A stretch of DNA of 64,000 bases, taken from assembly GCA_963698075.1 (NCBI GenBank), contig OY969116.1, positions 83,881-147,880 of the forward strand, given 5' to 3'. This document shows, in pieces, positions 1-64,000 of this stretch; within the stretch, counting starts at the first letter, position 1; each line of letters begins with the position of its first letter. Source of the DNA: an uncultured Candidatus Berkelbacteria bacterium. GTDB taxonomy: Bacteria > Patescibacteriota > UBA1384 > UBA12157 > JAENIV01. Both the position numbers and the translations under genes were made by a program. The notes under the pieces are model-generated. The model made no database searches. It was not told where the DNA came from and saw nothing but the letters and a program-made list of their open reading frames with translations.

Positions 1-327
1 AGTTACAGCCGATTTTTTAATGTAAGACATAAAAGAAAAGGACCGTTATGGGAGGGAAGATTTAATAGTAAGTTAATTGAGAATGATGAACAGCTTCTAC
101 ATCTAACGCGATACATTCATCTAAATCCTACAACGGCTAACCTAGTGAGAAACCCAGAAGATTGGAAATACTCATCCTATTCGGAATATATCTCTTCTGC
201 TAAGATTGAAATTTGCCAGTATGAAGATCTTATGGAAATTATCCCCAAAACATATAGAAAATTTGTTAATGATCGAAAAGACTACCAAAGAGAATTAGCC
301 AAAATCAAAGCTCTAATGATAGATTGA
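1..327 (+). CDS. REP-associated / IS200-like tyrosine (Y1) transposase, C-terminal fragment (5' end lies outside window)
   Basis: Frame 1 from nt 1 gives SYSRFFNVRHKRKGPLWEGRFNSKLIENDEQLLHLTRYIHLNPTTANLVRNPEDWKYSSY...; this matches the COG1943/RayT-type C-terminus (GxLWxxRF, HxxYIHxNP, DWxYSS) as recalled. Confidence 0.6.
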   Translation, partial: SYSRFFNVRHKRKGPLWEGRFNSKLIENDEQLLHLTRYIHLNPTTANLVRNPEDWKYSSYSEYISSAKIEICQYEDLMEIIPKTYRKFVNDRKDYQRELAKIKALMID

Positions 328-339
328 ACCTGCTAATTT

Positions 340-362
340 ACACTTCGTAAGTGTAAATTATT
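340..362 (+). terminator. hairpin TACACTT-CGT-AAGTGTA followed by a T-rich run, after the transposase stop
   Basis: inverted repeat read directly in the sequence. Confidence 0.3.
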
Positions 363-463
363 TGCGGTTTACAGATTTCACTCTAATCTTATAGAAACGT
401 CATATAGAAACGCGCCCCGATTGAGGCGCGTTAGGTCGAACGCGGTGAGGGAAGACGTAGGCC

Positions 464-637
464 TTAGTGTCGGCTGGCGAGGTTGATAATCAGGAGAACA
501 ATCACCAAAAGCGGACCAGCAGGGAGCATCAGGCGGACCGCTCTGTATTTCTTGCCCCCCGATAAATAAACACCCAATACCACGATGGAGGCGACCGCAC
601 CTGCTATTATCAGCCAATCCAACAATACAGAAGTCAT
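464..637 (-). CDS. small two-helix membrane protein (57 aa), below the ORF-track length cutoff
   Basis: ATG at 637 is preceded by AGGAGGA (643-649, 5-nt spacing). Product MTSVLLDWLIIAGAVASIVVLGVYLSGGKKYRAVRLMLPAGPLLVIVLLIINLASRH. Followed on the minus strand by hairpin AACGCGCC-N8-GGCGCGTT (398-421). Confidence 0.3.
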   Translation of the reverse strand: MTSVLLDWLIIAGAVASIVVLGVYLSGGKKYRAVRLMLPAGPLLVIVLLIINLASRH

Positions 638-881
638 TGGTGTCCTCCTTCTGGACAGGCCTGGGATTCAGCCGAATTAATCATAATAAATTTGACAAAA
701 TAAATCAATAATTTTATAATTATTATGCCGAAGAAAATAGGCCCCTCGACTACGCTCGGGGTGAACTAATAAGTCCTATCGAGGCAAAAAAGTAAATTGT
801 AAAAGTATTTAGTTATCTGTTATCAGTATAAAAATACCGATAACCAATAACTGATAACTATGTACCAATTACTATAATTTG

Positions 882-906
882 TCTCGCGGCAAGCGAGATT
901 TTTTAA
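882..906 (+). promoter_or_regulatory. rplJ leader hairpin TCTCGC-GGCAA-GCGAGA plus T6, ending 5 nt before the rplJ start (attenuator/L10-leader-like)
   Basis: hairpin and U-tract read in the sequence; placement matches the autoregulatory L10 leaders of Gram-positive bacteria (established knowledge). Confidence 0.3.
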
Positions 907-910
907 AACC

Positions 911-1432
911 ATGAAACTTACCCGAGAACAAAAAGAACAATTAGTCAAAAAAGTAAGCGACCAGTTGGAAACTTCCAAAGCTGTTTTGTTAGTTAATTTT
1001 ACCGGCTTAAAAGTCAACGAAGAGCGCGAGTTGAAGAAAAAATTACGCCAGCAGGGGATAGTTTTTGAGGTGATAAAAAATTCTTTGTTTAAAATCGCCT
1101 TGAAAAAAGCCAAGATATCATTGGATAATGCTTTACTTGATCAGCCGATTGCCCTGATTTGGTCGGCTGACGACGAAGTGATGCCAGCAAAAATCACGGT
1201 TGGGTTTGCCAAAGAAATTGAAAAATTACAATTAGTTGGCGGCATTATTGACCAAAAGTTTGTTGATACTGATTTAATCAAACAATTGGCGGCACTTCCG
1301 GGCCGGGAAGAACTTTACGCCAAATTGGTTGGTACTTTGAACGCGCCAATGTCTCGTTTAGTTAACGCCTTAAAGGGTAATTTGATAAGTTTAGTTTATA
1401 TACTTAATCAATATAAAGAATCAAGAATATAA
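911..1432 (+). CDS. rplJ: 50S ribosomal protein L10
   Basis: [20 protein letters not shown]... typical L10 N-terminus; 173 aa; immediately upstream of the L7/L12 gene. Confidence 0.9.
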
Positions 1433-1544
1433 GATTATCCTCCTACATGCTTACTGTCCAACCTACTACGTAGCGTACGGACAGTGCGCACTTCGGAGGA
1501 CTTCCTGGCAACGCTTCGCGTTGGCAGGAGCGGAAAGGAACAAA

Positions 1545-2204
1545 ATGGCAGACATTAAAAAAGAAGAAAAACAGGCAGAAAAAGAAGCGGAGGCAGAGGG
1601 GAAAATGGCAAAAGAGGCCTCCAAAGAAGAAGTGGCCGCCAGCCCGGATGAAACGACTCAGCCTGAAGCGGTGGTCGAAGAAGCCGCTGGTGTCGAAGAA
1701 GAAACCCCGGCCGAAGTTGAAGCAATTAATGTTGACAACGAGACGGCCAAAGAAGCGACTGAAGCTAAGATTGAAAAACCACAAGAAAAACCTAAGAAAG
1801 AAAAAAAGCCTGAACCTACTGGTAGGTTTAAGGATTTAATCAAGGAAATCGAGGGTTTAACCACGGTTGAATTAGCCGAGTTAGTTAAAGCTCTTGAGGA
1901 ACGTTTTGGAGTGTCAGCGGCTGCCCCCATGGCCATGGCTGGTGCGCCAGCGGCAGCCGGTGCCCCCGGCGCTGAAGCAGCTGAAGAAAAGGCAACTTAT
2001 ACAGTGGTTTTGGCTGATTCCGGCGCGCAAAAGATTGCCGTCATCAAGGCCCTTCGCGAGATTAACCAAGAGTTAGGTCTTAAGGAAGCCAAAGATATCG
2101 CCGATGCGCCGCCAAAAGAAATCCTCAAAGACGCTCCCAAAGAAAAAGCTGAAGACGCCAAGAAAAAGTTAGAAGCCGCTGGGGCAAAGGTTGAACTGAA
2201 GTAA
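1545..2204 (+). CDS. rplL: 50S ribosomal protein L7/L12 with an unusual ~95-aa E/K/A-rich N-terminal extension
   Basis: The C-terminal 120 aa ([33 protein letters not shown]...[12 protein letters not shown]) are canonical L7/L12. ATG 1545 is preceded by GGAAAGGA; the ORF track starts at TTG 1521. Confidence 0.85.
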
Positions 2205-2253
2205 CAAAGATGATATAATAATTAGTAACTATCAGCCCAGATAAACGAGCAAA

Positions 2254-2277
2254 AACCCGCTAACTGCGGGTTTTTGC
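2254..2277 (+). terminator. rho-independent terminator AACCCGC-TAACT-GCGGGTT-TTTT after rplL
   Basis: GC stem plus T-tract. Confidence 0.8.
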
Positions 2278-2293
2278 GTTAATTAATAAAGAT

Positions 2294-2322
2294 TTGACAA
2301 AACGTTTAGAAGAGTGTATAAT
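2294..2322 (+). promoter_or_regulatory. consensus sigma70 promoter TTGACA-17-TATAAT
   Basis: -35 hexamer 2294-2299, 17-nt spacer, -10 hexamer 2317-2322. Confidence 0.6.
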
Positions 2323-2328
2323 GTGCTC

Positions 2329-3824
<1,496 letters not shown>

Positions 3825-3892
3825 ATATTGCACTCTCTAAATAAAATGATATGATGTTGGAGGTGTGATCTCGAGTTGCCAGGAGGCAAGAG

Positions 3893-4174
3893 TTGGATGA
3901 TTCTAGCCCTAAAGTAACGATCGGCGCCTACTTTAGCGGTCTAATGGCCATCGTGTGTTTGGTCATCAGCGTCTTGTCGCTAGTGTCAGTGATTTGGGTC
4001 ATCATCTACGGATCCTCCAAACAGATGATTGAGATTCTACCACCAATCCCATGGTTTGGGTGGCTAGCGTTGATGATTTTCGCTTACTGGGTTGGTCTGA
4101 AGTTTGACAGGTTGTCTGACGCACTTTGGCTAAAGCTTCCCGAGCAAGGTGCCGAAGACACATGCCGAGGATGA
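3893..4174 (+). CDS. small membrane protein (93 aa); the TTG start is uncertain
   Basis: two or three hydrophobic helices; its stop overlaps the next start as ATGA (4171-4174). Confidence 0.4.
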   Translation: MDDSSPKVTIGAYFSGLMAIVCLVISVLSLVSVIWVIIYGSSKQMIEILPPIPWFGWLALMIFAYWVGLKFDRLSDALWLKLPEQGAEDTCRG

Positions 4175-4407
4175 TTGGTGGCGTTATCTTCATCATTCTA
4201 CTTATCGTATTCTCATTCTTGGCCCTAGCTATCTGTATCGGACCTGATGAAGCTCCGCCGTGGCTTTACCTGGACTTAAGTTGGCCTTGGGTCTGGGTCA
4301 TTGATATCACGCTGTTCGTCGTTCTGAGCATCCTTGGGCCCCATCTCATCTGGCCAGGCCATTCCAAAGAGCCACCTACGGCAAATCAACAACAGAAGAA
4401 CACTTGA
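4171..4407 (+). CDS. small membrane protein (78 aa), translationally coupled to the upstream ORF
   Basis: MIGGVIFIILLIVFSFLALAICIG...; ATGA overlap; the track ORF 4126-4407 has an earlier in-frame start. Confidence 0.4.
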   Translation: MIGGVIFIILLIVFSFLALAICIGPDEAPPWLYLDLSWPWVWVIDITLFVVLSILGPHLIWPGHSKEPPTANQQQKNT

Positions 4408-4409
4408 TC

Positions 4410-4440
4410 AGGCCGCACCATATTTGGGCGGCCTTTCGTA
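4410..4440 (+). terminator. hairpin AGGCCGC-N11-GCGGCCT plus TTTCGT
   Basis: read in the sequence. Confidence 0.5.
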
Positions 4441-4453
4441 TAATTCTTTGCGA

Positions 4454-4482
4454 TTTACATATTATATTGAAAGTAGTATAAT
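4454..4482 (+). promoter_or_regulatory. sigma70 promoter TTTACA-17-TATAAT driving the 4512-10812 cluster
   Basis: hexamers and spacing read in the sequence. Confidence 0.5.
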
Positions 4483-4511
4483 GAATCTAAAGAATAGTTT
4501 TAGGAGGGATT

Positions 4512-4826
4512 GTGAACAGTCCTGATAAATTTGGTATAGGCAAGGGTCCAGAAGCACCGGCACCGCCACCAGTGGAAGGTCAGCCGGCGCCGGAGGTTCC
4601 GACGACCGAACAGCCGTCACCACCGTCAGCCGAAAGGGAAAAGATTAAAGGAAAACCTGGGGAAGAATTGGTCATTGCCGAACCGCCGCAGGTAGGGGAG
4701 ATTGCCCAAGAAAAACCAATTGAAACGCCAGCGCCGGCAAGACCAATAAACATCGGCGAACATGATTTAACAGGGGATATTGATATCGCCAGGGCAGACG
4801 AACTTCAAGAAGAAATAAATACTTAA
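4512..4826 (+). CDS. Pro/Glu-rich acidic hypothetical protein (104 aa)
   Basis: GTG start with AGGAGG 5 nt upstream; low-complexity PAPE repeats. Confidence 0.5.
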   Translation: MNSPDKFGIGKGPEAPAPPPVEGQPAPEVPTTEQPSPPSAEREKIKGKPGEELVIAEPPQVGEIAQEKPIETPAPARPINIGEHDLTGDIDIARADELQEEINT

Positions 4827-4848
4827 GGCAAAAATACAAGGAGGATTT

Positions 4849-7347
4849 TTGGAAGTAGGGAGTGATCTCTTTAATATCTTAATTACAGGCGGGTTTTTAG
4901 TTTTTGTCTTTATTTTGTCCTACCTTATTTATTCCGTTTACAAAGCTAATAAAATTAAGCATGAGCTCAAACGGGTTAAAAACTTAAGCATCTTTCAGAT
5001 TAGCATTCCGAGGACACCTCAAACGCCTAAGCAAAACGAACCGCCCAAAGATTTTCGGGAAACTATTGGCGTGGCCGATCAATTTTTTGCCTCCCTTGGT
5101 CATCTTTATGAAGGCAGTTTTGAGAAAAAATTATATGGTCTCCAAAGCCAAATTACCTTAGAAATCATTTCGTTAGACAATAAGCTGGAATTTTTCTCGA
5201 TCGTGCCCAAAGAGATTGAAAGCATCATCGAAAAACAGATTAATTCTTTCTATCCAACGGCCCAAATCCAAAAAACCGCCATTCCCAATATTTTTAAATC
5301 TCGTCAGGGGGCGATGCTCGCTACCAATTTTCGTTTGAATAAAAAATTTATCCTACCGATTCGGACATATAAATATCTTGAGGCTGATCCTTTAAATTCT
5401 CTGACCAATGCCTTATCAAAACTGGGGGCTGGTTCAGGGGCGGCCATCCAACTTATCGTTAAACCGACTACTGATGATTGGCGCAAAGCCGCCGGCATTG
5501 CCGCCCATAAGATTCAGCAAGGAAAATCCTTTGTCTCTGAGCGCTGGTATATGAAGATATTTCATTTTCTCTTTGAAATCCTCGGCGGCGTTTTTCATGG
5601 TTCAAAATCGACTACCACTCCTAAAACTTTAGGACCTGATTTCAAACAACCGGTGCAACTAACACCGATGCAGGAACAGACGCTTAAAGCCCTCAATGAA
5701 AAGGCCTCAAAAACTGGTCTTGGCACCAACATCAGGATTGTCGTGACCGCGCCCAACCACCAAGAGGCAATAGTTAATCTTAAAAACATCACCACTGCCT
5801 TTGGTCAATTTTCTACCCCTGAACTTAATGGTTTTAAGGCAAAAATCTCTGGCAACGAGGTAGTCCGTGATTACATTTTACGACGCTTTACGGGAAAGGG
5901 GATGATTCTTAATTCCGAAGAGTTGGCCTCAATTTGGCATCTGCCCACCCAATATGTTGAAAGTCCTAATATTGCCTGGGCCCAAGCCAAGGAAATGCCG
6001 CCGCCAACGAATTTGCCAGCCGAAGGAGTAATCTTGGGTGAAAGCGTTTATCGGGGTGAGAAAAAGCCGGTGAGGATCAAGGGTGATGACCGCCGTCGGC
6101 ATATCTTTATGATTGGTAAAACTGGCGTTGGTAAAACAACCTTGTTTTCCAACATGATTGAACAGGACATGAAAGCCGGCAATGGCTGTTGTTTTGTTGA
6201 TCCCTTGGGTGACGCCATCGAGGACCTTTTGGGCAAAGTCCCTCAGGAAAGAATCAACGATGTGATCCTTTTCGACCCCTCGGATACTGAAAACCCTGTC
6301 GGTTTAAATCTTTTAGAGTGGCAGACAGCTGACCAACGAGACTTTCTCATTCAAGAAGCAATCCAGATTTTCTATAAACTTTTTGACCCCACCCAGATGG
6401 GAATAGTTGGTCCTCAATGGGAACACTGGTTTCGTAACGCGGCCTTGACGATTATGAATCAACCAGGCGGGGGTACATTAATTGATGTTCCTAGAATCTT
6501 CACTGACGATGCTTTTCGCACTCGATTAATTTCCTCTGTTAGTGATCCAATTGTCAAGGCATTTTGGACGCAACAACTGGCGAAAACCGCTGATTTTCAT
6601 AAGTCTGAAATGTATAATTATTTTATTTCTAAGTTTGGCCGATTTATGACGAACGACCTGATGCGTAATATTATTGGACAGAAGAAATCATCTTTTAATT
6701 TAAGACAAGTAATGGATGAAGGTAAAATTCTTTTTATCAACTTAAGTAAAGGCAAAATTGGCGAAGTCAATTCCAATCTTTTAGGCATGATTTTGGTTTC
6801 TAAAATTCAAATGGCGGCTTTTTCGCGGGCTGACATGCCAGAGGACCAGCGCCGCGACTTTTATTTATATGTCGATGAGTTTCAAAACTTTACCACCGAT
6901 TCTTTTGCCAGCATTCTTTCTGAGGCAAGAAAATATCGCCTCAATTTGGCGATTACCAATCAATACATTGCTCAATTGACGGAAAAGATCCGCGATGCCG
7001 TTATTGGTAACGCGGGAACCATGATTTGTTACCGCATTGGCGCCGCTGATGCCGAGTTTATGGTTAAAGAATTTCCCGGGGTAACTATCGATGATTTAGC
7101 CAATTTGGATAAATTCAATACTTATACCAAACTTTTAATCGATGGGACGCCGACCAAACCCTTTAGTATGCGTGGCTTAAAATCAGCGCAGGCCAGTTCG
7201 TCTCAGATTAGAGAGCAGGCAAGGTCCTTTTCGCAAAAGACTCACGCTCGTCCAAAGAATCAAGTTGAAGCAGAACTGGCCCAACAACTTCAATCGATGG
7301 GTGAGCCGCCTAGCCCTGGAGCAAACGAGCCGATAAGGAATTTGTGA
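4849..7347 (+). CDS. membrane-anchored VirB4/TraC-like (AAA_10 / FtsK-HerA-superfamily) P-loop ATPase, 832 aa
   Basis: N-terminal TM. Walker A HIFMIGKTGVGKTT at about aa 425. Walker B YLYVDEFQNF. Arginine-finger-like SEARKYRLNLAITNQY. TTG start preceded by AAGGAGGA. Confidence 0.65.
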   Translation: MEVGSDLFNILITGGFLVFVFILSYLIYSVYKANKIKHELKRVKNLSIFQISIPRTPQTPKQNEPPKDFRETIGVADQFFASLGHLYEGSFEKKLYGLQSQITLEIISLDNKLEFFSIVPKEIESIIEKQINSFYPTAQIQKTAIPNIFKSRQGAMLATNFRLNKKFILPIRTYKYLEADPLNSLTNALSKLGAGSGAAIQLIVKPTTDDWRKAAGIAAHKIQQGKSFVSERWYMKIFHFLFEILGGVFHGSKSTTTPKTLGPDFKQPVQLTPMQEQTLKALNEKASKTGLGTNIRIVVTAPNHQEAIVNLKNITTAFGQFSTPELNGFKAKISGNEVVRDYILRRFTGKGMILNSEELASIWHLPTQYVESPNIAWAQAKEMPPPTNLPAEGVILGESVYRGEKKPVRIKGDDRRRHIFMIGKTGVGKTTLFSNMIEQDMKAGNGCCFVDPLGDAIEDLLGKVPQERINDVILFDPSDTENPVGLNLLEWQTADQRDFLIQEAIQIFYKLFDPTQMGIVGPQWEHWFRNAALTIMNQPGGGTLIDVPRIFTDDAFRTRLISSVSDPIVKAFWTQQLAKTADFHKSEMYNYFISKFGRFMTNDLMRNIIGQKKSSFNLRQVMDEGKILFINLSKGKIGEVNSNLLGMILVSKIQMAAFSRADMPEDQRRDFYLYVDEFQNFTTDSFASILSEARKYRLNLAITNQYIAQLTEKIRDAVIGNAGTMICYRIGAADAEFMVKEFPGVTIDDLANLDKFNTYTKLLIDGTPTKPFSMRGLKSAQASSSQIREQARSFSQKTHARPKNQVEAELAQQLQSMGEPPSPGANEPIRNL

Positions 7348-7416
7348 ATTGAAATATTTGCCTTTTTGTGATAAAATTATATCTCGGGATTGGCAAAAAC
7401 AAACAAAGGAAACAAA

Positions 7417-7968
7417 ATGCAACCATCGGATAAGAAGCTCAAAGAACTAAAAAATCTTCTTGATGAGGCCGAGTCTAAAGTTGCCGCCGCCAAAAGAATT
7501 CTTTTTGAACAAGTTTATCAAGAACAAGCTCTTAATTTAGAAGAGACTGGTAACAGTCAGAAAGGACCTAATACCATTGTTGAGGGAGTTTTTGATGGCG
7601 AGGAGATGATAGATTCGGGTGGTAAAAAATATCCCGTTCCTGCTAATTACGCCTCTAAATCAAAACTTATTCCTGGCGATAAGCTCAAGCTGACAATTGC
7701 CCCTGACGGCACCTTTATCTTCAAGCAAATTGGGCCGGTAGAAAGAAAAAGAATCGTCGGTAAACTCACGGAAAACAATGGCAATTATAAAGTCGTTGTC
7801 TCTGGCAAGAAATATAATTGTCTCAAAGCATCCGTCACCTACTTCCACGGCAGTCCGGGCGACGAGATAACCTGTATAGTCCCCAAAATAGGGGAGAGCG
7901 ACTGGGCGGCGATTGAAAATTGTCTAGGGAAAAAAACGCCGGCGAGCGGCAAAAAAAGATGCGATTGA
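7417..7968 (+). CDS. hypothetical protein (183 aa), coiled-coil N-terminus, Cys-containing C-terminus
   Basis: ATG 7417 preceded by AAAGGAAAC; the track starts at TTG 7390. Confidence 0.5.
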   Translation: MQPSDKKLKELKNLLDEAESKVAAAKRILFEQVYQEQALNLEETGNSQKGPNTIVEGVFDGEEMIDSGGKKYPVPANYASKSKLIPGDKLKLTIAPDGTFIFKQIGPVERKRIVGKLTENNGNYKVVVSGKKYNCLKASVTYFHGSPGDEITCIVPKIGESDWAAIENCLGKKTPASGKKRCD

Positions 7969-7992
7969 TGCGATTAATACGGTAAAAAAACG

Positions 7993-10812
7993 ATGGCAAT
8001 TTTAGAAACAATTGTTTTCCGAGGGTTAATGTATGCCATTTTGGTGGTAATACCGATTTTTTTAATTATTCTATATCTTAGGGCGCGGGCCAATAGAGCC
8101 AAGATGCAGTGGTTTGCTAATCTTAAATTTTTGACCATGAGAATCCTAGTTCCTAAAAATAATGAAAAGACCCCGCTGGCCGCCGAACAAATGTTTGCTG
8201 CTTTGCATGGGGTTTTCAGAAAAGAGAGTCAATTCCAAGATTATTTTTCCTTTGAAATTGCCTCGCGTGAAAAGTTTATTCAATTTTATGTTCATGTTCC
8301 TGAGCATCTTAAAGATTTTATTGAGGGCCAGATTTATTCGCAATATCCAACAGCGGAAATTACTCAAGTTGATGATTATACTTTAGAAGAACGAGAACAA
8401 ATTATCTCTGGCCAGTTCAAATTGGCTGGGACAGAATTAGGCTTGACTAATTTAGATGTTTATCCGATCAAAACCTTTCTTAATTTTGAAGTTGACCCCT
8501 TGGCGGGGATAACAGGCGTGCTTTCCAAACTTGAAAAGGGCGAAGAAATCTGGTTGCAAATTATTGTCAAACCAGTTTCCGACCTATGGCAGTCAAAGGG
8601 CATTGGTCATGTCAGATCGGTCAAGTCTGGGGCCACTAATCAGCAGGGGATATTCGTCGGAATTTTCGGCGCTTTTATAAGATTTTTAGGCGGTCTTCTT
8701 AGTGCCATTTTGACCGGGGTTACGCCGCCATCATCAAAAGAGGAAGCGCCCAAAGAAGAGGCTAAACTGCCAGGAACAGTTGAAGAAGGGCTTAAAGGTG
8801 TTGAAACTAAATCAACCAAACTCGGCTTTGAAACAAAAATCAGACTGCTGGCCTTGGCCACCGACGAAAACATCGCCAGATCAAAATTGGCCTCAACTGT
8901 GGCTGCCTTCAAACAATATAATTTGCTCAATTTGAATGGTTTCCAAGCCAGCAGTATCACCAACTCCTTGGCTTTTTACGATCAATATCGCTACCGGGCT
9001 TTTTTGGAGCCAGGTTATATTTTAAACATTGAAGAACTGGCCTCAATATTTCATTTGCCGAATGTTTCAGTGCAGACACCCAATATTGTTTGGGCGGGTT
9101 CCAAAAAAGGTGAACCCCCGGCTAATTTACCGATTGAAGAAAATGTCTTAAGTTCAGAACTAACTGTATTTGCCAAGACTGATTATCGACATCTGATGCA
9201 TAATTTCGGTATTAAATTATCGGATCGCCGTTATCACATGTATTCAATTGGCAAAACTGGCACTGGTAAAACAACCATGCTCGAAAACATGATTATTGAC
9301 GATATCCGCGAGGGTAGGGGAGTTGCCGTCGTTGACGCCCATGGGGACTTAATCAAAAAATTGCTTAACTATGTTCCCAGCGAAAGAATTAAAGACGTCG
9401 TTCTTTTTTCTCCGGCCGATCGTTTATATCCTCTCGGCTTTAATCCGCTCGAAAATGTTGATCCCGAGTTAAAAAATATTGTCGCCTCAGGCGTTGTCGG
9501 AATTTTTAAGAAAATATTTGGTGAATCCTGGGGACCACGGTTGGAATATATTTTGAGAAATACTATTTTGGCGCTCCTTGATTATCCCAATGCCACCATG
9601 CTCGGGATTACCAAAATTTTGGTTGACCAAGATTTTCGTAATCGTGTGATTGAAAAAATTCAGGATCCGGTGATTAAAGATTTTTTTGTTAATGAATACG
9701 AAAAATATGATCCGAAATTTCGGACTGAGGCCATCGCCCCGATTCAAAACAAAGTTGGCCAATTTTTATCATCATCAACCATCCGCAACATTGTTGGTCA
9801 GCCGAAATCAACCTTTAACATCGAAGAGATTATGAATACCGGCAAAATTATATTTATGGATTTATCAATTGGCGAAATTGGCGAAGACGCTTCAGCTCTT
9901 CTGGGCTCGATGATGATTACCAAAATTCAACTAGCAGCAATGCGACGGGCGACTATTCCCGAAGAAGAACGCAAAGATTTCTATTTATATGTTGACGAGT
10001 TCCAAAATTTTGCCACCGAATCTTTTGCGGTGATTTTATCTGAAGCTCGCAAATATCACCTGAATTTGATTATCACCCATCAATATATTGCTCAAGTTTC
10101 CGAAGAGGTCATGGCGGCTGTTTTTGGTAACTGTGGCACATTGGTTACTTTCCGTGTTGGCGCTCCTGACGCCGCCGCTTTGAAAAAAGAATATGAGCCG
10201 GTTTTTGAGGAAGTTGATTTAGTTAATTTAGATAATTATCATATCTACGTCAAAATGTCAATTGATGGCGTCACTTGTCCTGCTTTTTCGGCCGTCACTT
10301 TGCCTCCAGACAAGATGACTAATACCAATCGTGAAGCGATCCTTGCCCACTCACGCCAAAATTATTCCAAAAGGCGAGAATACGTTGAACAAAAAATGAC
10401 GGACCTAGCGGAAATGCCTAAAGTCGAACAAATCTTAACCAAGGCCGAGCGGGAGCGCATTCCCAAAATTCCGCCGAGAATAGGGGAGACCTATTATCGC
10501 GAAATCCAAACCCCGGGTGATGTTCGCTGGTATTTTGGTGGGGGAACAGTTGATCAGCCCCTGACCGAAGAGACGGTCCAAGAAAAATTAAAAAAACAAT
10601 TGGAAGAAACGCCAGATTGGATGAAGGAGCGACTCGCGGCTCTAGAAAAAAAAGATGATGGGGGAGAGGTGCCCGAAAAGATTGAAGATATTGAAGATTT
10701 AGAAAAAGATAAAGCAACGATGGTTTCGCATCTCGGTCCGTCGGAGAGCGGAAGTCGGATGTCAGATAGCAGTGTCCAACATCTCAAAGACGGTGAGACC
10801 ATTAAGTTGTAG
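7993..10812 (+). CDS. paralogous membrane-anchored VirB4/TraC-like P-loop ATPase, 939 aa
   Basis: Walker A YHMYSIGKTGTGKTT. Walker B YLYVDEFQNF. SEARKYHLNLIITHQY. The N-terminal domain shares motifs with the 4849-7347 protein (FxxLHGxxxxxxFSFEI, IxSQYPTAxI). Acidic C-terminal tail. Confidence 0.65.
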   Translation: MAILETIVFRGLMYAILVVIPIFLIILYLRARANRAKMQWFANLKFLTMRILVPKNNEKTPLAAEQMFAALHGVFRKESQFQDYFSFEIASREKFIQFYVHVPEHLKDFIEGQIYSQYPTAEITQVDDYTLEEREQIISGQFKLAGTELGLTNLDVYPIKTFLNFEVDPLAGITGVLSKLEKGEEIWLQIIVKPVSDLWQSKGIGHVRSVKSGATNQQGIFVGIFGAFIRFLGGLLSAILTGVTPPSSKEEAPKEEAKLPGTVEEGLKGVETKSTKLGFETKIRLLALATDENIARSKLASTVAAFKQYNLLNLNGFQASSITNSLAFYDQYRYRAFLEPGYILNIEELASIFHLPNVSVQTPNIVWAGSKKGEPPANLPIEENVLSSELTVFAKTDYRHLMHNFGIKLSDRRYHMYSIGKTGTGKTTMLENMIIDDIREGRGVAVVDAHGDLIKKLLNYVPSERIKDVVLFSPADRLYPLGFNPLENVDPELKNIVASGVVGIFKKIFGESWGPRLEYILRNTILALLDYPNATMLGITKILVDQDFRNRVIEKIQDPVIKDFFVNEYEKYDPKFRTEAIAPIQNKVGQFLSSSTIRNIVGQPKSTFNIEEIMNTGKIIFMDLSIGEIGEDASALLGSMMITKIQLAAMRRATIPEEERKDFYLYVDEFQNFATESFAVILSEARKYHLNLIITHQYIAQVSEEVMAAVFGNCGTLVTFRVGAPDAAALKKEYEPVFEEVDLVNLDNYHIYVKMSIDGVTCPAFSAVTLPPDKMTNTNREAILAHSRQNYSKRREYVEQKMTDLAEMPKVEQILTKAERERIPKIPPRIGETYYREIQTPGDVRWYFGGGTVDQPLTEETVQEKLKKQLEETPDWMKERLAALEKKDDGGEVPEKIEDIEDLEKDKATMVSHLGPSESGSRMSDSSVQHLKDGETIKL

Positions 10813-10862
10813 ATAGAATGTTAGTTTTAAGCGCCAGCGAGCTCATATCTTAAGAAGATTCA

Positions 10863-10887
10863 AACCTGTCCAACAGGTTATTTTTTT
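10863..10887 (+). terminator. AACCTGT-CCA-ACAGGTT-ATTTTTTT
   Basis: stem plus U7. Confidence 0.75.
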
Positions 10888-11381
10888 GTTACTCTGGTGG
10901 GGGAGAGGTCGAAAACAATTTTCAATTTGCAATTATCAATTATCATTTCAAAATGTGCCCTCATAATTCCACACCCGGCTAAAATGGGGGAAATGCAAAT
11001 TTGATGAATTTGAACTTCAATATTCTAAGACTTTTAAAAGCTCATAGATGGTCATTATAAAAGTGCTCCATAAGATAAACAACCTAATCAGTCGTAAAAC
11101 GGATATTGTGCGTCGCTTTGTAAATGCAGTCGCTCAATATTAGCCAGATTTTACAACGTATTTATAAATCTGGCTTAGTTTTATGCCATTGCAAAATTCC
11201 GTCCATTTATTTTTAGTCAGTGAGCTTGGGATTTCTTTAGACATTAGAAATTAGTCATTAGAAATTTTAAAACAATCCCCTATTTTACCAAGCCTATACT
11301 AAAAAAGTGACCAAATTGTCACGATTAAGCCCCAGGTACTATTTATATATTATAACCTGTTAATAATGTCTCTAAAAGCCC

Positions 11382-12296
11382 CTAGGACGCGACTTTTGCA
11401 GCCGCACGAGCTTTGCGTCGCGCGCTCCAACCCTGCCAACTAACTAACAAGGGCGAAGCGTTAAAAATTGATGAATAAGTGCCAATGGCGATGCCCACCA
11501 ACAATGCCAACATAAAATGTTTTAATGTTGCCCCGCCGAGCAAAAAAAGCGCCAGTAAAACCAACAAAACCGTAAACGAAGTATTCAAAGAGCGGTTTAA
11601 AGTTTGCAAAATACTATTATTAACATTAGTTTCAAAATCCAAAGAAGGGGATTTGCGTAGATTCTCGCGAATGCGATCAAAAACCACTATCGTATCGTGG
11701 ACTGAAAAACCCATAATTGTCAAAAGGGCAGTAATAAAAAGGGAATCGACTTCATAGCCGAAAAAATGTCCCAAAATCGCGAATGCCCCAACCACAAAAG
11801 CAAGGTCGTGAATTAAGGCTAAAACCGCACAAACGCCAAAGCGCCAGGAACTCGCCGGTTTAGGAACCTTGCGAAAAGCAATTGAGATATAAATAATAAT
11901 GGCGATTGAAGCCAAAATGACGGCGATGACGGCTTTTCGTTTCAAATCCGAGCTCACCGTCGGCCCCACCGTTTCTAGCCGGTTTTGTTTGTAGCCCTCC
12001 CCTACTTTGGCAAGCGCCTCGGTTAATTTATTTTGCGTTTCAGCATCTAAGACCGGCGTCCGAATGATAAAGTCATTCCCAGACGGTTGAACATTAACAT
12101 TTTTGATACCGTTACTGTTTATAACTTCATCAATTTTTGTTTTAGCAACACTATTACTATAGGAAATATCCAACAAGGTTCCGCCCTTAAAATCAAGCCC
12201 GGTTGGTATCCCCCAAAAAATTATTGCCAAAATTCCCGGCACAATTAAAATTAAAGAAATTAAATACCAAATTTTCCGTCGGCCAATAATGTTCAT
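11382..12296 (-). CDS. secF: protein translocase subunit SecF
   Basis: MNIIGRRKIWYLISLILIVPGILAIIFWGIPTGLDFKGG...; its ATG overlaps the secD stop as ATGA (12293-12296). Confidence 0.85.
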   Translation of the reverse strand: MNIIGRRKIWYLISLILIVPGILAIIFWGIPTGLDFKGGTLLDISYSNSVAKTKIDEVINSNGIKNVNVQPSGNDFIIRTPVLDAETQNKLTEALAKVGEGYKQNRLETVGPTVSSDLKRKAVIAVILASIAIIIYISIAFRKVPKPASSWRFGVCAVLALIHDLAFVVGAFAILGHFFGYEVDSLFITALLTIMGFSVHDTIVVFDRIRENLRKSPSLDFETNVNNSILQTLNRSLNTSFTVLLVLLALFLLGGATLKHFMLALLVGIAIGTYSSIFNASPLLVSWQGWSARRKARAAAKVAS

Positions 12297-13567
12297 TTGA
12301 TCACCAATCTTTTTTCCAAAAATGTGCCAATCGCCAATCTTAAAAATGTTCGCGTAACAATAATGGCGGTAAACATTGAAACAAGAATTCCAATTGCCAA
12401 GGTCACTGCAAAACCGCGAACCAAACCGGATGTCCCATAATAAAGAATTGCGCACGTAATCAATGAAGAAAAATTAGAATCGCGAATTGACGGCCAGGCT
12501 CGCTTGAAACCTTCTTCGATTGATAAACCAATGGTTTTACCGGCGGCTAATTCTTCTTTGGTTCTTTCAAAAATTAAAATATTGGCATCAACCGCCATGC
12601 CTACCGACAAAATGAACCCTGCAATACCGGCTAAAGTCAGAGTGACAGGGATTAGTTTAAATAATGCCAAAATCACCAGCGTATAAATAAAAAGTGCCAA
12701 AATAGCTAAAAGTCCGGGGACGCGATAATAAATAATCATAAATAAGGCTACCAGCAACAAACCAATGATGCCGGCCATCAAAGATTTCTGGACTGACTCG
12801 GAGCCCAAAGTTGGCCCAATGGTACGTTGTTCTACTAAAGAGATTGGCACGGGCAAGGCTCCGGCGTTAAGTTCGATCGCCAGTTGTTTGGCCTCCTCAA
12901 TCGTAAATTTACCTGTAATCACCGCTTGACCATTTTCAATGGCACTTTGGACTGTCGGCGCGGAAATAATTTCATTATCTAATTCAATGGCCACTGGTTT
13001 TTGTAAATTATTGCGAGTGATGTCAGCAAAAAGTTTCGTCCCTTCACTGTCAAATTGAATGGCGACTTGGGGTTCACCGGTGTTTTTGTCGAACTGAACG
13101 TCCGCGCGTCGAAGATGGGCGCCTGTTAACCCTGTATCTTTCCAAATATCTTGTTCACTGGTCGCCTCAGGATTTTCTTCTAAAAATTTTAGTTGAGCGG
13201 TTTTACCGATCAAATTAATTGCTTCTCCAACATCGGTCACGCCTGGTAATTCAACGATCACCGCCTGCTTGCCGCCAATTTTTGCCCCTTGAATTACGGG
13301 TTCAGCCACACCCAAGGCGTTGACCCGACGATCAATCACGTTGACGACTGATTGGGTGGCGGTTGAGACATCTTCTGATTGGAGCCCGGAGGTATCAAGT
13401 TCAAAAACCAAATGGGCCCCACCTTGTAAATCCAAACCTTCGTGAATTTTAAGTTCTTTAAAAAAACTGCCGATAGAAATATTTGGGCCAGTCGGCCAAT
13501 CAACCAAACCCGCCAGAATCGTTAGCACCAAAATGATGCCAAAAATTATCCAAATATTGCGTCGCAA
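12293..13567 (-). CDS. secD: protein translocase subunit SecD
   Basis: MRRNIWIIFGIILVL...GLDLQGGAHLVFELD...; 424 aa with 12 TM helices. Confidence 0.9.
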   Translation of the reverse strand: MRRNIWIIFGIILVLTILAGLVDWPTGPNISIGSFFKELKIHEGLDLQGGAHLVFELDTSGLQSEDVSTATQSVVNVIDRRVNALGVAEPVIQGAKIGGKQAVIVELPGVTDVGEAINLIGKTAQLKFLEENPEATSEQDIWKDTGLTGAHLRRADVQFDKNTGEPQVAIQFDSEGTKLFADITRNNLQKPVAIELDNEIISAPTVQSAIENGQAVITGKFTIEEAKQLAIELNAGALPVPISLVEQRTIGPTLGSESVQKSLMAGIIGLLLVALFMIIYYRVPGLLAILALFIYTLVILALFKLIPVTLTLAGIAGFILSVGMAVDANILIFERTKEELAAGKTIGLSIEEGFKRAWPSIRDSNFSSLITCAILYYGTSGLVRGFAVTLAIGILVSMFTAIIVTRTFLRLAIGTFLEKRLVIK

Positions 13568-13576
13568 AATATTACC

Positions 13577-14617
13577 TCACAAATACTTTTCTTTCCCCTT
13601 TTCTTTTAAACTCTCAACAATCTTTTTGACTTCCTGGGCTTTATCTTTGTGGCAAACCAAAACCACGTCAGGAGTGTCTACCACTATTATATCCTTTAGG
13701 CCAATAGTTGCAACCAACCGATCAGTTCCATGGATTAAACAGCCATTGGTCTCAACACCGAAATGGGCACAACCAATGGCGACAGTTTCGTTTTTCTTTC
13801 TCGAGAGCATCTCAAATAATTTTTTCCAATTACCGATGTCCGACCAGGCAAAATCACCGGCAACAACGGCTACCTTTCTAGTTTTTTCGGCAATCGCGTA
13901 GTCAAAGGAAATATTTTTGATTTTGGCATATTCTTGGGAAAGTTTTTTGGGCTCTTTGCTGATTCTTTCCAAGACTTGATAAATTTTTGGTTGATGAATT
14001 TTAAACAAATTCAAAATCACTTGAGGTTTTGCAATAAACATTCCCCCATTCCAAAGATATCGTCCCGAATTGACATATTTTTTAGCGGTTGCTAAATCAG
14101 GTTTTTCCACAAACTTTTCCACTTGATAAGTGTCGTTCTCAATATCTTTTCCCATTTTGATGTAGCCGAGACCTGTGTCAGGATCCGATGGTCGGATGCC
14201 AATAAGAACAAGATAATCTTTTTTAGCCGTCTCAAAGGCCCTTTTTAGGGTTTTTTGGAATTCTTTTTCTTTACCGATATAGTGATCAGCTGGCAAATAT
14301 GCGATAATCTCGGCTTTATTTTTCAATATTTCCGCCGCCAGGCCTATAGATGGGGCAGTATTGCGGATCGCCGGCTCAAGGATTAAATTATGCTTGAGGC
14401 GCGGCAATTCTCTGGCGATATCTTTAGCTTGTAAAACATTGGTAGTAATGTAGATATTTTTAAGACCAACCGCTGGAGCTAAACGCTTGACGGTATTTTT
14501 AATCATTGACTCATTATTTACCAAAGCATAAAGCTGTTTTGGTTTTTTGATTCTTGATTTTGGCCAAAGCCGCGTCCCCGACCCCCCGGCCATAATAACG
14601 ACGTAATTTGAGTTCAT
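13577..14617 (-). CDS. mannose-1-phosphate guanylyltransferase-like sugar nucleotidyltransferase
   Basis: VIMAGGSGTRLWPKSR...KPKQ NTP-transferase signature. Confidence 0.7.
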   Translation of the reverse strand: MNSNYVVIMAGGSGTRLWPKSRIKKPKQLYALVNNESMIKNTVKRLAPAVGLKNIYITTNVLQAKDIARELPRLKHNLILEPAIRNTAPSIGLAAEILKNKAEIIAYLPADHYIGKEKEFQKTLKRAFETAKKDYLVLIGIRPSDPDTGLGYIKMGKDIENDTYQVEKFVEKPDLATAKKYVNSGRYLWNGGMFIAKPQVILNLFKIHQPKIYQVLERISKEPKKLSQEYAKIKNISFDYAIAEKTRKVAVVAGDFAWSDIGNWKKLFEMLSRKKNETVAIGCAHFGVETNGCLIHGTDRLVATIGLKDIIVVDTPDVVLVCHKDKAQEVKKIVESLKEKGKEKYL

Positions 14618-14661
14618 AAAAATATTGTACTAAAAATATGGTTTGAGGTCAAGAATAAAAG

Positions 14662-14681
14662 AAAAAGCCCCGGCGCTTTTT
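14662..14681 (-). terminator. AAAAAGC-CCCGG-CGCTTTTT hairpin downstream of the GNAT gene
   Basis: read in the sequence. Confidence 0.4.
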
Positions 14682-14704
14682 AGCAACGAGGCTTGAATCG
14701 GATG

Positions 14705-15367
14705 TTAAATACGAAGTTTACTCAAATGTTTAGCCAGTAAGACCCGTCCTTGCCCGTATTCGGTGTCATCAGTAAATATTTCTAGGCCAATGTGTTTGTA
14801 GAGCCTTAGCGCTGGTGAGTTTTGATGTGTTCTTAGGAATATTAACGGATCGTTTGTGCGGCTACGGTACTGGATTAGACATGTTTTGACAAGGGCGGTC
14901 GCTATTCCCTGCCGTCGCCAGGCTCTTTCGACACCCAGTTCATCGAAATAAACGATGGGTTGAGAGTTAGCTAACTCAAATAGTTGACTTTTAATTTTTT
15001 GACCCCAATGTTTCTCGATCTCTTCCGGAGAGATTACATAGGTCAAGGCGAAGGCGATTACTTTACCACCGGCTAATGCTGGTAGCGCGACAAAACAAAA
15101 GGCAGAGGGTCTTTGGATTTGCTTTCGGAGATCCCTTTCGACCTCTGCCGGTTTCCAGGCATCCTCAAGTTCGATCTGACAGCTTGGACAGTGTGTAAGA
15201 TGAAGATTAGCCACTTGTTCTTCGCTGAAGTATCGCCTGCAGTTTGGACACTGCTTATATTCGCCAAACGAGTCTTCGCTGCCCCACATACGATAGCAGT
15301 ACAAATCGACCAGTTGATGCATCTGTTCGTCGTTTTCTGGGTTAATCTTTTCAATGTGCCAGGACAT
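14705..15367 (-). CDS. GNAT-family N-acetyltransferase with a Cys4 insertion
   Basis: RRQGIATALV acetyl-CoA motif; CPNC...CPSC. Confidence 0.6.
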   Translation of the reverse strand: MSWHIEKINPENDEQMHQLVDLYCYRMWGSEDSFGEYKQCPNCRRYFSEEQVANLHLTHCPSCQIELEDAWKPAEVERDLRKQIQRPSAFCFVALPALAGGKVIAFALTYVISPEEIEKHWGQKIKSQLFELANSQPIVYFDELGVERAWRRQGIATALVKTCLIQYRSRTNDPLIFLRTHQNSPALRLYKHIGLEIFTDDTEYGQGRVLLAKHLSKLRI

Positions 15368-15430
15368 CTTTGCTCCTTCGAGGCAGGATAAGAGCCTACC
15401 TAGATAGATAAGCTCACGGCTACCTCGAAG

Positions 15431-16504
15431 TTATTGAATAAATTTTTCAATCAGCTTTTTAAAAATTCTTTGACATACTTTTAGGTTTTTTATATTCACA
15501 AATTCATCTTCAACGTGGGCTTGAGCTGTTAAACCCGGCCCGAAATCAATACACGGAATGCTCAATTTATTAGCCAGTAGAGCGATATCGATATATCCTC
15601 TGTCGCGAGGATCTTGAATTGAAGTTGTTTCTAATTGTTTTTTTACTATCTCTCGAAATACTCGGTAATTCTTTTCCTCTGTCTTCCAGCCAGGTAAATT
15701 GAAATTTATCTTGTATGTGAAGATTAAATTTTGTTTTTTAAGTAAAATTTTAAGATTTTTTAAAATTTCTCCACCGGTGGCATTATAAGGACGAATATCT
15801 AAAGTGCCTTTGGCAAAATTGGGGACGCAATTCGGTTGATTAATTATTTTGTTTTTAAATTTTAGCCCCGCTTCAATATAAGCCAGATTGATTGAGCTAC
15901 CTGGATATTTTTCTTTAAGTGAGCTGATTGCCGAACCTAGGAATAATATTGGATTACGACCAAGATGTTCTTTATAAGCCGGTGCCGTTTTCCCTTTAAT
16001 TTTAAAATTCACTTCGAATAGACTCCGACAACAGTCTCCTATTTTTAAATCTGTACCATCAGCTGAGACTACTAATTGAGGTTTGATTTTGTTTGACGAG
16101 ATAAATTTAGACATGCCGGCAAAATCGTATTCCTCGCCAACGTAAAATAAAAAACCGATACCATTAAGATTTTTAGTTTCAACAAGCGCATTCAAAATAC
16201 AAGCCAACCCGCCTTTCATATCTGTCGCTCCCAAACCATAGATTCTTCCCTTTTTTATCACGGGTGATAATTGTTTTTGATTTTTTGGCGGCACAGTATC
16301 GGTATGGCCAATGAATAATAATTGAACCTCGTTTTGAGTTGCGAGAATGTTAAATCTCGAGTCGACTTTTTGTGTTTGGATTTTTAATTTAGTGTTTTGC
16401 TTTAAAAAATTATTGATAAATTCTCCGATTCTGTTTTCATCGGTGATTTTATCGACATAAGATGGGATAGAAATTAATTTTTTAGTTAGATTGATCAGGT
16501 TCAT
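15431..16504 (-). CDS. M20-family metallopeptidase (ArgE/DapE-like)
   Basis: HTDTVP and GATDMKGG motifs; ATG at 16504 preferred over the upstream TTG. Confidence 0.7.
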   Translation of the reverse strand: MNLINLTKKLISIPSYVDKITDENRIGEFINNFLKQNTKLKIQTQKVDSRFNILATQNEVQLLFIGHTDTVPPKNQKQLSPVIKKGRIYGLGATDMKGGLACILNALVETKNLNGIGFLFYVGEEYDFAGMSKFISSNKIKPQLVVSADGTDLKIGDCCRSLFEVNFKIKGKTAPAYKEHLGRNPILFLGSAISSLKEKYPGSSINLAYIEAGLKFKNKIINQPNCVPNFAKGTLDIRPYNATGGEILKNLKILLKKQNLIFTYKINFNLPGWKTEEKNYRVFREIVKKQLETTSIQDPRDRGYIDIALLANKLSIPCIDFGPGLTAQAHVEDEFVNIKNLKVCQRIFKKLIEKFIQ

Positions 16505-16577
16505 CTTTGTTCTTTCTAGATACAAAAAATCCGCTTTTGATCGCGGATTGGCGAATACCGGAAAGATTTACAGATAT

Positions 16578-16881
16578 TTAGACTTTCTGTAAAGCTTTTC
16601 GGTATCCACCCGTTCCATGATGAAGCCAATAATTTATTCTCGCGATCGTTGAAGTCGACATTTCGGTTTCGGCAGAAATATTACGGAATGTATATCCTTG
16701 AGAAAGTAATTTTGCTACTTGGAAACGCCGAATAGCTTCCTGAATTTCAGCAATAGTAAAAAGATCTCTCAAGAATTTGGCTATCTCTTCAGAATTATCA
16801 ATCGAGGCTAAAACTTTGTATAACTCTTTCGCCTCACGTGTATTTAATTGTGATTCAATTTCTCTTTCTTTTCTTTTTCAT
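16578..16881 (-). CDS. TrpR-like YerC/YecD-family protein; the reading frame is broken near the start (frameshift or homopolymer error)
   Basis: The ORF-track product aligns to the YerC C-terminal half. The N-terminal half (KRKREIESQLNTREAKELYKVLASIDNSEEIAKFL) is in frame but lacks a start codon. ATG 16881 sits one frame off and is followed by an A5/A4/A3 homopolymer run (16855-16881). Confidence 0.5.
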
Positions 16882-16989
16882 TTAAAATCCAATTCTTTTG
16901 ATTTAACGAATTAAATCATTAAACTATAATTATTAAAACACATAGCTTTATTTTTGTCAAGACCTCAAAGAGACTTTTATAATTTAATT

Positions 16990-17244
16990 TTAGTGGAAAT
17001 TCCCATAAACTTTTTTCCACCAGTAAAACCCAAGAACGACGCCAAAGATAATGCCTAAAATTGGCAAAAGATAAATGAGCCAGAGCGGCAGCGCACAGGT
17101 GCCACCCCAAACCATCACCCATTTGACGGTATGAACGTGCTCCTCGGCCCAGCCAAGATAAACCATCTCAATGACCGCATGGACAATAAAACTTAAAATT
17201 AGCCCCAAAAAAGCAGCAAGAATAATATAAATAATTTTTTTCAT
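16990..17244 (-). CDS. small membrane protein (84 aa)
   Basis: two or three TM helices; MKKIIYIILAAFLG... Confidence 0.45.
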   Translation of the reverse strand: MKKIIYIILAAFLGLILSFIVHAVIEMVYLGWAEEHVHTVKWVMVWGGTCALPLWLIYLLPILGIIFGVVLGFYWWKKVYGNFH

Positions 17245-17735
17245 TGTTTAGTTCCTTTTATCCACCGGGCGACTTTCTTCCCACCGAGAATTTTATAGAG
17301 CATTCTTAGTTCGTCGTATATACCCTCAATCAATTTATATTTTTTAGCTTCTTTGAAACTCACCCAGGCAAAGTCCACTTGGTCTTTAGCTAATTTGACT
17401 TTGCCGCCAGCCCAGTCGGCATAATAACTCAAGGTCACCACCGGGATATTATCCGGACGAATAAAAACCAAGTCGCAAAGGTAGCGAATATTTTTAATTT
17501 TTAAACCTACTTCCTCCATCACCTCGCGTTTTAAAAGTTTTTCGGTGATATTGTACCATTGATTGACGCCATCCTTAGGTAATTTGATATAATCGTTTGT
17601 TTCTAATTTTCCTCCGGGCACAGTCCATTCATTGGGAAAGGCTTTTTCCCACGGTGCCCGTTTGGTAATTAAAAATTTCCCATCTTTGATGATAATCGCC
17701 GTCGCCACTACATAATGAAATTTGGTGTTTTCCAT
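17241..17735 (-). CDS. NUDIX hydrolase
   Basis: Nudix box GGKLETNDYIKLPKDG...REVMEEVGL. Confidence 0.75.
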   Translation of the reverse strand: MENTKFHYVVATAIIIKDGKFLITKRAPWEKAFPNEWTVPGGKLETNDYIKLPKDGVNQWYNITEKLLKREVMEEVGLKIKNIRYLCDLVFIRPDNIPVVTLSYYADWAGGKVKLAKDQVDFAWVSFKEAKKYKLIEGIYDELRMLYKILGGKKVARWIKGTKQ

Positions 17736-18313
17736 TAGATTAATTTTTTTCTTTTAGCTTCTTTTAATAAAATATTATAAATTTTCATAACTTTATCATT
17801 CTCTATTACATATTCTCTTTTGTAATCATCGATGTGTCTATATGTAATTCCTCTTTCTTTCCACATTTTTCCGTGACTGACGATCCCTTGTAAAATTGGT
17901 TGCATTTTATCGAATGACTGAACCAGTTTTGCCTCTTTAGATTTTCGATTTTCGTATTCATTGAATAAATCAATAAAATCTTTTCGTAAATTTTTCGGTA
18001 GTCGATCAAATAATTTTTTCGCCGCTTTTTCTTCTCTTTCTTTTTTGTTTTTTCTCGCTTCAGAGTCGAATGAAAAGGTATCTCCAGCATAGATTTCTAC
18101 CAAATCATGGACTAAGGCCATTTTTAACATTTTGGCGGTGTTAAGGCCGGGAAAATCTTTTTCAAATAAAATTACGAATAAAGCCACATGCCAAGAATGC
18201 TCCGCATCATTTTCGCGTCTAAATGATGAGAGGTAAGTTTGGCGATCAATTAATTTCAATTTTTCGATTTCTTTCAAAAACGAAATAAGTTGATTAATTC
18301 TTTTGGAGTTCAT
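17735..18313 (-). CDS. HD-domain phosphohydrolase (YfbR-like 5'-deoxynucleotidase)
   Basis: ENDAEHSWHVAL ... HDLVEIYAGD. Confidence 0.7.
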   Translation of the reverse strand: MNSKRINQLISFLKEIEKLKLIDRQTYLSSFRRENDAEHSWHVALFVILFEKDFPGLNTAKMLKMALVHDLVEIYAGDTFSFDSEARKNKKEREEKAAKKLFDRLPKNLRKDFIDLFNEYENRKSKEAKLVQSFDKMQPILQGIVSHGKMWKERGITYRHIDDYKREYVIENDKVMKIYNILLKEAKRKKLI

Positions 18314-18978
18314 CTTTTAAGTTCTCTTAAAGCGTCTTTGGCAATCCACCTCGCCGACGGCTCGGTGTAAACTTTTAATATTTCTCGGGCAGTTTGAATC
18401 GCCTCCCCTCGTAGATAATTATTACGTTTACCGATTTGGCGCAAGGCCCAGTTAACAGCCTTTTTGACAAAATTGCGTTCGTCAGTGGATTCACATTTTA
18501 TGATCGGCAAAAATTCAATAAATGTCCGATCACTAGCTTTTTTGTCATGTACTGCCAAGGCTGCCATTAAAACAAACCCGGCGCGCTTGACATATTCTTT
18601 TTGTCGCTTGGTCCACTCCCCTATTTTTTTTAAGGCATATGGTGTTTTATCGAAAAGATTTGAACAAACACAATCGCAAACATCCCATGAATCAAAATCT
18701 TTTACCCAGCTTTCCATTTGTTTTTCAGTGACTTTATTCGGATCGTCAATATGGCCCGCTAAAATTCGTGCTTCGTGAATCTCGGAATCCCAAAGTTCCT
18801 GGGCTAATTGATGACGGTCAACATTGCTTTTTTTAATATCACGCGCCATTTTACGAATAATCGGAATATTAGGACCGCCTAAGACATTTTTCCCCACGAT
18901 TCCAAATCGCGCCTTCCCAGCGGCATTCTTTGGATTGGCATAAGATTTAAGTTTTTGGATAATTCCTTTTTCAGTCAT
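18310..18978 (-). CDS. DNA alkylation repair protein (AlkC/AlkD-like HEAT-repeat glycosylase family)
   Basis: C-terminal NWALRQIGKRN motif and overall pattern. Confidence 0.65.
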   Translation of the reverse strand: MTEKGIIQKLKSYANPKNAAGKARFGIVGKNVLGGPNIPIIRKMARDIKKSNVDRHQLAQELWDSEIHEARILAGHIDDPNKVTEKQMESWVKDFDSWDVCDCVCSNLFDKTPYALKKIGEWTKRQKEYVKRAGFVLMAALAVHDKKASDRTFIEFLPIIKCESTDERNFVKKAVNWALRQIGKRNNYLRGEAIQTAREILKVYTEPSARWIAKDALRELKR

Positions 18979-20035
18979 ATAAAATATCTACTTTCATAAC
19001 TTTATCGAGGCCTACAGATTGTACAGCTTTCTGTGCAGCATTTAGAAATTCATCGCCGAAAGTGTATTTATAGAGGGACCTGTTCGCCCAGTCAGGGACA
19101 AAAACTAATCTGCAGCCTTTGGTTTTTGACTCACCATATTTCTCTTTGAAAAACAAATATGCTTCATAAGAATGTTGGAAAAGTCTTTCAAACGTTTTCC
19201 CATAGATTTTGTATACCTCTTCTAGGGTTATAGCATAAGACTGGGACCGGCCATAGAATAATATCGGTTTTCCTATTTTGCCTTTGCCTTGCTTTATTTC
19301 AAATTCGAATTGAACACCAGCAGTGGTATACTCGCCCCTACCTTTTATTTTGTCATTTTCATATGAATTAAGAAACCTGACCGCTGCTTGTTCTATTCGT
19401 GATTTCATTTTCCTCACATCGTTTGAATCGCATACTGACATAGAATAATTTGTCGTAAGGTGCCACTCTGTTCTTCTATAATTTTTATTATAAACAGATC
19501 TTTTTAGTAACTCATTACCGAGATAGCTTTGCAAAGGATCAAGGCTACTTACAGATTTGACAGAGGCATAAAATTCTTGATTATTCTCGTAAAGAATTAG
19601 ATCAAATCCCTGATTATTTGCTGGAGCAAATTTGATTTTTACACCGAGATTCTTGGTTAAAGCCGAAGCTGCATATAGTTCGGCATAGTAATCATAAAAA
19701 TTTTCTTTCCAAAAGCTATCCCTTAAGGTTTTAAAAATACTGTCGTGGCCTTCAAATTGGTATGCTTGTTTTAATAAACCTTCTGTTCGTTTTAAACCAT
19801 CGATATCTAAAGCTAAAGATAGGATTATATTGTTTTTAGATAGTTCAGAAACATTCTTTTTATTTATTGATCGTAATTTTTTCAATTGACAGACGGCGCT
19901 AGTAATCTTGTTTCCAAATTCTTTTTTTATGATTGGGTATTTTTCTTGGTTCGCTAAGATATTGCTGACATATTCTTTCATAGAGTGCTTGTAAATTATA
20001 TTCCCTGGATTAGTCTTCTTAAAATATTCGTTCAT
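18971..20035 (-). CDS. hypothetical protein, 354 aa, low GC, no recognisable domain
   Basis: long ORF overlapping alkD by 8 nt; GC clearly lower than its neighbours. Confidence 0.55.
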   Translation of the reverse strand: MNEYFKKTNPGNIIYKHSMKEYVSNILANQEKYPIIKKEFGNKITSAVCQLKKLRSINKKNVSELSKNNIILSLALDIDGLKRTEGLLKQAYQFEGHDSIFKTLRDSFWKENFYDYYAELYAASALTKNLGVKIKFAPANNQGFDLILYENNQEFYASVKSVSSLDPLQSYLGNELLKRSVYNKNYRRTEWHLTTNYSMSVCDSNDVRKMKSRIEQAAVRFLNSYENDKIKGRGEYTTAGVQFEFEIKQGKGKIGKPILFYGRSQSYAITLEEVYKIYGKTFERLFQHSYEAYLFFKEKYGESKTKGCRLVFVPDWANRSLYKYTFGDEFLNAAQKAVQSVGLDKVMKVDILYD

Positions 20036-20082
20036 TTAATTGATTTAAATTTTTAATATAAACATTTTGGGTTTTAACTTTT

Positions 20083-20127
20083 ACAAATACACCTTTCCCA
20101 ATACACCTTCGAGGTGTAAATGCCGAG
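20083..20127. promoter_or_regulatory. operator-like array: 2x ATACACCTT direct, then 2x GAGGTGT (its inverted complement), upstream of 18971-20035
   Basis: repeats read directly in the sequence. Confidence 0.3.
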
Positions 20128-20138
20128 GTGTCATTTTG

Positions 20139-20723
20139 TTACCTGTTGAGGTTGTCGTTAATAATTTTTTCAACTTCAGCTATAGCCTGCTCCGGGTGAC
20201 CTTCGGGATTGACAACTGAATAATCGTAAAATTTTTCATATTCAGCTTCTTTTTTGGCGGTGGCGATGCGCGTTTGAATTTCTTCTTCTGAGACTTCTCC
20301 ACGTGCGGGATCGTTTTTGATACGATTACGAATTGCCTGCTCGATATTATCGCCTTCATATTTTATAAAGATCAAAATCGTATCGGGCATTATTTTCCTG
20401 ATTTGTCTTGCACCTTTAACATCAATTTCCATTAAAACATTTTTGCCGCTATTGATAGCATTATTTATTTGTTCTTTGGGCGTACCGTACATTTCGCCAT
20501 GAACTTGAGCATATTCTAGGAATTCGTCCTTTTCAATCATTTCTTGGAATTTTTCCGGATAAACAAAATAGTGATCTTCACCTGGGATTTCCTCCGGTCT
20601 TTGCTCGCGGGTTGTACAAGTCACCGAGCGATGGAATTCGGGATGTTTTGCCAAAACGGCTTTAAGAATCGTATTCTTGCCGACGCCCGACTGACCCGAT
20701 AAGATAAATAGTTTACCTTTCAT
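20139..20723 (-). CDS. gmk: guanylate kinase
   Basis: LSGQSGVGKNT P-loop; 194 aa. Confidence 0.85.
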   Translation of the reverse strand: MKGKLFILSGQSGVGKNTILKAVLAKHPEFHRSVTCTTREQRPEEIPGEDHYFVYPEKFQEMIEKDEFLEYAQVHGEMYGTPKEQINNAINSGKNVLMEIDVKGARQIRKIMPDTILIFIKYEGDNIEQAIRNRIKNDPARGEVSEEEIQTRIATAKKEAEYEKFYDYSVVNPEGHPEQAIAEVEKIINDNLNR

Positions 20724-20740
20724 ATTATTAGCCTAACATA

Positions 20741-21466
20741 CTAAGAAATCTTTTGTAAGATTTTTTCGAGCCCCGGCGGTAATTTCAATTCAAATTTATG
20801 ATCATAGAATGACAACCTGTACGCATGTAAAAATTGCCGACTAATTCCTAGCTCTTTAGAGATTTTACGGCTGTGTTTACTGTTGTAAACCGGATCGCCG
20901 ATGAGCGGATGACCGATTGTTTTAAACTGCACGCGGATTTGGTGGGTACGGCCGGTTTCCAAAGTGGCTTCAACTAATGATAAGATTTCTTTGCTATATT
21001 GATATTCTTTGAGAACTTTGTACCGCGTTTTGGCCTCGCGTTTTTTGCCCGGCTCAAAATCAAAAAAAATACTTCGGCTAACTTGTTGACGTCGAGCGTG
21101 GGGATCTCGACCGATGAAACTTTTGATTTCGCCGGTTTTCTTGTCGAATTGACCATAAACTAAGGCTAAATACGATTTATGGATTTGGTGAGACTGAAAT
21201 AAGGCTTGTAATCTTTGCAGAGTTTGCGGATTTTTGGCCAAAATTATCAATCCCGAAGTATCTTTGTCTAAGCGATGGACAATCCCCGCTCGAGACCTAT
21301 CTGGCCATTCAAGCTTTTTAAGATCAGGATATTTTTCTAAAAACCAATCGACCAGCGTCTCGCCGCGCTCGCCCGCTCCGGGATGGACAACCAACCCCGC
21401 CGGTTTATCGATGACGATAATATCCGAATTATCGTATTTAATATCAATTTTTGGAAATTGTGTCAT
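20741..21466 (-). CDS. RluA-family pseudouridine synthase
   Basis: HRLDKDTSGL catalytic motif. Confidence 0.85.
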   Translation of the reverse strand: MTQFPKIDIKYDNSDIIVIDKPAGLVVHPGAGERGETLVDWFLEKYPDLKKLEWPDRSRAGIVHRLDKDTSGLIILAKNPQTLQRLQALFQSHQIHKSYLALVYGQFDKKTGEIKSFIGRDPHARRQQVSRSIFFDFEPGKKREAKTRYKVLKEYQYSKEILSLVEATLETGRTHQIRVQFKTIGHPLIGDPVYNSKHSRKISKELGISRQFLHAYRLSFYDHKFELKLPPGLEKILQKIS

Positions 21467-21499
21467 TGTAATTTATTTGAAAATTGATAATTGAGAATT

Positions 21500-22336
21500 T
21501 CATTCTGATCCATGCTCATAGGCATAAGAAATTTTATCGGCAAAAGCTTTAACATCGGTATTTTCAATTCTGACGCGCGGAAGTTCAAAAAGATTGGATG
21601 TTTCCCGGGCGATGCCGATTTTGGTGGTGACAGCGACAAGGTAGCCTGCCTCTTTAACTAGAGCCATCGCCCGCTCATTAAATCGACCAGCTGGATAGCA
21701 AAAAACCAACCACTCCCCTTTTGAATCAAAAATTTGTGAACGAGCGACTTCTGAAGATATTTTTGTTAAGTCTGGATGAGTCAAAGTATGCGAGCCAAAT
21801 TCCATGCCAGCTTTTTTCATTTCTGCGATTTGCTCATCATTTAAGTGATTCGCGCGGCCGACATAATCTTTAATTATAAAAAATGTTCCACTAAATTCAT
21901 GTTGTTTTAGGATTGGAAAAGCTTGAGTGTAAGCATCTTCATAGCCGTCGTCAAAAGTTAAAACAATTGGCTTTTTCTTCTCAAAATAAATTCGGGAGAT
22001 AGTTTGGCGTCCGGGATCAGCGAGATCATCTAATTTAATGGTCTGATAATTATCGGCGTCAAGATATCCAATTTGGGAGGCGAAATTTTCCGGTGAGACC
22101 GAAAGGCTTTGACCGAGAGAATCGCCGGCAGGAGCAGGGCGGATATAATGGTACAGTAAAATCGGGACATCAAATTTTTCCACTTTGGGGTAAGGAGTTG
22201 GTTTAGGTGAGGGAACAATCATGGCCAGCGGCGAGGCACTTGACTCTGTTCGAAACCAAAGGACAAATCCTAACACAACGATAAGAATTATAGCCAGCAA
22301 GAGCAAGATGATTTGTTTTTTAGAACGTTTTTTCAT
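21500..22336 (-). CDS. polysaccharide deacetylase (NodB/CE4) with N-terminal TM anchor
   Basis: TFDDGY and HTLTHPDL motifs. Confidence 0.8.
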   Translation of the reverse strand: MKKRSKKQIILLLLAIILIVVLGFVLWFRTESSASPLAMIVPSPKPTPYPKVEKFDVPILLYHYIRPAPAGDSLGQSLSVSPENFASQIGYLDADNYQTIKLDDLADPGRQTISRIYFEKKKPIVLTFDDGYEDAYTQAFPILKQHEFSGTFFIIKDYVGRANHLNDEQIAEMKKAGMEFGSHTLTHPDLTKISSEVARSQIFDSKGEWLVFCYPAGRFNERAMALVKEAGYLVAVTTKIGIARETSNLFELPRVRIENTDVKAFADKISYAYEHGSE

Positions 22337-22412
22337 TTCGATAGGAGTTAATACATCGAAGATTGCTTCGATGTAAGTTTATTTTATACCCAAATTCAAG
22401 ATAAAAAAAGAA

Positions 22413-22441
22413 CCGCCCGCCGCGACGAACGCGGCGGGCGG
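22413..22441 (-). terminator. 12-bp GC hairpin CCGCCCGCCGCG-ACGAA-CGCGGCGGGCGG with a minus-strand U-tract
   Basis: read in the sequence; downstream of the GC-rich oxidoreductase gene. Confidence 0.65.
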
Positions 22442-22471
22442 CAGAATCGTCCCGTAGCCCGCGATGAAGGG

Positions 22472-23716
22472 CTAGCGCAGGAGGACCTCGGCCCCCTTGC
22501 CCTGCTGGATGAGGGGCAGATAGCCCTCGAGCTCCTTGGCCGTCTCATCCGAGCTGAGGTCAACCGTCTGACCGCGCTCAGCGGCGAGGTAGCTGGCCAT
22601 CACCAGCCGGGTAACCTCCCAGCCGTAGCGGAAGTCGAGGAGGCCGTGCTGGCCTTGGGAGAAACGAGCAACAGCATCTTGCCACTCGGCGACGTAGCCG
22701 TAGAGGTCAGCCTCGTTGGGCTGCATCACCAGCGCCCCGCGGCCGGCCTGGGCCTTCTCGAGCATCAACTCGGCACTCGTCACCGTTTCGGCGGCGGCAT
22801 CGCTGATGAAGAGGCCGGCTGGCGACTCGAGGGAGTTGACGGTGTAGGAGTAGCCTGGTCCCATCGCCTCCATCAGGAGCCGCAAGCCCGGGGCGTCGTA
22901 CATCCACGAGTCCGTGAACTGGGCGACGACGATCTGCCCGGTCTCGGGGTTGCGGAGGGTGATGAGGCCAGTGGCGTAGTCCTCGGCTGGTGTCTTGGCA
23001 TAGTCGATGCCGCGCTCCCTCAGTAGCTTCGCCCGCCAGGAGTCAGGCAGTCCCCACTTGAGGAGCATCGTTGCGGCGGAGACGGTCTGCGGGACCAGGA
23101 AGGTTGGCGGCTTGCCTGAGGGCGTCAGCATCCACCAGCCGACGGCGATAGAGTGACATCCCATGTCACAGAGCACACCACCACCCTGCCTGGTAGGATC
23201 CCAGAACCAGGCCTCGTGCGGCCCGCCGTGCTCCTCAGCCGAACGGGTCAGATGGACAGGGCCCATATGGCCTTCGACGGCTGCCAGGAGTGTCCTTGCT
23301 CGCCGGACCGCGGGCATGTGGATCTGGTTCTCGAAATAGGCTTCCAGCAGTCCCGCCAACGAGGCCAGAGCTACCATCTCATTGGCTTCGGCGACATTGC
23401 GCGCCAGCGGCTTCTCGCAGATGACTGCCTTGACCGGTGAGCCCACCTGCTTCTTGGCGTCGGCGATCGCTTGCATCACCTCGAGCCGGGCGTAGTTCGG
23501 GCAGAAGATGGCGACGACATCAACGTGCTCGGCCATCTCCCCGACGCTGGGATAGATCTGGCACTCGCCGAGACCCAGAGAGCGGACACTTGAGGCGAAA
23601 TCCTCACTGCCGGCGAGGGCGTGAACCCCGGCGATCTCGACGCCGCGGACGTACCTGAGGGCCTCACGGTGGAAGCCCGCGACGAATCCTGCCCCGACGA
23701 ACCCGACTTTCAGCAT
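22472..23716 (-). CDS. Gfo/Idh/MocA-family NAD(P)-dependent oxidoreductase, strikingly GC-rich (~65%)
   Basis: KVGFVGAGFVAGFH Rossmann motif; codon usage and GC content unlike its neighbours. Confidence 0.7.
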   Translation of the reverse strand: MLKVGFVGAGFVAGFHREALRYVRGVEIAGVHALAGSEDFASSVRSLGLGECQIYPSVGEMAEHVDVVAIFCPNYARLEVMQAIADAKKQVGSPVKAVICEKPLARNVAEANEMVALASLAGLLEAYFENQIHMPAVRRARTLLAAVEGHMGPVHLTRSAEEHGGPHEAWFWDPTRQGGGVLCDMGCHSIAVGWWMLTPSGKPPTFLVPQTVSAATMLLKWGLPDSWRAKLLRERGIDYAKTPAEDYATGLITLRNPETGQIVVAQFTDSWMYDAPGLRLLMEAMGPGYSYTVNSLESPAGLFISDAAAETVTSAELMLEKAQAGRGALVMQPNEADLYGYVAEWQDAVARFSQGQHGLLDFRYGWEVTRLVMASYLAAERGQTVDLSSDETAKELEGYLPLIQQGKGAEVLLR

Positions 23717-23799
23717 CTTCTTCGCACCTTTCCTATCAAAAGTAAGGGACATTTAGTCTTGTCCCTCCAATGAGATTATATAACACCTCTCGAGAACAA

Positions 23800-25902
23800 T
23801 CAAGAAATTAGTTCAATTTGCGAACCATTTTCATCTTTGGTAACCTCTATTTTAGTCGGAAATAAATCCTTGAGTTCTTGTAAATGGGTTATAACTAATA
23901 TTTTTTCAAATTCGCCGGCAATCGAATTAATCGCCGCCACCAAATCGTCGCGGCCGGCCGAATCAAGCATGCCAAAACCTTCGTCAATGACCAAAAACTT
24001 CAAATGGGTGCCGGCGCGCGCGGCTAATAATTTTGAAAGGGCGATGCGAATAGCAAAATTAATTCGAAAGGCCTCCCCTCCCGAATACATTTCATAATCA
24101 CGTTCGCCTAACTCATCAGCAATTTTTATTTCTAAGGTTTCAATTAAATCTTCTTCGCTTTGGGCGGCCTTCCTTTCTTTTTGAGTGATAAATTTTAAAG
24201 ACATCCGGCCATCAGTGATTTTTCCCAGCAATCCATTGGCACCTTCTTCAATCGAAGAGAGGGCTGTTTCAATAATCATTGCCTGAATACCTTTTTTGCC
24301 AAAAGCCAACGCTAATTCTTCGTAATTAGCAATTTCTTTTTGAAAATCGCGAATTTCTTTTTGGAGGGATTTTAATTCTTTCTCTTGACTTTGGATCTGA
24401 ATTAATTCCTGTTTTAAGCCGCCTAAAAAATTTTGCAATTCTAAAACCTGGTTATTAATTTGTTCTTCCTCCACTTTTTTTTCTTGCCATTGGACACTCG
24501 CCTTTTCTAATTTTGATTGTTTGGCTTTAAGTTTTTTGCCATCGCGGCTTATTTTTTCTGCTTCCTTTTTAATTTGCTCTAATCTTTCTTGAATATTTTT
24601 CAAATTAGTCTGGGCATTTTTGAGATTGTTCTCCGCTAAATCAAGAATCTGTTTTTGCTCGCGACTGGTCGATAAATCTTCTAGTTGTTTTTGAATCTTC
24701 GTATGGAGCGATTCATTATAATTTATTTTTTTGAGTAGCAGCTGGAGTTTTTTTAAACGAGGACTGTATTTCTGGGCAAATTCTTTTTCGAGATGAGCAA
24801 CAATAACACTAGCTTCCTTTTTTTTCATCGGCCGACGGCACATTGGGCAAAGGGCAATTTTTTCGATACGCGAAACATCCTCATTTAACTTTTCCTTTAA
24901 ATTTTCTAACACTCGTAATTCTTGTAGAATTTTAGCCTGTTCGCGAAATTTCAAATTGGCTTGGTTATTTTGTTTTTCCAAAACTTCAAGCGCGGCAAAA
25001 TTCTTAAGGATTTTTTCTTTATTCTTGAGTTGTTCGGCGATTGATTTTTTTTCGGCAAGGATTTTTGCTTTTTCCTCGTTGAGATTTTCTGCCTCGGTTC
25101 TTAGACGGCCAAATTGATTTCTGAGATTTCCTAACCTTTCGTTGATGACTTCATGCTCCCGACTTTGTTTTTCCAAGCCTCTGATGGTCTCTTTTAATTT
25201 TTGGTGTTTTTTAGAAAGTTGGCTAAATTGTTCGCTGGCAAGACTTAATTGTTTTTCGACCACTCCTTTGCGGGAGACTTCAGCTTGGAGATCTTCCATT
25301 TGGAAGGTTAGCATTTTTATTTTTTCTTCGGAGGACCTGGCCTTTTGGCGGGCCTTTTGGGAGAGCTCTTCATAAAGATTAAGATCCAAAATCTCGCTTA
25401 AAATTTCTTTCCTCTCCGACGGTGTTTTAATGGTAAACTCATCGGCATGGCCTTGACGTAAATAAGAAGAATTGACAAATATTTCATAAGGGATTTTGAG
25501 GATTCGGATAATTTTCTCATTCGTGGCCTTTAAAGTTACCTCCGCAATCGATTGCCAGCCGACGTCATCGAGGAGTAATTTTTTTTGAGTCTTAGTTTGC
25601 AATTCTAAAAAAGATTGGCCTGCACTTTTTTTGAGTTCTCTTTTTCTGACGATTCGGTAAAGTCCACCTTCGTGCTCAAAAATGAATTCAACCCACATCC
25701 CGTGCTCGCCTTGGTGGATAAGTTCATCGTCTGAAGCCGCTCGTGTTTGTCCCCAAATGGCCCAAGTCATCGCCTCCAAAATTGAAGACTTGCCAACGCC
25801 ATTGTTGCCGGAAAGCACCGCTAAGTTAAAGGACTGAAAATCCAAGGGTTGTGGTTCTTTATAAGAAAGAAAATTATGAAGCTGAAGTTTAACGGGAATC
25901 AT
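23800..25902 (-). CDS. sbcC: SbcC/Rad50-like DSB-repair ATPase
   Basis: N-terminal LSGNNGVGKSS; CPMC zinc hook; C-terminal LVIDEGFGMLD signature/D-loop. Confidence 0.8.
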   Translation of the reverse strand: MIPVKLQLHNFLSYKEPQPLDFQSFNLAVLSGNNGVGKSSILEAMTWAIWGQTRAASDDELIHQGEHGMWVEFIFEHEGGLYRIVRKRELKKSAGQSFLELQTKTQKKLLLDDVGWQSIAEVTLKATNEKIIRILKIPYEIFVNSSYLRQGHADEFTIKTPSERKEILSEILDLNLYEELSQKARQKARSSEEKIKMLTFQMEDLQAEVSRKGVVEKQLSLASEQFSQLSKKHQKLKETIRGLEKQSREHEVINERLGNLRNQFGRLRTEAENLNEEKAKILAEKKSIAEQLKNKEKILKNFAALEVLEKQNNQANLKFREQAKILQELRVLENLKEKLNEDVSRIEKIALCPMCRRPMKKKEASVIVAHLEKEFAQKYSPRLKKLQLLLKKINYNESLHTKIQKQLEDLSTSREQKQILDLAENNLKNAQTNLKNIQERLEQIKKEAEKISRDGKKLKAKQSKLEKASVQWQEKKVEEEQINNQVLELQNFLGGLKQELIQIQSQEKELKSLQKEIRDFQKEIANYEELALAFGKKGIQAMIIETALSSIEEGANGLLGKITDGRMSLKFITQKERKAAQSEEDLIETLEIKIADELGERDYEMYSGGEAFRINFAIRIALSKLLAARAGTHLKFLVIDEGFGMLDSAGRDDLVAAINSIAGEFEKILVITHLQELKDLFPTKIEVTKDENGSQIELIS

Positions 25903-27177
25903 TGAGTTTCCTCAATCAATTTCTCCGCGGTTTTTAATAATTCTTGTTTATGGCTTTTGCTGACTTTTTTTGATTGGAGGTATTTTTCTAAGATGCCTAA
26001 AGTATCCAAACTGGCCAATTCATCGGAAAAACCATTTTTGATTTGCGTCCGTTCATGGCTTTTTACCTCTTTGATAATCCCGGCGATAAAATTAGCTTCT
26101 TCTAAAGCGGTGCGAATTTTTGATTCCGATATTTCCGCGGCTTTGGCTTCGTTGATCTCTATGACTACCTTGACAACAGCCTCGCGGATATTTTCTTTTC
26201 GAATCGCCTGGGAGATTTTTTCATCTGTATCATCGTCATCGGCAATTTTGACGTGGATGGTTAAAAATTTTCTGGCTGGAGTTTTGATGAATTGCCAATT
26301 CGTTTGGAATTTGTGGCGTTTGTTCGCCATAATATCAAGCAGGATAAATCCCTTATCTTCTTTTTCTTCGCCGAAATCAATCCGTTCAATCGAGCCGGCA
26401 TAAACAATTGGCGGTCCTGCCTGCCGGCGAGGCAGGTTTTTCGAGAGTTTCTGGTGCTTATGAATATGACCTAAAGCGACATAATTAAAACGGCTGTGGC
26501 GCAGGCTTGCGAGTGGTAAAATAATATCCGAGCCAATCATCACGCTCCGCTCCGAGCCAAAAGTCGCGCCTTCAACCGCCGCATGGGCTAGCAGGATTGA
26601 GGGAATCTTAGGATCGATTTTGCTTGATAGATATTCAACTTTAGCGGCTAAGGCGCGAGATAATTTTTGGCGCATTTTTTCCAGCGGCAATTTCAAATCG
26701 TTTTTAGTTAACAATTGTTGTTTGGTATACCACGGTAATCCGGCGATTTGAATCGGACCTGATTTTGTCTGGATGGTTTTTACCTGCCCGTCCGGCAGGC
26801 GGGCTTCGTCGCCGATCATATAAACATTTTTTATGTTCAAAGTCGGATAAATTTCTAATGTATGGGCTTTGCCTAAAGCGCCGGGAAAATCATGATTACC
26901 GACCAGCATCGCCACCGGAATATCGGCGCAGGCGAGTTCATAAATTTTTGAAGCAAATGCTTTTTGATAAGTGGGGTTAGGTTCGCGTGTTTTGAAGGCA
27001 TCACCGGCAAAGCAAACCAAGTCAACTTTTTCTTTTTTGGCGGTGGCGACGATCGTTTCAAAAGAATTTAAAAAATCGGCCAACCGCGAATTTAAGCCGG
27101 TTTCCGGATCAAATTTACCGTAATTTTCCATTCCCAAATGAACATCAGCAAAATGGATAATCTTCATGGCTAAATCA
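25899..27177 (-). CDS. sbcD: SbcD/Mre11-like nuclease
   Basis: MKIIHFADVHLG ... GNHD phosphoesterase motifs; start set at ATG 27177. Confidence 0.8.
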
Positions 27178-27186
27178 TAGAGGGTC

Positions 27187-27215
27187 TTGACAAAAATATC
27201 AATTTGTTGTATAAT
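27187..27215 (+). promoter_or_regulatory. perfect sigma70 promoter TTGACA-17-TATAAT on the plus strand, antisense to the guaA-sbcD junction
   Basis: hexamers at 27187-27192 and 27210-27215. Confidence 0.55.
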
Positions 27216-27221
27216 AAGGTC

Positions 27222-27326
27222 TCTAAAAGAAGTGGAAAAGTAACACACAGCATGCAAACAGGGTCCGGTTTGGCGGAGTAGGTTTTCCCCTCCTTGCCTA
27301 CTTCGCCGAATTGGCCCCTGTTTTTT
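27222..27326 (+). ncRNA. candidate ~105-nt sRNA with an 11-bp stem, a 14-nt C-rich loop UUUUCCCCUCCUUG (anti-Shine-Dalgarno-like) and a U6 terminator
   Basis: GGCGGAGTAGG (27272-27282) pairs with CCTACTTCGCC (27297-27307). CAGGG/CCCTG closes the structure, followed by TTTTTT (27321-27326). Confidence 0.4.
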
Positions 27327-27332
27327 AATTGG

Positions 27333-28859
27333 TTACTCCCATTCCATCGTTGCAGGTGGTTTATTGGTTATGTCATAGACTACCCGGTTTATATCCTTAA
27401 TCTCATTGGTGATCCGGGTGGAAATACGCTCCAAAATTCCATAAGGAATTTTGGAAAAATTAGCAGTCATCGCATCCTCTGATTCGATGATCCTAATGAC
27501 GATCGGATATTTGTAACTTCTTTCGTCTCCCTGAATGCCTACACTTTTAATTGGAAGCAACACGGCAAAACTCATCCAAATTTTTTGCCAATAATTAGTC
27601 CTTTTAAGTTCCTCTTCAATTATATGTCCTGCCCCTCGAACAATCTCAGCTTTCTCCTTTGTCACCTCACCAACGATTCTTACTGCTAAACCCGGACCGG
27701 GAAAAACTTGTCTTGTCGTAATTTCCTTTGGTAAGTTTATCTTTCTGGCGATTGCTCTAACTTCATCTTTGTACAGCTCACGTAAGGGCTCATATATTTT
27801 TAATTTTAAATTTTTCGGCAAGCCACCGACATTATGGTGAGATTTTATGTTGGAAGAATTTTTTGTAAGCCCGCTCTCAATCCTATCTGGGTAAATGGTG
27901 CCTTGAACCAAAAAAGTTGCTCCGGTTTCTTTGGCGGCCTTTTGAAAGATTGCAATAAAAATTTTCCCAATAATTTTTCTTTTTGATTCGGGCGAAGTCA
28001 CACCTTTGAGTGCTTGAAAAAATATCGGCCCAGCTTGAATAATTTTTAAATTCAAATCAAAATTCTTGAAGATTTTTTTAATATAATCTTGCTCTCCAAA
28101 TCTCATTAAACCAGTGTCAACATAAACGGCCGTAAGATTTTTGCCAATAGCTTTACTTACAAGAATTGCGGCGACGGACGAATCAATCCCACCCGAAAGA
28201 CCAATAATTGCCTTTTCTTGGCCAAAGGTTTCTTTGGCTTCGGCAATTATTTCATCAATCAGGGTTATTCGTTGTCGTTCCTTTTTTAAATGGCACACCT
28301 CAAAGACAAAATTCTCTAATATTTTTCTACCTCTGCGGGTATGGGTTACCTCGGGGTGGAATTGAACACCAAAAATTTTCATTTTCGGATTTTGATATGC
28401 AGCGATTTTTGAGTTTTCAGTTTCAGCGAGTATTTCAAACCCTCTTGGTAGCCTGGTGACCACATCGCGGTGATTCATCCAAACTAGTTGGCTAGATGAA
28501 ATTTTCGAAAAAATTTTTCCGAGGTTAGTTATCCGAAGTTTGGTTAAACCATACTCACCCGAATTGCCAGCCGAGACTTTTCCGCCAAGCAGATGGGCAA
28601 TAAGTTGATGGCCATAGCAAATTCCTAGAGTGGGGATTTGCTTTTTTAAAAAATTAGAACTGATTTTTGGAGCATTTTTCTCATAGACGGAACAAGCGCC
28701 ACCAGAAAGAACAACCCCTTTAATTTTTTCTGTGTTAAGGGTTTTTTCAAACTTTTTTTCATCGCCGATTATTTCAACATTTATCGCTAAGTCCCGAAGC
28801 CGCCGGCTGATCAAATGACAATATTGTCCGCCAAAATCATAAACTATAATTTTATCCAT
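27333..28859 (-). CDS. guaA: GMP synthase (glutamine-hydrolysing)
   Basis: N-terminal GATase and C-terminal ATP-PPase SGGIDS motif; 508 aa. Confidence 0.9.
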   Translation of the reverse strand: MDKIIVYDFGGQYCHLISRRLRDLAINVEIIGDEKKFEKTLNTEKIKGVVLSGGACSVYEKNAPKISSNFLKKQIPTLGICYGHQLIAHLLGGKVSAGNSGEYGLTKLRITNLGKIFSKISSSQLVWMNHRDVVTRLPRGFEILAETENSKIAAYQNPKMKIFGVQFHPEVTHTRRGRKILENFVFEVCHLKKERQRITLIDEIIAEAKETFGQEKAIIGLSGGIDSSVAAILVSKAIGKNLTAVYVDTGLMRFGEQDYIKKIFKNFDLNLKIIQAGPIFFQALKGVTSPESKRKIIGKIFIAIFQKAAKETGATFLVQGTIYPDRIESGLTKNSSNIKSHHNVGGLPKNLKLKIYEPLRELYKDEVRAIARKINLPKEITTRQVFPGPGLAVRIVGEVTKEKAEIVRGAGHIIEEELKRTNYWQKIWMSFAVLLPIKSVGIQGDERSYKYPIVIRIIESEDAMTANFSKIPYGILERISTRITNEIKDINRVVYDITNKPPATMEWE

Positions 28860-28917
28860 ATATTTTAATTATTAAAATTAGGATACCAATTTCTGAGAAC
28901 AAATTCAACTATTTAAA

Positions 28918-29736
28918 TTATTTAGTGAATTTTTTAATCCGATCCTCAATCGCCCTTTTGGTGGTTGTCCCAATAAATTGCTCTTTAACTTTACCGTTTT
29001 CTAAAATCAAAATATTTGGCAGACTCATTACCCCCAACCGCGCCGAAAGCCCGGGATTTTTAGTGACATCAATTTTATAGAACTTGACTTTATCGTTCCA
29101 AATTTTAGCTAAATCATCCAAGTGAGGTTCAATTGTCTTGCAGGCATGGCACCAAGGCGCCCAAAAGTCTAAAAGCACCATCCCCTTTTTGGAAATCTTA
29201 GCAAATTCTTTTTCCTTTAATTCCTCGAGTTTACCGGACACAGTCTTCCTCCTTTGAACCGTTATCCAAAGGACGATTTCATATAATCCAAACATTGTTG
29301 CCACATAAAATAAATCACCCATTAAAGTGTTTCGAAAGAAAGGCAACCCCATTATATACGATTGCATTAGCCCTGGCAAATTATGGGAATACATCGAGTG
29401 CGGCACGGCCCAGACGGCAAAATTAGTCACGAGGAAAAAGATGATCGAACCGAATAAACTTGATCCGATAATGTTGGGAAGGGTTTTATGGTTTTTCAGC
29501 CATAGACCAATTAGACCAATCATCATAAATGAACCATAGACAGAAAGCATTATCCAAGGGTTATAGAAACCTATAAAGGCATCCGAGATTAACACAGCCA
29601 CTATGGGAATGATTAAAGCATATTTCTTGTTCAAGTAGGTTCCGCCAAACAGAGCTATTGCCGCAATGGGGGCAAAGTTCGGTAAGTGGGGAACCAGTCT
29701 TAAGATAATCCCTGCAAGAATGAAAAAAAATGCCAT
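28918..29736 (-). CDS. polytopic membrane domain (ECF S-component-like?) fused to a C-terminal thioredoxin domain
   Basis: about 6 TM helices followed by WAPWCHACK (CxxC); ATG 29736 preceded by AAAGGAGAA. Confidence 0.6.
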   Translation of the reverse strand: MAFFFILAGIILRLVPHLPNFAPIAAIALFGGTYLNKKYALIIPIVAVLISDAFIGFYNPWIMLSVYGSFMMIGLIGLWLKNHKTLPNIIGSSLFGSIIFFLVTNFAVWAVPHSMYSHNLPGLMQSYIMGLPFFRNTLMGDLFYVATMFGLYEIVLWITVQRRKTVSGKLEELKEKEFAKISKKGMVLLDFWAPWCHACKTIEPHLDDLAKIWNDKVKFYKIDVTKNPGLSARLGVMSLPNILILENGKVKEQFIGTTTKRAIEDRIKKFTK

Positions 29737-29766
29737 TCGTTCTCCTTTCTTCATTGTAGCCAATTT

Positions 29767-30456
29767 TTAAAAACTTTCAAATTTCCAAGTGGTAATATCG
29801 CCATCCGTCACCGGTTGAGCTGAAGCCCCAATCATCGAGTAGCTGCCGTTGTAATAAAATGCCCAATAGTAATTGTCATGGCCGCAGATTCCGGCAATGC
29901 AGGTGACAAACGCTCCCAATTCTTCGTAGATTTGATACTCAACACTAAAGCCATTTTCCTGACCTGTGCGAAGAAGAATCGAAAAAGCAGTATCATTAGT
30001 TTGGAGATTAATGGTATAATTGCCGATATTTTCGATTGCCACGGTTGCTTGGTCGGCTGGCGTAGGGGGCGGCGTGGGTGTTGGGCTTGCCCCGAGCGTA
30101 GTCGAGGGGATTGGCGTCGGGGAGGTTGGTCGTGGCGTAGAGGGTTTTTTAGATGATGGTGTCGGGGTGGGCGTGGGTGTTGAAGTTGATTCATTTGTGT
30201 CATTAGGTTGATCAGTCGCTGCTAAAATTTTCCGGCTCTCTGATGGTTTTTCCTCTTTGCTTGCGGCCACTTGAGTATTTCCTAAGTTGTATTCCAACTG
30301 GGTTATTCTTGTTTCGAGTTTATTTTGTTGTTCTTCCAATTTTTGATTTTTGATTTTTAAGTCAGCGACCGTTAACGCTCCGTAGACAAATACTAAAACA
30401 ATCCCAGCGGTAATTGGTAGCCAAAGGTAACTTAATAGTTTTCTCATGCGAAACAT
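29767..30456 (-). CDS. membrane-anchored DUF4430-like protein (coiled coil, Thr/Pro-rich linker, C-terminal DUF4430-like domain)
   Basis: The C-terminus (GAFVTCIAGICGHDNYYWAFYYNGSYSMIGASAQPVTDGDITTWKF) matches the DUF4430 pattern as recalled (G.FV.sIdG..YWmfyVNg...D.Y...DGD.I.W.y). Confidence 0.6.
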   Translation of the reverse strand: MFRMRKLLSYLWLPITAGIVLVFVYGALTVADLKIKNQKLEEQQNKLETRITQLEYNLGNTQVAASKEEKPSESRKILAATDQPNDTNESTSTPTPTPTPSSKKPSTPRPTSPTPIPSTTLGASPTPTPPPTPADQATVAIENIGNYTINLQTNDTAFSILLRTGQENGFSVEYQIYEELGAFVTCIAGICGHDNYYWAFYYNGSYSMIGASAQPVTDGDITTWKFESF

Positions 30457-30475
30457 TTTTTATCTCCTTTTAATT

Positions 30476-30700
30476 TTAAAAAATCCTTAGCTTCGGTCAT
30501 TCATAGATTGCTAAGGAATTGCCTTTCGACCGAAGGACTTAATACAAAAATTTAAAGTTTTCTGGCTTGTCCTGAGCGAACGAAGTGAGTCGAAGGGCTT
30601 ATTCCTCGACTTTGCTCGGAATAAATCTTTCGTTTTGCTCAAGATTTACAGTAGCGTGACTGCCCCGGATTTCCACCGGGATTACCCTTAAATTTAGGTT
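30476..30700 (-). promoter_or_regulatory. cobalamin (B12) riboswitch-like leader with a terminator attenuator, 5' of the DUF4430 gene
   Basis: The minus-strand RNA GGGUAAUCCCGGUGGAAAUCCGGGGCAGUCACGCUACUGUAA (plus coordinates 30648-30687) matches the cobalamin aptamer core (GGUG.GAA.UCC...GCAG...CGCUACUGU). A partial B12-box AAGCCAGAA lies at 30568-30579. The terminator CCTTAGC...GCTAAGG plus U6 ends 9 nt before the RBS. Confidence 0.55.
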
Positions 30701-30716
30701 GAATTATTAAAGTGAA

Positions 30717-31121
30717 TTATTGTAGCTTCTCGAATCGCCAGTCGATTTTGTCGTTATTTTTAGTCTGGTACTGATCAGAACTAACCGAAGCCAGCTCGTT
30801 ATTGACATAAAACATCCAGTAGCTGTCATTGGTATTGGCCGTACCATCGATTGAGGTGACAAAGACACCCATAGAGGAATCCTCTGCTTTGACATCGTGG
30901 CTGGCTTTCAAAATATCCAAGGCAGTTTTGCCCTCTTGACCATCATAAGCAAGAGTCTTTTCGACTACCGGCTGAAATTGATTGGCAATGCCCGAGACTG
31001 TTTTGTTCACCTGTTTTTTGGAAACATAATTTCCGAGCAGACTGCCGCCAATAATCAAAATTGCCCCCAAAATGATAATGGCAATAAGATTCAACAGTCC
31101 CCATGAGTTCTTCTCAGACAT
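30717..31121 (-). CDS. DUF4430-like small membrane-anchored protein (134 aa)
   Basis: GKTALDILKASHDVKAEDSSMGVFVTSIDGTANTNDSYWMFYVNNELASVSSDQYQTKNNDKIDWRF. Confidence 0.6.
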   Translation of the reverse strand: MSEKNSWGLLNLIAIIILGAILIIGGSLLGNYVSKKQVNKTVSGIANQFQPVVEKTLAYDGQEGKTALDILKASHDVKAEDSSMGVFVTSIDGTANTNDSYWMFYVNNELASVSSDQYQTKNNDKIDWRFEKLQ

Positions 31122-31199
31122 ATTTGCTCCCTTTGTCTAGAAATTAATTTGTTAATACATTCTCAACTTAAAGTTGGAATCCAATTGTGTCAAGACCCC

Positions 31200-31739
31200 T
31201 CAATATTCGATTCCCTTCCTGGCTTTAGTGCCTTTGTCAAAAGGGTGCTTAATTTTTTTCATCTCCGTTACCAAATCAGCGATTTTTTTGAGACGAGCGT
31301 GCGCTTTTCGTCCAGTTAATATTACTTCAGCGGTAGACTGTAGTCGGTCAGCTGTTAGCAATGTTATAACTTCATTAATATCGATTAACTCGAACCAGAT
31401 GGCGACGTTGATTTCGTCGAGGATGACAATATCGTGCTCGCCAGCATTAATAATTTCGGCGGCCCTTTTAAGGCCTTTTTGAGCGGCTCGTTTGTGGGCT
31501 TCTTTTGGTTTTTTATCCTCCATTATTTTATAGTAGCCAATGCCGAAAGACTCGATAAGTATGGGAAGGCGATATTTTTTGATGGCTTTGTGTTCTGAAT
31601 AATCCCCTTTTTTCATAAACTGCACAATTGCCACTTTTTTTCCGGCGCCAATTGCACGTAGCGCCAATCCCAAAGCCGCCGTGGTCTTCCCCTTTCCATC
31701 ACCGGTGTAAATATGAATGAGACCTTTTTCTTTTTTCAT
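31200..31739 (-). CDS. btuR: cob(I)yrinic acid a,c-diamide / corrinoid adenosyltransferase (CobA/CobO/BtuR family)
   Basis: GDGKGKTTAALGLALRAIGAGKKVAIVQFMKG P-loop signature; 179 aa. Confidence 0.8.
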   Translation of the reverse strand: MKKEKGLIHIYTGDGKGKTTAALGLALRAIGAGKKVAIVQFMKKGDYSEHKAIKKYRLPILIESFGIGYYKIMEDKKPKEAHKRAAQKGLKRAAEIINAGEHDIVILDEINVAIWFELIDINEVITLLTADRLQSTAEVILTGRKAHARLKKIADLVTEMKKIKHPFDKGTKARKGIEY

Positions 31740-31801
31740 ACAGACATATCATAATCGTTAAATATCGGGTTCGCAAATATTAACACCGAAAATAATATTC
31801 T

Positions 31802-31817
31802 CATATTCTGCAGAATA
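31802..31817. promoter_or_regulatory. 16-bp perfect palindrome ATATTCTGCAGAATAT in the btuR upstream region
   Basis: read in the sequence; flanked by an extra AATATTCT half-site. Confidence 0.3.
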
Positions 31818-31952
31818 TCGGAATCGTTGGTAAGGATAATCCCTTAAATCTGCTCCAGCATAAATAAGGGATAATAAATAGATTGGGATATAGTTTTTTT
31901 AGATACGAAAACGCCGCCCCCGGAATGGGAACGGCGGTTCGTTACTTAGAGA

Positions 31953-32333
31953 CTACTTCTTGTCGGGGTGCACGCCGGTTATACCGGCATACTTGAAGGC
32001 CTCGAGGGCCTTCACGCAGTCCTTGCACGGCACGCGCTTCTCGGCTTCCATCTGCTCGAGGGTAGCGAACTCTGTGGAGCCTATTGGGCTTGGCAGATGC
32101 TTGCCACAGGCGGCGGTATAGCCGCTGGCAGCATAGCCTCCATCGGAGTAGTTGACATAGTGGGCCGGAGCTTCCGGGTCAGTTTTGTCCCAGACGACCC
32201 ATTGGCAGAGTCGAGCGGTTGGTTGCGGTGGCTCCTTCTTGGATAGCTCGAATATCAGGCAGGGTACAAGTATAGGAGCCAGGAAGAGGACAACCAACAA
32301 CATTGGTGCGTGTGCGTTTTCTCTTTCGCCCAT
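31953..32333 (-). CDS. GC-rich hypothetical secreted or membrane-anchored Cys-containing protein (~127 aa)
   Basis: start chosen at ATG after AAGGAG (MGERENAHAPMLLVVLFLAPIL...); the track ORF extends to 32411. Confidence 0.45.
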   Translation of the reverse strand: MGERENAHAPMLLVVLFLAPILVPCLIFELSKKEPPQPTARLCQWVVWDKTDPEAPAHYVNYSDGGYAASGYTAACGKHLPSPIGSTEFATLEQMEAEKRVPCKDCVKALEAFKYAGITGVHPDKK

Positions 32334-32492
32334 CGACTTTCTCCTTTTGTTCATATGAGACAAGTGATTTATCCACCGTATCGGCGGATTTGTAGTCTCC
32401 ATTCTGCCCAAGATAAGAGAGCTTCTCGAGCAGGAAGGAGACTATAAGATTTTAAGGTCCAAATCAGTTATATCCGATCCTGAAACTTTATC

Positions 32493-32521
32493 ATTATAAC
32501 ATAAAAAAGCTCGAATGTCAA
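32493..32521 (-). promoter_or_regulatory. perfect sigma70 promoter TTGACA-17-TATAAT on the minus strand
   Basis: reverse complement of 32493-32521. Confidence 0.5.
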
Positions 32522-32582
32522 GACGCTAACAGGTTAACCTATACGATATTTTATGCTGGAGCGCAAAAAGTAGTATACAATC

Positions 32583-35120
32583 TTACGAGCACTTACTATA
32601 CCCACAAAAATTACATTTCAAACATCCCTCGCCGAGTTCGAGGATTCCGCCACATTCTGGGCAGGCCGGGGCGTCGCCGTAGTCGGCGATTGAACCAACT
32701 TTTGGCTTGGGTGAAAAGCCGTTACTCATGGCTAAATTATCTTGAGCAATATTGGCATCAGCGGCGGCTAGGTTTCCTTGATCTAATTTGGGCTGCTCGG
32801 CGGTTTCATAGGCTAAATCAAGTTTGACTAGTTCTTTCTGAATGTGTTTTTCCAAAACCTTAGCAATCGCATCTGGCAAAGATAAAATCATCGTCCCATC
32901 GTCACCCCACGTCGGTGTCGGCCCGCGAATGCCTTTGAGTTGATTAATAATTTCTTGGGGGTCGATCCCGGAGCGCAGGGCCAAAGAAATCATCCGGCAA
33001 ATGGCTTCCGCTTTAGCGGCAAAAAAGCCGCCGGCTTTGCCTAAGTGAGAAAAGATTTCAAAGGGTTGACCATTTTCATCGTCGTTAATCGTCACATAAA
33101 GTTTGCCGTAGGCGGTTTTCATTCGATAAGTATATCCGTGAATGATGTCCGGTCGATCGCGCGGAACAATTTTGACCGCCCCGGTGGCCATGACTTTTTC
33201 CGTTTCACCTTCCTTGACTTCCTCGGTCTTGGCGGTGGTAAAGACCTGCGTTTCCCGCGAGCCGTCGCGGTAAACCGTTAGGCCTTTGCAGTTCAGTTTA
33301 TAAGCCAGGAGATAGGCCTGTTTAATATCTTCAACGTTGGCTGAGTGAGGAAAATTAATGGTTTTGGAGACGGCGTTATCGGTATATTTTTGGAAAGCTG
33401 CTTGCATTTTAATATGCCACTCTGGCGAAATATCGTGAGCGGTCACAAAAACTTGGCGGATTTTGGCAGGGATTTCCTCAAAATCTTGAATTGAGTTTTT
33501 GGTGGCGATTTTGTCCATCAATTGAGGGCTATAAAAACCTTCTTCTTTGGCGAATTTCTCAAAAGTCGGATTGACATAAATTTGCTCTAACTCGGCCGTG
33601 CCGTCTTGTTTCCAAATCGATTTTTTCCTGATTACAATCGCGAAAAATGGTTCAATTCCGCCAGCGCAGCCGCCGAGTAAACTAAGCGTTCCGGTGGGAG
33701 CGATCGTCGTAATGGTCGAGTTGCGGCGAGGCGTTTTATTACGATAAATGCTTTGTGCAATATTCGGAAAAGCTCCTCGGGTCTTGGCCAGATTTTCCGA
33801 GGCCTTCACTCCCTCATCATGGATAAATTGCATGATTTTTTCGGCTAGTTTAGTCGCCCTTTCGGAGTTATAGGCAAAGCCCAACTCGGCCAGGAGATCA
33901 GCAAATCCCATCACTCCTAAGCCGATTTTCCGATTACCTTTGGTCCAGCGTTCGATTTCTGGCACAAAATAGCGGTTGGCATCAATGATATTATCCATAA
34001 ACCTGACCGCCAGTTGGGTCACCTGACCTAACCTTTGCCAATTAACCTCATTGTTTTTGATCATCACTGCTAAATTGATTGAGCCTAAATTACATGATTC
34101 ATAAGGCAGCAGTGGTTGCTCGCCGCAGGGATTGGTTGATTCAATTGCGCCTAATGCCGGTGTCGGATTATCCTCGTTCATTTTATCAATAAAAATAATT
34201 CCCGGATCGCCATTTTTCCAGGCATTGTCGCAGATCCGCTCAAAAATATCGCCGGCGCGAAGCTCGCCGGTAATCTTTTTCGTGCGAGGGTTGATTAAAT
34301 CGAATGGTTGATTTTTGGCAATTTTAACCATAAAGTCATTGCCCACCGCCACTGATAAATTAAAATTTAAAAAAGACTTCCCGTCAATTTTGGCATCAAT
34401 CCATTTTTCAATGTCGGGATGAGTAACCGGCAAAATTCCCATGTTGGCGCCGACCCTCACCCCGCCCTGCATCACTTCGTGAGCCATGGTATCAAAAATC
34501 CGCATAAAGGAAAGCGGACCGCCGGCCACGCCGCCAGTTGAGCCGACTTTATCGCCGTGAGGACGCAAACGCCCAAAAGAAAAACCGGTGCCACCACCAC
34601 CCTTGTGGATTAAGGCGGTGTTTTTTAAAGCATCGAAAATCCCTTCCATTGAATCTTCAATCGGGACAACAAAACAGGCGGCTAACTGATGAATTCTTCG
34701 GCCAGCCCCGCGAAGCGTTGGCGAATTAGGGAAAAATTCCAGCCGGGCCATAAGCTCATAAAATTTTTGGGAAACCTCGAGGATTTCTTCGGCGTTTTGG
34801 CCATAAAGTTCTTCGGTTTGGGCAATTGTCCAGGCAACTCTCACTAAAAGATCTTTGGCGGTTTCCTCTTCTTCACCCTCTTCTTTGGCTAAATAGCGTT
34901 TGCCAAGAATTTCTAAGGCATTGGAAGAAAATCGCGGTTCTTCCAGAGTCTTTTCGATATCCCAGAGCGTCTTAGTTGGTTTTTTTAATTTGATCTCTTT
35001 TTTAATAATCTTTGTTGGGGCTTTTTTAGGATTATCAAAAAGAGTTTCAAAATTAGTTTCGTCTGTATTCAAAAGTGAAGCAATCCTCACCTTTTCCGGT
35101 TTCATCAGTTCATTACCCAA
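32583..35120 (-). CDS. nrdJ: class II (adenosylcobalamin-dependent) ribonucleotide reductase
   Basis: NPCGEQPLLPYESCNLGSINL active-site motif; 845 aa; C-terminal CPECGG...CLKCNFCG zinc ribbon. Confidence 0.9.
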   Translation of the reverse strand: MGNELMKPEKVRIASLLNTDETNFETLFDNPKKAPTKIIKKEIKLKKPTKTLWDIEKTLEEPRFSSNALEILGKRYLAKEEGEEEETAKDLLVRVAWTIAQTEELYGQNAEEILEVSQKFYELMARLEFFPNSPTLRGAGRRIHQLAACFVVPIEDSMEGIFDALKNTALIHKGGGGTGFSFGRLRPHGDKVGSTGGVAGGPLSFMRIFDTMAHEVMQGGVRVGANMGILPVTHPDIEKWIDAKIDGKSFLNFNLSVAVGNDFMVKIAKNQPFDLINPRTKKITGELRAGDIFERICDNAWKNGDPGIIFIDKMNEDNPTPALGAIESTNPCGEQPLLPYESCNLGSINLAVMIKNNEVNWQRLGQVTQLAVRFMDNIIDANRYFVPEIERWTKGNRKIGLGVMGFADLLAELGFAYNSERATKLAEKIMQFIHDEGVKASENLAKTRGAFPNIAQSIYRNKTPRRNSTITTIAPTGTLSLLGGCAGGIEPFFAIVIRKKSIWKQDGTAELEQIYVNPTFEKFAKEEGFYSPQLMDKIATKNSIQDFEEIPAKIRQVFVTAHDISPEWHIKMQAAFQKYTDNAVSKTINFPHSANVEDIKQAYLLAYKLNCKGLTVYRDGSRETQVFTTAKTEEVKEGETEKVMATGAVKIVPRDRPDIIHGYTYRMKTAYGKLYVTINDDENGQPFEIFSHLGKAGGFFAAKAEAICRMISLALRSGIDPQEIINQLKGIRGPTPTWGDDGTMILSLPDAIAKVLEKHIQKELVKLDLAYETAEQPKLDQGNLAAADANIAQDNLAMSNGFSPKPKVGSIADYGDAPACPECGGILELGEGCLKCNFCGYSKCS

Positions 35121-35231
35121 ATTACCTCCTTAAGGAGAGAGAACAAAAACAAACATCAGATTAGGAAGGGCTTGCCCCGCTTAAGGGGCGCTGATGTCTG
35201 TTTTTGTTTTTATCTTTAAACGATTTTCAAT

Positions 35232-36332
35232 TTATTTCAGTTTTCTTCTGATGAAGGCTGGCACCTCTAACTCATCTTCCAGCTTTTCTTCTTCTTCTGT
35301 TTCCACCAGTTCCTCTCGAAGTGGTGTGGGGCTACTTTCAGCCGTAGCGGTCATTTTTTCCAAACCCGGTCGTGGCGGTTTATCAATATCAAAACCAGTA
35401 GCAATGACGGTAATTTTGATTTCTCCGGACATGGCCTCGTCAATGATAGCGCCAAAAATGATGTTGGCGTCAGGATCCGCCGCCTCCGTAATCGCTTTAG
35501 CGGCTTCGTCAATTTCATACATCCCCATGTCAGTGCCGCCAGTAATATTGAAAAGTATTCCTTTGGCTCCATCGATCGAAAGTTCAAGCAAGGGGGAATC
35601 AATCGCCGCCCGGGCCGCTTCAATTGCCCGATTGTCACCGGAAGCGCGACCAATGCCCATCAACGCCGAACCGGCATCAGCCATGATTGTCCGAACGTCG
35701 GCAAAGTCGACATTAATAATCCCGTGCAAGGTAATTAAATCAGAAATACCCTGAACGCCTTGACGGAGGACATCATCGACAATTCCAAAAGCGTCAAATA
35801 ATGAAGTTTTTTTATCGATAATTTGCAAGAGACGGTCATTAGGAATCGTGATTAAGGTATCAACTTTATCTCTGAGTTCTTCAATACCGAGTTCGGCCAC
35901 CTTCATGCGGCGTTGTCCCTCAAAAGTGAAGGGTTTGGTGACCACGCCGACAGTCAGGGCCCCTAGCTCTTTGGCAATCGAGGCGACCATTGGCCCAGCC
36001 CCTGTGCCAGTTCCCCCACCTGATCCGTACGTAACAAAGACCATATCCGAACCCTTAATGGCCTCATAAACTTCGTCCTTATTTTCTTCGATTGATTTCC
36101 GTCCGAGCTCAACATCAGAACCAGCGCCCAAGCCCCGCGTCGTCTCTTTGCCAATTTGAATTTTGATCGGCGCCTGGTTATGGACTAGCGCTTGAGCGTC
36201 AGTATTAATGGCGATGAATTCAATGCCCTTGAGCTTATGGCTAATCATCCGGTTAATGGCATTGCCGCCCGAACCGCCGACGCCGGCCACCCGGATGGTG
36301 GCGAAAGATTCAATTTCCGAACCTTTTTCCAT
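35232..36332 (-). CDS. ftsZ: cell division GTPase FtsZ
   Basis: [13 protein letters not shown] and [10 protein letters not shown] tubulin signature. Confidence 0.95.
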
Positions 36333-36384
36333 TGATAATTCCCTAATTTAGGGCCTGCCCTGAAGTTTGGCAAAAGCCAATACT

Positions 36385-37608
36385 TTAGGGCAAAAATTGT
36401 TTAAAAAAGCCTTTGGCTTTACCTAGGATACCCGTGCCTCCCTCACCCGCAAATCTGGCTGACATATGCTCAAAACCCCAGAGCATCAAGCCGACACTTG
36501 TAGCATACACAGGATCAGATAGCTTGTCAACAAATCCCCCCAGTTCAAAACTTTGTCGACCCAACTCCGCCGGCAACCGTAAATATTCTTTCGTCGCTTC
36601 GACTAAATCTTCTAACTTCGAGCCCCCGCCTGTCAAGACCACCCCAGCCGGAAGCATCCCATCTTTGCCAATGGTTCTTAATTCTTGACCAACGAGCGAG
36701 AAAATTTCTCCTAATCTTGCCTGAACAATTTCACTTGTATATTTTCTTTCGATTTTTTCGGTCTCGCCGGCGTCAAATTCTCTTAAACTAATTGTTTCGG
36801 ATTCACGAATTTTATCAGGGATGGCTGAGGCATATTTGATTTTAATTTTTTCGGCTGTCTCCACGGAGGTCCTCAGGCCAATGGCTAAATCATTGGTAAT
36901 ATGACCTGAGCCAATTGGCAATACCGCCGCGTGCAAAATGTCGCCTTCTTCAAAGATAACAATTGAAGCAGTTCCTCCGCCAATATCTAAAAGACAGGCT
37001 CCAATTTCTTTTTGTTTTTTGGAAATCAAACTTTGGGCTGTCGCTAGCGGCGCAAAAACTAAATCTTCCACATCAAGGCCGGCTTGATAGACACATTTAG
37101 TCAAATTTTTGATTGCCCCAGTTGCTCCGGAAATGACCAACGCCTCCACCTCCAACCGAATACCGGTCATCCCGACTGGATCCTCAATTTTTTCTTGACC
37201 ATCAACAGTAAAAGAACGGGGAAGACAGTGCAGAATCTCACGATTGGGTGGCAAAGCGACGGTCCTGGCGGCCTCGATGACTCTCTCGACATCTGAGGCA
37301 GTAATTTCTCCATCGGCTCTGGCGACAGCGACCACTCCTTTAGAAAGACTAGTTTGAATATGTGGTCCGGAAATTCCGACAACGCCCGCGGAAATTCTCC
37401 TGGCCGAAATTGTCTCTAATTTTTCCAGAGCCTCAGAGATACTCGAGACCGTGTCTTCAATATCAACCACCACGCCCTTGCGGACACCGTTGTTAGGGAC
37501 TTTAACGAACCCGGCGATATTGATCATTCCCTCAACAATCTCTCCACAAGTGATGGCCACTTTGGTGGAGCCGACATCTAAACCTACATAGAGATTGTCT
37601 TTGGGCAT
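36385..37608 (-). CDS. ftsA: cell division protein FtsA
   Basis: actin-fold motifs GLDVGSTKV, DIGGGT; 407 aa; immediately upstream of ftsZ. Confidence 0.9.
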   Translation of the reverse strand: MPKDNLYVGLDVGSTKVAITCGEIVEGMINIAGFVKVPNNGVRKGVVVDIEDTVSSISEALEKLETISARRISAGVVGISGPHIQTSLSKGVVAVARADGEITASDVERVIEAARTVALPPNREILHCLPRSFTVDGQEKIEDPVGMTGIRLEVEALVISGATGAIKNLTKCVYQAGLDVEDLVFAPLATAQSLISKKQKEIGACLLDIGGGTASIVIFEEGDILHAAVLPIGSGHITNDLAIGLRTSVETAEKIKIKYASAIPDKIRESETISLREFDAGETEKIERKYTSEIVQARLGEIFSLVGQELRTIGKDGMLPAGVVLTGGGSKLEDLVEATKEYLRLPAELGRQSFELGGFVDKLSDPVYATSVGLMLWGFEHMSARFAGEGGTGILGKAKGFFKQFLP

Positions 37609-37681
37609 TCGACACCCTCCTGTTTACATTCTTGCTTCAATCATAACAAAAAATTCGTTTTTATCAAAATTTCCTTGAAAC

Positions 37682-38023
37682 TCAATGATGTTTGCCAATA
37701 AGATGTCTCAAAGAATGTCTAACGAGCTTCTCGAGCCGCCCAGCAAGACTAGTTTCTTGGGGACAAATAATGATATCCCCCAAGTCAATCTCCCCTCTTT
37801 TAGGCATTTCCTCGGGGTTTGGCCAGATGGGAAAACTTAAAACATCAGTTGACTCATCACGCTGGCGATATTTTTTGTTTAAGTCGCGTATTTTTTGGCT
37901 CGAGACAAATTGGACATTAACCGAAGCTTGAGGATTAATTCGATATTTTTCTAAAAAATCTTTTACTACTTTTTTAATTAATAAGTGATACCGAAGGGGA
38001 ACATTAATAAAATTTGTCTGCAT
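37682..38023 (-). CDS. ybeY: endoribonuclease YbeY
   Basis: DVLSFP ... HSLRHLIGKHH (HxxxH...H zinc motif); start placed at the internal Met MQTNF. Confidence 0.75.
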   Translation of the reverse strand: MQTNFINVPLRYHLLIKKVVKDFLEKYRINPQASVNVQFVSSQKIRDLNKKYRQRDESTDVLSFPIWPNPEEMPKRGEIDLGDIIICPQETSLAGRLEKLVRHSLRHLIGKHH

Positions 38024-38033
38024 TTTTTCTAAA

Positions 38034-38489
38034 TCAATTTGAAAGCTCTTCTTTGACGATTCGTGAAACCGTGGCGCCGTCAGCTTGGCCCTTAAGTTCC
38101 GCCATAATCGGGCCCATAACTTTGCCCATATCTTGGGGGCCAGACGCACCAACTTTTGCGATTGTCTTTTTAACTTTAACGCGAATTTCTTCCTCTGATA
38201 CCGGCGCTGGCAGATACTTTTTGAGAATCTCAATTTCACCTTTTTCTTTACTGGCTAACTCCTCGCGGCCACCTTGTTGATACATTGCAATTGAATCTTG
38301 GCGGGATTTGACCTCTTTTTGAATCACCCCGACAACATCACTGTCTTGCGGCTCTTTTTGCTGGGCACGATTGGCAATTTGCCAATTATGGATGGCTGAT
38401 TTTACCATTCTCAAAGTTGAGACCCTTATCTCATCTTTAGATTTCATCGCTTCGGCTAAATCTTGATCAATTTGTTGAAGTAATGGCAT
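38034..38489 (-). CDS. GatB/YqeY-domain protein
   Basis: 151 aa; matches the YqeY-type pattern. Confidence 0.7.
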   Translation of the reverse strand: MPLLQQIDQDLAEAMKSKDEIRVSTLRMVKSAIHNWQIANRAQQKEPQDSDVVGVIQKEVKSRQDSIAMYQQGGREELASKEKGEIEILKKYLPAPVSEEEIRVKVKKTIAKVGASGPQDMGKVMGPIMAELKGQADGATVSRIVKEELSN

Positions 38490-38499
38490 AACTTTCCTT

Positions 38500-38652
38500 T
38501 TAGTGAGTCAAATACCCTCAAAAGTGGCTATCGCAGGCCGAAAAGCAAGGTTTCTGAGCGTAGCGAAGAATTTTTGGCCGAGATCGCAGGCACCGATTGC
38601 GCGCTGGAGCAATCGTAGTGCCGGCATCTTTTGACGGGTATTGGCGAGCGAA
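38500..38652 (-). repeat. ~150-nt structured MITE/REP-like repeat, copy C (inverted relative to copies A and B)
   Basis: reverse complement is ~85-90% identical to 59645-59780 and 62128-62275 (CGTCAAAAGATGCCGGCACTACGATTGCTCCAGCGCGCAATCGGTGCCTGCGATCTCGGCCAAAAA...CTTTTGAGG). Confidence 0.5.
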
Positions 38653-38655
38653 TAC

Positions 38656-38877
38656 TTAATATCCTCTTTTAATTTTACGTCTGATGGCTTTACGCCGCGC
38701 GGCCTCCCTGATTCTTTCGCGTGATAATACTCTTTCGCGAAAACGTCTTTTTTTCATTTCCGTCAATATCCCGCTTTGCTGGACATCACGAAAAAAGCGC
38801 CTGAGCATCACTTCAAATGGTTCGCCGCTTCTTTGGCCTCTATCCTGACCTTGATAACGTTGTGTTCTGTAATCCAA
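38656..38877 (-). CDS. rpsU: 30S ribosomal protein S21
   Basis: GEPFEVMLRRFFRDVQQSGILTEMKKRRF... ; TTG start. Confidence 0.75.
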   Translation of the reverse strand: MDYRTQRYQGQDRGQRSGEPFEVMLRRFFRDVQQSGILTEMKKRRFRERVLSRERIREAARRKAIRRKIKRGY

Positions 38878-38930
38878 ACTGATTCACCACCTTCCAATGA
38901 GATAATTATATCATCTGAATTTAATATTGT

Positions 38931-39269
38931 CTATAAGTTGTGTTGGCCCTTACCGCTTAAGAGATGAAGGTGAAGATGGTCAACTATTTGGCCAGCACCC
39001 CTACCGGAGTTAATAACAATTCGAAACCCTTCTTTGGCAAACCCCTTATCTTTGGCGATTTTTCTGGCAACAAAAACCAGTTTGCCAGCCAGTAATTCCT
39101 CTTTCTGGGTTAATTCATTCAGTGAAGCTATGTGTTTTTTGGGAACAATCAAAATATGGACTGGCGCCTTAGGATTAATGTCATCAAAAGCAATAACATC
39201 TTCGTCTTCGTATTGAATTTTCGCCGGAACTTTTTTGGCGGCAATTTGGCAAAAAACGCAATCATTCAT
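38931..39269 (-). CDS. HIT-family (histidine triad) protein
   Basis: HLHLHLL histidine triad. Confidence 0.85.
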   Translation of the reverse strand: MNDCVFCQIAAKKVPAKIQYEDEDVIAFDDINPKAPVHILIVPKKHIASLNELTQKEELLAGKLVFVARKIAKDKGFAKEGFRIVINSGRGAGQIVDHLHLHLLSGKGQHNL

Positions 39270-39685
39270 ATTACCCTCTTCCCCCTCAAATATTTAACCC
39301 AATTTTCTTTAATCCATCTCTTTTCTAATTTTAGCAGATCTTTCAAGCCGCGGTCTACTAATTCGCGGCGCACCACCCCGCCTTGATGAGGATAGTGATG
39401 ATATTGCTCATGAGGAGAACAAAACCCATGGGCGTAGTGGGTTAATTCATGGGCTAAAACACCGTCAATCACAAATTCAGGAATTTCTGGATCAATAAAA
39501 AAGCCGTTAATAGTAATAATAGTATTAGGGTTATCTTTGCGCCGACCAAATTTAATCGATCCTAACCGTGTTCTCGTCGGCCGACCGAACTTAACAAAAA
39601 CATTATTGGCCACGGCGACATCAGGAAAATATCTCTGCCAGATCATCGCCAGTCTATTTTTAAGCCATTTATGATCGCGTTCCAT
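39266..39685 (-). CDS. HExxH zinc-metallohydrolase-like protein (YgjP/DUF45- or SprT-like)
   Basis: AHELTHYAHGF. Confidence 0.5.
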   Translation of the reverse strand: MERDHKWLKNRLAMIWQRYFPDVAVANNVFVKFGRPTRTRLGSIKFGRRKDNPNTIITINGFFIDPEIPEFVIDGVLAHELTHYAHGFCSPHEQYHHYPHQGGVVRRELVDRGLKDLLKLEKRWIKENWVKYLRGKRVI

Positions 39686-39697
39686 AGTTTAATTCTA

Positions 39698-40930
39698 TCA
39701 TTTTTTACGATAATATTTTCTACCTTTTAAATTCTTCGGCAAGAACTCGAGTTTTTTCTGAAAATCTTGATCATCCGTCCATTTATACCCTTTGCCATAA
39801 CCTAAATCTTCCATTAAATCCGTAACCGGATTTCTTAAATGTAACGGCACTGGCTCCAGACGTTTTTCGTCAATGTCTTTCATTGCCGCCATTAGTCCGT
39901 CATATGACGCTCGGGATTTTGGAGCCGTGGCTAAATAAGTAGTACATTGGGCCAGAATTATTCCTGCCTCCGGCATCCCCACCATATGAACGGCTTGCAT
40001 TGTTGCCGTGGCCACAACTAAAGCCGTTGGTAAGGCATTACCAATATCTTCGGAGGCAAAAATCACCATTCGTCGGGCAATAAAAACCGGATCTTCGCCG
40101 GCTTTAATCATCCGCGCTAACCAATACAAAGAAGCATCCGGGTCAGAACCGCGCATTGATTTAATGAAAGCGGAAATCGTATCGTAATGCCAATCGCCTT
40201 TTTTATCATAGTAAATCGCCTTTTTTTGGACCGCTTCTTCAGCCACCTTTAAAGTAATATTTTTCGAGGTATAGGCGGCTAATTCTAAAGCATTGAGAGC
40301 AGTTCTGGCATCCCCGTTAGCTTTTTTAACAATAAAATCAAGGGCATTTTTTTCGAATTTATGCTTAGGAAAATACTTTAAAGCCCGCCGGATGAGTATG
40401 GCAACATCTTGATCAGTCAGGGCATTTAAAACAAAAACTTGAGAGCGCGAAATCAAGGGCGCATTGACTTCAAAGGCAGGATTTTCAGTGGTGGCGCCAA
40501 CTAGAATAATCGACCCGTTTTCCACAAACGGTAAAAATGCATCTTGTTGGGCTTTATTAAAACGGTGAATTTCATCAACAAAAAGAATCGTTCTCGTTTT
40601 GTTAAACTTGAGACGATCTTGCCCTTCCTTGGTAATCCGACGAATATCCGCTACACCGGCGGTCACTGCCGAAAACTGTTCGAAAAAAGACTTTGTGTAT
40701 TTGGCAATCAACCGTGCCAGAGAAGTTTTCCCCGAACCCGGTGGGCCCCATAAAATTACCGAAGAGATCTGGCCTTTTTCGATCATTTTTCGCAAGGGCT
40801 TATTCTTGCCAACAATATGTTCTTGGCCGACAAATTCTTCCAAGGTCTTCGGCCGCATTCTCTCGGCCAAGGGGGCGACCGAGCGGATGGTGCTTTCTAA
40901 GTTTTGCTCAAAGAGATCGGGCGTCTTCAT
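39698..40930 (-). CDS. rarA: replication-associated recombination protein A (AAA ATPase RarA/MgsA)
   Basis: [13 protein letters not shown] Walker A; [16 protein letters not shown] Walker B/sensor; start uncertain (ATG 40930 or TTG 40957). Confidence 0.8.
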
Positions 40931-40960
40931 CGTATTTGTATCATAACAAATCCTCAAAAC

Positions 40961-40984
40961 AAAAAAAGACCTTTGGGTCTTTTA
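40961..40984 (-). terminator. AAAAAAAGACC-TTTG-GGTCTTTT bidirectional hairpin
   Basis: read in the sequence. Confidence 0.55.
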
Positions 40985-41153
40985 GGTATAATACAAAATT
41001 CCTCTCCCACTCGCACAACGCCTGCCCGCCGTAGCTCGCACTGTAAGTAGAGGACGTAGTCCCTTTTACAGTAAGAGCGCAGGTGGGGCATCTTTTTTAG
41101 TACTAAAAACTATTCCCTAACAAGAAAAACGGCTTCCTGCGGGAGAATAATCT

Positions 41154-41483
41154 TTACTTTACCTTGTAAACGGCGTCGTCTTCGCGCACTTTGTCGGAGA
41201 CCTTGACACCAATGACATCGCCTTTTTTGGCGCTCTCGACATCTTTGTGGTTGATCTGGATCGAATCAATGGTTTGGTCAATGTCGGTGGTGTGGCCTTT
41301 GATTTTGACTTTGTCACCGACGGCCAGTTTGTCTTTGAGTTTGACAATGCCAACGCCTAACTTTGAGTAGTAGTGCTCAATACAGCCGACACACTTGCCC
41401 TCAACTTTTTTCTCCGCTTTTTTAGCCGCACCTTTTTTGGCCGTTCCTTCGCATGTTTTTTCTTCACATTTTCCGCAAGACAA
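41154..41483 (-). CDS. small protein: N-terminal Cys cluster (zinc-ribbon-like) plus an EF-Tu-domain-2-like beta-barrel
   Basis: CGKCEEKTCEG...CVGC, then GVGIVKLKDKLAVGDKVKIKG...VESAKKGDVIGVKV; TTG start after GGAGGTGA. Confidence 0.45.
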   Translation of the reverse strand: MSCGKCEEKTCEGTAKKGAAKKAEKKVEGKCVGCIEHYYSKLGVGIVKLKDKLAVGDKVKIKGHTTDIDQTIDSIQINHKDVESAKKGDVIGVKVSDKVREDDAVYKVK

Positions 41484-41603
41484 TTTTTATCACCTCCCTT
41501 CGTAATTTAATTATAGCAGGAAATATTTAATATTCAACAAGATACCTTGATATTTTAATCTAATCTGATATAATGGGCTCAAATCCCAACAGGAGGGATC
41601 GGG

Positions 41604-41948
41604 ATGAAGATTCTGGTGGCTGATGACGATCCTACATGGCGTCGGATTAACGCCAGGTACCTTGCCGAGGCTGGGCACGAGGTAGTTGAGGCCAAGGACG
41701 AACTGGAGGCCATGGCATTTTTTCGCCAAGACATCAATGGTTACGGCGCTGTGGTGTCTGACAACGATATGGTCCAGCAAGGTGCGGGGATTAACATTCT
41801 TAAGGAAATGAAGGAGCTTCGACCAACGGGATTGCGTTGCGTGCTGATAACCGGCAGGGATATCAAGACACTTCCCGAATGGATTGATCAACTCGTCGAC
41901 AAAGCGGACTTTTCGAAAGAGGCATTGCTCGCGGCCATCACCGCCTAA
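41604..41948 (+). CDS. stand-alone response-regulator receiver (REC) domain protein
   Basis: MKILVADDD...; AGGAGGG RBS; GC about 52%. Confidence 0.8.
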   Translation: MKILVADDDPTWRRINARYLAEAGHEVVEAKDELEAMAFFRQDINGYGAVVSDNDMVQQGAGINILKEMKELRPTGLRCVLITGRDIKTLPEWIDQLVDKADFSKEALLAAITA

Positions 41949-41974
41949 CAACATCGAGACTTACCACAGCGACC

Positions 41975-42003
41975 AGAGGGTTCAAACAATGAACCCTCTT
42001 TTG
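41975..42003 (+). terminator. AGAGGGTTCA-AACAA-TGAACCCTCT-TTTT
   Basis: 10-bp stem plus T4. Confidence 0.7.
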
Positions 42004-42030
42004 AGTTTAATCGGATTTGACTTTAGACAC

Positions 42031-42059
42031 TTGACAAAAGGGCTAAAGTGTGCTACAAT
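42031..42059 (+). promoter_or_regulatory. sigma70 promoter TTGACA-17-TGcTACAAT (extended -10)
   Basis: read in the sequence. Confidence 0.5.
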
Positions 42060-42064
42060 ATGGG

Positions 42065-42093
42065 GTCTTTCGCCAGTGCGGAAGACTTTTTTT
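42065..42093 (+). promoter_or_regulatory. promoter-proximal hairpin GTCTTTCG-CCAGTG-CGGAAGAC plus U7 at the 5' end of the lytic transglycosylase transcript
   Basis: read in the sequence; a paralogous element lies at 44533-44561. Confidence 0.4.
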
Positions 42094-42157
42094 AACCTTG
42101 AAATTCGTCTTTCTGGTCTTACTTACTCCTAACAGGGTAGGATAAGGTGCAGATAAG

Positions 42158-42853
42158 GTGATTTCAAGAATAAGGACTTCTTCAAACATGTTAACCAAAA
42201 TTGTCTCTGGAACGTACTTTCACAACTTCGTCAAAAATAAATTTACCAAGATTTCGGCTGCCAGCATGATCGTTAAAATGCTTTTAGTGGTCGCGATCTT
42301 CGGTTTAGAACCAGTCAACAGCCATCAAACCTACAATACGGCCGTCAAGTTAGATAGTAATTCACCGACCGCGTTAGCTGGTAAAGATCGCCAAGTTGCG
42401 ATTGAATCTAGCGTTTCCAACTTCGACGCCAAAAAAAGCGCTGCATTACGCGGTCAAATCGCCTACGCTCGACACATTGAATCACCTGCGGGAATCGAAA
42501 ACTATATCGGATTGTATAAAGACGCGGCTGCTCGCTATGGTATTCCGTGGAATGTTTTAGCCGCTGTCCACTATGTCGAGTCTGGCGCTTCCGGTTCAAC
42601 CGACCGTTCATCCGGCGCCGGCGCTCAAGGTCCAATGCAGTTTATGCCTGGTACCTGGAGAGCTTACGGTGTTGATGCTGACGGTGACGGTGTCGCTGAT
42701 GCCACCAATGTTAATGACGCTGTCTATGGTGCGGCTAACTTGTTAGCCGCGGGTGGTGCTGCTGAAGGTAACGTTGATGGTGCTTTGTTCAACTACAACC
42801 ACGCTCAGTGGTATGTAAATAAGGTGAATGAAGTTGCCTCTAGCATCCAATAA
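42158..42853 (+). CDS. lytic transglycosylase (MltB/SLT_2-like) with N-terminal TM
   Basis: GPMQFMPGTW motif; start uncertain (GTG 42158 or ATG 42188). Confidence 0.7.
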   Translation: MISRIRTSSNMLTKIVSGTYFHNFVKNKFTKISAASMIVKMLLVVAIFGLEPVNSHQTYNTAVKLDSNSPTALAGKDRQVAIESSVSNFDAKKSAALRGQIAYARHIESPAGIENYIGLYKDAAARYGIPWNVLAAVHYVESGASGSTDRSSGAGAQGPMQFMPGTWRAYGVDADGDGVADATNVNDAVYGAANLLAAGGAAEGNVDGALFNYNHAQWYVNKVNEVASSIQ

Positions 42854-42952
42854 GGATCTAAGCAACTCCAAAAAGAGCCCCTCTGTTCGCCAATTGGACA
42901 AAGGCTCTTTTTGGTATGGAAAATTAATATGCGGAAGCCGGCCCAACTTCCG

Positions 42953-43906
42953 TCAGGCCGGCTCATCAGGTTCGTCACTTGTCTCCTCTCCGAAGAGCGA
43001 AACAGGCTTACCGGCTTCGGCGATCTCGCCTTGCTTTAACGTAAGCTGGGCTTGTAGATCGCCCAGCTTACTAGCCGCCGTTCGGACACGGGCTTCAGCG
43101 GCTTCGAGCTCGCCTCGGGCGCTCTCGATTTGGGCTTCCAGCCGTCGTCCATCTTCCTCGAGCTTTCTCAGGCGGGTGTAAGCCTGGTTCTGATATTGAG
43201 AAGCGGCGAGCTCTAGGAGAATTTCAGTAGGGGCATAGCGCTTCTCATCCTGCGAGTCTGGCATCAACAACCCTCTTGCTACCAGCCTTGGTACGATAAA
43301 GCGGAGAGTGTTGGCGTGACTAACGTTTCCACTCCTCACACGCCGACTCGCTGCCTGTCTGATCATCTCAAGGGTGAAGCACTCCTCTCCCTCTGTCTTC
43401 ATATCCTCATAGAGTTGGAGGGCGATCACTCTTCTGCCGCCGAAGCCCGTCAGGTCGTCAGCGAGTTCGTTCCATTGCTCAACCCAAGCTTGATGTTGCT
43501 GGCGTCTGTTCTTTGATCTCGCTGCTTGGGCCTCCTCTTCGGCATACCGCTCCTTATGACGCTCCATCCAAGCAACCAGTTCTGGCTTGGCCGATCGGAG
43601 GATGCTTTCGGCGATCGCGACGGATGGGCAAAGGAGGAAGCACTTCCAGCGGTAGAGATTACCTTGAGGCTTTGTCCGGAGTTCAAGAGCCACCGGGTTA
43701 GACTCATTGAAGCAGAAGGCCTCTACCTCGGGAGTGTAGCTTGATCCCTTCATCCGTCGGGCTTCAACGAATAGGAGGTATTCATGCCTCTGGTCTGGCT
43801 GGGGAAAGATCTGCTGGAGCCAGAGGGCCACGGCGTGTTCGAAGCTTGGCTCATCGACTGTGTAGCTATGCTGGCCAAGCAGCTTAGCCTTCACGAGATG
43901 CGGCAT
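42953..43906 (-). CDS. GC-rich (~57%) hypothetical protein with a C-terminal coiled coil
   Basis: 317-aa ORF; flanked by ~60-nt direct repeats that share an exact 16-mer GGCTCTTTTTGGTATG (42904-42919 and 44048-44063). Confidence 0.5.
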   Translation of the reverse strand: MPHLVKAKLLGQHSYTVDEPSFEHAVALWLQQIFPQPDQRHEYLLFVEARRMKGSSYTPEVEAFCFNESNPVALELRTKPQGNLYRWKCFLLCPSVAIAESILRSAKPELVAWMERHKERYAEEEAQAARSKNRRQQHQAWVEQWNELADDLTGFGGRRVIALQLYEDMKTEGEECFTLEMIRQAASRRVRSGNVSHANTLRFIVPRLVARGLLMPDSQDEKRYAPTEILLELAASQYQNQAYTRLRKLEEDGRRLEAQIESARGELEAAEARVRTAASKLGDLQAQLTLKQGEIAEAGKPVSLFGEETSDEPDEPA

Positions 43907-44117
43907 TGCGGTTACCTCGCCTTCTGGTTAACGTTCGCCCAATAAAAAAATACAGCGCCTGATGTTAATTAGCAAGTAGGCAACCGTCACCTGGCCCTTT
44001 GCAGCTTGCCTGTTGGAGAAAATATCCTCTGTCCGCCTTTCGGACACGGGCTCTTTTTGGTATGAGAAAGCCGGCGCTAACGGGCGCCGGCGAATGGTTG
44101 TTATAGTTGGGCTGTTA

Positions 44118-44498
44118 TCAAATGCTTACGATTGCATAGATAACTAACAATGCCATTATGGCGGTGACGACCGAGAAGGCAAAATCCATACCTCGATCTT
44201 CGCGGTCCGCCTTCTCCCAATTGGGAGCTGTTAGGATGAGCGCCCATCCGGTAGCAGACATCACTGCCACTTGGAAAAGACAAATCCCCAGGAAGATGCG
44301 GGGATGGTTAGAGGCTGTACCGGTGATAACCGTGATCATCTCAAGCAGAAAAAAGGATATGCCGAAACGATAGCAGAGACGATGCATTCGCTGGCGAAAT
44401 TCGTATCGCCTGTCAGTTAAGTTCCGGCAGTTCATCTCATCCTCCAGGAGTTTATTAATTCTATTTTCGCATGTAAAAGGCCTAATTGGCAAATCCAC
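44118..44498 (-). CDS. hypothetical membrane protein (126 aa)
   Basis: C-terminal TM helices. Confidence 0.4.
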   Translation of the reverse strand: MDLPIRPFTCENRINKLLEDEMNCRNLTDRRYEFRQRMHRLCYRFGISFFLLEMITVITGTASNHPRIFLGICLFQVAVMSATGWALILTAPNWEKADREDRGMDFAFSVVTAIMALLVIYAIVSI

Positions 44499-44527
44499 TT
44501 GACAAAAAACGATCCTTATGCTATGCT
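44499..44527 (+). promoter_or_regulatory. sigma70-like promoter TTGACA-17-TATGCT
   Basis: read in the sequence. Confidence 0.4.
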
Positions 44528-44532
44528 CGGGT

Positions 44533-44561
44533 GTCTTCTGCTAAGCGCGGAAGATTTTTTT
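44533..44561 (+). promoter_or_regulatory. promoter-proximal hairpin GTCTTC-N11-GAAGAT plus U7, directly 5' of the RBS of the glucosaminidase gene
   Basis: paralogous to 42065-42093. Confidence 0.4.
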
Positions 44562-44574
44562 AATGAGGAGAAAA

Positions 44575-45204
44575 ATGTTGGTTTTAATCCCAAGATTAAT
44601 CGCCCAATTTGGGCCAAAAATTAAAAAGCTTTTCACAAGGAATTATCGGCTCCGAATTCCTCACTTAAAGATAGCTTCAAACCTAATATCTGTTTTTTTC
44701 ATTTTCGCCATGTTGCCATTAGTCGGTCTTGTAGGTGAAGCCAACTATTTAGATTCTAATTCAACGACCGTTAAGTTAGATACCAATAATCCTTTTGCCG
44801 TAACTGAACCTGATAGAACCGTCAATATCTCCGTCGGTATTTCGCGCTACGAGCTAGCTCGACGCGGAATGACTCATGATCCGGTCCAGATAAAGCTTTT
44901 AATCCAGGAAATCGCTCCTGAATACGGGGTTGATTGGCGCCTGGTTTATGCCATCGGCTATCTTGAATCAGGTAATTTTAACTCGACGCTGGCTCGCTAT
45001 CAAAACAACTTCTTTGGCCGCAAAGCTTCTTCCGGCGTTTATGCCTCCTGGCCGAATACTCTTGAAGCCATTAACAACCAATGTGAATACTTAAAGACTC
45101 GTTATATAGATAGGGGTCTTGATACTCCTTACGAAATGAATCATGTTTACGCCGAATCAGACACTTGGGGTGCCAAAGTCACTGGCATTATGAACTCTTT
45201 GTAA
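44575..45204 (+). CDS. N-acetylglucosaminidase/muramidase (GH73 FlgJ/LytD-like) with N-terminal TM
   Basis: AIGYLESGNFNSTLARYQNNFFGRKA; its N-terminal propeptide resembles that of 42158-42853 (T..VKLD.N.P.A....DR.V.I). Confidence 0.65.
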   Translation: MLVLIPRLIAQFGPKIKKLFTRNYRLRIPHLKIASNLISVFFIFAMLPLVGLVGEANYLDSNSTTVKLDTNNPFAVTEPDRTVNISVGISRYELARRGMTHDPVQIKLLIQEIAPEYGVDWRLVYAIGYLESGNFNSTLARYQNNFFGRKASSGVYASWPNTLEAINNQCEYLKTRYIDRGLDTPYEMNHVYAESDTWGAKVTGIMNSL

Positions 45205-45229
45205 AAAAACACAGCCCGCTTGGGGCTGT
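45204..45229 (-). terminator. CACAGCCC-GCTT-GGGCTGTG with a minus-strand U7
   Basis: read in the sequence. Confidence 0.55.
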
Positions 45230-45250
45230 GGGTCAAGTTCGATGGCGATC

Positions 45251-45832
45251 CTAGTTAGTATAGAAAGTCTCCGGAAAATTGCTGAGAACGTCTTCAACGA
45301 CTTGCCTTTCTTCTTGACTAAGTGTCTTCATTGTCCACTTATCGTTGATATGGCCATACCGCACAATGTCAATTGAACATTCGTCAAGAACGATATCAAC
45401 TCCGGTCGGTCGGAAACCTTGATGTTCGTAAAACCTGATGGATAGGTATGGCATAGAGAGTTGTTCTTGTCTCACCTGGTGAGGGGTTAACCAGCGGATC
45501 GGCGCGTTGATATCAGCTTTATCCATCTTTAGGTGATAGTCGTTGACGACTACATAGTTCACAGCACCGTCACCATCCAAGTAGAAAAAGGCCCAGCCAG
45601 CGGTTTTGAGGTTGTTATGGATTAGTATTCCCTTGGAGACACCGACTATCGGTCTACTGATGACCAGAGGATAAACCTCACGAAAGCCATTAACCACGAC
45701 GGATCTATGAAAAATGGTCGAGCAAAGATAGTGACGGTGATACAGGCGGCGGCTAGAAATGACAATCAAGAACAAGGCCGCAGCAAAAATGACGATCGTC
45801 ATCCAGTTGAGAAAAGTGAGTTTCCGTAACAC
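45251..45832 (-). CDS. hypothetical membrane-anchored protein (193 aa)
   Basis: N-terminal TM; no recognised motif. Confidence 0.45.
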   Translation of the reverse strand: MLRKLTFLNWMTIVIFAAALFLIVISSRRLYHRHYLCSTIFHRSVVVNGFREVYPLVISRPIVGVSKGILIHNNLKTAGWAFFYLDGDGAVNYVVVNDYHLKMDKADINAPIRWLTPHQVRQEQLSMPYLSIRFYEHQGFRPTGVDIVLDECSIDIVRYGHINDKWTMKTLSQEERQVVEDVLSNFPETFYTN

Positions 45833-46009
45833 CTGGCTTACCTCCCGTGGCAGTCTATTTAAAATCTATCCTAATAATAGGAAGAAGTCAATAGCCAAAA
45901 CACCCTTCAGCAGGCTCTAAGAGGCCTAAATTAGGGACTTTTATATAGAGATATAGATAACTGCATGAAAATAGTAGTTTATTGGTTAAGGTAAAGAAGC
46001 TGGTTTGGG

Positions 46010-46408
46010 TTAGGAATATGGTTTAGAGTGTTTAAAATTATTCCAAGCCATTCTCAGCTTGTAGATTTGTCGGCTGGACTTATCGTAGCTTATTACTAGT
46101 TGATCTATTAATCTTTCCTCTATTCCATAAATATCACGACATTCCTCTAAACTAACAATGGTCTCATTGCATTCGCTTAAAGCATCATCTAAATACTTCT
46201 GAAAACCTGCTTTTTGATGACGTTTGCCATAACCTTCGGCAATTAATCTAGGGATAGTCTTGCATGACCGGCTTAGTTGGTCTGCTAAATCATATTTTTC
46301 GTTTTCGGGTAATTTCGGAATAACTTGTTTCATAACGATTAACATATCTTTATAAGTATTTTGATAGACTTCAAGATCTCTAAAACTTCGAATTGGTTTC
46401 TTTTCCAT
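46010..46408 (-). CDS. four-helix-bundle protein (the family found in 23S-rRNA intervening sequences)
   Basis: FRDLEVYQ...IPKLPENEKYDLADQLSRS...RLIAEGYG pattern. Confidence 0.7.
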   Translation of the reverse strand: MEKKPIRSFRDLEVYQNTYKDMLIVMKQVIPKLPENEKYDLADQLSRSCKTIPRLIAEGYGKRHQKAGFQKYLDDALSECNETIVSLEECRDIYGIEERLIDQLVISYDKSSRQIYKLRMAWNNFKHSKPYS

Positions 46409-46445
46409 TCAACCTTACCTTTTTTACCTAACTAGCATCCTGACC

Positions 46446-47552
46446 TTAACCGTTTTGTGTTTCTATTTTAACCTTATCGAAAACATCAGGTGGAACGATT
46501 TCATACCAGAACTGACCGGGTAAGAATTTGATCTCCGCTCCCGAAGAATCATAAAACTTGGTTCTTGATTTCAAATCCTGCTTTTTCCAGGTGGCCTCGA
46601 TTTCCTTGCCGCCATAAAAAACTAAGGCTTTCCCCTCGCCAATCGTGTCAAAAGTCCAGCTGTCTTCATTGATTCGCGTAAAACCAGGATGCCGTTCGAC
46701 TGCTTGAATAATAATATTCGTTGGTGCTAGCTGGTTACCGGTGACGGCATCTTTGTGGGGGTAGCCAGCTAGAAAACGTTGATAATTATTGTTGGACGAA
46801 TTACTCGCATTATATTCATAAGTAACTTTATATGAGGCGCTCGAGAAATTGATGGTTATTTTTTGGCTTAGGCCTGCCTCAACATTAGAGCTTTTCGAGG
46901 ATAAAAACTTAAAGCTTTCAAAATTTCCTTTCATATCCCAGCCTTTATCTTGAGCAACCTTATAGAGTTTGGCTGTTGAGGTATACATAGTGTGTTCAAC
47001 CGCTTTGCCTCGTTCAGGCTCGCGCCAGTAAGCTTTTTCACCCACGGCGAATTGATCTAAATCCAAGGCGCTTTCCACTGGGATTCGGTCCAAAGCATCA
47101 ATGTTGCCACCAACATGGCCCAAAAATGCATTATACTCCCAGGCCCAATCCAAGAAGAAAGTCCGCATCGAACGGACCGGGCCGACCTTGGTAGCTTCGC
47201 GCGGACCGTAAATGGCCATAAAGCGGGTGATCCCGCCTTCAGTGATGGCTTCATAGATAATTGAGGCTTTATCTAAACCAACCTGAGGCCGGGCATTAGG
47301 ATGATTTTCGATAATGATCGCCAAGGGGTGACGGTTGGCCAAGGATTTTTCAACCTCGGTTCCGTCGAGGGGGTTGACGGTTGTTTCCGGTTTTGGAGTT
47401 TTTCTCGTAATGATATTCGGCAAACCATCAGGCACCTTGAGGATATATTGTTTATAGGCGACAAAACCGGCCGCGCCCAGGGCGAAACCAAAAATTAGGG
47501 CAATAATAAATGTAATAATCTTTTTCCGTCTAAGTTTTCTCAAAGGATCCAT
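46446..47552 (-). CDS. DUF3048-domain lipoprotein-like protein (YerB-like)
   Basis: PLAIIIENHPNARPQVGLDKASIIYEAITEGGITRFMAI; ATG 47552 preceded by GGAGGTGA. Confidence 0.7.
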   Translation of the reverse strand: MDPLRKLRRKKIITFIIALIFGFALGAAGFVAYKQYILKVPDGLPNIITRKTPKPETTVNPLDGTEVEKSLANRHPLAIIIENHPNARPQVGLDKASIIYEAITEGGITRFMAIYGPREATKVGPVRSMRTFFLDWAWEYNAFLGHVGGNIDALDRIPVESALDLDQFAVGEKAYWREPERGKAVEHTMYTSTAKLYKVAQDKGWDMKGNFESFKFLSSKSSNVEAGLSQKITINFSSASYKVTYEYNASNSSNNNYQRFLAGYPHKDAVTGNQLAPTNIIIQAVERHPGFTRINEDSWTFDTIGEGKALVFYGGKEIEATWKKQDLKSRTKFYDSSGAEIKFLPGQFWYEIVPPDVFDKVKIETQNG

Positions 47553-47554
47553 TT

Positions 47555-48631
47555 TCACCTCCACGCAAGTATCGTCGCTCCCTCGTCAAGGTTAACAATT
47601 TTTTGACTTGAGGATTTATCAGTCTTACTAATGTAGATGCCGTCGCCTGCCTTTAAATAACCAACCTCCTCGCCGTCAGGAGAAATCACTGGCCCCTGGT
47701 TTTTATTGTCACCCGTCAACTGAATTCGATTGCTGCCATCTGTTTTAGCGGTATAAATATTACTGCCTGATTGGCCGTGAACCTCATAGACTAAGAACTC
47801 ACCCTGAGGATCAACTTGGAAAGTAATAACCTGATTAGGCGCGACCAAATCAGTTAAATCCAAGGCATTTTTACCGTCTAAGTCAGCGCGAAAAATATTT
47901 GTTCCTTCTGATGATTGGAGAAGATAGATGATAGTGGTTTCTGAGCAAGTGGCAAATTCTAAAATATCACCAACCAAGATTTTTTCGGCTTGGCCTTGAG
48001 TAATTTGTTGGCTCCAGCAACCATTAGTCGTCTGATTTTTCGTACAATAAATAATCTTTTGGCCGTTTTTGGTCCAGGAATAATCACTCAGTTGAAGGTT
48101 TGAAGGGATTAATAACTCGTCAATCTTTCCGTCAACTAAATTTTTGACAAAGATAGTTTCGTTTTCGTTTTTGGCGGCGATAAAGGCCAACTTAGTTCCC
48201 AAGGGAGAGTATTTCGGCGCTCGAAAATCTTGCCAGCCGGCTAAATCTGTTTGTCCTCGAGTCGCCACGATCGTTGCGAGATGACTCGCCGTCTCAACCT
48301 CCCAAATTTCTAAAGAACCCTGATTATTCTTAGAATCATAGACAATCTTGGACCCATTGGGTGATGAATCAAGATGAAAAACCTCCCCTGTTGATTGGTA
48401 ACGCTGGACCCGATCGCCGGTCGCTGCCTCCAAGTTCAAATCAGGACTGGCTCGGAAAAGATTATTACCCTGGCCATAATAGATGAAACCAGCCGCACTT
48501 CGCGTCTCGATTGTCTCTGGTTGGGCGCCTGAGGCTAAAAATTTGCCCAGATATTTATTATAAAAAATAAATCCCACGAGGATAAAAATGGCGAAATAAG
48601 CGGCAAAAAGAACCCAAGTTAATTTATTCAT
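47555..48631 (-). CDS. membrane-anchored TolB-like beta-propeller (PD40 repeats) protein
   Basis: repeated Y.S/DG..I.Y-type blades; N-terminal TM. Confidence 0.6.
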   Translation of the reverse strand: MNKLTWVLFAAYFAIFILVGFIFYNKYLGKFLASGAQPETIETRSAAGFIYYGQGNNLFRASPDLNLEAATGDRVQRYQSTGEVFHLDSSPNGSKIVYDSKNNQGSLEIWEVETASHLATIVATRGQTDLAGWQDFRAPKYSPLGTKLAFIAAKNENETIFVKNLVDGKIDELLIPSNLQLSDYSWTKNGQKIIYCTKNQTTNGCWSQQITQGQAEKILVGDILEFATCSETTIIYLLQSSEGTNIFRADLDGKNALDLTDLVAPNQVITFQVDPQGEFLVYEVHGQSGSNIYTAKTDGSNRIQLTGDNKNQGPVISPDGEEVGYLKAGDGIYISKTDKSSSQKIVNLDEGATILAWR

Positions 48632-48666
48632 CGCTAAATTTAAATGGATTTAAAATCCATTTTTTA

Positions 48667-50013
48667 TTACTTTTTCTCCTCACGAATTATGGGAAAAACA
48701 ATGGTAAATTGGGAGCCGACGTTTTCCATCGAATCAACGTAAATTTCGCCATTCATGCGATGGACCAATTCTCGGGTAATCCAAAGTCCCAAGCCTGTTC
48801 CGGGGATATCCATGGTTTTTTCATTCTGGATGCGGTAGAATTTTTCAAATAAGCGTTTTCTATCCTCTGGTGACATGCCGACACCCGTATCTTTAATCAT
48901 CGTTTTTAGATGTTCCTGATCGACCTGGTGAAAGATCTGAATGCCGCCTTTGAACGTATATTTGATGGCATTCCCAATGATATTATCAAGAATTTGGGCG
49001 AGACGGTCGGGATCGACAAAAATTTTCGCTCTGGGCTCGGGGAGCGGCTGATAGCTAATTTTGAGTTTCTTCTCTTCGGCTTTGACCTGAAGCTCATCAG
49101 CCACCTGACTGATAACCTTCGCCGCATCAACTGGTTGCATGTCAAATTGAACTCTTCCCTGTTCGAGGCGAGAAACATCCAGCAGCTCATTGACAAGAAC
49201 ATCTAATCTTTTAACATTGGCAAAGGCTTTTTCCACGTGTTCTTTGGTTTTCTGATCAATTTTTCCCACCACCCCTTCAAGAATCATGGATAAGTAACCT
49301 TTAATCGCCGCCATCGGCGTTTTAAGCTCGTGGGAAGCAATCGAGATGAAATCGTCTTTCATTTTGTCAACTTCTTTTAGACGCCGAAAGAGGACGGCAT
49401 ATTCAAAAAAGCGGAAATGATTGACCAAAAGCAGCAAAACAAAAAAGACGGTAATGACTAAAATAATTAGCGACTGAGAAAGCGTTTTTCTGGTCAAGGC
49501 GTCAATATCTTTCAGAGACACCCGCATATCAACTAAGGCCTTGGCCTCCCCGTTTGGATCTTTGAGGGGGGTAATGACCACCCAGTATCGTTCTTGCATT
49601 CCTGTGTCTGAGGCTAAAGAGGCAATTGATTTGTCCTCGACCCAAGCGATGGTATTTTGTAAAGATTTATAGATGAGACCCAAATTTTTAGATTCAGAAC
49701 TGGCGACGACTAAAAAGCCATCTTCTTGGGGCTCAAGGACAGTGATTTCCTTAAATTCGGTTGAGGTTTTGGTGATCTCATCAATTTTGGTTTGCAAAGC
49801 GGCATCATTGCCTAAAGAGTCAGCGACCGCCCCAGCAAAGACTTCTTCGGCGAGCGTCGCCTTGCGTTGCAGTTCGGCATCCATATTTTTTTGAGTATTA
49901 TGAATTTCCCACAAAGTATTGCCGACAATCGCCACCGGAATGAAAATTATCAAAACTAAGGAATAAATAAATTGAAAGTTTTCTTTCAAAAACGAAGGTT
50001 TTTCAGACGGCAC
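48667..50013 (-). CDS. sensor histidine kinase
   Basis: H-box SHELKTP; G-boxes GTGLGL and N-box; two TM helices. Confidence 0.85.
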   Translation of the reverse strand: MPSEKPSFLKENFQFIYSLVLIIFIPVAIVGNTLWEIHNTQKNMDAELQRKATLAEEVFAGAVADSLGNDAALQTKIDEITKTSTEFKEITVLEPQEDGFLVVASSESKNLGLIYKSLQNTIAWVEDKSIASLASDTGMQERYWVVITPLKDPNGEAKALVDMRVSLKDIDALTRKTLSQSLIILVITVFFVLLLLVNHFRFFEYAVLFRRLKEVDKMKDDFISIASHELKTPMAAIKGYLSMILEGVVGKIDQKTKEHVEKAFANVKRLDVLVNELLDVSRLEQGRVQFDMQPVDAAKVISQVADELQVKAEEKKLKISYQPLPEPRAKIFVDPDRLAQILDNIIGNAIKYTFKGGIQIFHQVDQEHLKTMIKDTGVGMSPEDRKRLFEKFYRIQNEKTMDIPGTGLGLWITRELVHRMNGEIYVDSMENVGSQFTIVFPIIREEKK

Positions 50014-51127
50014 TCGGCTCCTTAATTGGTGAGTTCGTTGTTCTCATTTTCTTTATTTTTTTAAAATAGAGAATAATTACCATGACTAAAATTGCCAGCG
50101 CGACCAGCCCCCCAGCCAGATAAAGATAATTTTTGAGCGCCTGTTTTTGGGGGTCAATCAGATTCAAAGAGGCGCCGGTAGGATTGTCAGTGCCCGCTTG
50201 AGCCCGAGCAATGGCGAAAGGATAGGGACCCGACTGGACAATTTGGCCGTCTTGGTTTACTTCGATGTAAACTTCGTGCTGACCTGGTTCTAAGGGCTTT
50301 TCCAGAATGTATTGCCAATCACCTGACGAATCAGCTTTCGCGGTCATGACTAAAGGCTGTGATTTGATGGTAATTTTAAGATATGAATCAGCAAAAGACT
50401 TTCCCGAAAAAAGGAGGAATTTTTGGTTATTGGTCGTTTGGCGCCCATCAATTTTGGTCAAATGCAAGGGTTTATCTTGGTCAAGCTTAAATTCGATCGT
50501 CGCCAACACTTGAGAACTGGCGATCATTTCTTGAAGGGAGGTGGTGGTTGAGGGGGTGGGTGTCGTTGCCGGTATTGCCACGGGAATGGGTGATAAATCC
50601 GGTCGGCCAACAATGGGACGCATGGAGGTGGTCATTGAAGGAGATGGGGTTGGTGTCGATGTAGGGGTGACTTTAGGCGAGGACGAGGGACTTTTGTTGG
50701 TGGTCGCGTGCGTGGGGGTGGGAGAGGGTGTGATGGGTAAAGTATGGGTGCCGTTACTAACCTTTACCGTAACACCCGAAGAGTAATAAGTGATTCCACT
50801 TATCTGGGCCGCGGTTTTTATCAGGTGGAGTCCGTCGGGCACTTGGGTAGTATCCCAAGAACAAACATAACTTGGAAAAGTGGTTTGAGTACAGCTGGCG
50901 TTGGTTGGACCAGTCTCGCTATCAAGATAAAGTCCAATCCAAGATGTCGTCATTATTACTGATCCGCCTACATTGACCGTCCCTGCCAGGGGTGGATCGT
51001 TGCTCGTCGGATAATCAATTTTGATGTAATCCGGCTGGGCCGAGGCGACACCAAAGATGGTGAAGTTAAGGGTAAGAAGAAAAAGAACAAGAATAAACCC
51101 GCTTGAAAACCTTGAGATCCTTTTCAT
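50003..51127 (-). CDS. cell-surface protein: signal peptide, Ig-like domains, Thr/Pro/Ser-rich linker, C-terminal TM anchor
   Basis: composition and hydrophobic termini. Confidence 0.5.
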   Translation of the reverse strand: MKRISRFSSGFILVLFLLTLNFTIFGVASAQPDYIKIDYPTSNDPPLAGTVNVGGSVIMTTSWIGLYLDSETGPTNASCTQTTFPSYVCSWDTTQVPDGLHLIKTAAQISGITYYSSGVTVKVSNGTHTLPITPSPTPTHATTNKSPSSSPKVTPTSTPTPSPSMTTSMRPIVGRPDLSPIPVAIPATTPTPSTTTSLQEMIASSQVLATIEFKLDQDKPLHLTKIDGRQTTNNQKFLLFSGKSFADSYLKITIKSQPLVMTAKADSSGDWQYILEKPLEPGQHEVYIEVNQDGQIVQSGPYPFAIARAQAGTDNPTGASLNLIDPQKQALKNYLYLAGGLVALAILVMVIILYFKKIKKMRTTNSPIKEPSAV

Positions 51128-51172
51128 ATCCCTCCTTTAAACTAATATCTCAAAAACACCCCTCGGAATTTA

Positions 51173-51598
51173 TCATACCATAATTTTTAATTCTTCAAAA
51201 GCTTTTTGGAGGATGCCCAAACTATCTTTTTTATAGCCGAGAACTGCCTTGGCCTCCTGTGGCGAGAACCATCGGGCATCCTTGATTTCTACTGTTTGCG
51301 GCCTCAATCTGACTTTCGAAGGCGCTTCGATAAGAAAAAAGTAGACGTACTTATGATAAGTTTCCTTATTGAGTTTAAACCAGTAATCGATTTTATCGAG
51401 TAATTTCACCACCTTGATGTTTTTAATGCCGATTTCTTCGATTGTCTCCCTTTTGGCGGCAGTTTCTGGTTTTTCGCCTTTTTCAATGTGTCCCTTGGGA
51501 AAGGTCCATCGACCATAAGAGTCCAGAATTAAACCAAAACTAAAACTATTGCCGATTTTTTTATAGATAATTCCACCTGCAGAAAATTCGAGTTTCAT
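51173..51598 (-). CDS. NUDIX hydrolase
   Basis: GHIEKGEKPETAAKRETIEEIGI Nudix box. Confidence 0.75.
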   Translation of the reverse strand: MKLEFSAGGIIYKKIGNSFSFGLILDSYGRWTFPKGHIEKGEKPETAAKRETIEEIGIKNIKVVKLLDKIDYWFKLNKETYHKYVYFFLIEAPSKVRLRPQTVEIKDARWFSPQEAKAVLGYKKDSLGILQKAFEELKIMV

Positions 51599-51605
51599 AG
51601 GAAAT

Positions 51606-52766
51606 CTACATCAATTTAATCGAATTAATGAGGTTATTATACCAAGCTCCACCATCGCCCATTTCCTCGGCTGGAGCAGTGTAAGTAACAATCATAATTT
51701 TTTCACCGCGAGAAAGGTAAGTCGCTATCGCCGGTTGATTGTTGGTCAATTCCTGCTGATAAGCTGTGTGACTATCAACAATAATTTCCTTAGCAGCATT
51801 TTTTTCATTGGTGGCGACGGCATTGGCCTCGACCCAAGATTTTAAAGTTTTTCCATTGGCGTCTTGAAAATTAATTTCGATTCGAAAACCGGTCAGGGCG
51901 CCGGCGAGAGATTCATTATTGGCGGCAAAGACAATTTCCTCGGCTGTTGGTGAGGTTGTTGAAGCCAACCAACCGTTGGGATATTTTAAGGAAAAATTAT
52001 AGAGTGTTGAGGAGTATGTTGACCAAAGATTAACATCCAAACTCGGACTTTCCTCAGCGGCTCCAGTCGCTGAACTGGGACTGGGGGAGACCTTAGTTTC
52101 TGAAGCCAAGGTTTTCAACCGGTCCCAATAGCGAAAGCCGAAAAAACCGCCAGAAGCACCGATAATGAGGGCCAAGATGGCCAGGATAATAATCGTTGTC
52201 GCCGGAGAACCAGGCCTCGTTTTAATCGGCGCTCCGCCAGCCGGTGGGGGTGGCTCACCCGGTCCAGCCGGTTGGCTGACAAGTGTCGGCGACACGGGAA
52301 TTTTGGGAGCTTCCGTGGTCGGCTGTTCGTTGGTGCGGCTGCGGTCATAGGTTTTAATCGGAATATCGGTCGTCGAGGCTTCAATTTTTCCCTCATCGCT
52401 CGGCGGACTTTTCGGAGCCGGCGGCGGTGAAGTCGGTGGCGGAACATTCTCTTTTTCTTTTTTTTGGCCGGGAATCTCGATTTTGGGGCTAGAGACGGAA
52501 ATTTTCGCGGTCTCGTCAGGCTTTTTCTCTTCCAACTCTACTCCAATTTTAGGATTGCCGACGCCAATTTTATCCTCGGCAGGTGTTGCCCCCGTGGTTG
52601 GTGGAGAAGGAGCAGGGGGAGCAGGAGTCGGTGTCGAACCTGGGGTCGGCGAAGGCGTTACTGGCGGGACGGCCTGGGGCGAGGGTGTTGGCGGTGGGGG
52701 TGGTTGATTTAATTTAACTTGATCTTTTTTGTCATCTGTCGATTGGGTTGGAGAACCTATATTCAT
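51606..52766 (-). CDS. Pro-rich N-terminus, single TM, extracellular C-terminal domain; hypothetical
   Basis: PPPPTPSP... then a TM helix IIILAILALIIGASGGFFGF. Confidence 0.5.
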   Translation of the reverse strand: MNIGSPTQSTDDKKDQVKLNQPPPPPTPSPQAVPPVTPSPTPGSTPTPAPPAPSPPTTGATPAEDKIGVGNPKIGVELEEKKPDETAKISVSSPKIEIPGQKKEKENVPPPTSPPPAPKSPPSDEGKIEASTTDIPIKTYDRSRTNEQPTTEAPKIPVSPTLVSQPAGPGEPPPPAGGAPIKTRPGSPATTIIILAILALIIGASGGFFGFRYWDRLKTLASETKVSPSPSSATGAAEESPSLDVNLWSTYSSTLYNFSLKYPNGWLASTTSPTAEEIVFAANNESLAGALTGFRIEINFQDANGKTLKSWVEANAVATNEKNAAKEIIVDSHTAYQQELTNNQPAIATYLSRGEKIMIVTYTAPAEEMGDGGAWYNNLINSIKLM

Positions 52767-52853
52767 AAAACCTCCTCCTACCTATTATACTCCTTTTACA
52801 AAAAATCAACAAATCTGGGCTTGCCCCGTTAGATAGCTTCACATCTAATGGAG

Positions 52854-52882
52854 CTTGACAAAAAAGATGTGTTATTCTATAA
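52854..52882 (+). promoter_or_regulatory. perfect sigma70 promoter TTGACA-17-TATAAT
   Basis: hexamers at 52854-52859 and 52877-52882. Confidence 0.55.
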
Positions 52883-52888
52883 TAAAGG

Positions 52889-53283
52889 TTGACTTCAGAG
52901 TTATTTTTGGACCAGTACGCTGGTAGGGGCACCCGTCCCATCACCCGATCCCCCTCTCGGGACGCCCTGCCAGTAGTGCTGGTCCACTGTTTGGGCAACG
53001 CCTAGGACGTTGCCCTACTCGGGAGGCCCAGGTCGACACCCCCCTCGCCCCGGCTTGTGCCTCCCCCGCCGATAACGGTGACAGGCACCGTCTTCGACCG
53101 TTGCGCGCTTCACCGCAGGCCCTCTGCGCAACACGGTCGATCAGCGCCCGCGAGCGAGACCTGGTGCTCCGCTCGCACCTTTCACCCGCGGCGCCCAGCG
53201 CCGCGAGCACCTCGCGACAGGTTCATGACGCCCTCTCGCGAGCCGCCCTCGGGTCCATCTGGACCCGAGGGCGCTTTTTGTAT
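52889..53283 (+). ncRNA. unclassified GC-rich (~68%) structured RNA candidate, ~390 nt, with a strong intrinsic terminator
   Basis: terminator GCCCTCGGGTCC-ATCT-GGACCCGAGGGC plus T5 (53245-53279); many internal GC hairpins; ORFs are Arg/Ala-rich junk. Confidence 0.35.
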
Positions 53284-53301
53284 TCGAGGACTTTCAAAAT
53301 C

Positions 53302-53805
53302 TTATTTAGTTCCAATCACAATGACGATATCGTATTGAGTTTCTTGGCTGAAATTTTGGGTTTTAGCGTTATAGGATTTTAGAACTAAAGCTAGATCATT
53401 GGCATAATTTTGGTAAGCCGGCTGATAGTAAATAATAGTTTGATCATATAAATTTAAGGCATTTTCTGTGACCGTGACATTAAAACCGGCGGTTTTTAAA
53501 GCGTCGCGGACTTTTTGGCTTTCCTCGACGCGGCCGGTGCCGTTTAAGAGTTTAATCGTCACGTTGGCTTGAGTTTTGTTAGCCGGGCTGGCACTAGTGG
53601 TACTCGGGCTCGCCGGCGGACTAGTTTTGTTGACGCTTTCATTAGAAAGCGGGATTTTACTAGCGCCTAAAAAAACGATAAAAAAAGCTGCCAGCACCGC
53701 TAAAAAGAAGAACCAAGAAACGTTCGCTCGACGTTCCTTTTTTTCCTTAGGTTTTAGCTTACGAGTGTGTTTTCTCGGTGGTAAAATGTCCCAAATTCTT
53801 GCCAT
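53302..53805 (-). CDS. LytR_C (LytR/CpsA/Psr C-terminal domain) protein with N-terminal TM
   Basis: VTIKLLNGTGRVEESQKVRDALKTAGFNVTV...; preceded by a GC-rich, structured ~110-nt leader (53806-53925). Confidence 0.6.
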   Translation of the reverse strand: MARIWDILPPRKHTRKLKPKEKKERRANVSWFFFLAVLAAFFIVFLGASKIPLSNESVNKTSPPASPSTTSASPANKTQANVTIKLLNGTGRVEESQKVRDALKTAGFNVTVTENALNLYDQTIIYYQPAYQNYANDLALVLKSYNAKTQNFSQETQYDIVIVIGTK

Positions 53806-53977
53806 GGTTGACTTTTGTTTCAATATCGACCTCGGGGTATCCCTCGCTCTCGGGGACCCACTCCAGCCCTGTCTTGAATTCGCCTTCGGCGATTCGGGAC
53901 GCCCCCACTTCGCTCGGGACACACCCTCGGTCTCTCTATTTTCCAGTCCTACTCACTAAATCACTACTCACTATCTT

Positions 53978-54907
53978 TTATGCCCAATTAATTTGCTCAA
54001 GGTAAGTCCGATGCGGTTTGAACTTAAAATGGAAACGGCTTGGATCTTGGCCAATAACTTTGATATTTTCTTGGATTTTTTGGGCACCCAGAAGATTTAA
54101 GTAGCCGATTTGTAACGGATTAAAACCTATTAATTCGGTCGTCAAAACGTCGGCCGCCAGGGCGTTGAGCGAGGCGACGGCAAAGTGGGTTTCGAGCATC
54201 TGCCCCCCAACTGGACCATCACCCTCCATCCCCTGCCAGCCGTCAATGACGGCCAAGTGCGGCCGAGTGTATTTGGCTAATTCAACCAAGGAGCGATTAA
54301 TCGCCGGCGCGCCCTGATGGATGAGATTTTTATCATCACCTAAAATTGATCCGACGGCAAAATTTTTGATTGACAAAGTGACAATGACTGAATCATGGGT
54401 TTTGGGGGTTGAAACTGAAATTCGAAACGGGGCTTCGGCCACGGTATTGGCGATCTTTACCCGAACTGGTTTTAAGTTTTGATCAAAAACATCAACATAA
54501 ATCGCATCTGCAAAATTTAGGTCCAAAAATTCTAAATTGGGAAACTCGCTTTTGAGCCGGTTGTAGCCATAATTTTGGAAAGCCTCAAAAGTATTTTCCG
54601 CTGAGCCCTCGGCTAAAACGATTTTTCCTTCCCAAAGTGGGGTTAAAAATTCTAAAACCGCCTTGAGCGCTTCCGGATGAGTGGCGCATTTTTTGACTGT
54701 AGCAACCACGCAGCTCGGTTTAATTAAAATATAATCATAATCGGGATTAAGTTGGTCGATCGCGCCATTAAGATCTTCTTTGATCAAATCAAGGGCCTTA
54801 TAAACCGTTTGGTAACGGTCTTTCTCGCTTGAAAGCGCGACCTCATTGGTTTCTTTGAGTTTGAGTTTGGTTAATTCAGCATGGCTAATAATCATGGTTT
54901 TAAGCAA
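53978..54907 (-). CDS. DUF362-domain protein
   Basis: pattern recall only. Confidence 0.5.
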   Translation of the reverse strand: MLKTMIISHAELTKLKLKETNEVALSSEKDRYQTVYKALDLIKEDLNGAIDQLNPDYDYILIKPSCVVATVKKCATHPEALKAVLEFLTPLWEGKIVLAEGSAENTFEAFQNYGYNRLKSEFPNLEFLDLNFADAIYVDVFDQNLKPVRVKIANTVAEAPFRISVSTPKTHDSVIVTLSIKNFAVGSILGDDKNLIHQGAPAINRSLVELAKYTRPHLAVIDGWQGMEGDGPVGGQMLETHFAVASLNALAADVLTTELIGFNPLQIGYLNLLGAQKIQENIKVIGQDPSRFHFKFKPHRTYLEQINWA

Positions 54908-55404
54908 AACCTCCAGGGTAACTTAGCCGACCTTCCGGCATACTCGACTCCAATCCGAGTTGACTGCCTAATATCTTTCGGCAAAATTATAACTCCCCTA
55001 TCTTCAATATAAAGGTCGCTTCTGGTTAAATCAAGGCCGTTGTCTTTTCGGGTAATCCCAAAATATCGACAAAGCTTTCCCGGCCCATTGGAGTAAGCGT
55101 TATCAATGGCCCGAATTAAGATTGCGGAGGGAAAACTGCTTTTTTCAGTGGTGATATTAAGGCAGTGGTAAATGCCATAAATGAGATAGACGTAAGCAAA
55201 ACCACCTTGTTTGAACATGACTTGGTTACGACGGGTCATTCCCCGGGCCGCATGGCAGGCCTGATCATCTTGACCAATATAGGCCTCAACTTCAATGATT
55301 TTGCCCGCCCTTTTGCCAAAGACTAAATATTTTCCGAGTAAGTTGCGGGCGACCTTAAGCGTGGGCCGGATGTAAAATGAGCGTTTATATCGTATTCGTT
55401 TCAT
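54892..55404 (-). CDS. DNA-3-methyladenine glycosylase (AAG/Mpg family)
   Basis: GKIIEVEAYIGQDDQACHAARGMTRRNQVMF...GFAYVYLIYG. Confidence 0.7.
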   Translation of the reverse strand: MKRIRYKRSFYIRPTLKVARNLLGKYLVFGKRAGKIIEVEAYIGQDDQACHAARGMTRRNQVMFKQGGFAYVYLIYGIYHCLNITTEKSSFPSAILIRAIDNAYSNGPGKLCRYFGITRKDNGLDLTRSDLYIEDRGVIILPKDIRQSTRIGVEYAGRSAKLPWRFCLKP

Positions 55405-55439
55405 AGAAATATCGTAACACAAAAACCGAGTGTTAGGCC

Positions 55440-55468
55440 TTGACATTTTATATAAGATGTGATATAAT
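55440..55468 (+). promoter_or_regulatory. perfect sigma70 promoter TTGACA-17-TATAAT
   Basis: hexamers at 55440-55445 and 55463-55468. Confidence 0.55.
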
Positions 55469-55474
55469 AGCAAG

Positions 55475-55925
55475 CGTAAAGTGGAAGGCCAGCCCTGTTT
55501 AAGGCGAGAAAGGGGGCGACGATGTGCGGCCTTTCTACTAAGGGACAAGTTGTCCGTCCCATCTGAGGGGAACGCGGTGAGCCCGGCCCAATCGTCTGGC
55601 GGCTCCCACGAAAGTGAGCCGTATCCGATCTGGGACCAGTAATGTGGTTCATCGGACCCTCAGACCAAGGGACACAACCTGCGTTTGGACGCGGAGGGCC
55701 GCCGGAAGGCGTGTCGTCCCAACAGGTCGCCGATCATGGCGACCGATGTCCTGCCACGGTGAACGCGGGGCTGAAATCCGCTGGGCTAAGGCCCGAGCGG
55801 ATTACCGCCGCACTATCACCCCCTGGTTAGGACTAGAAGTCTTCCAGCCCACGGCTGGAAGGACAACAGAATAGACGTCATTGACAGCCTCGCTGGTATT
55901 CCAGCGGGGCTGTTCTAATATTACA
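55475..55925 (+). ncRNA. unclassified GC-rich structured RNA candidate, ~450 nt, at the edge of a GC-rich island
   Basis: 12-bp terminator-like hairpin CAGCCTCGCTGG-TATTC-CCAGCGGGGCTG (55885-55913) plus a T-rich run; no credible ORF. Confidence 0.3.
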
Positions 55926-55934
55926 AAACAGGCC

Positions 55935-56204
55935 TCAACCGGAATGGTCGAGGCCAGGGGTTTTGTTCGCTCGGATGGCTCGGCTGAGGGTTTGGGGGAA
56001 GGAAGAATCGGGGGTGTCGTCGTAGCTGGCGAGGATGGCGAGCTGATTCGGGGTTAAGTGCCGTAGATCGGTGGTGATACAATCAATCCCTTGGGTTTGC
56101 GCTCGATTGACGACAGTTGCGAGATGCCGGACTTGGTCGGCATCGAGACGATTATGGTTGCGATGACGGCGCACAATATCCTCCCGCCCCGAAATGATAT
56201 ACAA
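55935..56204 (-). CDS. hypothetical protein (89 aa), GC-rich island
   Basis: ORF only. Confidence 0.3.
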   Translation of the reverse strand: MYIISGREDIVRRHRNHNRLDADQVRHLATVVNRAQTQGIDCITTDLRHLTPNQLAILASYDDTPDSSFPQTLSRAIRANKTPGLDHSG

Positions 56205-56283
56205 GTATTATATAAAAACTGTGGGTAAAATACAACCCCGTTAGATGTGGATCTATCTAACGGGGCAGTCATTCGATTCGCAA

Positions 56284-56427
56284 CTAGCGGGATCGGTAGC
56301 GCTCGTCAAGGATTGAAAGGGCGGTTTGCTCAATATCGCCTGAGGCTTCCAAACGGTTGAGGTTGGCTCTAAGATCATCTGGATCCATGATAATCTGGCT
56401 TGGCGTGGCGGCGAGCCTCGCTTTCAT
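56284..56427 (-). CDS. small protein (47 aa from the internal Met) coupled by an ATGA overlap to the upstream small ORF
   Basis: ATGA overlap at 56424-56427; followed on the minus strand by terminator 56234-56263. Confidence 0.3.
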   Translation of the reverse strand: MKARLAATPSQIIMDPDDLRANLNRLEASGDIEQTALSILDERYRSR

Positions 56428-56675
56428 TTCCTCGAGCCGCTCGGCAATCGTCGGCGTCGTCTTCGCGGGCATCGTGGTTTCCTCCTGTCTTTCTTTAATC
56501 TTTCCGCCTCCGTCTTTAGGAGTTCCTCGACCAACTCACAGAGGTGTGGAAACTCCATACCAGGCAGTTTAGCCACCACCTCTTCCGGAAGTTCTCCGAG
56601 CAGTTCGAGCGAAATGATGAGCTCAAACTGTCGGGCGAAAGCTTGGGCTTCGACAAGAATTTCGTTTCGTCTCAT
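56424..56675 (-). CDS. small helical protein (83 aa) with an Arg-rich C-terminus
   Basis: ORF; forms a two-gene module with 56284-56427. Confidence 0.3.
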   Translation of the reverse strand: MRRNEILVEAQAFARQFELIISLELLGELPEEVVAKLPGMEFPHLCELVEELLKTEAERLKKDRRKPRCPRRRRRRLPSGSRK

Positions 56676-57384
56676 CTCGCTCTCCTCCTCGGGTTTTCCA
56701 AAAAACCTTCGCGCGGAGCGAAGGTTTCCTCGATGATCTACATTTTAGCAAAAAGAAAACTACCTCCGGCTCGCGCCGCTTCTAGCATGGGCAGTCTTCT
56801 TTTGCATGTTGCGTAGATTCATCTTGATTTAAGCGTACTATATTATAAATCTTTTTGTCAAGTGGAACCCCGCTCGAGCTGATGCTTGAGCGGGGGATGG
56901 GGATGTATTCGTCGGTCTAGGTGCATCGAAGTAGTTCTCTGACTAATCGGACGAATTCATGGTCGTCGGTTATGTTCATCAGATCGGCGGCCTTATTGTC
57001 GCTGACCGAATTGGCGATGGGGAAAAGATGATGCGAGGCGGCGCGGTCAAGGAAGTCAGCCATAACATCAGAAACAGTCTCTTTCCTCTTTCGGATAGCA
57101 GGATTGCTTTTCTTACACACCGGATTCCTCCTTAGGGTTAGTCAGTTTGATTATAGAGGAAGTCTAGCTTAAAGCAAATCGCCTTGACTTTTCGGCTAGA
57201 ATATGATACACTAATAAAGTTTCGAACCTTAACCACTTCTATTTCTCCTTGGAGGGAATCTGACTATCTATGAACTCTTGAGGTAGTCAGTTTCCCTCTT
57301 AGGGAGGGCTTCCGTGTCCATAGTGGCACGAGAAGAATTCCGACCGCACCACGAGAAAACTCGTGGCGGAAAAGGAAATGCAGG

Positions 57385-57948
57385 ATGTCAGCAACGATGC
57401 GGGTCTATGTGCGGCCAGCCCACCTTCCTCGCGAAGAATGGCCAAAGGCCGACAAGGGCAAGCCGTTCGAGCTAGATGGACTTACGTTCGAGCGCGATGA
57501 GAAGGGTTTACACTATAGCTGGAAGCCCTTCCTTCCGGTCCGGAGAACCCCGTTCATCAACCCGGATGAGGCCCTCTGGTATGCCACTGTTCATGATCGA
57601 TGGACGCCATTAGTCCATCGCGCCACCGGTCTGTATGGCTCGCTAGAACAGGGAGCCGAAGCGGTCCTCGATCAGGAAGGGCCAGAAGGATCTTCGATGT
57701 ACGTCCTCGAAGTTTGGGGGAGGAACCCCGATCGTGTCGTAGATCTGTGGCAAGACATCCGGACCGGCAAAGCCGTACCACGAGTGCCGTTCGGAGGACC
57801 AGCTGACATATCGACGATCGAGCAGCTGATCACCGAGGGCCTCCAGACGGATGGTGGGCATCACAAGCAGTGGTATCTCGAACAGATCGCAGTCGCCCTC
57901 GGCATCAACCTGGATGGCATTCAGCGGGAACCCGGAATCCCCGCCTAA
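57385..57948 (+). CDS. GC-rich hypothetical protein (187 aa)
   Basis: ORF with an upstream GGAAATG context; unknown family. Confidence 0.4.
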   Translation: MSATMRVYVRPAHLPREEWPKADKGKPFELDGLTFERDEKGLHYSWKPFLPVRRTPFINPDEALWYATVHDRWTPLVHRATGLYGSLEQGAEAVLDQEGPEGSSMYVLEVWGRNPDRVVDLWQDIRTGKAVPRVPFGGPADISTIEQLITEGLQTDGGHHKQWYLEQIAVALGINLDGIQREPGIPA

Positions 57949-58098
57949 CTGTTGAGGAACCTAGGGGCAGGCCGCATAAAGGGCGACCTGCCCCTCCCAC
58001 TCCCATCTTCGAGATTTATTCTGGAAGGTGGAAGCGGGAGATTAACAACCGAAAAACACGCCCAGCAACCCGGAAGGGTATGGGTATGGAGAGCAGAA

Positions 58099-58410
58099 AT
58101 GAGTCAGAAGGTGGCTTTAGTGTTGATCCTCGTGATCGTGTCTTGCGTCATCGTGACGGTTGCGGGGTCGGCAACTCATCCGACACCGACATCAGAACCT
58201 GGGACGGTTTATCACCAACTGGTGCCCGTCCCACCATCCACCCCGCCGCAGCTCGAGCAAACCTGTGAATTTGCGACGTGGGACACGCTCAAGTTGATTC
58301 TGGCCAAGAAAACGAGCGAAGGATGGGAGCTGACAGCCGCGATGGTTGACAACCAGTATGCGATGGTTGACAACCAGTATTATGTCCTTTTCTTCAAGCG
58401 CTATCGCTAG
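58099..58410 (+). CDS. small membrane protein carrying a perfect 21-bp in-frame tandem duplication (AMVDNQY x2)
   Basis: ATG after GGAGAG; the duplication GCGATGGTTGACAACCAGTAT occurs at 58339-58359 and 58360-58380. Confidence 0.4.
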   Translation: MSQKVALVLILVIVSCVIVTVAGSATHPTPTSEPGTVYHQLVPVPPSTPPQLEQTCEFATWDTLKLILAKKTSEGWELTAAMVDNQYAMVDNQYYVLFFKRYR

Positions 58411-58540
58411 CCGGGCCGAAAGGCCCAAGACTTGCCCGGACGACATCTTGTCCGGGCCCCACTCCCATCTTCGAGAGAAATCCGCCAACCGGCGGACTGG
58501 AAGGTGGAAGCGGGATGAAACCAAACAGGAGGTCACTGAA

Positions 58541-58699
58541 GTGACACTTTTGATCTTGATTACGCTGGCTTGCCTTGTCTACACGATCATCGCCCGGATC
58601 AGGGACCACAGTTGGAATACCGGGCTACTTATCTGCTCGGGATTCTGGGTGTTGGTGACAATCTCGTTCCTGATTTCTGGCACAGGACATCACAAGTGA
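58541..58699 (+). CDS. small membrane protein (52 aa), GTG start after AGGAGG
   Basis: shares a conserved 5' leader motif with 58099-58410. Confidence 0.35.
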   Translation: MTLLILITLACLVYTIIARIRDHSWNTGLLICSGFWVLVTISFLISGTGHHK

Positions 58700-59271
58700 A
58701 TTCATGCCCAGCAAGCCGTGAGGCTATGGGGAAGGGAAACGAAATATGGGTTGGAGGGATGAGATGCCACTAGTCCATGAGGTTGGAGATCAAGTCAGGA
58801 TGTGCGAATCGTGGCTCGTTACTATCTACGGGGAAGGCCCATTCAGGGTGGTGGCGGTCGAAGACGTACCGGACTACTCTCTTGCCGGGGTGGGCCACCC
58901 ACAATGGGTCGACGTCCGACTTCCCGACGGTAGAACTGCGCGGTTTTCAGGAAAGCTCCTTTGTCCTGTAACTCCGCTCCCGCGGAAATCGCCCAGACGG
59001 CTTCGACGCGAAGATCATCTTCGACGTCGGGGACGAGCATGACCGGGCCGCAAGGCCCACAAGACAGCCGTCGTGGCAATCGCTACGGCGGCTTCGTCAT
59101 ATTAACCCCAAATTCCACTCTGTAAAAAAGAGTTTATATCTAATACTCTGAAAGTGCTGGAGCACTCTCAGAGTATATTCAAGTCCTATTTTGGATTTTA
59201 TTTTTGAGGAATCGTTCTCTTTAAACAACAAATCATAGGATCGCAAAGAGTATGACTTATCAATTTCTATT

Positions 59272-59625
59272 TCACTCAATCCGGTGCTCTTCAAACTCAA
59301 CGCGCTTATTCCAGACGAGCTCGGCAATCTGCCTCTGGCGCGGGGTCAGTTGGGAATTAGAACTTTTGAACTCAATAAAAACGATTTTATCATCGCAAAA
59401 TTGAATGCCGTCGATTGGCGTGCCGATGAAGCGGAAATTGCCCGGCTCATAAGGGTAGTCTTTCAAAAACGGCATAAATTGCTCGGTCATTTTGCCGTAT
59501 TTGGAAGAAAGTGAGTTTTTGGAAAAAGCGACTTCAGCATGACGGGCACTCACCCGCCGCCATAATATAAATAGTAGAATGACGAGAAAGGAAAGAATGA
59601 TAATGATTTCAATCGAGATTGACAC
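59272..59625 (-). CDS. membrane-anchored small protein with a PD-(D/E)xK-like (IEFK) nuclease-fold hint
   Basis: N-terminal TM; DDKIVFIEFKSSNSQLTPRQRQ. Confidence 0.35.
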   Translation of the reverse strand: MSISIEIIIILSFLVILLFILWRRVSARHAEVAFSKNSLSSKYGKMTEQFMPFLKDYPYEPGNFRFIGTPIDGIQFCDDKIVFIEFKSSNSQLTPRQRQIAELVWNKRVEFEEHRIE

Positions 59626-59644
59626 AATTCCTCCTTAGAGTCGG

Positions 59645-59780
59645 CTCGCTTATACCCGTCAAAAGATGCCGGCACTACGATTGCTCCAGCGCGCAATCGG
59701 TGCCTGCGCTCTCGGCCAAAAACCCGCCGCTTCGCTCTGGGACCGTGCTTTTTGGCCTGCGAGAGCCACTTTTGAGGGCA
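59645..59780 (+). repeat. ~150-nt structured MITE/REP-like repeat, copy A
   Basis: terminal inverted repeat CGTCAAAAG / CTTTTGAGG; internal hairpins CGATTGC-N8-GCAATCG and GGCCAAAAA...TTTTTGGCC. Confidence 0.5.
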
Positions 59781-59920
59781 TTAAGCTCGCCTCCTTTTAA
59801 TAGTATCGGTTCTAAAGAATCTATTTTAAAAGTTGAAGCCCAAATTAAATTACCTAAACTTTCTAATAACTCCACGCATTTACCCCGTTTGATACGAAGT
59901 TATCTAACGGGGCCCTCCAT

Positions 59921-60517
59921 TTATCTAAATTTTCTTATCACTCCCCTAACTCGTCCCTGTATCATCACTTTTTTAACTCGTATCGGACCGTATTTTGGGT
60001 TGGACGGTTGCAAGCGGACATGGTCTTTTTCTTTGTAAAATCTTTTCAAAGTGGCATTTTCGTTATCGAGTAAAGCCACCACAATATCGCCGTTATTGGG
60101 GGTGGCAGTTTGCTCAATAATAATATAGTCGCCGTCAAAAATCCCCTCTTCAATCATCGAATCGCCGCGCACTTTTAGGGCAAAAACGTTTTTGCCCATC
60201 ATATCTTTGGGAATATCAATCGTTTCGTTGGTTCTTATCGCTTCAATCGGCGAACCAGCGGCAATGAGGCCCATTAAAGGAATTTCGAAAGTTCGCTCGT
60301 CCCAACGAGGGGTCAATTGTAGCGATCGGGCCTCGTTAAAATCTTTAGTGAGAAAACCTTTCGCTTTCAAATTTTCCAAATGCACCGCTACGGTGGCAAC
60401 TGACCCCAAGTGGAATTTTTCCGCAATCTCGCGAAAAGAAGGGGCATAATCGCGAGTTTCGATAAAATCAGAGATAAAATCTAAGATTTCTTTTTGTCGT
60501 TTGGTTAAATGTTCCAT
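59921..60517 (-). CDS. lexA: LexA repressor
   Basis: N-terminal wHTH; GDSM (catalytic Ser), LKRF (Lys); Ala-Gly cleavage site. Confidence 0.9.
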   Translation of the reverse strand: MEHLTKRQKEILDFISDFIETRDYAPSFREIAEKFHLGSVATVAVHLENLKAKGFLTKDFNEARSLQLTPRWDERTFEIPLMGLIAAGSPIEAIRTNETIDIPKDMMGKNVFALKVRGDSMIEEGIFDGDYIIIEQTATPNNGDIVVALLDNENATLKRFYKEKDHVRLQPSNPKYGPIRVKKVMIQGRVRGVIRKFR

Positions 60518-60681
60518 GTTTCTCTCCTAGATATCGCCTCGGGTCATGGCGCTCGCTTTCAGCCACCCTAGCCAACCTATTCGTCTACTTCCGATTCGCC
60601 TCGCGCCTGGCTGCGGCGAAATCGGAGCGTAGACTCAACCGGCATTTCGCTCGGCCACTCCCCTTGGCTCAGATAATAATA

Positions 60682-60734
60682 GTTCTTATTTTGTTCGCTA
60701 ATTTAATCATACGAACAAAAAGCGAACTTGTCAA
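60682..60734 (-). promoter_or_regulatory. lexA promoter (TTGACA-17-TATGAT on the minus strand) with two GTTC-N7-GTTC direct-repeat boxes
   Basis: minus-strand -35 at 60729-60734 and -10 at 60706-60711; boxes GTTCTTATTTTGTTC (60682-60696, plus strand) and GTTCGCTTTTTGTTC (reverse complement of 60713-60727). Confidence 0.5.
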
Positions 60735-60767
60735 GTACTAAGTTGTGGATAACTTTTAGACCGGGAA

Positions 60768-62081
60768 CTATTTACTAAATCTTTTTTTGAGAACCTCGAT
60801 GAGACGTTTCTGGGAAATCGTCTCTTGGGAGCCGGAATCCATATCTTTAAAAATGACACTTTTATCAATGGCTTCCCGCTGACCGATTATCAAGCAGACT
60901 TGGGCGCCAAGTTTACTGGCCGATCTGAGTTGGCCCTTAAAAGAATCTTTGCCAATTATCGTTGAGGCCCGGAACCCTTCATTATCGAGCATGACGGCAA
61001 TAGCTAAGGCCTGTTTGCGGGCCCTCTCGCCTAATTGGACCAGACAAATATCGGTTAATTTTTCTTCTTTGATATTGATATTGCTTTGTTTAATTGCCTC
61101 AATAATGCGCTCCACACCAGCGGCCCAACCAATTGCCGGGGTGGCCGGACCTCCCAGCAGTTTGATTAAATCATCATAGCGTCCGCCGCCAATTAAAGTG
61201 CGCTGGCGGGTTTTATCGTTCGCTTCATAAATTTCAAAAACGGTGCGAGTGTAATAATCTAAGCCTCTGACCAAACGAGAATTGAGGTTGTAGGGAATAT
61301 CCAAGAAATCAAGGCCCTCGAGGACTTCTTTAAAATGACTTTTGCAAAGCTCGCATAAAAGATCAACCAGTTGCGGAGCGCCAGCGATGATTTTTTGGCA
61401 TTTTTCTTCTTTGCAGTCCAAAATCCTTAAAGGATTCTCAATAAATCGGCGATTACAATCCGGACAAAGAGCCGGCAAGAAATTTTGGAAATATTCGATC
61501 AATTTTTTCTTCATTTTCGGCCGGCAATTACTGCAGCCGATGCTGTTGATATCAACAACGAGGGTGGTTTTAAGGCCGGTTTTTTTCAAAATCTGCCAGG
61601 CAAGATAAATGGTGTTGATGTCGGCCAGCGCGCTATCATCGCCAATAATTTCTGCGCCAAATTGATTATGAATGCGAAAGCGTCCCGCTTGCGGTCGTTC
61701 ATAGCGGAAAGCCGGTCCCCAATACCAAAGTTTCACCGGCTGGGGCCAACTTATCATCCCATTTTCTAAATAAGCCCGGACAACGCCAGCAGTATATTCG
61801 GGTCTTAAAACCATCATCCGCGTATCATCGGCATCGAGCGGCTCATTGGCAATACTTGAGGCCTGGCGGACTTCAAACATTTCTTTATCAACAATATCAG
61901 TTCCTTTACCAATGGCGCGAGTATATATCTCGACATATTCAAAAATCGGTGTCTCGATCCTTTTAGCGCCGAAAACGCCAAAATTTTGGCGGACCAAATC
62001 AAAAAGATAGAACCAATATTTTTGGTCATCGGGTAAGATATCTTTGGTGCCACGAGGGGCTTGAAGATTTGCTTTAGCCAT
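60768..62081 (-). CDS. hisS: histidine--tRNA ligase
   Basis: class II aaRS motifs; 437 aa; MAKANLQAPRGTKDILP. Confidence 0.9.
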   Translation of the reverse strand: MAKANLQAPRGTKDILPDDQKYWFYLFDLVRQNFGVFGAKRIETPIFEYVEIYTRAIGKGTDIVDKEMFEVRQASSIANEPLDADDTRMMVLRPEYTAGVVRAYLENGMISWPQPVKLWYWGPAFRYERPQAGRFRIHNQFGAEIIGDDSALADINTIYLAWQILKKTGLKTTLVVDINSIGCSNCRPKMKKKLIEYFQNFLPALCPDCNRRFIENPLRILDCKEEKCQKIIAGAPQLVDLLCELCKSHFKEVLEGLDFLDIPYNLNSRLVRGLDYYTRTVFEIYEANDKTRQRTLIGGGRYDDLIKLLGGPATPAIGWAAGVERIIEAIKQSNINIKEEKLTDICLVQLGERARKQALAIAVMLDNEGFRASTIIGKDSFKGQLRSASKLGAQVCLIIGQREAIDKSVIFKDMDSGSQETISQKRLIEVLKKRFSK

Positions 62082-62127
62082 TTCTATCTAATGATAAGGG
62101 ATTTTTAAGAAGAGGTCAAGAGGGGTC

Positions 62128-62275
62128 GCTCGCCAGTATCCGTCAAAAGATGCCGGCACTACGATTGCTCCAGCGCGCAATCGGTGCCTGCGATCTCGGC
62201 CAAAAATCCTCGGACTACCTCGGAGCCATGCTTTTTGGCCTGCGATAGCCACTTTTGAGGATACACGGCTCGCTT
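62128..62275 (+). repeat. ~150-nt structured MITE/REP-like repeat, copy B
   Basis: about 90% identical to copy A. Confidence 0.5.
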
Positions 62276-62424
62276 TATACAAGAGCCGAGGGGAGCCCCT
62301 GAACGAATGGCGGTCTCGACTGCGTTCATTATCGATGAGCCAGGCGCGAATTGATAAGGAAGCAGTCGAGTAGGTCGGTTAGGGAGCCTGAATGTGAACG
62401 GGGCGACCCGAGGCGAAATATTAA

Positions 62425-63927
62425 TTATATCGTCCTTACTCTCAACGCCCGGCGGATGTGGGAGCGGGCTAAAGAAGTTTTGGCAATTCCAAGCCAATCA
62501 CGTTTGGGGCCAGAGGGCCTTTTTGATTTCAGAATTTCGATAATATCGCCGTTTCGTAAGGGAGTAGAAAGACTTGTCATCTTGCCATTAATTTTTGCGC
62601 CGACACAAGAATTGCCGAGCTCCGAATGAATCGTATAGGCAAAGTCAATCGGCGTTGCCCCCGCCGGCAGATCTTTGACGTCACCTCTAGGAGTGTAGAC
62701 AAAAATCCGATCCGAGAAAAAATCCACTTGAATATCATTTTGGAATTGACGATTATCTCGGGAGAGTGCTTGCCAACGGGCTAACTCTTTAACCCAGCGG
62801 ATATCTTCATGGGGAGCGCGTTTGATTTTCTTTAAAATATAATCCAAAGTGCCTTTGGTTTCGGCGTAATGCCAACCGGCGGCAATGCCGTTTTCTGCTT
62901 GCTGGTGCATTGCTCGGGTGCGAATTTGAAATTCCACGATCCGGCCATCCAGACAAAAAACCGTCGTGTGGAGCGATTGGTAACCGTTGGGCTTGGGCAT
63001 GGCAATATAGTCTTTAATTCGGCCAACTAAGGGTTTCCATTGCTCATGAATTATCCCCAAAACTTTATAACAATCGGCGACAGACGAAACTACCACTCGC
63101 AAAGCCACCAAATCGTAGATACGGGTCAAATCATTGTCATAACGCTGGAGCTTACGCCACAAAGAATAAAGATGCTTGGCCCGACCATTGATTTCTGCCT
63201 TTATCCCTTCATTAGCGAGCCGGCGAATTAAATATTTTTTGACCTTTTCTAAATAGCGCGTCCGTTCTTCGAAAGCGTCTTTGATTTGTTTTTTGAGCCA
63301 TTGGTACTCGTCCGGATAAATGTAGGGAAAAGCCAAATCCTCAAGTTGGCCTTTGAGCTCACCCATGCCCAAACGATAAGCCAAGGGAGCATAAATTTCG
63401 AGAGTCTCTTTAGCAATTCTTAATCGTTTTTCCCCTTCAACACCTTCCAGCGTTTTCATGTTGTGAAGTCGATCAGCCAGTTTAATGATGACCACGCGAA
63501 TATCACGGGCCATGGCGACAAACATCTTCCGCAAAGTTTCGACTTGGCGATCAAAACTCTCGATCTCTTCTTTATTTTTGAAAATAAACCAGCGACGAGT
63601 AATCCGGATCCTGCCTAATTTGGTGACGCCGTCAACCAAATTAGCCACGGTTTTGCCAAATTCTTTTTGGACTGTGGCGAGCGGGATACTAGCATCTTCA
63701 ATGCAATCATGTAAAACCGCGGCGATGATGGTCGCTTCATCAAGTTTCAAATCGGCAATGTAAATAGCAGTTTCTAAACAATGTTTAAGATAAGGCTCGC
63801 CCGTATGACGCTTCTGCGTCAAATGTGCATGCCGAGCAAATTCGCAAGCGCGCAGAATTTCCTTTTGCTCATTGGGGTTGAGATATTTAATTTTAGATTT
63901 TAAAGCGGTTAAAGATAGCTGTGGCAT
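62425..63927 (-). CDS. RelA/SpoT-family (p)ppGpp synthetase/hydrolase (short form, 500 aa)
   Basis: HD hydrolase HDCIEDA; synthetase domain; TGS. Confidence 0.85.
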   Translation of the reverse strand: MPQLSLTALKSKIKYLNPNEQKEILRACEFARHAHLTQKRHTGEPYLKHCLETAIYIADLKLDEATIIAAVLHDCIEDASIPLATVQKEFGKTVANLVDGVTKLGRIRITRRWFIFKNKEEIESFDRQVETLRKMFVAMARDIRVVIIKLADRLHNMKTLEGVEGEKRLRIAKETLEIYAPLAYRLGMGELKGQLEDLAFPYIYPDEYQWLKKQIKDAFEERTRYLEKVKKYLIRRLANEGIKAEINGRAKHLYSLWRKLQRYDNDLTRIYDLVALRVVVSSVADCYKVLGIIHEQWKPLVGRIKDYIAMPKPNGYQSLHTTVFCLDGRIVEFQIRTRAMHQQAENGIAAGWHYAETKGTLDYILKKIKRAPHEDIRWVKELARWQALSRDNRQFQNDIQVDFFSDRIFVYTPRGDVKDLPAGATPIDFAYTIHSELGNSCVGAKINGKMTSLSTPLRNGDIIEILKSKRPSGPKRDWLGIAKTSLARSHIRRALRVRTI

Positions 63928-64000
63928 ATTATTGAATCCTCAAACTTTCAAAATCCCTGCCCCAATAATGGCCAAGATTAAAAATAGACCTCTTTTCATT

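Follow-up and report, generated by a model that had tools for sequence, protein, structure and literature searches.

Two paralogous membrane-anchored ATPases with coupling-protein-like motors in a housekeeping neighbourhood of a Berkelbacteria-like Patescibacterium: a candidate translocase unit

The window, that is, the whole 64-kb stretch of DNA analysed, contains a cluster of six genes on the forward strand, followed by the convergent pair secF and secD. All six open reading frames described in a previous sequence-only reading of this DNA were found at the same coordinates. In the list below, TM stands for transmembrane and T4CP for type IV coupling protein.

3893–4174, + strand: g1, small hydrophobic protein of 93 aa with a TM segment; outside the conserved module
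4171–4407, + strand: g2, 78 aa counted from ATG, two hydrophobic helices; clade-specific, outside the conserved module
4454–4482, + strand: promoter-like site, sigma-70-type (TTTACA, 17-nt spacer, TATAAT; 11/12 matches, top score in the region)
4512–4826, + strand: g3, 104 aa, acidic, Pro/Glu-rich
4849–7347, + strand: g4 (A-type ATPase), 832 aa, with TM helix, DUF8128 (VirB4-NTD-like) domain and T4CP-like NTPase
4876–4932, + strand: TM anchor of g4, aa 10–28, from hydropathy and flank charges
4981–6048, + strand: DUF8128 domain of g4, about aa 45–400, fold like the VirB4 N-terminal domain (NTD)
6076–7188, + strand: T4CP-like NTPase of g4 with inserted helical region, from Pfam matches and motif positions
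6115–6141, + strand: Walker A of g4, GKTGVGKTT, aa 423–431
6862–6891, + strand: Walker B of g4, YLYVDEFQNF, aa 672–681
7349–7377: second promoter-like site (10/12 matches, with TG), preceding g5
7417–7968, + strand: g5, 183 aa counted from ATG, conserved partner of the A-type ATPase
7993–10812, + strand: g6 (B-type ATPase), 939 aa, with TM helix, DUF8128, T4CP-like NTPase and an acidic C-terminal tail of 150 aa
9250–9276, + strand: Walker A of g6, GKTGTGKTT, aa 420–428
9982–10011, + strand: Walker B of g6, YLYVDEFQNF, aa 664–673
10863–10879, + strand: terminator-like hairpin with a T run after it, marking the end of the unit
11382–13567, − strand: secF and secD, transcribed towards g6; their synteny with the B-type ATPase is conserved, listed as context only

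The previous reading had proposed that one promoter and one terminator bracket the six genes. The terminator-like hairpin is indeed present, but the promoter-like site at 4454–4482 sits between g2 and g3 and is therefore unable to drive g1 and g2, so that the possible unit is g3–g6, of which this site is probably the start. Genes g1 and g2 overlap by an ATGA visible in the sequence, and a GC hairpin, its tail rich in T, can be read 3′ of g2 (~4410–4440). The suggestion that the two small proteins are pilin-sized machine parts did not hold: neither gives a VirB2 or VirB3 Pfam match, both lie outside the promoter-defined unit, g1 lacks homologues both among the 80 related loci and in close relatives, and g2 is conserved only in L082, a 92%-identical relative (46% identity, E 1e-17). 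The acidic, Pro/Glu-rich character attributed to g3 is borne out by its composition (P 18%, E 15%, pI 4.3, net charge −12), and the protein is probably disordered. Its L082 counterpart shares 55% identity, and a 108-aa protein of Berkelbacteria CP011213 resembles it weakly (E 1e-3). In most loci a low-complexity small protein is encoded immediately upstream of the A-type ATPase. Analysis of 59 loci showed that the upstream ORFs are enriched in P/E/Q/S/T/A (0.43 vs 0.32, p 2e-19) and more acidic (p 5e-6); these proteins fall into clade-specific families. Gene g3 is the positional counterpart of a phylum-wide small low-complexity protein upstream of the A-type ATPase.

The two large proteins are paralogous, as previously stated, with 37% identity across 823 aa (BLASTP, E 3e-165), far beyond chance. 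Hydropathy also confirmed one N-terminal TM helix in each, and K/R residues on its C-terminal flank (0 vs 5 on the two flanks in g4) predict an N-out/C-in orientation; the predicted structure model of g4 shows a helix at aa 3–44. Walker A, Walker B, SEARKY(R/H)LNL(A/I)IT(N/H)QY and YPTAxI are located where they had been reported, whereas the supposedly shared FxxLHGxF is present in g6 only, g4 reading FASLGHLY. Both Walker motifs and many motor residues are invariant in a 14-sequence set that includes the two paralogues, and precomputed Pfam matches assign PF26449 (DUF8128) to g4, g6 and 120 of the 120 listed homologues. Judged by sequence similarity, the B type (g6) forms an ancient orthologous group of its own, with 131 of 150 representatives scoring nearer g6 than g4. 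B-type motors are 70–84% identical across candidate phyla, and in other classes the B type is split into a DUF8128-only gene and an ATPase-only gene.

The C-terminal motor was assigned by sequence profiles, using Pfam, NCBIfam, PDB sequences (phmmer) and hhalign. In g4, PF10412 (TrwB_AAD_bind; 35.4 bits, cut-off 20.5), PF02534 (T4SS-DNA_transf; 32.6 bits, cut-off 20.1) and PF12696 (TraG-D_C; 22.4 bits, cut-off 22.0) all lie above their gathering cut-offs; g6 matches PF10412 with 41.6 bits (aa 412–728) and PF12696 with 23.6 bits. Together with TIGR03743 TraD (E 2.6e-16, yet far under its equivalog cut-off), these T4CP-model matches range from E 1e-8 to 1e-16, several being short or barely over Pfam thresholds and all far under NCBIfam equivalog cut-offs. 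The best PDB sequence match is TrwB (1e9r), which phmmer aligns with g4 aa 411–711. Contrary to this, two VirB4 families that the sequence-only reading had named beside PF02534 and PF12696, AAA_10 (PF12846) and CagE_TrbE_VirB (PF03135), gave no match in a Pfam search at E up to 1; TIGR00929 reached E 0.003 in the Walker A region only (aa 418–445; 15.7 bits vs a cut-off of 643) and TIGR02746 E 0.016. The FtsK_SpoIIIE Pfam model was likewise unmatched at E up to 1, and DUF87 (HerA central domain) matched g6 weakly (24.7 bits, cut-off 23.2). A VirB4 NTD fold was found for the DUF8128 domain, at only 10% identity. As far as these profiles go, the motor is T4CP-like rather than VirB4-like, and the earlier classification of both ATPases as VirB4/TraC-like stands for the fold of the N-terminal domain and not for the motor.

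Comparison with known systems points to an architecture of its own. With the type IV coupling proteins TrwB of R388, TraD and VirD4, g4 and g6 share an N-terminal membrane anchor and a P-loop motor in which a helical insertion separates Walker A from Walker B. However, canonical T4CPs have two TM helices with the NBD directly after them and no large intervening domain, whereas g4 and g6 have one TM helix and g4 carries ~350 aa of DUF8128, with its VirB4-NTD-like fold, after its anchor and ahead of Walker A (aa 423). Also unlike T4CPs, they occur as two paralogues per genome, in core synteny, and relaxase/T4SS genes were not found nearby. They differ from VirB4/TrwK/TraC in having their own TM helix and in a TIGR00929 match confined to Walker A. 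The P-loop superfamily is shared with FtsK/SpoIIIE and HerA, but the N-terminal architecture (single TM helix, against a polytopic N-terminal domain in FtsK/SpoIIIE) is different and the NurA partner gene is absent.

Full-length relatives are found on plasmids and phages. The 885-aa ATPase WP_345805471.1 ('DUF87 domain-containing protein'), carried by 24–28 kb Bacillus plasmids, aligns with the family by hhalign (probability 100%, E 5e-41, full-length, columns 53–782), with homology spanning the DUF8128 and motor regions; the tblastn match to it covers aa 99–775. On a B. subtilis plasmid its gene belongs to a conjugation operon, next to that of a Replic_Relax relaxase, and an AAA_10 VirB4 is encoded there too; hhalign gave this VirB4 a probability of 0.7% against the family. 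The 885-aa protein sits in a conjugation operon, whereas the copies in the window are chromosomal, duplicated and have other partners. Further relatives of this protein occur on Clostridium, Streptomyces, haloarchaeal and Sulfolobus plasmids, and the T4CP that pLS20 itself uses is canonical, having two TM helices (PMC8557374). A full-length match was also obtained with phrog_5156 (aa 79–819 vs 56–813 of the 824-position profile, E 4e-92), whose carriers are large lytic Bacillus phages (phage G gp156, CP-51, Shanette, SP-10, SPO1-like) and whose proteins show 20–24% identity in a phage context. That lytic Bacillus phages carry full-length homologues shows that the family is not confined to a single process.

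The genomic setting is that of a core chromosome. The complete Berkelbacteria genome CP011213 (L083) has the identical order rplA-rplJ-rplL-tgt-[small ORFs]-A-g5-B-secF-secD-manC, at ~60% identity, and the linkage of the B type to secF-secD recurs in L082, L083, L087 and L088. The 80 related loci span many candidate phyla and lie among housekeeping genes, a class to which the other large window genes scanned also belong, and the GC content of the cluster is typical of its flanks. VirB4, VirB6, VirB8 and relaxase were not found among the genes scanned in the window, nor were the channel components VirB3, VirB6 and VirB8 in the cluster, the scanned genes or the 80 related loci, nor integrase and relaxase in the cluster or the scanned genes. 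Near A-type genes, the 80 loci contain an XerC/D-like recombinase (14), dnaX (12) and an FtsB-like protein (8). The predicted model of g5 consists of a long N-terminal helix (aa 3–41) and two OB-fold-like barrels (aa 53–106 and 110–171), which makes it a putative nucleic-acid-binding-type partner protein. It adjoins the A-type ATPase in 22 of the 80 loci and accompanies the ATPase in about a quarter to a third of examined loci, being absent from Saccharibacteria-type loci; for this reason the mechanism cannot depend on it universally. Another conserved partner of the family is a Sigma70_r4/HARE-HTH protein.

Published data extend this picture. In Patescibacteria, 5,713 VirD4-like T4CPs were counted in 2,918 of 3,035 genomes and VirB4 in 2,417, and only 148 of the 5,713 T4CPs lie near virB4 (PMC12102498). 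In S. epibionticum, SEML1_0142 (1019 aa, P-loop at aa 381–800) was called essential (PMC10633639 Tables S1, S2), as was SEML1_0141 (139 aa) upstream of it, and SEML1_0293 (921 aa) non-essential; SEML1_0142 and SEML1_0293 are both flagged core and Patescibacteria-enriched, and the T4SS, whose genes are essential, 'lacks recognizable coupling protein' (PMC10633639). We infer that SEML1_0142 is the A-type orthologue of g4 by its length, where its domain lies and its synteny rather than by sequence.

The explanation that we favour, at a probability of roughly 0.55, is that g3–g6 form a core-chromosomal operon of a Berkelbacteria-like Patescibacterium, and not a conjugative element. Its two ancient paralogues (A, g4; B, g6) would represent a branch of their own within the type IV secretion ATPase lineage and have a translocase or receptor role. 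Beyond the architecture, paralogy, homologies, synteny and phyletic spread described above, we infer the oligomeric state, substrate, transport direction and partners. A and B would form ATP-driven oligomers, hexameric by analogy, that act as translocases or receptors at the cytoplasmic membrane face, with the TM helix and the cytoplasmic, VirB4-like DUF8128 domain serving for docking. The substrate would most likely be single-stranded nucleic acid, which g5, with its coiled-coil and double OB-fold, may bind and hand over to the ATPases, and the acidic g3 may serve as adaptor or regulator. Most Patescibacteria have a monoderm-type T4SS encoded elsewhere; the unit may supply this machine or act alone.

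A dedicated function within that T4SS deserves the most attention among the alternatives and has perhaps one chance in a few of being correct. The NTD of R388 VirB4 contacts VirB3/VirB8, which makes a VirB4-like NTD a plausible docking module. Under this explanation A and/or B would be the missing T4CP, recruiting substrates to the essential T4SS (VirB4, VirB3, VirB6 and VirB2-like pilins) encoded elsewhere, in agreement with the T4CP homology of the motors, the full-length relative at the T4CP position of the Bacillus conjugation operon, and an essential SEML1_0142 in an organism whose essential T4SS has no recognizable coupling protein. However, T4CP-like genes exceed VirB4 in number of genomes and rarely lie near virB4, T4SS genes are absent among those scanned in the window, lytic phages with homologues have no T4SS, and the conserved OB-fold and Sigma70_r4/HARE-HTH partners are not T4SS components. 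T4CPs and FtsK are members of one superfamily, and an FtsK/SpoIIIE-like, membrane-anchored DNA pump for chromosome segregation or dimer resolution at division would also accommodate the XerC/D-like, dnaX and FtsB-like genes that recur near the A type and the essentiality of the presumed A-type gene of S. epibionticum (PMC10633639). This is nevertheless improbable, given the unmatched FtsK_SpoIIIE model, the annotated ftsK that TM7x is reported to have of its own (PMC10768705), and an OB-fold partner that suggests a single-stranded nucleic acid, not a double-stranded one; the recurrent neighbours are ordinary core genes whose linkage may be plain synteny.

The self-contained, minimal VirB4/TraC-centred machine for secretion or DNA transfer that the sequence-only reading had envisaged, with two VirB4-like ATPases and g1 and g2 as pilin-like or VirB3-like parts, is largely refuted and now very unlikely. 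The VirB4-like fold of the NTD, the TM anchor and a Walker A at ~aa 425, as in VirB4, speak for it, but the motors are of T4CP type, unmatched by VirB4 HMMs and unaligned with the Gram-positive VirB4, g1 and g2 are unconserved, and VirB4, VirB6, VirB8 and relaxase were not found among the scanned window genes. That the unit is a domesticated leftover of an integrated element, conjugative or phage, without current cellular function, could be suspected from the nearest non-CPR relatives, which are on plasmids and phages, including the full-length phrog_5156; the intact motifs of both paralogues, the identity of B-type motors across candidate phyla, the conserved core synteny, the flank-like GC content, the integrase and relaxase not found in the cluster or scanned genes, and the essential, presumed A-type gene of S. 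epibionticum (PMC10633639) make this reading already unlikely, and we give it hardly any credence.

The translocase or receptor role thus preferred also admits a bolder, speculative extension, to which we attach a rather low probability: the A/B pair with its OB-fold partner could be a Patescibacteria-wide, T4SS-independent import motor for host-derived single-stranded RNA or DNA, and the family a surviving VirB4-VirD4 intermediate. Feeding on host RNA has been described for a cultivated Patescibacterium, in a study that explicitly leaves the membrane-import step unresolved (bioRxiv 10.64898/2026.06.21.733656). If this extension is true, the import motor would pull host nucleic acid across the cytoplasmic membrane and so feed cells that are unable to make nucleotides.

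Six open reading frames are present in the window as the sequence-only reading had described them, together with two putative signals:

3893-4174 (+), g1, small ORF
4171-4407 (+), g2, small ORF
4454-4482, strong promoter-like site
4512-4826 (+), g3, Pro/Glu-rich acidic protein
4849-7347 (+), g4, 832-aa ATPase
7417-7968 (+), g5, partner of g4
7993-10812 (+), g6, 939-aa ATPase
10863, terminator-like hairpin

The ATGA overlap coupling g1 and g2 is visible in the sequence, the acidic character of g3 was borne out (pI 4.3) and the hairpin expected downstream of g6 was found. The two large proteins are clear paralogues (37% identity over 823 aa, E 3e-165, BLASTP), with Walker A, Walker B and SEARKY motifs at the anticipated positions and one N-terminal TM segment each. 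Positive charges flank the C-terminal side of this helix, and the remainder of each protein is therefore predicted to be cytoplasmic. The single promoter proposed to bracket all six genes did not hold up: the site at 4454-4482 sits between g2 and g3, so that g1 and g2 lie outside the unit it could drive. Overall, the observations of that reading were mostly correct, whereas its interpretation was supported in part only.

Both large proteins combine the TM helix, a DUF8128 domain (PF26449) and a motor; g4 and its orthologues are termed A-type, g6 and its orthologues B-type. Their C-terminal halves match TrwB_AAD_bind, T4SS-DNA_transf and TraG-D_C above the Pfam gathering scores, and also the TIGR03743/TIGR03754 TraD models and the CD1115 VirD4-like family of NCBIfam. 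On the basis of these two collections, they are predicted to belong with the type IV coupling proteins (T4CPs; VirD4/TraD/TrwB). The Pfam search gave no match of g4 or g6 to AAA_10 or CagE_TrbE_VirB, and matches to VirB4 models were confined to the Walker A turn (E 0.003). By sequence, the best solved relative is TrwB, with an alignment spanning aa 411-711; a profile of alignment A1 searched against PDB sequences was uninformative, its top matches being RecA polyproteins aligned over the P-loop only. The helical insertion of the T4CP-type motor is extremely conserved. Of the earlier VirB4 assignment, the VirB4-like layout stands but the motor, T4CP-type according to Pfam and NCBIfam, does not fit it: g4 and g6 are a VirB4-type N-terminal domain joined to a T4CP-type motor. 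A search for literature on 'PF26449' or 'DUF8128' found none. The ATPase family is present in database annotation, yet uncharacterised, and no description could be found of its architecture, A/B split, partner genes or link to essentiality.

A strongly hydrophobic helix also lies within DUF8128 (window 8656-8712, g6 aa 222-240), and it was scored as a second TM segment by hydropathy in g6 and several homologues. This reading was rejected because the ATPase would end up outside the cell. On the g4 side, the model puts a helix at the matching position (aa 233-249), followed by a low-confidence loop (pLDDT <50 at aa 256-263). The helix may dip into the membrane.

Patescibacteria have very many homologues: the g6 query returned 24,147 clusters at 50% identity (E up to 1e-3), and a g4-type gene occurs in each of 80 genome loci from MAGs labelled Saccharibacteria, Doudna-, Kazan-, Magasanik-, Uhr-, Levy-, Woese-, Peri-, Gracili-, Gottesman-, Davies-, Roizman- and Moranbacteria. 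A complete Berkelbacteria genome of 915 kb, CP011213 (~60% identity; locus L083), and a 92%-identical relative (locus L082) have exactly the gene order of the window (rplJ, rplL, tgt, small ORFs, A, g5, B, secF, secD, manC). Elsewhere in the window, the large genes that were scanned have housekeeping roles (SbcCD, GuaA, RNR, FtsA, MgsA, HisRS, RelA). The g4-g6 locus is core chromosome and not a mobile element. Many MAG records with a locus of this Patescibacteria type bear the title 'uncultured Gammaproteobacteria bacterium' (L013, L016, L020, L025, L029 and others), one names Methylomirabilota and one Nevskiaceae; these are probably mislabelled bins.

For 131 of the best 150 representatives from the g6 search, g6 gives a higher score than g4, and B is therefore a separate orthologous group. 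The two paralogues, A and B, are ancient, and each is accompanied by conserved partner genes of its own. The direct A-g5-B array was found only in Berkelbacteria-like relatives of the window (L002-L006, L082, L083); the Kazan locus L012 has a g6-type copy ~10 kb upstream, and the remaining loci showed the A-type only within the stretch examined. In genomes labelled Kerfeld-, Veblen-, Uhr- and Parcubacteria, B-type motors share 70-84% identity, and the B-type is encoded in two parts, one gene carrying DUF8128 only and the other the ATPase only. Ahead of these two genes lie a Sigma70_r4 + HARE-HTH gene and secD-secF, as in two Kerfeldbacteria-like genomes:

L087 8321-12181 and L088 8573-11911, split B-type genes (DUF8128-only, 473-551 aa; ATPase-only, 636-726 aa)
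L087 7157-12181 and L088 7445-11911 (regions), Sigma70_r4 + HARE-HTH protein (~345-377 aa), conserved upstream neighbour of B-type, secDF adjacent

In Kerfeldbacteria-like genomes, the ATPase-only protein often carries a C-terminal zinc-ribbon (PF23477); in L087, a third paralogue (750 aa) lies directly downstream of the pair. The Sigma70_r4/HARE-HTH gene stands between g5 and B in L003, L004 and L006, and is absent between g5 and g6 in the window. Cluster names of B-type representatives are mostly empty.

No relatives of g1 were found anywhere among the 80 loci and the closest relatives; g2 was found in the 92% relative only (46% identity), and g3 is 55% identical there and marginally similar (E 1e-3) in CP011213. 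These g2 and g3 relatives were recovered by pairwise BLAST against the closest relatives only, and iterated HMM searches with g1, g2 and g3 across the 80 loci returned the window's own contig alone. Nearly every locus has a small protein directly upstream of the A-type ATPase, enriched in P/E/Q/S/T/A, with acidity above background and belonging to clade-specific families. In one such family, without known domain, a disordered acidic N-terminus precedes a conserved C-terminal motif:

WLKxIPGVNKFFLEQEAKIK(T/A)DKI, directly upstream of the ATPase in L011, L013, L014, L017, L018, L027, L041, L045, L049, L058, L079 and L080

The g5 family is large (7,877 of 8,000 scored candidates) and has no Pfam domain. 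Of the 80 loci, 22 have a g5-family gene adjoining the A-type ATPase; the figure is 18 among the 63 loci whose downstream sequence reaches 1.5 kb or more. The OB-fold-like barrels modelled for g5 are predicted to be a fold of the nucleic-acid-binding type. Two Berkelbacteria homologues (P0199, P0204) are named '50S ribosomal protein L7/L12' in UniRef, probably a misannotation, unsupported by sequence or model.

Other features of the window were recorded upstream and downstream of the cluster:

1521-2204 (+), rplL, L7/L12 of 227 aa with a ~100-aa N-terminal Lys/Glu/Ala-rich extension
2290-2690 (+), GC-rich island between rplL and tgt (2688-3824), 57-63% GC vs ~42% in the flanks
30537-30731 (-), cobalamin riboswitch RF00174, 33.1 bits (gathering score 31.5)

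The L12 genes of L082 and L083 encode 221 and 206 aa, and the extension therefore seems to be kept in the clade. The island has long ORFs in several frames on both strands and a strong GC hairpin at its end, just before tgt; as RNA, its + strand has a fold z of -5.6, with 0 of 100 shuffles equally stable. Rfam yielded no match for the island, and conservation in the 92% relative is limited to 53 nt. It may represent a structured RNA not described so far, or a small gene that evolves rapidly. The riboswitch is the sole Rfam match in the window, and no tRNA genes were found in the 64 kb.

Outside Patescibacteria, tblastn against plasmids found full-length relatives (aa 99-775) on Bacillus, Clostridium, Streptomyces, haloarchaeal and Sulfolobus plasmids. 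On a 27.5-kb B. subtilis plasmid, an 885-aa homologue is encoded ahead of a relaxase (Replic_Relax), proteins of 'conjugal transfer' and a VirB4 of 847 aa with AAA_10. By hhalign, the family of the window matches this 885-aa protein across both domains (probability 100%, E 5e-41) and does not match the VirB4 (probability 0.7%); therefore, this architecture fills the coupling-protein slot in a genuine monoderm conjugation operon. A pLS20-like label for the Bacillus plasmids was dropped, since the T4CP of pLS20 is canonical. Full-length DUF8128 + ATPase relatives also occur in large lytic Bacillus phages/myophages (phrog_5156, E 4e-92), among them CP-51, Shanette, SP-10, SPO1-like phages and the following:

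Bacillus phage G 90958-93093, gp156, phrog_5156

The range of the family therefore extends beyond conjugation. As to a role in defence, PADLOC gave weak mad8 and HerA matches only, nothing convincing.

A survey of Patescibacteria reported 5,713 VirD4-like T4CPs in 2,918 of 3,035 genomes and VirB4 in 2,417, with only 148 of the T4CPs near virB4; the S. epibionticum homologue was noted to be non-essential, and exaptation was suggested as possible (Quinonero-Coronel et al., 2025, PMC12102498). About two T4CPs per genome would fit the A/B pair. The essential T4SS of S. epibionticum is stated to have no recognisable coupling protein (Wang et al., 2023, PMC10633639). Two genes of the present architecture, SEML1_0142 and SEML1_0293, lie away from that T4SS (PMC10633639, Tables S1, S2). 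By Tn-seq, SEML1_0142 (1019 aa, P-loop at aa 381-800) was called essential throughout the time course (114 insertions in input DNA; then 11, 11 and 9 recovered); also essential was SEML1_0141, the 139-aa protein upstream of it (9 input insertions, 0 recovered). SEML1_0293 (921 aa) was non-essential, and SEML1_0294 upstream of it (Sigma70_r4/HARE-HTH, annotated RpoS) essential (PMC10633639). By length and synteny, SEML1_0142 resembles the Saccharibacteria-type A loci L021, L030, L040, L044 and L046, whose ATPases (892-1032 aa) are closer to g4 and preceded by a 136-148-aa protein. These features, rather than sequence, suggest that SEML1_0142 is A-type and SEML1_0293 the B unit; should this orthology be right, the essential gene is the A-type and the 'non-essential t4cp' the B-type.

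The evidence is best read as pointing to a translocase or substrate receptor of the VirB4/VirD4 lineage, docked at the membrane and driven by ATP. A single TM helix and the VirB4-like docking domain would anchor it, the T4CP-type motor with its helical insertion would drive it, a probable single-stranded nucleic-acid-binding protein would be its partner and the acidic disordered protein may be its adaptor. Such ATPases may act alone, independently of a T4SS, as the wider distribution of the family than of VirB4, the rare linkage to virB4, the phage homologues and the family's own partner genes suggest. They may also feed a T4SS encoded elsewhere in the genome, a possibility favoured by the homology to T4CPs, the VirB4-like docking domain and the missing T4CP of the essential T4SS. 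Three further explanations are less likely: the minimal VirB4/TraC-centred machine including g1 and g2, both of which lie outside the unit that the promoter-like site could drive; an FtsK-like role, for motors with no FtsK_SpoIIIE match in the Pfam search; and a decayed mobile element, for a locus of the core chromosome.

Much of bacterial diversity belongs to Patescibacteria, which depend for their life on other cells to which they attach and are unable to synthesise nucleotides, lipids and most amino acids. How macromolecules pass across their envelope is an open question to which this ATPase family speaks; host-RNA uptake by a cultivated Patescibacterium was described with its mechanism left unresolved (2026 preprint, bioRxiv 10.64898/2026.06.21.733656). 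A near-universal chromosomal family, until now merely counted as 'T4CP homologues, possibly exapted', has a hybrid architecture of VirB4-type N-terminal domain and T4CP motor and is without linkage to relaxases or T4SS loci. In the sole genetically tractable species, the A-type, as assigned by synteny, and its small upstream gene would be essential, and the copy earlier cited as non-essential would be B-type. The A/B pair and its partners are concrete candidates, open to test, for the energiser or substrate receptor still missing from macromolecule transport in Patescibacteria, and the family bears on the divergence of VirB4 and VirD4.

Follow-up and report, generated by a model that had tools for sequence, protein, structure and literature searches.

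The 64-kb stretch of DNA analysed here (hereafter the window) very likely contains a small RNA gene, not catalogued before, that belongs to a group of ultra-small Patescibacteria (CPR). The sequence data point, with a probability that we put at about 0.9, to a conserved, independently transcribed and non-coding RNA on the plus strand, the hairpin of which would double as its terminator (Table 1). Judging from the alignments, this RNA is conserved in one clade of the Patescibacteria that comprises MAGs labelled Berkelbacteria and related lineages. The most economical reading of its function is that of a trans-acting small RNA which would pair through a C-rich loop with G-rich or Shine-Dalgarno (SD) sequences, and we see the chances of this as about even. 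Some of the features that define this class of RNAs are present, namely an own promoter and terminator, the absence of coding potential, and a C-rich unpaired loop on a covarying helix. Gene structure, strand, conservation, loop invariance and accessibility were computed, and expression level, pairing and repression are what we infer.

Table 1. Features of the small RNA locus and of its neighbours, with positions counted from the first nucleotide of the 64-kb window.
Feature	Position	Strand	Basis or remark
-35 hexamer of the small RNA, TTGACA	27187..27192	+	Sequence match; invariant in homologs
-10 hexamer of the small RNA, TATAAT	27210..27215	+	17-nt spacer after the -35 hexamer; 12/12 consensus positions overall
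Predicted small RNA, ~105 nt	27222..27326	+	Start from promoter, end from U-tract
Variable 5' segment, starting near UCUC	27222..27255	+	Alignment of homologs
5' arm of the long hairpin	27256..27282	+	Fold and covariation
Apical loop UUUUCCCCUCCUUG	27283..27296	+	Fold and conservation
3' arm of the long hairpin	27297..27323	+	Fold and covariation
U6 tract, with the hairpin a predicted intrinsic terminator	27321..27326	+	Sequence
sbcD, divergent neighbour	25899..27167	-	TIGR00619; ATG at 27167 is the likeliest start
Promoter-like site for sbcD	-35 TTGATA 27202..27197; -10 TATGAT 27179..27174	-	Overlaps the small RNA promoter
guaA, convergent neighbour in this lineage only	27333..28859	-	Identity confirmed
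DUF6580-thioredoxin fusion	28918..29763	-	In relatives, usually the gene next to the RNA terminator

The perfect TTGACA-17-TATAAT promoter that the earlier note had recognised on the plus strand was confirmed, and it is the sole 12/12 match in the 2.5 kb that were scanned around the locus. Across the entire 64-kb window there are six promoters that match at 12/12 positions, and allowing for at most one mismatch gives 12 matches where 0.45 are expected. Since consensus promoters are common in this genome, the perfect match does not imply a high abundance of the RNA. We conclude that the sequence at 27187-27215 marks a credible promoter, although the match is no sign of exceptional strength. The predicted start of the RNA (~27221-27223) was derived from the promoter spacing and its 3' end from the U-tract, and both the 14-nt loop and the CCCCUG-UUUUUU end (27315-27326) are present as described before. 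The flanking genes had been correctly named as sbcD and guaA. The gap between them, from the sbcD ATG to the guaA stop codon at 27333, measures 165 nt instead of the 150 nt reported previously, and neither coding sequence is overlapped by the RNA. The position chosen for the sbcD start codon agrees with the lengths of its homologs (405-421 aa). The published gene model of sbcD seems to extend across the promoter of the RNA, and for this reason it probably needs correction. Exact look-ups of the SbcD of the window and of the protein P0001 found neither of them on record.

The RNA is predicted to fold into a hairpin that is considerably longer than the 11-bp stem proposed initially. The helix comprises 27 bp, in which 27256-27283 pairs with 27296-27323, and it is interrupted by a single U/C mismatch; four G-U pairs lie in its interior, the closing pair being a U27283-G27296 wobble. 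The minimum free energy of the hairpin is -46.1 kcal/mol (z = -5.1), and none of 200 shuffled sequences folds as well. The reverse strand folds much more poorly (-37.9 kcal/mol, z = -2.0), because the G-U pairs turn into A-C mismatches in the reverse complement. The same asymmetry is found in the relatives: the hairpin is more stable on the strand of the promoter in 33 of 34 sequences (mean -42.2 versus -34.2 kcal/mol), and the 34 distinct sequences contain 77 G-U pairs versus 16 A-C mismatches, which favours the plus strand. A hairpin of -46 kcal/mol followed by U6 has the shape of an intrinsic terminator, and U-rich tails follow the hairpin in most homologs. Our terminator scan was limited to loops of at most 8 nt, which is the sole reason why it missed this hairpin. 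In full-length folds of all homologs, the unpaired probability of the loop is ~1.0. Pairing of the 5' segment with the loop, either as a pseudoknot or as a means of self-sequestration, was rejected since the complementarity is not conserved (mean z = -0.29 across homologs).

The combination of promoter, hairpin and U-tract is common to ~35 distinct sequences of Patescibacteria, and three samples of loci were drawn. The first sample consists of ten loci that were fetched via relatives of SbcD with 82-55% identity. The SbcD homologs also place the source of the window among the Patescibacteria, in a genome of the Berkelbacteria type and on a 929-kb contig. Nine of these show the promoter, the variable 5' segment, the hairpin with an identical loop and the U-tract, all divergent from sbcD, and several carry the RNA unit without guaA, the upstream gene there being the thioredoxin gene. 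For the second sample, 185,579 species genomes were searched for exact copies of GGTTTTCCCCTCCTTGCC, which gave 43 loci. The long hairpin is formed by 14 of these loci, with one copy per genome. Every one of these genomes is a MAG of the Patescibacteria, the labels being Berkelbacteria, Nealsonbacteria, Saccharibacteria or "Patescibacteria group". The other 29 loci belong to unrelated phyla, lack the hairpin and were dismissed as chance matches. Because an exact scan fixes the sequence of the loop, another sample that is independent of the loop was drawn from metagenome contigs with relatives of the neighbouring 134-aa DUF4430 protein, and these were searched with a covariance model based on 17 hairpins. 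This sample yielded 20 further copies of the RNA, none of which shares the strand of DUF4430, and an 18-base core that consists of the loop and two closing pairs is identical in 18 of them. A single U-to-C change within the loop was observed in L054, and in L055 the loop is kept with the closing G-C replaced by a compensatory A-U.

The DUF4430 sample also indicates how far the family extends. Of the 19 loci in which the identity of DUF4430 is at least 46% and enough downstream DNA is available, 18 have the RNA, as compared to 2 of 18 loci below 46%. A search of the nearest negative loci with the filters of the model switched off found no orthologs with a divergent loop, but ordinary terminators only. 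The restriction of the RNA to the closer DUF4430 loci and the absence of orthologs from the negative loci imply that the family is clade-restricted and not CPR-wide. The element was not considered to be a dispersed repeat or MITE, as there is one copy in the window and one per genome. A weak match of the covariance model at 35140-35217 turned out to be an unrelated terminator hairpin.

The different parts of the RNA are conserved to very different extents. All 34 chromosomal homologs for which upstream sequence is available have, without exception, TTGACA and a spacer of exactly 17 nt, and the -10 boxes match the consensus at no fewer than 4 of the 6 positions, often with TGn upstream. The distance from the promoter to the loop, which was measured in 19 homologs, is 39-92 nt, the predicted RNA lengths are ~85-150 nt, the stems consist of 26-30 bp and the loops of 12-14 nt. 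The 5' segment differs in both length and sequence; in many relatives it contains one or two small unrelated hairpins, which are nearly absent in L023 and L101. Among the 34 distinct sequences, 93% of the cells in the paired columns are paired and 19 of the 26 pairs have changed on both sides. None of 500 shuffles reached any of the observed covariation measures, and when the partner columns were slid only 39-50% remained paired. The earlier note had suggested checking the loop in related genomes, and this check showed UUUUCCCCUCCUUG to be invariant in 33 of the 34 distinct homologs, the sole exception being L054. Indeed, the 21 positions of UAGG-UUUUCCCCUCCUUG-CCU are invariant or nearly so, whereas the remainder of the stem varies freely. 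The loop is a 13-nt homopyrimidine run followed by a final G, and it includes CCUCCUU, which we take to be the core of the anti-SD tail at the 3' end of bacterial 16S rRNA. An invariant and always unpaired loop amid a freely varying stem and 5' segment suggests that the exposed loop is the functional determinant of the RNA. The occurrence of the promoter, hairpin and U-tract in ~35 relatives, the covariation and the strand bias of the G-U pairs together support the idea, put forward in the earlier note, of an independent small RNA unit on the plus strand. A small protein gene was rejected as an explanation: no conserved open reading frame covers the element on either strand among the homologs, and those that span the loop differ in frame and strand and are missing in seven homologs including the window.

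A hairpin of this kind could be viewed as merely an intrinsic, possibly bidirectional, terminator that happens to lie beside a promoter-like sequence. The hairpin followed by U6 has a textbook terminator shape, and the window contains other long hairpins that are flanked by A- and U-tracts, such as the one at 35140-35217. Like intrinsic bidirectional terminators, the element has a GC-containing hairpin with A-tract and U-tract flanks and lies between convergent units. Unlike plain terminators, it has a 26-30-bp stem, an invariant loop of 12-14 nt and its own conserved promoter. Terminator loops are not under sequence selection, and the loop described here is invariant even though the stems differ at 19 of 26 pairs. 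Furthermore, a consensus promoter is found at a fixed short distance in all chromosomal copies with no other gene to serve, and the G-U bias reflects selection on the strand of this promoter. We consequently regard a mere terminator as extremely improbable. By the same token, the case that would have overturned the original proposal, in which the hairpin is solely a bidirectional terminator of guaA, is contradicted by the conserved promoter, the invariant loop and the G-U bias. On the sequence evidence, the hairpin is a terminator, but not only a terminator.

The arrangement of the neighbouring genes bears on a further explanation, in which the RNA and its promoter would act locally and in cis. 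This we consider unlikely. The RNA would in this case serve as an antisense RNA and as part of a shared bidirectional terminator for the convergent thioredoxin/reductase transcript (here that of guaA), with a loop-loop kissing contact that leads to a long duplex which RNase III could cut. In addition, its promoter would occlude that of a divergent and apparently leaderless operon for double-strand-break nucleases. The terminator side of the locus is in part as this explanation would have it, since the RNA terminator lies 36-100 nt past the stop codon of the thioredoxin gene, in convergent orientation, in 9 of the 14 genomes that were found by pattern, and many copies have A-tracts 5' of the hairpin, which read as U3-U5 on the opposite strand. 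An overlap of the RNA with the 3' UTR of the convergent operon is likely if this operon terminates at the hairpin or reads through it. However, the minus-strand hairpin in the window is weak and followed by only UUU. Moreover, the RNA is next to the thioredoxin gene but inverted, and hence on the same strand, in L023, which is the tenth thioredoxin-adjacent case among the 14 genomes, and it occurs in other, unrelated contexts in L018, L034 and L052. In L048 the thioredoxin gene is ~1 kb away. The gene for guaA is absent beside the RNA in most relatives, including L001, L006 and L009, and since the RNA unit is present in loci without guaA, the adjacency of guaA in the window represents a local insertion. 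The earlier suggestion that the RNA is antisense to the 3' end of guaA could not be upheld for the coding sequence, as the RNA ends 7 nt before the guaA stop codon and the relatives mostly have the thioredoxin gene at this place.

The thioredoxin gene ends a cluster that specifies a B12-dependent ribonucleotide reductase, a BtuR-type adenosyltransferase, two DUF4430 proteins and DUF6580. A cobalamin riboswitch within the reductase cluster (30537-30731) is the only Rfam feature of the window at the gathering threshold. The promoter of the RNA has sbcDC or a DUF2130 gene next to it, and in L021 the DUF2130 gene is followed by a gene for a UvrD-helicase/PD-(D/E)XK (AddA-like) protein. DUF2130 belongs to the PD-(D/E)XK nuclease superfamily (PMC3424549). 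The sbcDC, DUF2130 and AddA-like neighbours imply that the promoter-side operon, where identified, is one for double-strand-break processing, and the genes for dNTP supply are found on the terminator side.

The promoter-side arrangement also accords to some extent with local action. The divergent gene starts 18-44 nt beyond the -35 hexamer of the RNA in about half of the loci, and the identified divergent operons encode SbcDC or DUF2130 with an AddA-like helicase-nuclease. In loci of the sbcD type, TATGAT or TATGCT precedes the ATG by 6-9 nt and there is no SD, and a -10 box at this distance was found in L001, L003, L005, L006, L009, L060 and L101. In the window, the promoter-like site for sbcD would let transcription begin approximately at the A of the start codon. 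A -10 box 6-9 nt before the ATG, in combination with the lack of an SD, points to a leaderless sbcD mRNA whose promoter overlaps that of the small RNA. From the sequence, this mRNA looks leaderless and would probably start ~55 nt upstream of the RNA start. An overlap of the RNA with an sbcD 5' UTR, as had been envisaged for an antisense role, is thus improbable. In L045, L065 and L054 the divergent gene is far from the RNA, which speaks against a local role, as does the fact that the phage-like copies described below have other neighbours. The invariance of the loop would be left unexplained by local action because the two partners of a cis-antisense pair co-vary automatically.

The RNA would form a new family within a functional class that is already known, and it has no homology in Rfam 15. 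When the region was compared with Rfam 15 at E-values up to 10, only generic hairpins of miRNA precursors were found (33.8 bits versus a gathering threshold of 90 bits). SRP RNA, 6S RNA, tmRNA, RNase P, RsaE (RF01820) and 6C (RF01066) were all rejected, as no Rfam 15 match came near the gathering threshold. A search of the literature for small RNAs of Patescibacteria or CPR found no paper that describes any.

Several small RNAs in other phyla act in a manner that the present one may share. Exposed C-rich apical loops are shared with RNAIII of Staphylococcus aureus, in which they are found on hairpins H7, H13 and the terminator hairpin H14. These loops pair with the SD regions of several mRNAs independently of Hfq. 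RNAIII is a quorum-regulated RNA of 514 nt with many hairpins that encodes delta-haemolysin, whereas the RNA described here has a single hairpin and ~105 nt, and shows neither sequence homology to RNAIII nor an Rfam match. RsaE/RoxS of the Bacillales (RF01820) likewise is ~100 nt long and has its own promoter and terminator. Unpaired C-rich (UCCC) motifs of RsaE target G-rich ribosome-binding sites in numerous mRNAs and are conserved across genera (PMC2790875), but RsaE has two or three such motifs, a different fold and a different phylum, as compared to the single loop found here. The 6C RNA of Actinobacteria (RF01066) has C-rich hairpin loops, occurs phylum-wide, uses these loops to bind multiple mRNAs without a chaperone, and has been connected with functions in DNA replication and DNA damage (PMC6486639). 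The present RNA is similar to 6C in that it sits between operons for dNTP synthesis and double-strand-break repair, its link to DNA damage being one of gene neighbourhood only; 6C differs by its two C-rich loops and its architecture, and the present RNA does not match it, or any other family, in Rfam. Lastly, sX13 of Xanthomonas is an abundant RNA with C-rich (4C/5C) loops that bind G-rich motifs near translation starts (PMC3771888), but it has three stem-loops, is proteobacterial and is unrelated in sequence. In the comparison with Rfam, the likeness to RsaE, 6C, sX13 and RNAIII would thus be one of function only, without homology.

Our proposal for how the RNA works can be outlined as follows. 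A consensus sigma-70 promoter would drive a single-copy non-coding RNA of ~105 nt with a short variable 5' segment, and the hairpin and U-tract would terminate this RNA itself. In many genomes, the hairpin would in addition serve the convergent thioredoxin/ribonucleotide-reductase operon as a weaker terminator. The stem evolves by compensatory change, with the loop UUUUCCCCUCCUUG and the closing pairs UAGG/CCUA kept constant. The C-rich loop, by copying the CCUCCUU core of the anti-SD, may then pair in trans with AAGGAGG or GGGG sequences of mRNAs, and this pairing would block ribosome binding as it does with the C-rich loops of RNAIII, RsaE/RoxS, 6C and sX13.

We scanned for targets of the loop on both strands of the 64-kb window, which corresponds to ~7% of the genome, and in 356 kb of related loci. 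Sites in the window that could pair with the loop are mostly intragenic and G-rich, and those at start sites are ordinary SDs, such as the AAGGAGG of the reductase gene (-11.7 kcal/mol). Generic SDs of the type AAGGAGG pair with the loop at about -9 to -12 kcal/mol. No recurrent mRNA site with extended loop complementarity was found at start codons in the window or in the 356 kb of related loci, which leaves the originally proposed trans-acting repression without an extended start-site target in these sequences. Stretches of at least 9 contiguous complementary bases at starts are sporadic in the 356 kb, occurring at DUF4430 in L005 and L006 and at the thioredoxin gene in L065. The genes for thioredoxin, DUF4430, DUF6580, the reductase, guaA and sbcD were accordingly rejected as specific targets, the 9-10-nt matches being sporadic and not conserved. 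The statement that most genes in this DNA use AGGAGG-type ribosome-binding sites was an overestimate: a 4-mer SD core precedes 35% (first ATG) to 57% (best start) of the genes, as compared to 7% of internal ATGs, and a 5-mer precedes 15-31%. SD motifs are therefore genuinely used in this genome, though not by most genes, and none was found at the immediate neighbours guaA and sbcD.

A few observations run counter to SD pairing. An SD is present in only a third to half of the genes, guaA and sbcD being among those that lack one, and the best sites complementary to the loop are mostly inside genes. An SD pairing requires no more than 5-8 nt, whereas all 14 bases of the loop and four closing pairs are held invariant. 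A protein, or a long and fixed RNA, would account for this just as readily as the partner of the loop.

It is conceivable in this respect that the invariant loop and its closing pairs constitute a protein recognition site, and that the RNA sequesters, delivers or scaffolds a protein instead of pairing with mRNAs. The protein might be a factor that normally binds the 3' tail of 16S rRNA, in which case the RNA would mimic the anti-SD, or a KH, S1 or cold-shock-type protein that binds pyrimidine- or C-rich RNA. A protein partner would account for the near-invariance of 21 consecutive positions (UAGG, the 14-nt loop and CCU) in an otherwise free helix, and it is consistent with the lack of a conserved mRNA target in the window and the related loci, with the presence of CCUCCUU in both the loop and the 16S tail, and with the occurrence of the loop module alone, set in different scaffolds, on the phage-like contigs. 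However, no candidate protein is genetically linked to the RNA, the neighbours being reductase/thioredoxin genes and DNA nucleases, and one site per RNA makes a poor sponge when compared to decoys of the CsrB or 6S type. The multi-target C-rich seeds of known small RNAs are, moreover, equally strongly conserved, and they too persist across large clades. On balance, a decoy or other protein-binding function seems doubtful to us, and trans-acting pairing of the loop with mRNAs is the reading that we prefer.

Additional copies of the loop module were detected on two phage-like contigs of ~40 kb from IMG/VR, in both cases behind promoters of their own. On L134 there are TTGACA and TATAAT along with a U-tailed hairpin that is shorter but has an identical loop, and the copy scores 35 bits with the covariance model; a RecT-like protein is encoded on this contig, and a weak match to a baseplate hub was noted. 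In L133 the exact 22-mer UAGG...CCUA is placed on a short stem within a branched scaffold, just upstream of a gene for an O-like replication initiator. Other viral 16-mer matches were discarded because they correspond to SD regions on the opposite strand in one phage family or to chance, and blastn gave no match among GenBank phages. That an identical loop occurs on different scaffolds speaks for the loop as such being the active and portable functional unit. A more far-reaching version, which we consider very unlikely, is that the RNA is a globally acting anti-SD mimic. It would occupy strong SDs, or a factor that reads the 16S tail, and thereby shift translation towards SD-less or leaderless mRNAs, the phages having captured the loop module. 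If this were true, the divergent leaderless operon for double-strand-break repair would be among the favoured mRNAs, and the captured module would serve the phages to manipulate the translation of their host.

Patescibacteria are uncultured bacteria with genomes of ~1 Mb and few recognisable regulators, and to our knowledge almost nothing is known about their post-transcriptional regulation. The RNA described here would provide a well-supported and clade-conserved candidate for a regulatory RNA in the CPR, with one invariant anti-SD-like loop as its functional module. It is short enough to be synthesised and tested in vitro, and the alignment data suffice for the immediate construction of an Rfam-style family. 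Its position between the operons for dNTP supply (B12/reductase/thioredoxin) and for double-strand-break nucleases, together with the module on two phage-like contigs, leads to the hypotheses that the RNA may have a role in replication stress or in the competition between host and phage for translation.

On the minus strand, only 6 nt separate the −10 element of the sbcD promoter from the sbcD ATG at 27167, and no Shine-Dalgarno sequence was found ahead of this ATG in the window; judged from the sequence, the sbcD mRNA appears to be leaderless. The −35 element of the sRNA falls within the spacer of the sbcD promoter, and the promoters of sbcD and the sRNA therefore overlap back to back. The same arrangement is kept in relatives' loci L001, L003, L005, L006, L009, L060 and L101. 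The public SbcD gene model for this locus, P0001, comprises 449 aa, which is 27 codons more than the model starting at ATG-27167, and its extension crosses both the sRNA promoter and the sRNA 5' end. Because SbcD homologs are 405–421 aa long, this annotation is probably over-extended.

On its other side, the sRNA hairpin marks the end of the B12/ribonucleotide-reductase cluster in the window. A cobalamin riboswitch sits between the two DUF4430 genes of this region; the part of the cluster that it would regulate is DUF4430 (229 aa)-DUF6580::thioredoxin(-guaA). In the window genome, DUF6580 and thioredoxin form a single fused ORF of 281 aa.

With respect to possible targets of the loop, the sequence GAGGGGAAAAUGG contains 10 nt that are perfectly complementary to the 5' part of the loop, with an in-frame AUG at its end. 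It is located in the L10-L12 region, ahead of the domains of ribosomal protein L7/L12. Where rplL truly starts is uncertain, since these Pfam domains do not begin until ORF residue 76.

The loop module was also found on L133 and L134, two phage-like contigs of ~40 kb each, in both cases with its own promoter. Among the products of L134 is a RecT-like protein, and this contig also gave a weak baseplate-hub match. L133 encodes a replication O-like protein, and its module lies within a branched scaffold and adjoins the replication initiator gene. On a further contig, the viral L146, a 13-bp hairpin of the terminator type carries the loop GUUUUCCCCUCCUUGC, identical to that of the sRNA, followed by U7. 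No recognisable promoter was found for the L146 hairpin. Chance alone predicts several 16-mer matches, and the L146 hairpin could be one of these; alternatively, the loop could have been put to use independently on this contig.

Two further consensus promoters in the window point into stretches that are poor in long plus-strand ORFs. The one at 55440 is followed by ~1.9 kb with a higher GC content of ~0.52 (whole stretch 55440-57385, plus strand), in which no ORF of more than 90 aa was detected on the plus strand and for which Rfam gave no match. A long hairpin (57242-57309) lies ~75 nt ahead of the next long ORF. A large non-coding RNA is one possible reading of this stretch, gene decay another. 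The other promoter faces a stretch (52880-53300) without a long plus-strand ORF.

Coordinates of the features in the window and in related or viral loci (L-numbers)
Feature	Location	Strand	Basis or remark
Complement of sRNA loop 5' part, GAGGGGAAAAUGG	window 1596-1608	+	
sbcD promoter region	window 27165-27202	−	−10 TATGAT 27179..27174; −35 TTGATA 27202..27197
Extra N-terminal stretch of public SbcD model	window 27168-27248	−	P0001
Cobalamin riboswitch	window 30537-30731	−	33.1 bits, barely over gathering score
Perfect consensus promoter	window 52855-52883	+	promoter scan
Perfect TTGACA-17-TATAAT promoter	window 55440-55468	+	promoter scan
DUF2130 / AddA-like genes adjoining sRNA	L021 2301-6508; L024 2584-3747; L037; L045; L052		
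sRNA loop module	L133 400-545	+	phage-like IMG/VR contig
sRNA loop module	L134 7737-7880	+	phage-like IMG/VR contig
Terminator hairpin with sRNA-type loop	L146 1150-1230	+	GC-rich viral contig

In five relatives' loci that lack sbcD at this position (L021, L024, L037, L045 and L052), the sRNA is adjoined by a gene for DUF2130, which falls within the PD-(D/E)XK nuclease superfamily; in L021 this gene is followed by one for a 1001-aa UvrD-helicase/PD-(D/E)XK (AddA-like) protein. The sRNA thus retains a double-strand-break nuclease operon as its neighbour, even though the genes themselves differ.

Follow-up and report, generated by a model that had tools for sequence, protein, structure and literature searches.

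A probable vitamin B12 salvage locus beside nrdJ in a Candidatus Berkelbacteria genome, with DUF6580 as a candidate corrinoid transporter family

Gene content of the locus

The window analysed here, a 64-kb stretch of DNA from an uncultured, reduced bacterium of the Candidatus Berkelbacteria type, carries a class II ribonucleotide reductase gene followed by a set of genes and RNA elements that appear to be devoted to corrinoids. The ORF listing of the window places all of these on the minus strand at the coordinates given below, and every element that the first-pass annotation had named (nrdJ, btuR, the ORFs of 134 and 229 aa, the membrane protein with a C-terminal thioredoxin, which is an ORF of 281 aa, and the riboswitch leader) was found where it had been placed.

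32583..35120, minus strand: nrdJ, class II (adenosylcobalamin-dependent) ribonucleotide reductase, 845 aa (NCBIfam, Pfam, synteny)
31912..32521, minus strand: inserted promoter-ORF-terminator cassette between nrdJ and btuR (promoter and terminator scans, GC)
31200..31739, minus strand: btuR/cobA, ATP:cob(I)alamin adenosyltransferase, 179 aa (PF02572, TIGR00708, P-loop)
30717..31121, minus strand: DUF4430a, 134 aa, N-terminal membrane anchor and transcobalamin-beta-like (SLBB) domain (PF14478)
30544..30698, minus strand: cobalamin riboswitch aptamer (RF00174; Rfam envelope 30537-30731)
30478..30540, minus strand: expression platform (sequence, folding, conservation)
29767..30456, minus strand: DUF4430b, 229 aa, first gene under riboswitch control (PF14478, translation)
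28918-29763, minus strand: DUF6580-thioredoxin ORF, 281 aa (ORF listing)
29239..29763, minus strand: DUF6580 domain, a six-helix membrane protein, aa 1-175 of the 281-aa ORF
29236..29251, minus strand: junction, with the trx Shine-Dalgarno AAGGAGG (29251-29245), spacer AAGACT (29244-29239) and GTG (29238-29236)
28918..29238, minus strand: thioredoxin (trx), 106 aa from its own GTG, in frame with DUF6580 in the window (PF00085)

The identities proposed earlier for nrdJ and btuR both passed curated cut-offs. NrdJ scored 1060.7 bits against NF006417 (cut-off 961) and 673.7 bits against TIGR02504 in NCBIfam, contains the Pfam domains Ribonuc_red_lgC, lgN and TSCPD, and lies in an ftsA-ftsZ-nrdJ order that is kept in relatives. 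BtuR matched the CobA/BtuR family PF02572 at 1e-61 and TIGR00708 at 188.3 bits (cut-off 167.75), and the P-loop GDGKGKTT can be seen in its sequence. NrdJ is the consumer of the salvaged cofactor, and the reading of the locus as a compact module for corrinoid salvage, next to a B12-dependent reductase, is supported.

What the first-pass annotation had missed is that a self-contained promoter-ORF-terminator cassette of 840 nt separates nrdJ from btuR. The promoter is a perfect TTGACA-17-TATAAT (32521-32493), the 5' UTR of about 160 nt is structured (RNA fold z = -7.4), and an intrinsic terminator was detected by scanning at 31936-31912. The orphan ORF, 126 aa from the ATG at 32333 to the stop at 31953, has a GC content of 57.7% versus 44% for the window; it matched nothing in Pfam or NCBIfam, and its sole homologue among 5.8 billion proteins was itself. 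The cassette was seen again in an independent assembly (L094), and locus L087 contains a similar cassette built around another ORF. It interrupts the B12 module and is not part of it.

The riboswitch between the DUF4430 genes

The riboswitch is placed between the genes for two membrane-anchored transcobalamin-beta-like (DUF4430) proteins, in an intergenic leader that measures 260 nt rather than the roughly 225 nt first reported. DUF4430a lies upstream and is therefore outside its control, while DUF4430b, DUF6580 and trx follow in that order on its 3' side. The full RF00174 Cobalamin model matched 30537-30731(-) with 33.1 bits (E = 1.2e-4), the sole Rfam match within the 64 kb and just 1.6 bits higher than the gathering cut-off of 31.5 bits, so that the original call of a cobalamin riboswitch holds. 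The borderline score is due solely to some 80 nt inserted at P6. The 5' half of the core occupies 30698-30646, the P6 peripheral insertion 30645-30569, a B12-box-like AAGCCAGAAAAC 30568-30557 and the closing 3' strand 30556-30544; the RNA strings and the box AAGCCAGAA quoted earlier are present in the sequence. Relatives with a near-identical core at the same genomic position scored 41-59 bits, and the core is nearly identical to those of L086, L088 and L001, all three of which lack the P6 insertion. Covariation was found in 9 of 14 aptamer pairs across 12 such riboswitches. The cobalamin riboswitch is genuine.

Downstream of the aptamer, an anti-terminator strand AAGUCCUUCGGUC (30540-30528), invariant in six aligned leaders and able to fold alternatively into a small hairpin (30538-30521), is followed by terminator arms UCCUUAGC (30517-30510) and GCUAAGGA (30491-30484) that enclose an 18-nt loop holding GACCGAAG (30498-30491). 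The U6 run (30483-30478) and the Shine-Dalgarno AAAGGAG (30470-30464) come next, and both this arrangement and the complementarity of CTTCGGTC with GACCGAAG had been correctly described. Terminator and anti-terminator folds have the same predicted energy (-13.7 kcal/mol), and the anti-terminator strand and the hairpin plus U-run are kept in relatives. A search of the leader for an aptamer element that would sequester the anti-terminator strand in the ligand-bound state identified none, and there was no convincing complementarity between the L5 loop and the conserved hairpin loop. The claim that a cobalamin riboswitch with a terminator platform governs a surface capture protein is supported.

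The element resembles other members of riboswitch clan CL00101 (RF00174 Cobalamin, RF01689 AdoCbl-II) in its core, its B12-box-like sequence, its covarying helices and its OFF-type terminator platform ahead of uptake genes. It differs in that a minimal RF01689-type core here carries the P6 insertion, in the invariant anti-terminator strand and hairpin 3' of the aptamer, and in that it may act inside the operon, after btuR-DUF4430a, rather than at the 5' end alone.

DUF4430 surface proteins and DUF6580

Both small proteins, described at first as DUF4430-like, matched PF14478 above the Pfam cut-off: DUF4430a at 1.5e-18 (aa 64-132) and DUF4430b at 4.4e-11 (aa 154-227). This search and the Rfam search had been named in advance as the ones able to refute the proposal; both were run and neither did so. 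DUF4430a begins with the hydrophobic helix LLNLIAIIILGAILIIGGSLLG, while in DUF4430b a membrane anchor is followed by a coiled-coil segment, then by about 60 aa of Pro/Thr/Ser-rich linker and finally by the C-terminal transcobalamin-beta-like domain. A profile of DUF4430-type proteins matched the beta domain of transcobalamin-1 (E = 7e-6) as well as transcobalamin-2 and intrinsic factor (7e-6 to 4e-3). B12 scavenging was predicted for the transcobalamin-like SLBB clade by Burroughs et al. 2007 (PMC1796856), who noted two paralogues per operon, as in the window, although the operons described there held CbiO/CbiQ (ECF-type) genes whereas the partner here is DUF6580. The proteins share the beta-domain likeness with transcobalamin, haptocorrin and intrinsic factor, and are membrane-anchored and extracytoplasmic; both lack the alpha/alpha-toroid domain, which in animals supplies the second half of the B12 sandwich, but a domain of this kind occurs in L021 and several Magasanikbacteria-type loci. 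Judged from these sequence matches, they are most likely transcobalamin-like surface corrinoid binders.

The membrane half of the 281-aa ORF, the more interesting part of the locus, had gone unrecognized as DUF6580, a protein with the ECF S-component fold whose nearest structural neighbour is BtuM. Homologues begin at M10 of the ORF (nt 29736) and occur mainly in Patescibacteria (CPR), and a literature search found no paper mentioning the family. DUF6580 lacks cysteine, has the conserved extracellular motifs PHxPNF, GFYNP and PHSxYxH, and has a cytoplasmic C-terminus according to its positive-inside residues and the architecture of P0236. BtuM of Thiobacillus denitrificans (PDB 6FFV, 8C7P, 8OVV; Rempel et al. 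2018, PMC6072759) shares no detectable sequence similarity with it: the two are 16% identical when aligned by structure, and HMMs gave no match. BtuM depends on a cobalt-ligating Cys80 that DUF6580 does not have, and it is a proteobacterial protein, whereas DUF6580, found largely in Patescibacteria, usually comes with a DUF4430 surface binder as its partner. The only PDB sequence that the DUF6580 profile touched, over helices 1-2 and the 'PN' motif, was CbrT, the B12-specific S-component of the Lactobacillus delbrueckii transporter ECF-CbrT (PDB 6FNP; Santos et al. 2018, PMC5997447).

We compared the neighbourhoods of 82 related DUF6580 loci. In 66 the gene immediately upstream codes for a DUF4430 protein, NrdJ is encoded in 24 and CobA in 23, and a PduO-type adenosyltransferase is downstream in 6 others. 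Cobalamin riboswitches at or above the gathering score occur in 27 of the 82, all on the DUF6580 strand and upstream in 26; none at that score was found within 2.5 kb in the remaining 55. Diderm bacteria have a TonB receptor under riboswitch control where DUF4430 would stand: L047 and L078 have riboswitch, TonB receptor and DUF6580 in order, and in L062 DUF6580 and the receptor each have a separate riboswitch. In P0236 a single natural protein joins DUF6580 to DUF4430 by way of an extra transmembrane helix. Because of these links to DUF4430, riboswitches and TonB receptors, and of the fusion, DUF6580 is most likely a corrinoid transporter of the cytoplasmic membrane, fed by the transcobalamin-like surface binders.

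Whether such a carrier works alone, like BtuM, is a question of energisation rather than of substrate. DUF6580 could be an ordinary group-II ECF S-component that binds B12 and, like CbrT, needs a shared EcfA/A'/T module encoded elsewhere, a reading that we regard as possible but do not favour: the 82 neighbourhoods contain no recurring ABC ATPase or EcfT family, the window has no ABC signature motif, the closest structure is the solitary BtuM, DUF6580 is paired with TonB receptors in Ignavibacteriales and Chitinophagaceae contigs, as BtuM is, and its helix 1 lacks, by eye, the AxxxA motif.

The thioredoxin and the proposed salvage route

The C-terminal part of the 281-aa ORF (aa 181-278) is a thioredoxin by PF00085 (1e-23), by matches to PDB thioredoxins down to 4e-24, and at 93.3 bits against TIGR01068, slightly under the 96.8 cut-off; its active site, WCHAC (C206 and C209), is non-canonical. 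In relatives Trx is a separate gene product of 103-107 aa, and in all 7 relatives sharing the junction DUF6580 and trx are two overlapping genes. The spacer from the trx Shine-Dalgarno to the GTG is 6 nt in the window versus 5 nt in 7 of 7 nearest relatives in our alignments, and this extra base ahead of the start codon fuses the reading frames, while trx retains its own ribosome-binding site and start codon. No other DUF6580-Trx fusion was found in the 82 loci, 120 best homologues or 150 best family representatives, so the TM-thioredoxin fusion, earlier taken for a designed component, is not a feature of the DUF6580 family and stems from a base seen in this genome alone.

The base may itself be a sequencing or assembly error, the real organism having two overlapping genes, which we regard as possible but less likely than a real base. 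It is present in 1 of 8 sequences sharing the junction, an independent short-read assembly (run ERR10755944) is broken exactly here, with contigs that end at the riboswitch (L089) and begin inside trx (L095), and neither DUF4430b nor the fused ORF has an exact match on record. However, the insertion is outside any homopolymer run, the independent assembly has the neighbours nrdJ (845 aa), guaA (508 aa), btuR and DUF4430a intact and without a difference, and DUF6580 C-terminal tails differ by indels among relatives anyway (e.g. P0001, L091).

It is unlikely that the fusion is real and adaptive, with Trx as a transporter partner that reduces or de-ligands incoming cob(III)alamin on the inner side of DUF6580 and so replaces the catalytic cysteine of BtuM. 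Such a role would suit the cysteine-free DUF6580, whereas BtuM requires Cys80, and the cytoplasmic C-terminus makes the fusion topologically sensible; in the window's clade trx is also translationally coupled to DUF6580 by a 25-nt overlap, it shares the B12-OFF riboswitch, and its CxxC dipeptide is unusually variable (CHAC, CKTC, CQGC, CHTC, CGAC, CAAC). But Trx follows DUF6580 in just 16 of the 82 loci, all from the single clade that also carries nrdJ-btuR, 8 of these 16 have the canonical WCGPC, the fusion is a singleton due to one base, and no precedent was found in the literature for a thioredoxin acting on cobalamin. Class II RNRs are known to use thioredoxin as reductant, and here Trx most likely donates hydrogen to NrdJ, or is a housekeeping Trx encoded within the cluster, and is not a core part of the uptake system. 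If it is the NrdJ reductant, its shut-off under plentiful B12 is odd, and would have to be offset by leaky termination, another promoter or another trx gene.

It is very improbable that DUF6580 instead handles something short of a complete corrinoid, such as cobalt, cobinamide or a lower-ligand base, or that it transports nothing and serves the DUF4430 proteins as a membrane dock or sensor. A motif scan of the window and the survey of the neighbourhoods turned up no genes for corrin-ring or nucleotide-loop assembly, so that NrdJ could make no use of cobalt or precursors. The adenosyltransferases encoded by the partner genes act on corrinoids, in diderm bacteria the partners are TonB receptors controlled by cobalamin riboswitches, and none of the 150 best representatives has a kinase or output domain fused to DUF6580.

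With DUF6580 as a corrinoid transporter, corrinoid would be captured outside the cell by the two DUF4430 proteins, one on a short tether and the other, expressed solely when B12 is scarce, on a long coiled-coil and Pro/Thr-rich tether. They would pass it to DUF6580 for movement over the cytoplasmic membrane, after which BtuR would adenosylate it and NrdJ use the product. Sufficient intracellular cobalamin would favour the terminator through the ligand-bound aptamer, and transcription would stop before DUF4430b-DUF6580-trx while btuR and DUF4430a remain on. Like classical Gram-negative import by BtuB-BtuFCD, this scheme places a capture protein and a membrane transporter under a cobalamin riboswitch, but it includes neither a BtuF-type periplasmic binding protein nor a type II ABC permease or ATPase, and CPR bacteria, unlike the hosts of that system, have no outer membrane. 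We consider it probable that the locus, mechanism included, is explained by salvage of vitamin B12 (corrinoid) serving the B12-dependent ribonucleotide reductase NrdJ, and the evidence points to DUF6580 as an undescribed family of candidate vitamin B12 transporters.

Gene content of the locus

All five open reading frames (ORFs) that the first-pass annotation had described for a corrinoid-salvage module and the adjoining nrdJ were recovered on the minus strand at the coordinates it gave, and its interpretation proved right in outline and wrong on the fusion of a membrane domain, DUF6580, with thioredoxin. The identities of nrdJ and btuR were borne out by equivalog models that scored above cut-off for both genes, and the DUF4430 model, proposed as a check on the two small proteins, matched each of them above the Pfam gathering cut-off.

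Features of the locus and of the riboswitch expression platform (window positions)
32583-35120, minus: nrdJ, class II B12-dependent ribonucleotide reductase (RNR); NF006417 1060.7 bits (cut-off 961) and TIGR02504 673.7 bits (cut-off 399.95), both passed
31200-31739, minus: btuR (CobA/BtuR), corrinoid adenosyltransferase; TIGR00708 188.3 bits (cut-off 167.75), PF02572 1e-61, P-loop GDGKGKTT
30717-31121, minus: DUF4430a, 134-aa ORF; PF14478 1.5e-18, 67.4 bits (gathering 23.8)
30540-30528, minus: anti-terminator strand AAGUCCUUCGGUC, a few bases after the aptamer closing strand; identical in 6/6 aligned leaders
30517-30510 and 30491-30484, minus: terminator arms UCCUUAGC and GCUAAGGA, followed by U6 at 30483-30478, seven bases before the Shine-Dalgarno
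29767-30456, minus: DUF4430b, 229-aa ORF; PF14478 4.4e-11, 43.5 bits (gathering 23.8)
28918-29763, minus: 281-aa ORF, DUF6580 N-terminal; Thioredoxin PF00085 1e-23 at aa 181-278

The gene order ftsA, ftsZ, nrdJ, btuR, DUF4430, a gap, DUF4430, DUF6580 and thioredoxin (trx) is shared by relatives of the Berkelbacteria type, the complete genome CP011213.1 among them. The riboswitch, btuR, nrdJ and DUF4430 are of known kinds, and each is ordinary when taken alone.

A self-contained cassette that is absent from more distant relatives lies between nrdJ and btuR (31740-32582, minus strand). It has a perfect sigma-70 promoter (TTGACA-17-TATAAT), a structured 5' UTR of ~160 nt and a strong terminator. 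Its ORF, of 126 aa, has a good Shine-Dalgarno, encodes a hydrophobic helix at the N terminus and has a GC content of 57.7% against 44% for the window; it had no homologue besides itself among 5.8 billion proteins. The predicted fold of the cassette transcript is far more stable than those of shuffled sequences (z = -7.4). Since the same promoter, 5' end and terminator surround a different small ORF in the related locus L087 (3347-3814), it appears to be a foreign, variable cassette; given also its own promoter and terminator and the lack of homologues, it does not seem to belong to the B12 module. With the cassette in between, nrdJ and btuR do not share a transcript in this genome. The btuR gene has no Shine-Dalgarno, and a -10-like TATGAT lies ~8 nt upstream of its ATG both in the window (31739-31776, minus) and in L087 (3790-3815), which suggests that its transcript is leaderless or nearly so and starts after the cassette terminator.

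The cobalamin riboswitch

The leader of DUF4430b had been read as a cobalamin riboswitch, and a scan against all Rfam families gave a sole match in the whole window, RF00174 at 30537-30731 (minus), with 33.1 bits against a gathering score of 31.5 (E = 1.2e-4) and spanning the full model (positions 1-189). The aptamer core quoted in that reading, its B12-box-like AAGCCAGAA, the complementarity of CTTCGGTC with GACCGAAG, and the hairpin plus U6 before the AAAGGAG ribosome-binding site are all present in the window sequence. The first-pass annotation had named two outcomes that would refute it, the lack of a significant Rfam cobalamin match and of a DUF4430 match to either protein; both checks were made and neither outcome was obtained. 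The RF00174 score is low because of a ~80-nt insertion at P6 (30645-30569, minus), found in the window and in the related loci L006 and L014. In the leader alignment the window core is almost identical to those of its nearest relatives L086, L088 and L001, which have a minimal aptamer (called RF01689, AdoCbl-II, at 41 bits in L001), and the corresponding gap of syntenic relatives holds cobalamin-clan (CL00101) riboswitches of 41-59 bits. Compensatory double changes were seen at 9 of the 14 consensus pairs among 12 minimal-type riboswitches taken from the same genomic position in different Patescibacteria (CPR) lineages, a set that includes L001, L086 and L088, which share the window's core. 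We conclude that the window riboswitch is real, though its score is borderline.

Very close relatives differ in the P6 insertion (regions L086 1250-1450, L088 515-785, L001 5640-5835 and L006 1548-1810); aptamers without it are called as RF01689 (AdoCbl-II type) and those with it as RF00174, and the L003 aptamer has a different insertion elsewhere. Peripheral elements of this sort reportedly affect the choice of cobalamin form, and selectivity for the ligand may therefore vary among these near-identical cores.

Folding with ViennaRNA gave two mutually exclusive structures of the expression platform at an equal energy of -13.7 kcal/mol, one consisting of a small hairpin and the terminator, the other an anti-terminator in which AAGUCCUUCGGUC pairs with GACCGA...AGGAUUU of the terminator 3' half. 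A complementary GACC segment occurs in the terminator 5' arm or loop of L006, L009 and L015, giving these platforms the same terminator/anti-terminator logic. The riboswitch terminator escaped a simple terminator scan, its loop being longer than the 8 nt that the scanner allows. The equal-energy alternative folds and the B12-uptake genes downstream suggest that the RNA would bind cobalamin and switch expression, presumably as an OFF switch acting by transcription termination. Lying after btuR and DUF4430a, the riboswitch would gate DUF4430b, DUF6580 and trx alone. The transcripts on which it acts may be read-through from upstream, which it would attenuate, or may come from a weak promoter-like site (30745-30716).

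A hairpin much like the small one of the window platform, CCUU-CGGUCGA-RAGG, is found in most other Berkelbacteria-type leaders, and its stem carries a compensatory change in L004 (CCUU/AAGG to CCUG/CAGG). The near-invariant hairpin AAGUCCUUCGGUCGARAGGC, at 30521-30540 (minus) in the window, lies 3' of the aptamer in these leaders (also in L001, L003, L006, L007, L009, L012, L013, L015, L016, L018, L020, L022 and L024) and persists where the terminators further downstream are entirely different; in several of the loci, not all, the hairpin loop is complementary to the terminator loop or arm. A canonical L5-L13 kissing loop was rejected as the switch mechanism, since complementarity between the aptamer loop (UCACG or UCCCG) and the loop of this hairpin (CGGUCGA) does not exceed 2-3 bp and the two do not covary, L5 varying between A and C while the hairpin is constant.

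DUF6580, its predicted fold and its neighbors

The N-terminal 175 aa of the 281-aa ORF match DUF6580 (PF20221; aa 11-164) at 1.9e-50, with 171.7 bits against a gathering score of 27, and relatives are labeled by NCBI only as 'DUF6580 family putative transport protein'. The family is large, with 5,838 clusters at 50% identity matching it at E <= 1e-3, nearly all of them 170-200 aa in length. An AlphaFold2 model built with 51 homologues (pLDDT 90.8, pTM 0.82) has six long helices, and its best Foldseek match in the PDB was the B12 transporter BtuM with cyanocobalamin (8c7p, TM 0.69/0.68, probability 1.00), followed by the ECF S-components PanT, BioY, RibU, FolT and ThiT. DUF6580 thus resembles the BtuM family in its ~20 kDa ECF S-component fold. 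Both termini are placed in the cytoplasm by the positive-inside rule, and for this reason the conserved motifs PHxPNF, GFYNP and PHSxYxH are predicted to lie on the outer face.

The likeness to BtuM is one of fold, and structurally aligned residues are 16% identical. Searches with phmmer and with a profile of 51 sequences gave no match between DUF6580 and the PDB BtuM chains at E <= 10, and nothing significant was found among all PDB sequences, the only match being CbrT at E = 0.64. BtuM needs Cys80, in loop 3, as cobalt ligand and decyanation catalyst (PMC6072759), whereas this essential residue has no counterpart in the window DUF6580 domain, which contains zero cysteines; no invariant or near-invariant cysteine column exists among the 51 homologues. 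With membership of the BtuM family defined by jackhmmer from BtuM_Td, DUF6580 is not a BtuM family member, as there is neither a detectable sequence relation nor a Cys80 counterpart. DUF6580 probably works like BtuM all the same.

A scan of GTDB species genomes gave 549 relatives, of which the best 80, together with metagenomic ones, made up 82 distinct loci, mostly from Patescibacteria and from many classes. These loci were annotated with profiles built from the window's own proteins.

Features of the 82 DUF6580 loci compared
DUF4430 gene directly upstream of DUF6580: 66/82
Cobalamin-clan riboswitch at or above gathering score: 27/82, a lower bound, L003 and L012 showing cores with insertions that fall below threshold
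NrdJ in the locus: 24/82
CobA/BtuR in the locus: 23/82
Trx directly downstream of DUF6580: 16/82

The riboswitch was on the DUF6580 strand in 27/27 and upstream of DUF6580 in 26/27. The gene following it was DUF4430 in 23 loci (counting L014 and L085, whose longest DUF4430 ORF overlaps the aptamer coordinates), a TonB-dependent receptor in two and DUF6580 itself in one. In diderm bacteria the context is different: two Ignavibacteriales loci, L047 (1-3037) and L078 (1-3010), consist of a riboswitch, a TonB-dependent receptor and DUF6580, and in the Chitinophagaceae locus L062 (2231-5088) a 78-bit riboswitch directly precedes DUF6580 and an 81-bit one precedes a TonB receptor. BtuM was first predicted from its co-localization with btuB (PMC6072759), and DUF6580 likewise is associated in the genome with B12 genes and, in these three loci, with TonB receptors. 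In six CobA-less loci a PduO-type adenosyltransferase (PF01923, 1.5e-57) is encoded directly downstream of DUF6580, as at 3012-3650 of L046. Two non-homologous adenosyltransferases, CobA/BtuR and the PduO type, therefore fill the same step in the same neighborhood of CPR modules.

DUF4430a and DUF4430b each have an N-terminal hydrophobic anchor; DUF4430b, the one downstream of the riboswitch, also has a coiled coil and a linker of ~60 aa rich in Pro, Thr and Ser. The first-pass annotation had described DUF4430 as a transcobalamin-beta-like module, and this was upheld when a profile of 35 DUF4430 proteins, all DUF6580-adjacent, was compared with the PDB: it matched transcobalamin-1 (7e-6), transcobalamin-2 (1.2e-3) and intrinsic factor (4e-3), in each case at the C-terminal B12-binding beta domain. 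B12 carriers made up nine of the ten best matches, the exception being 3u7z, a putative metal-binding protein. Homology and context suggest that the DUF4430 proteins bind corrinoid. B12 scavenging had already been predicted for this bacterial clade by Burroughs, Iyer and Aravind (2007), who noted that two paralogues often occur in one operon; the partners in those transcobalamin-like operons were CbiO/CbiQ, whereas here the partner is DUF6580 (PMC1796856). One protein of the representative library, P0236 (337 aa), joins DUF6580 (aa 5-165), an extra transmembrane helix and DUF4430 (aa 255-329) in a single natural chain, which supports a physical DUF6580-DUF4430 partnership and the proposed topology. 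In another locus, L021 (241-3025), a riboswitch is followed by DUF4430, an alpha/alpha-toroid protein and DUF6580, so that its DUF4430 and alpha/alpha-toroid genes echo the two-domain architecture of animal transcobalamin.

DUF6580 may be a solitary carrier, or it may work with an EcfAA'T module encoded elsewhere in the genome, like group-II S-components such as CbrT, whose genes are normally scattered. The 64-kb window has no ABC signature motif, and no recurrent ABC or EcfT family was found in the 82 neighborhoods of ~5 kb each.

The evidence points to DUF6580 as an S-component-fold corrinoid transporter that is served by DUF4430 surface binders in CPR or by TonB receptors in diderms, which we consider a well-supported prediction and, as far as we found, an unpublished one. 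A literature search found no paper mentioning DUF6580 or PF20221 and nothing relevant on PF14478, Patescibacteria cobalamin transporters or CPR cobalamin riboswitches; DUF6580 is not mentioned in the text and examined supplements of a survey of the S-component fold (PMC11109136).

Thioredoxin and the significance of the module

A conserved fusion between the membrane protein and thioredoxin was not supported, as it was seen in 0/7 junction-sharing relatives and 0/82 loci, and it was likewise absent from the 120 best homologues and the 150 best representatives. Homologues closest to the membrane domain, at 60-88% identity, have 168-232 aa, mostly 172-196, and contain PF20221 only. Thioredoxin in the relatives is a separate gene of 103-107 aa that begins 23 nt after DUF6580 or else shares 25 nt with its end, in another frame. 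In 7/7 junction-sharing sequences, collected from alignments and a degenerate pattern scan of JGI metagenomes, AAGGAGG is followed by 5 nt and a GTG or ATG start, giving two genes. Only in the window is the spacer 6 nt long (AAGACT, 29244-29239), and it is this length that puts DUF6580 in frame with trx. With its Shine-Dalgarno and GTG start intact in the window, trx can still yield free thioredoxin.

The one extra base of the spacer could be a genuine mutation of recent date, or it could be an error. A second, independent assembly from short reads (run ERR10755944, Logan; L089, L094 and L095), apparently from the same organism, was compared with window 27333-35120 and reproduced NrdJ, the orphan cassette ORF, BtuR, DUF4430a and GuaA exactly. 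Breaks in this assembly fall directly behind the cassette ORF, at the riboswitch and within trx, so that the junction is not covered, and its guaA contig ends 152 nt short of the junction region; DUF4430b and three start-codon variants of the fused ORF gave no exact-sequence match. The breaks and the missing DUF4430b match may be due to heterogeneity among strains, or to coverage that is low just where the riboswitch-controlled genes lie. The thioredoxin fusion in this genome should not be relied on.

The window thioredoxin matches PF00085 (1e-23) and reaches 93.3 bits with TIGR01068 against a cut-off of 96.8; its active site is WCHAC, not WCGPC. Thioredoxin accompanies DUF6580 only in the Berkelbacteria-like clade, where eight of the loci have the canonical WCGPC. 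Class II RNRs use thioredoxin as reductant, and we therefore favor this protein as the reductant of NrdJ. A role in B12 processing is possible but less likely; no precedent was found in the literature for thioredoxin acting on aquacobalamin.

Two further observations concern the trx gene. The CxxC of the thioredoxin that follows DUF6580 varies within the window's subclade (CHAC, CKTC, CQGC, CHTC, CGAC and CAAC; window WCHAC at 29137-29151, minus, and trx of L001, L003, L004, L006, L008, L013, L086, L088 and L090-L093), while CGPC is kept in other Berkelbacteria; such variation is unusual for a housekeeping thioredoxin. A promoter-like TTGCCA-17-TATAAT inside DUF6580 (29351-29379, minus), ~105 nt upstream of the trx start and matching 11/12 positions, could give riboswitch-independent trx expression, and since its -10 box coincides with conserved codons (Tyr-Ile-Met), its conservation does not distinguish promoter from coding constraint.

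It is tempting to go further, to a reading that we hold to be possible rather than probable. Here DUF4430, a tethered transcobalamin-like binder, would feed DUF6580, a solitary S-component-fold carrier, in an undescribed two-part corrinoid import free of ATPase that would be the main B12 entry of Patescibacteria; in diderms DUF6580 would stand behind a BtuB-like receptor as BtuM does; the thiol chemistry for which BtuM has a cysteine of its own would, in the Berkelbacteria clade, come from a thioredoxin that is translationally coupled and whose CxxC evolves fast; and in this genome the two genes would have been caught in the course of fusing. If true, the two-part import would assign a function to a family of ~5,800 sequence clusters.

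The CPR form a very large radiation whose members have minimal genomes and are mostly uncultivated; to our knowledge they cannot make B12, yet in many of them the supply of DNA precursors depends on a B12-requiring RNR. For many B12-dependent prokaryotes, as the BtuM paper notes, the B12 importers of the membrane still await identification (PMC6072759). DUF6580 now gains a specific predicted function, a partner in DUF4430, a regulator in the cobalamin riboswitch and a phylogenetically broad pattern (~5,800 clusters at 50% identity). The prediction is relevant to the question of how transport by solitary S-components works in the absence of an ECF motor, and to B12 dependence as one of the foundations of symbiotic life in the CPR.
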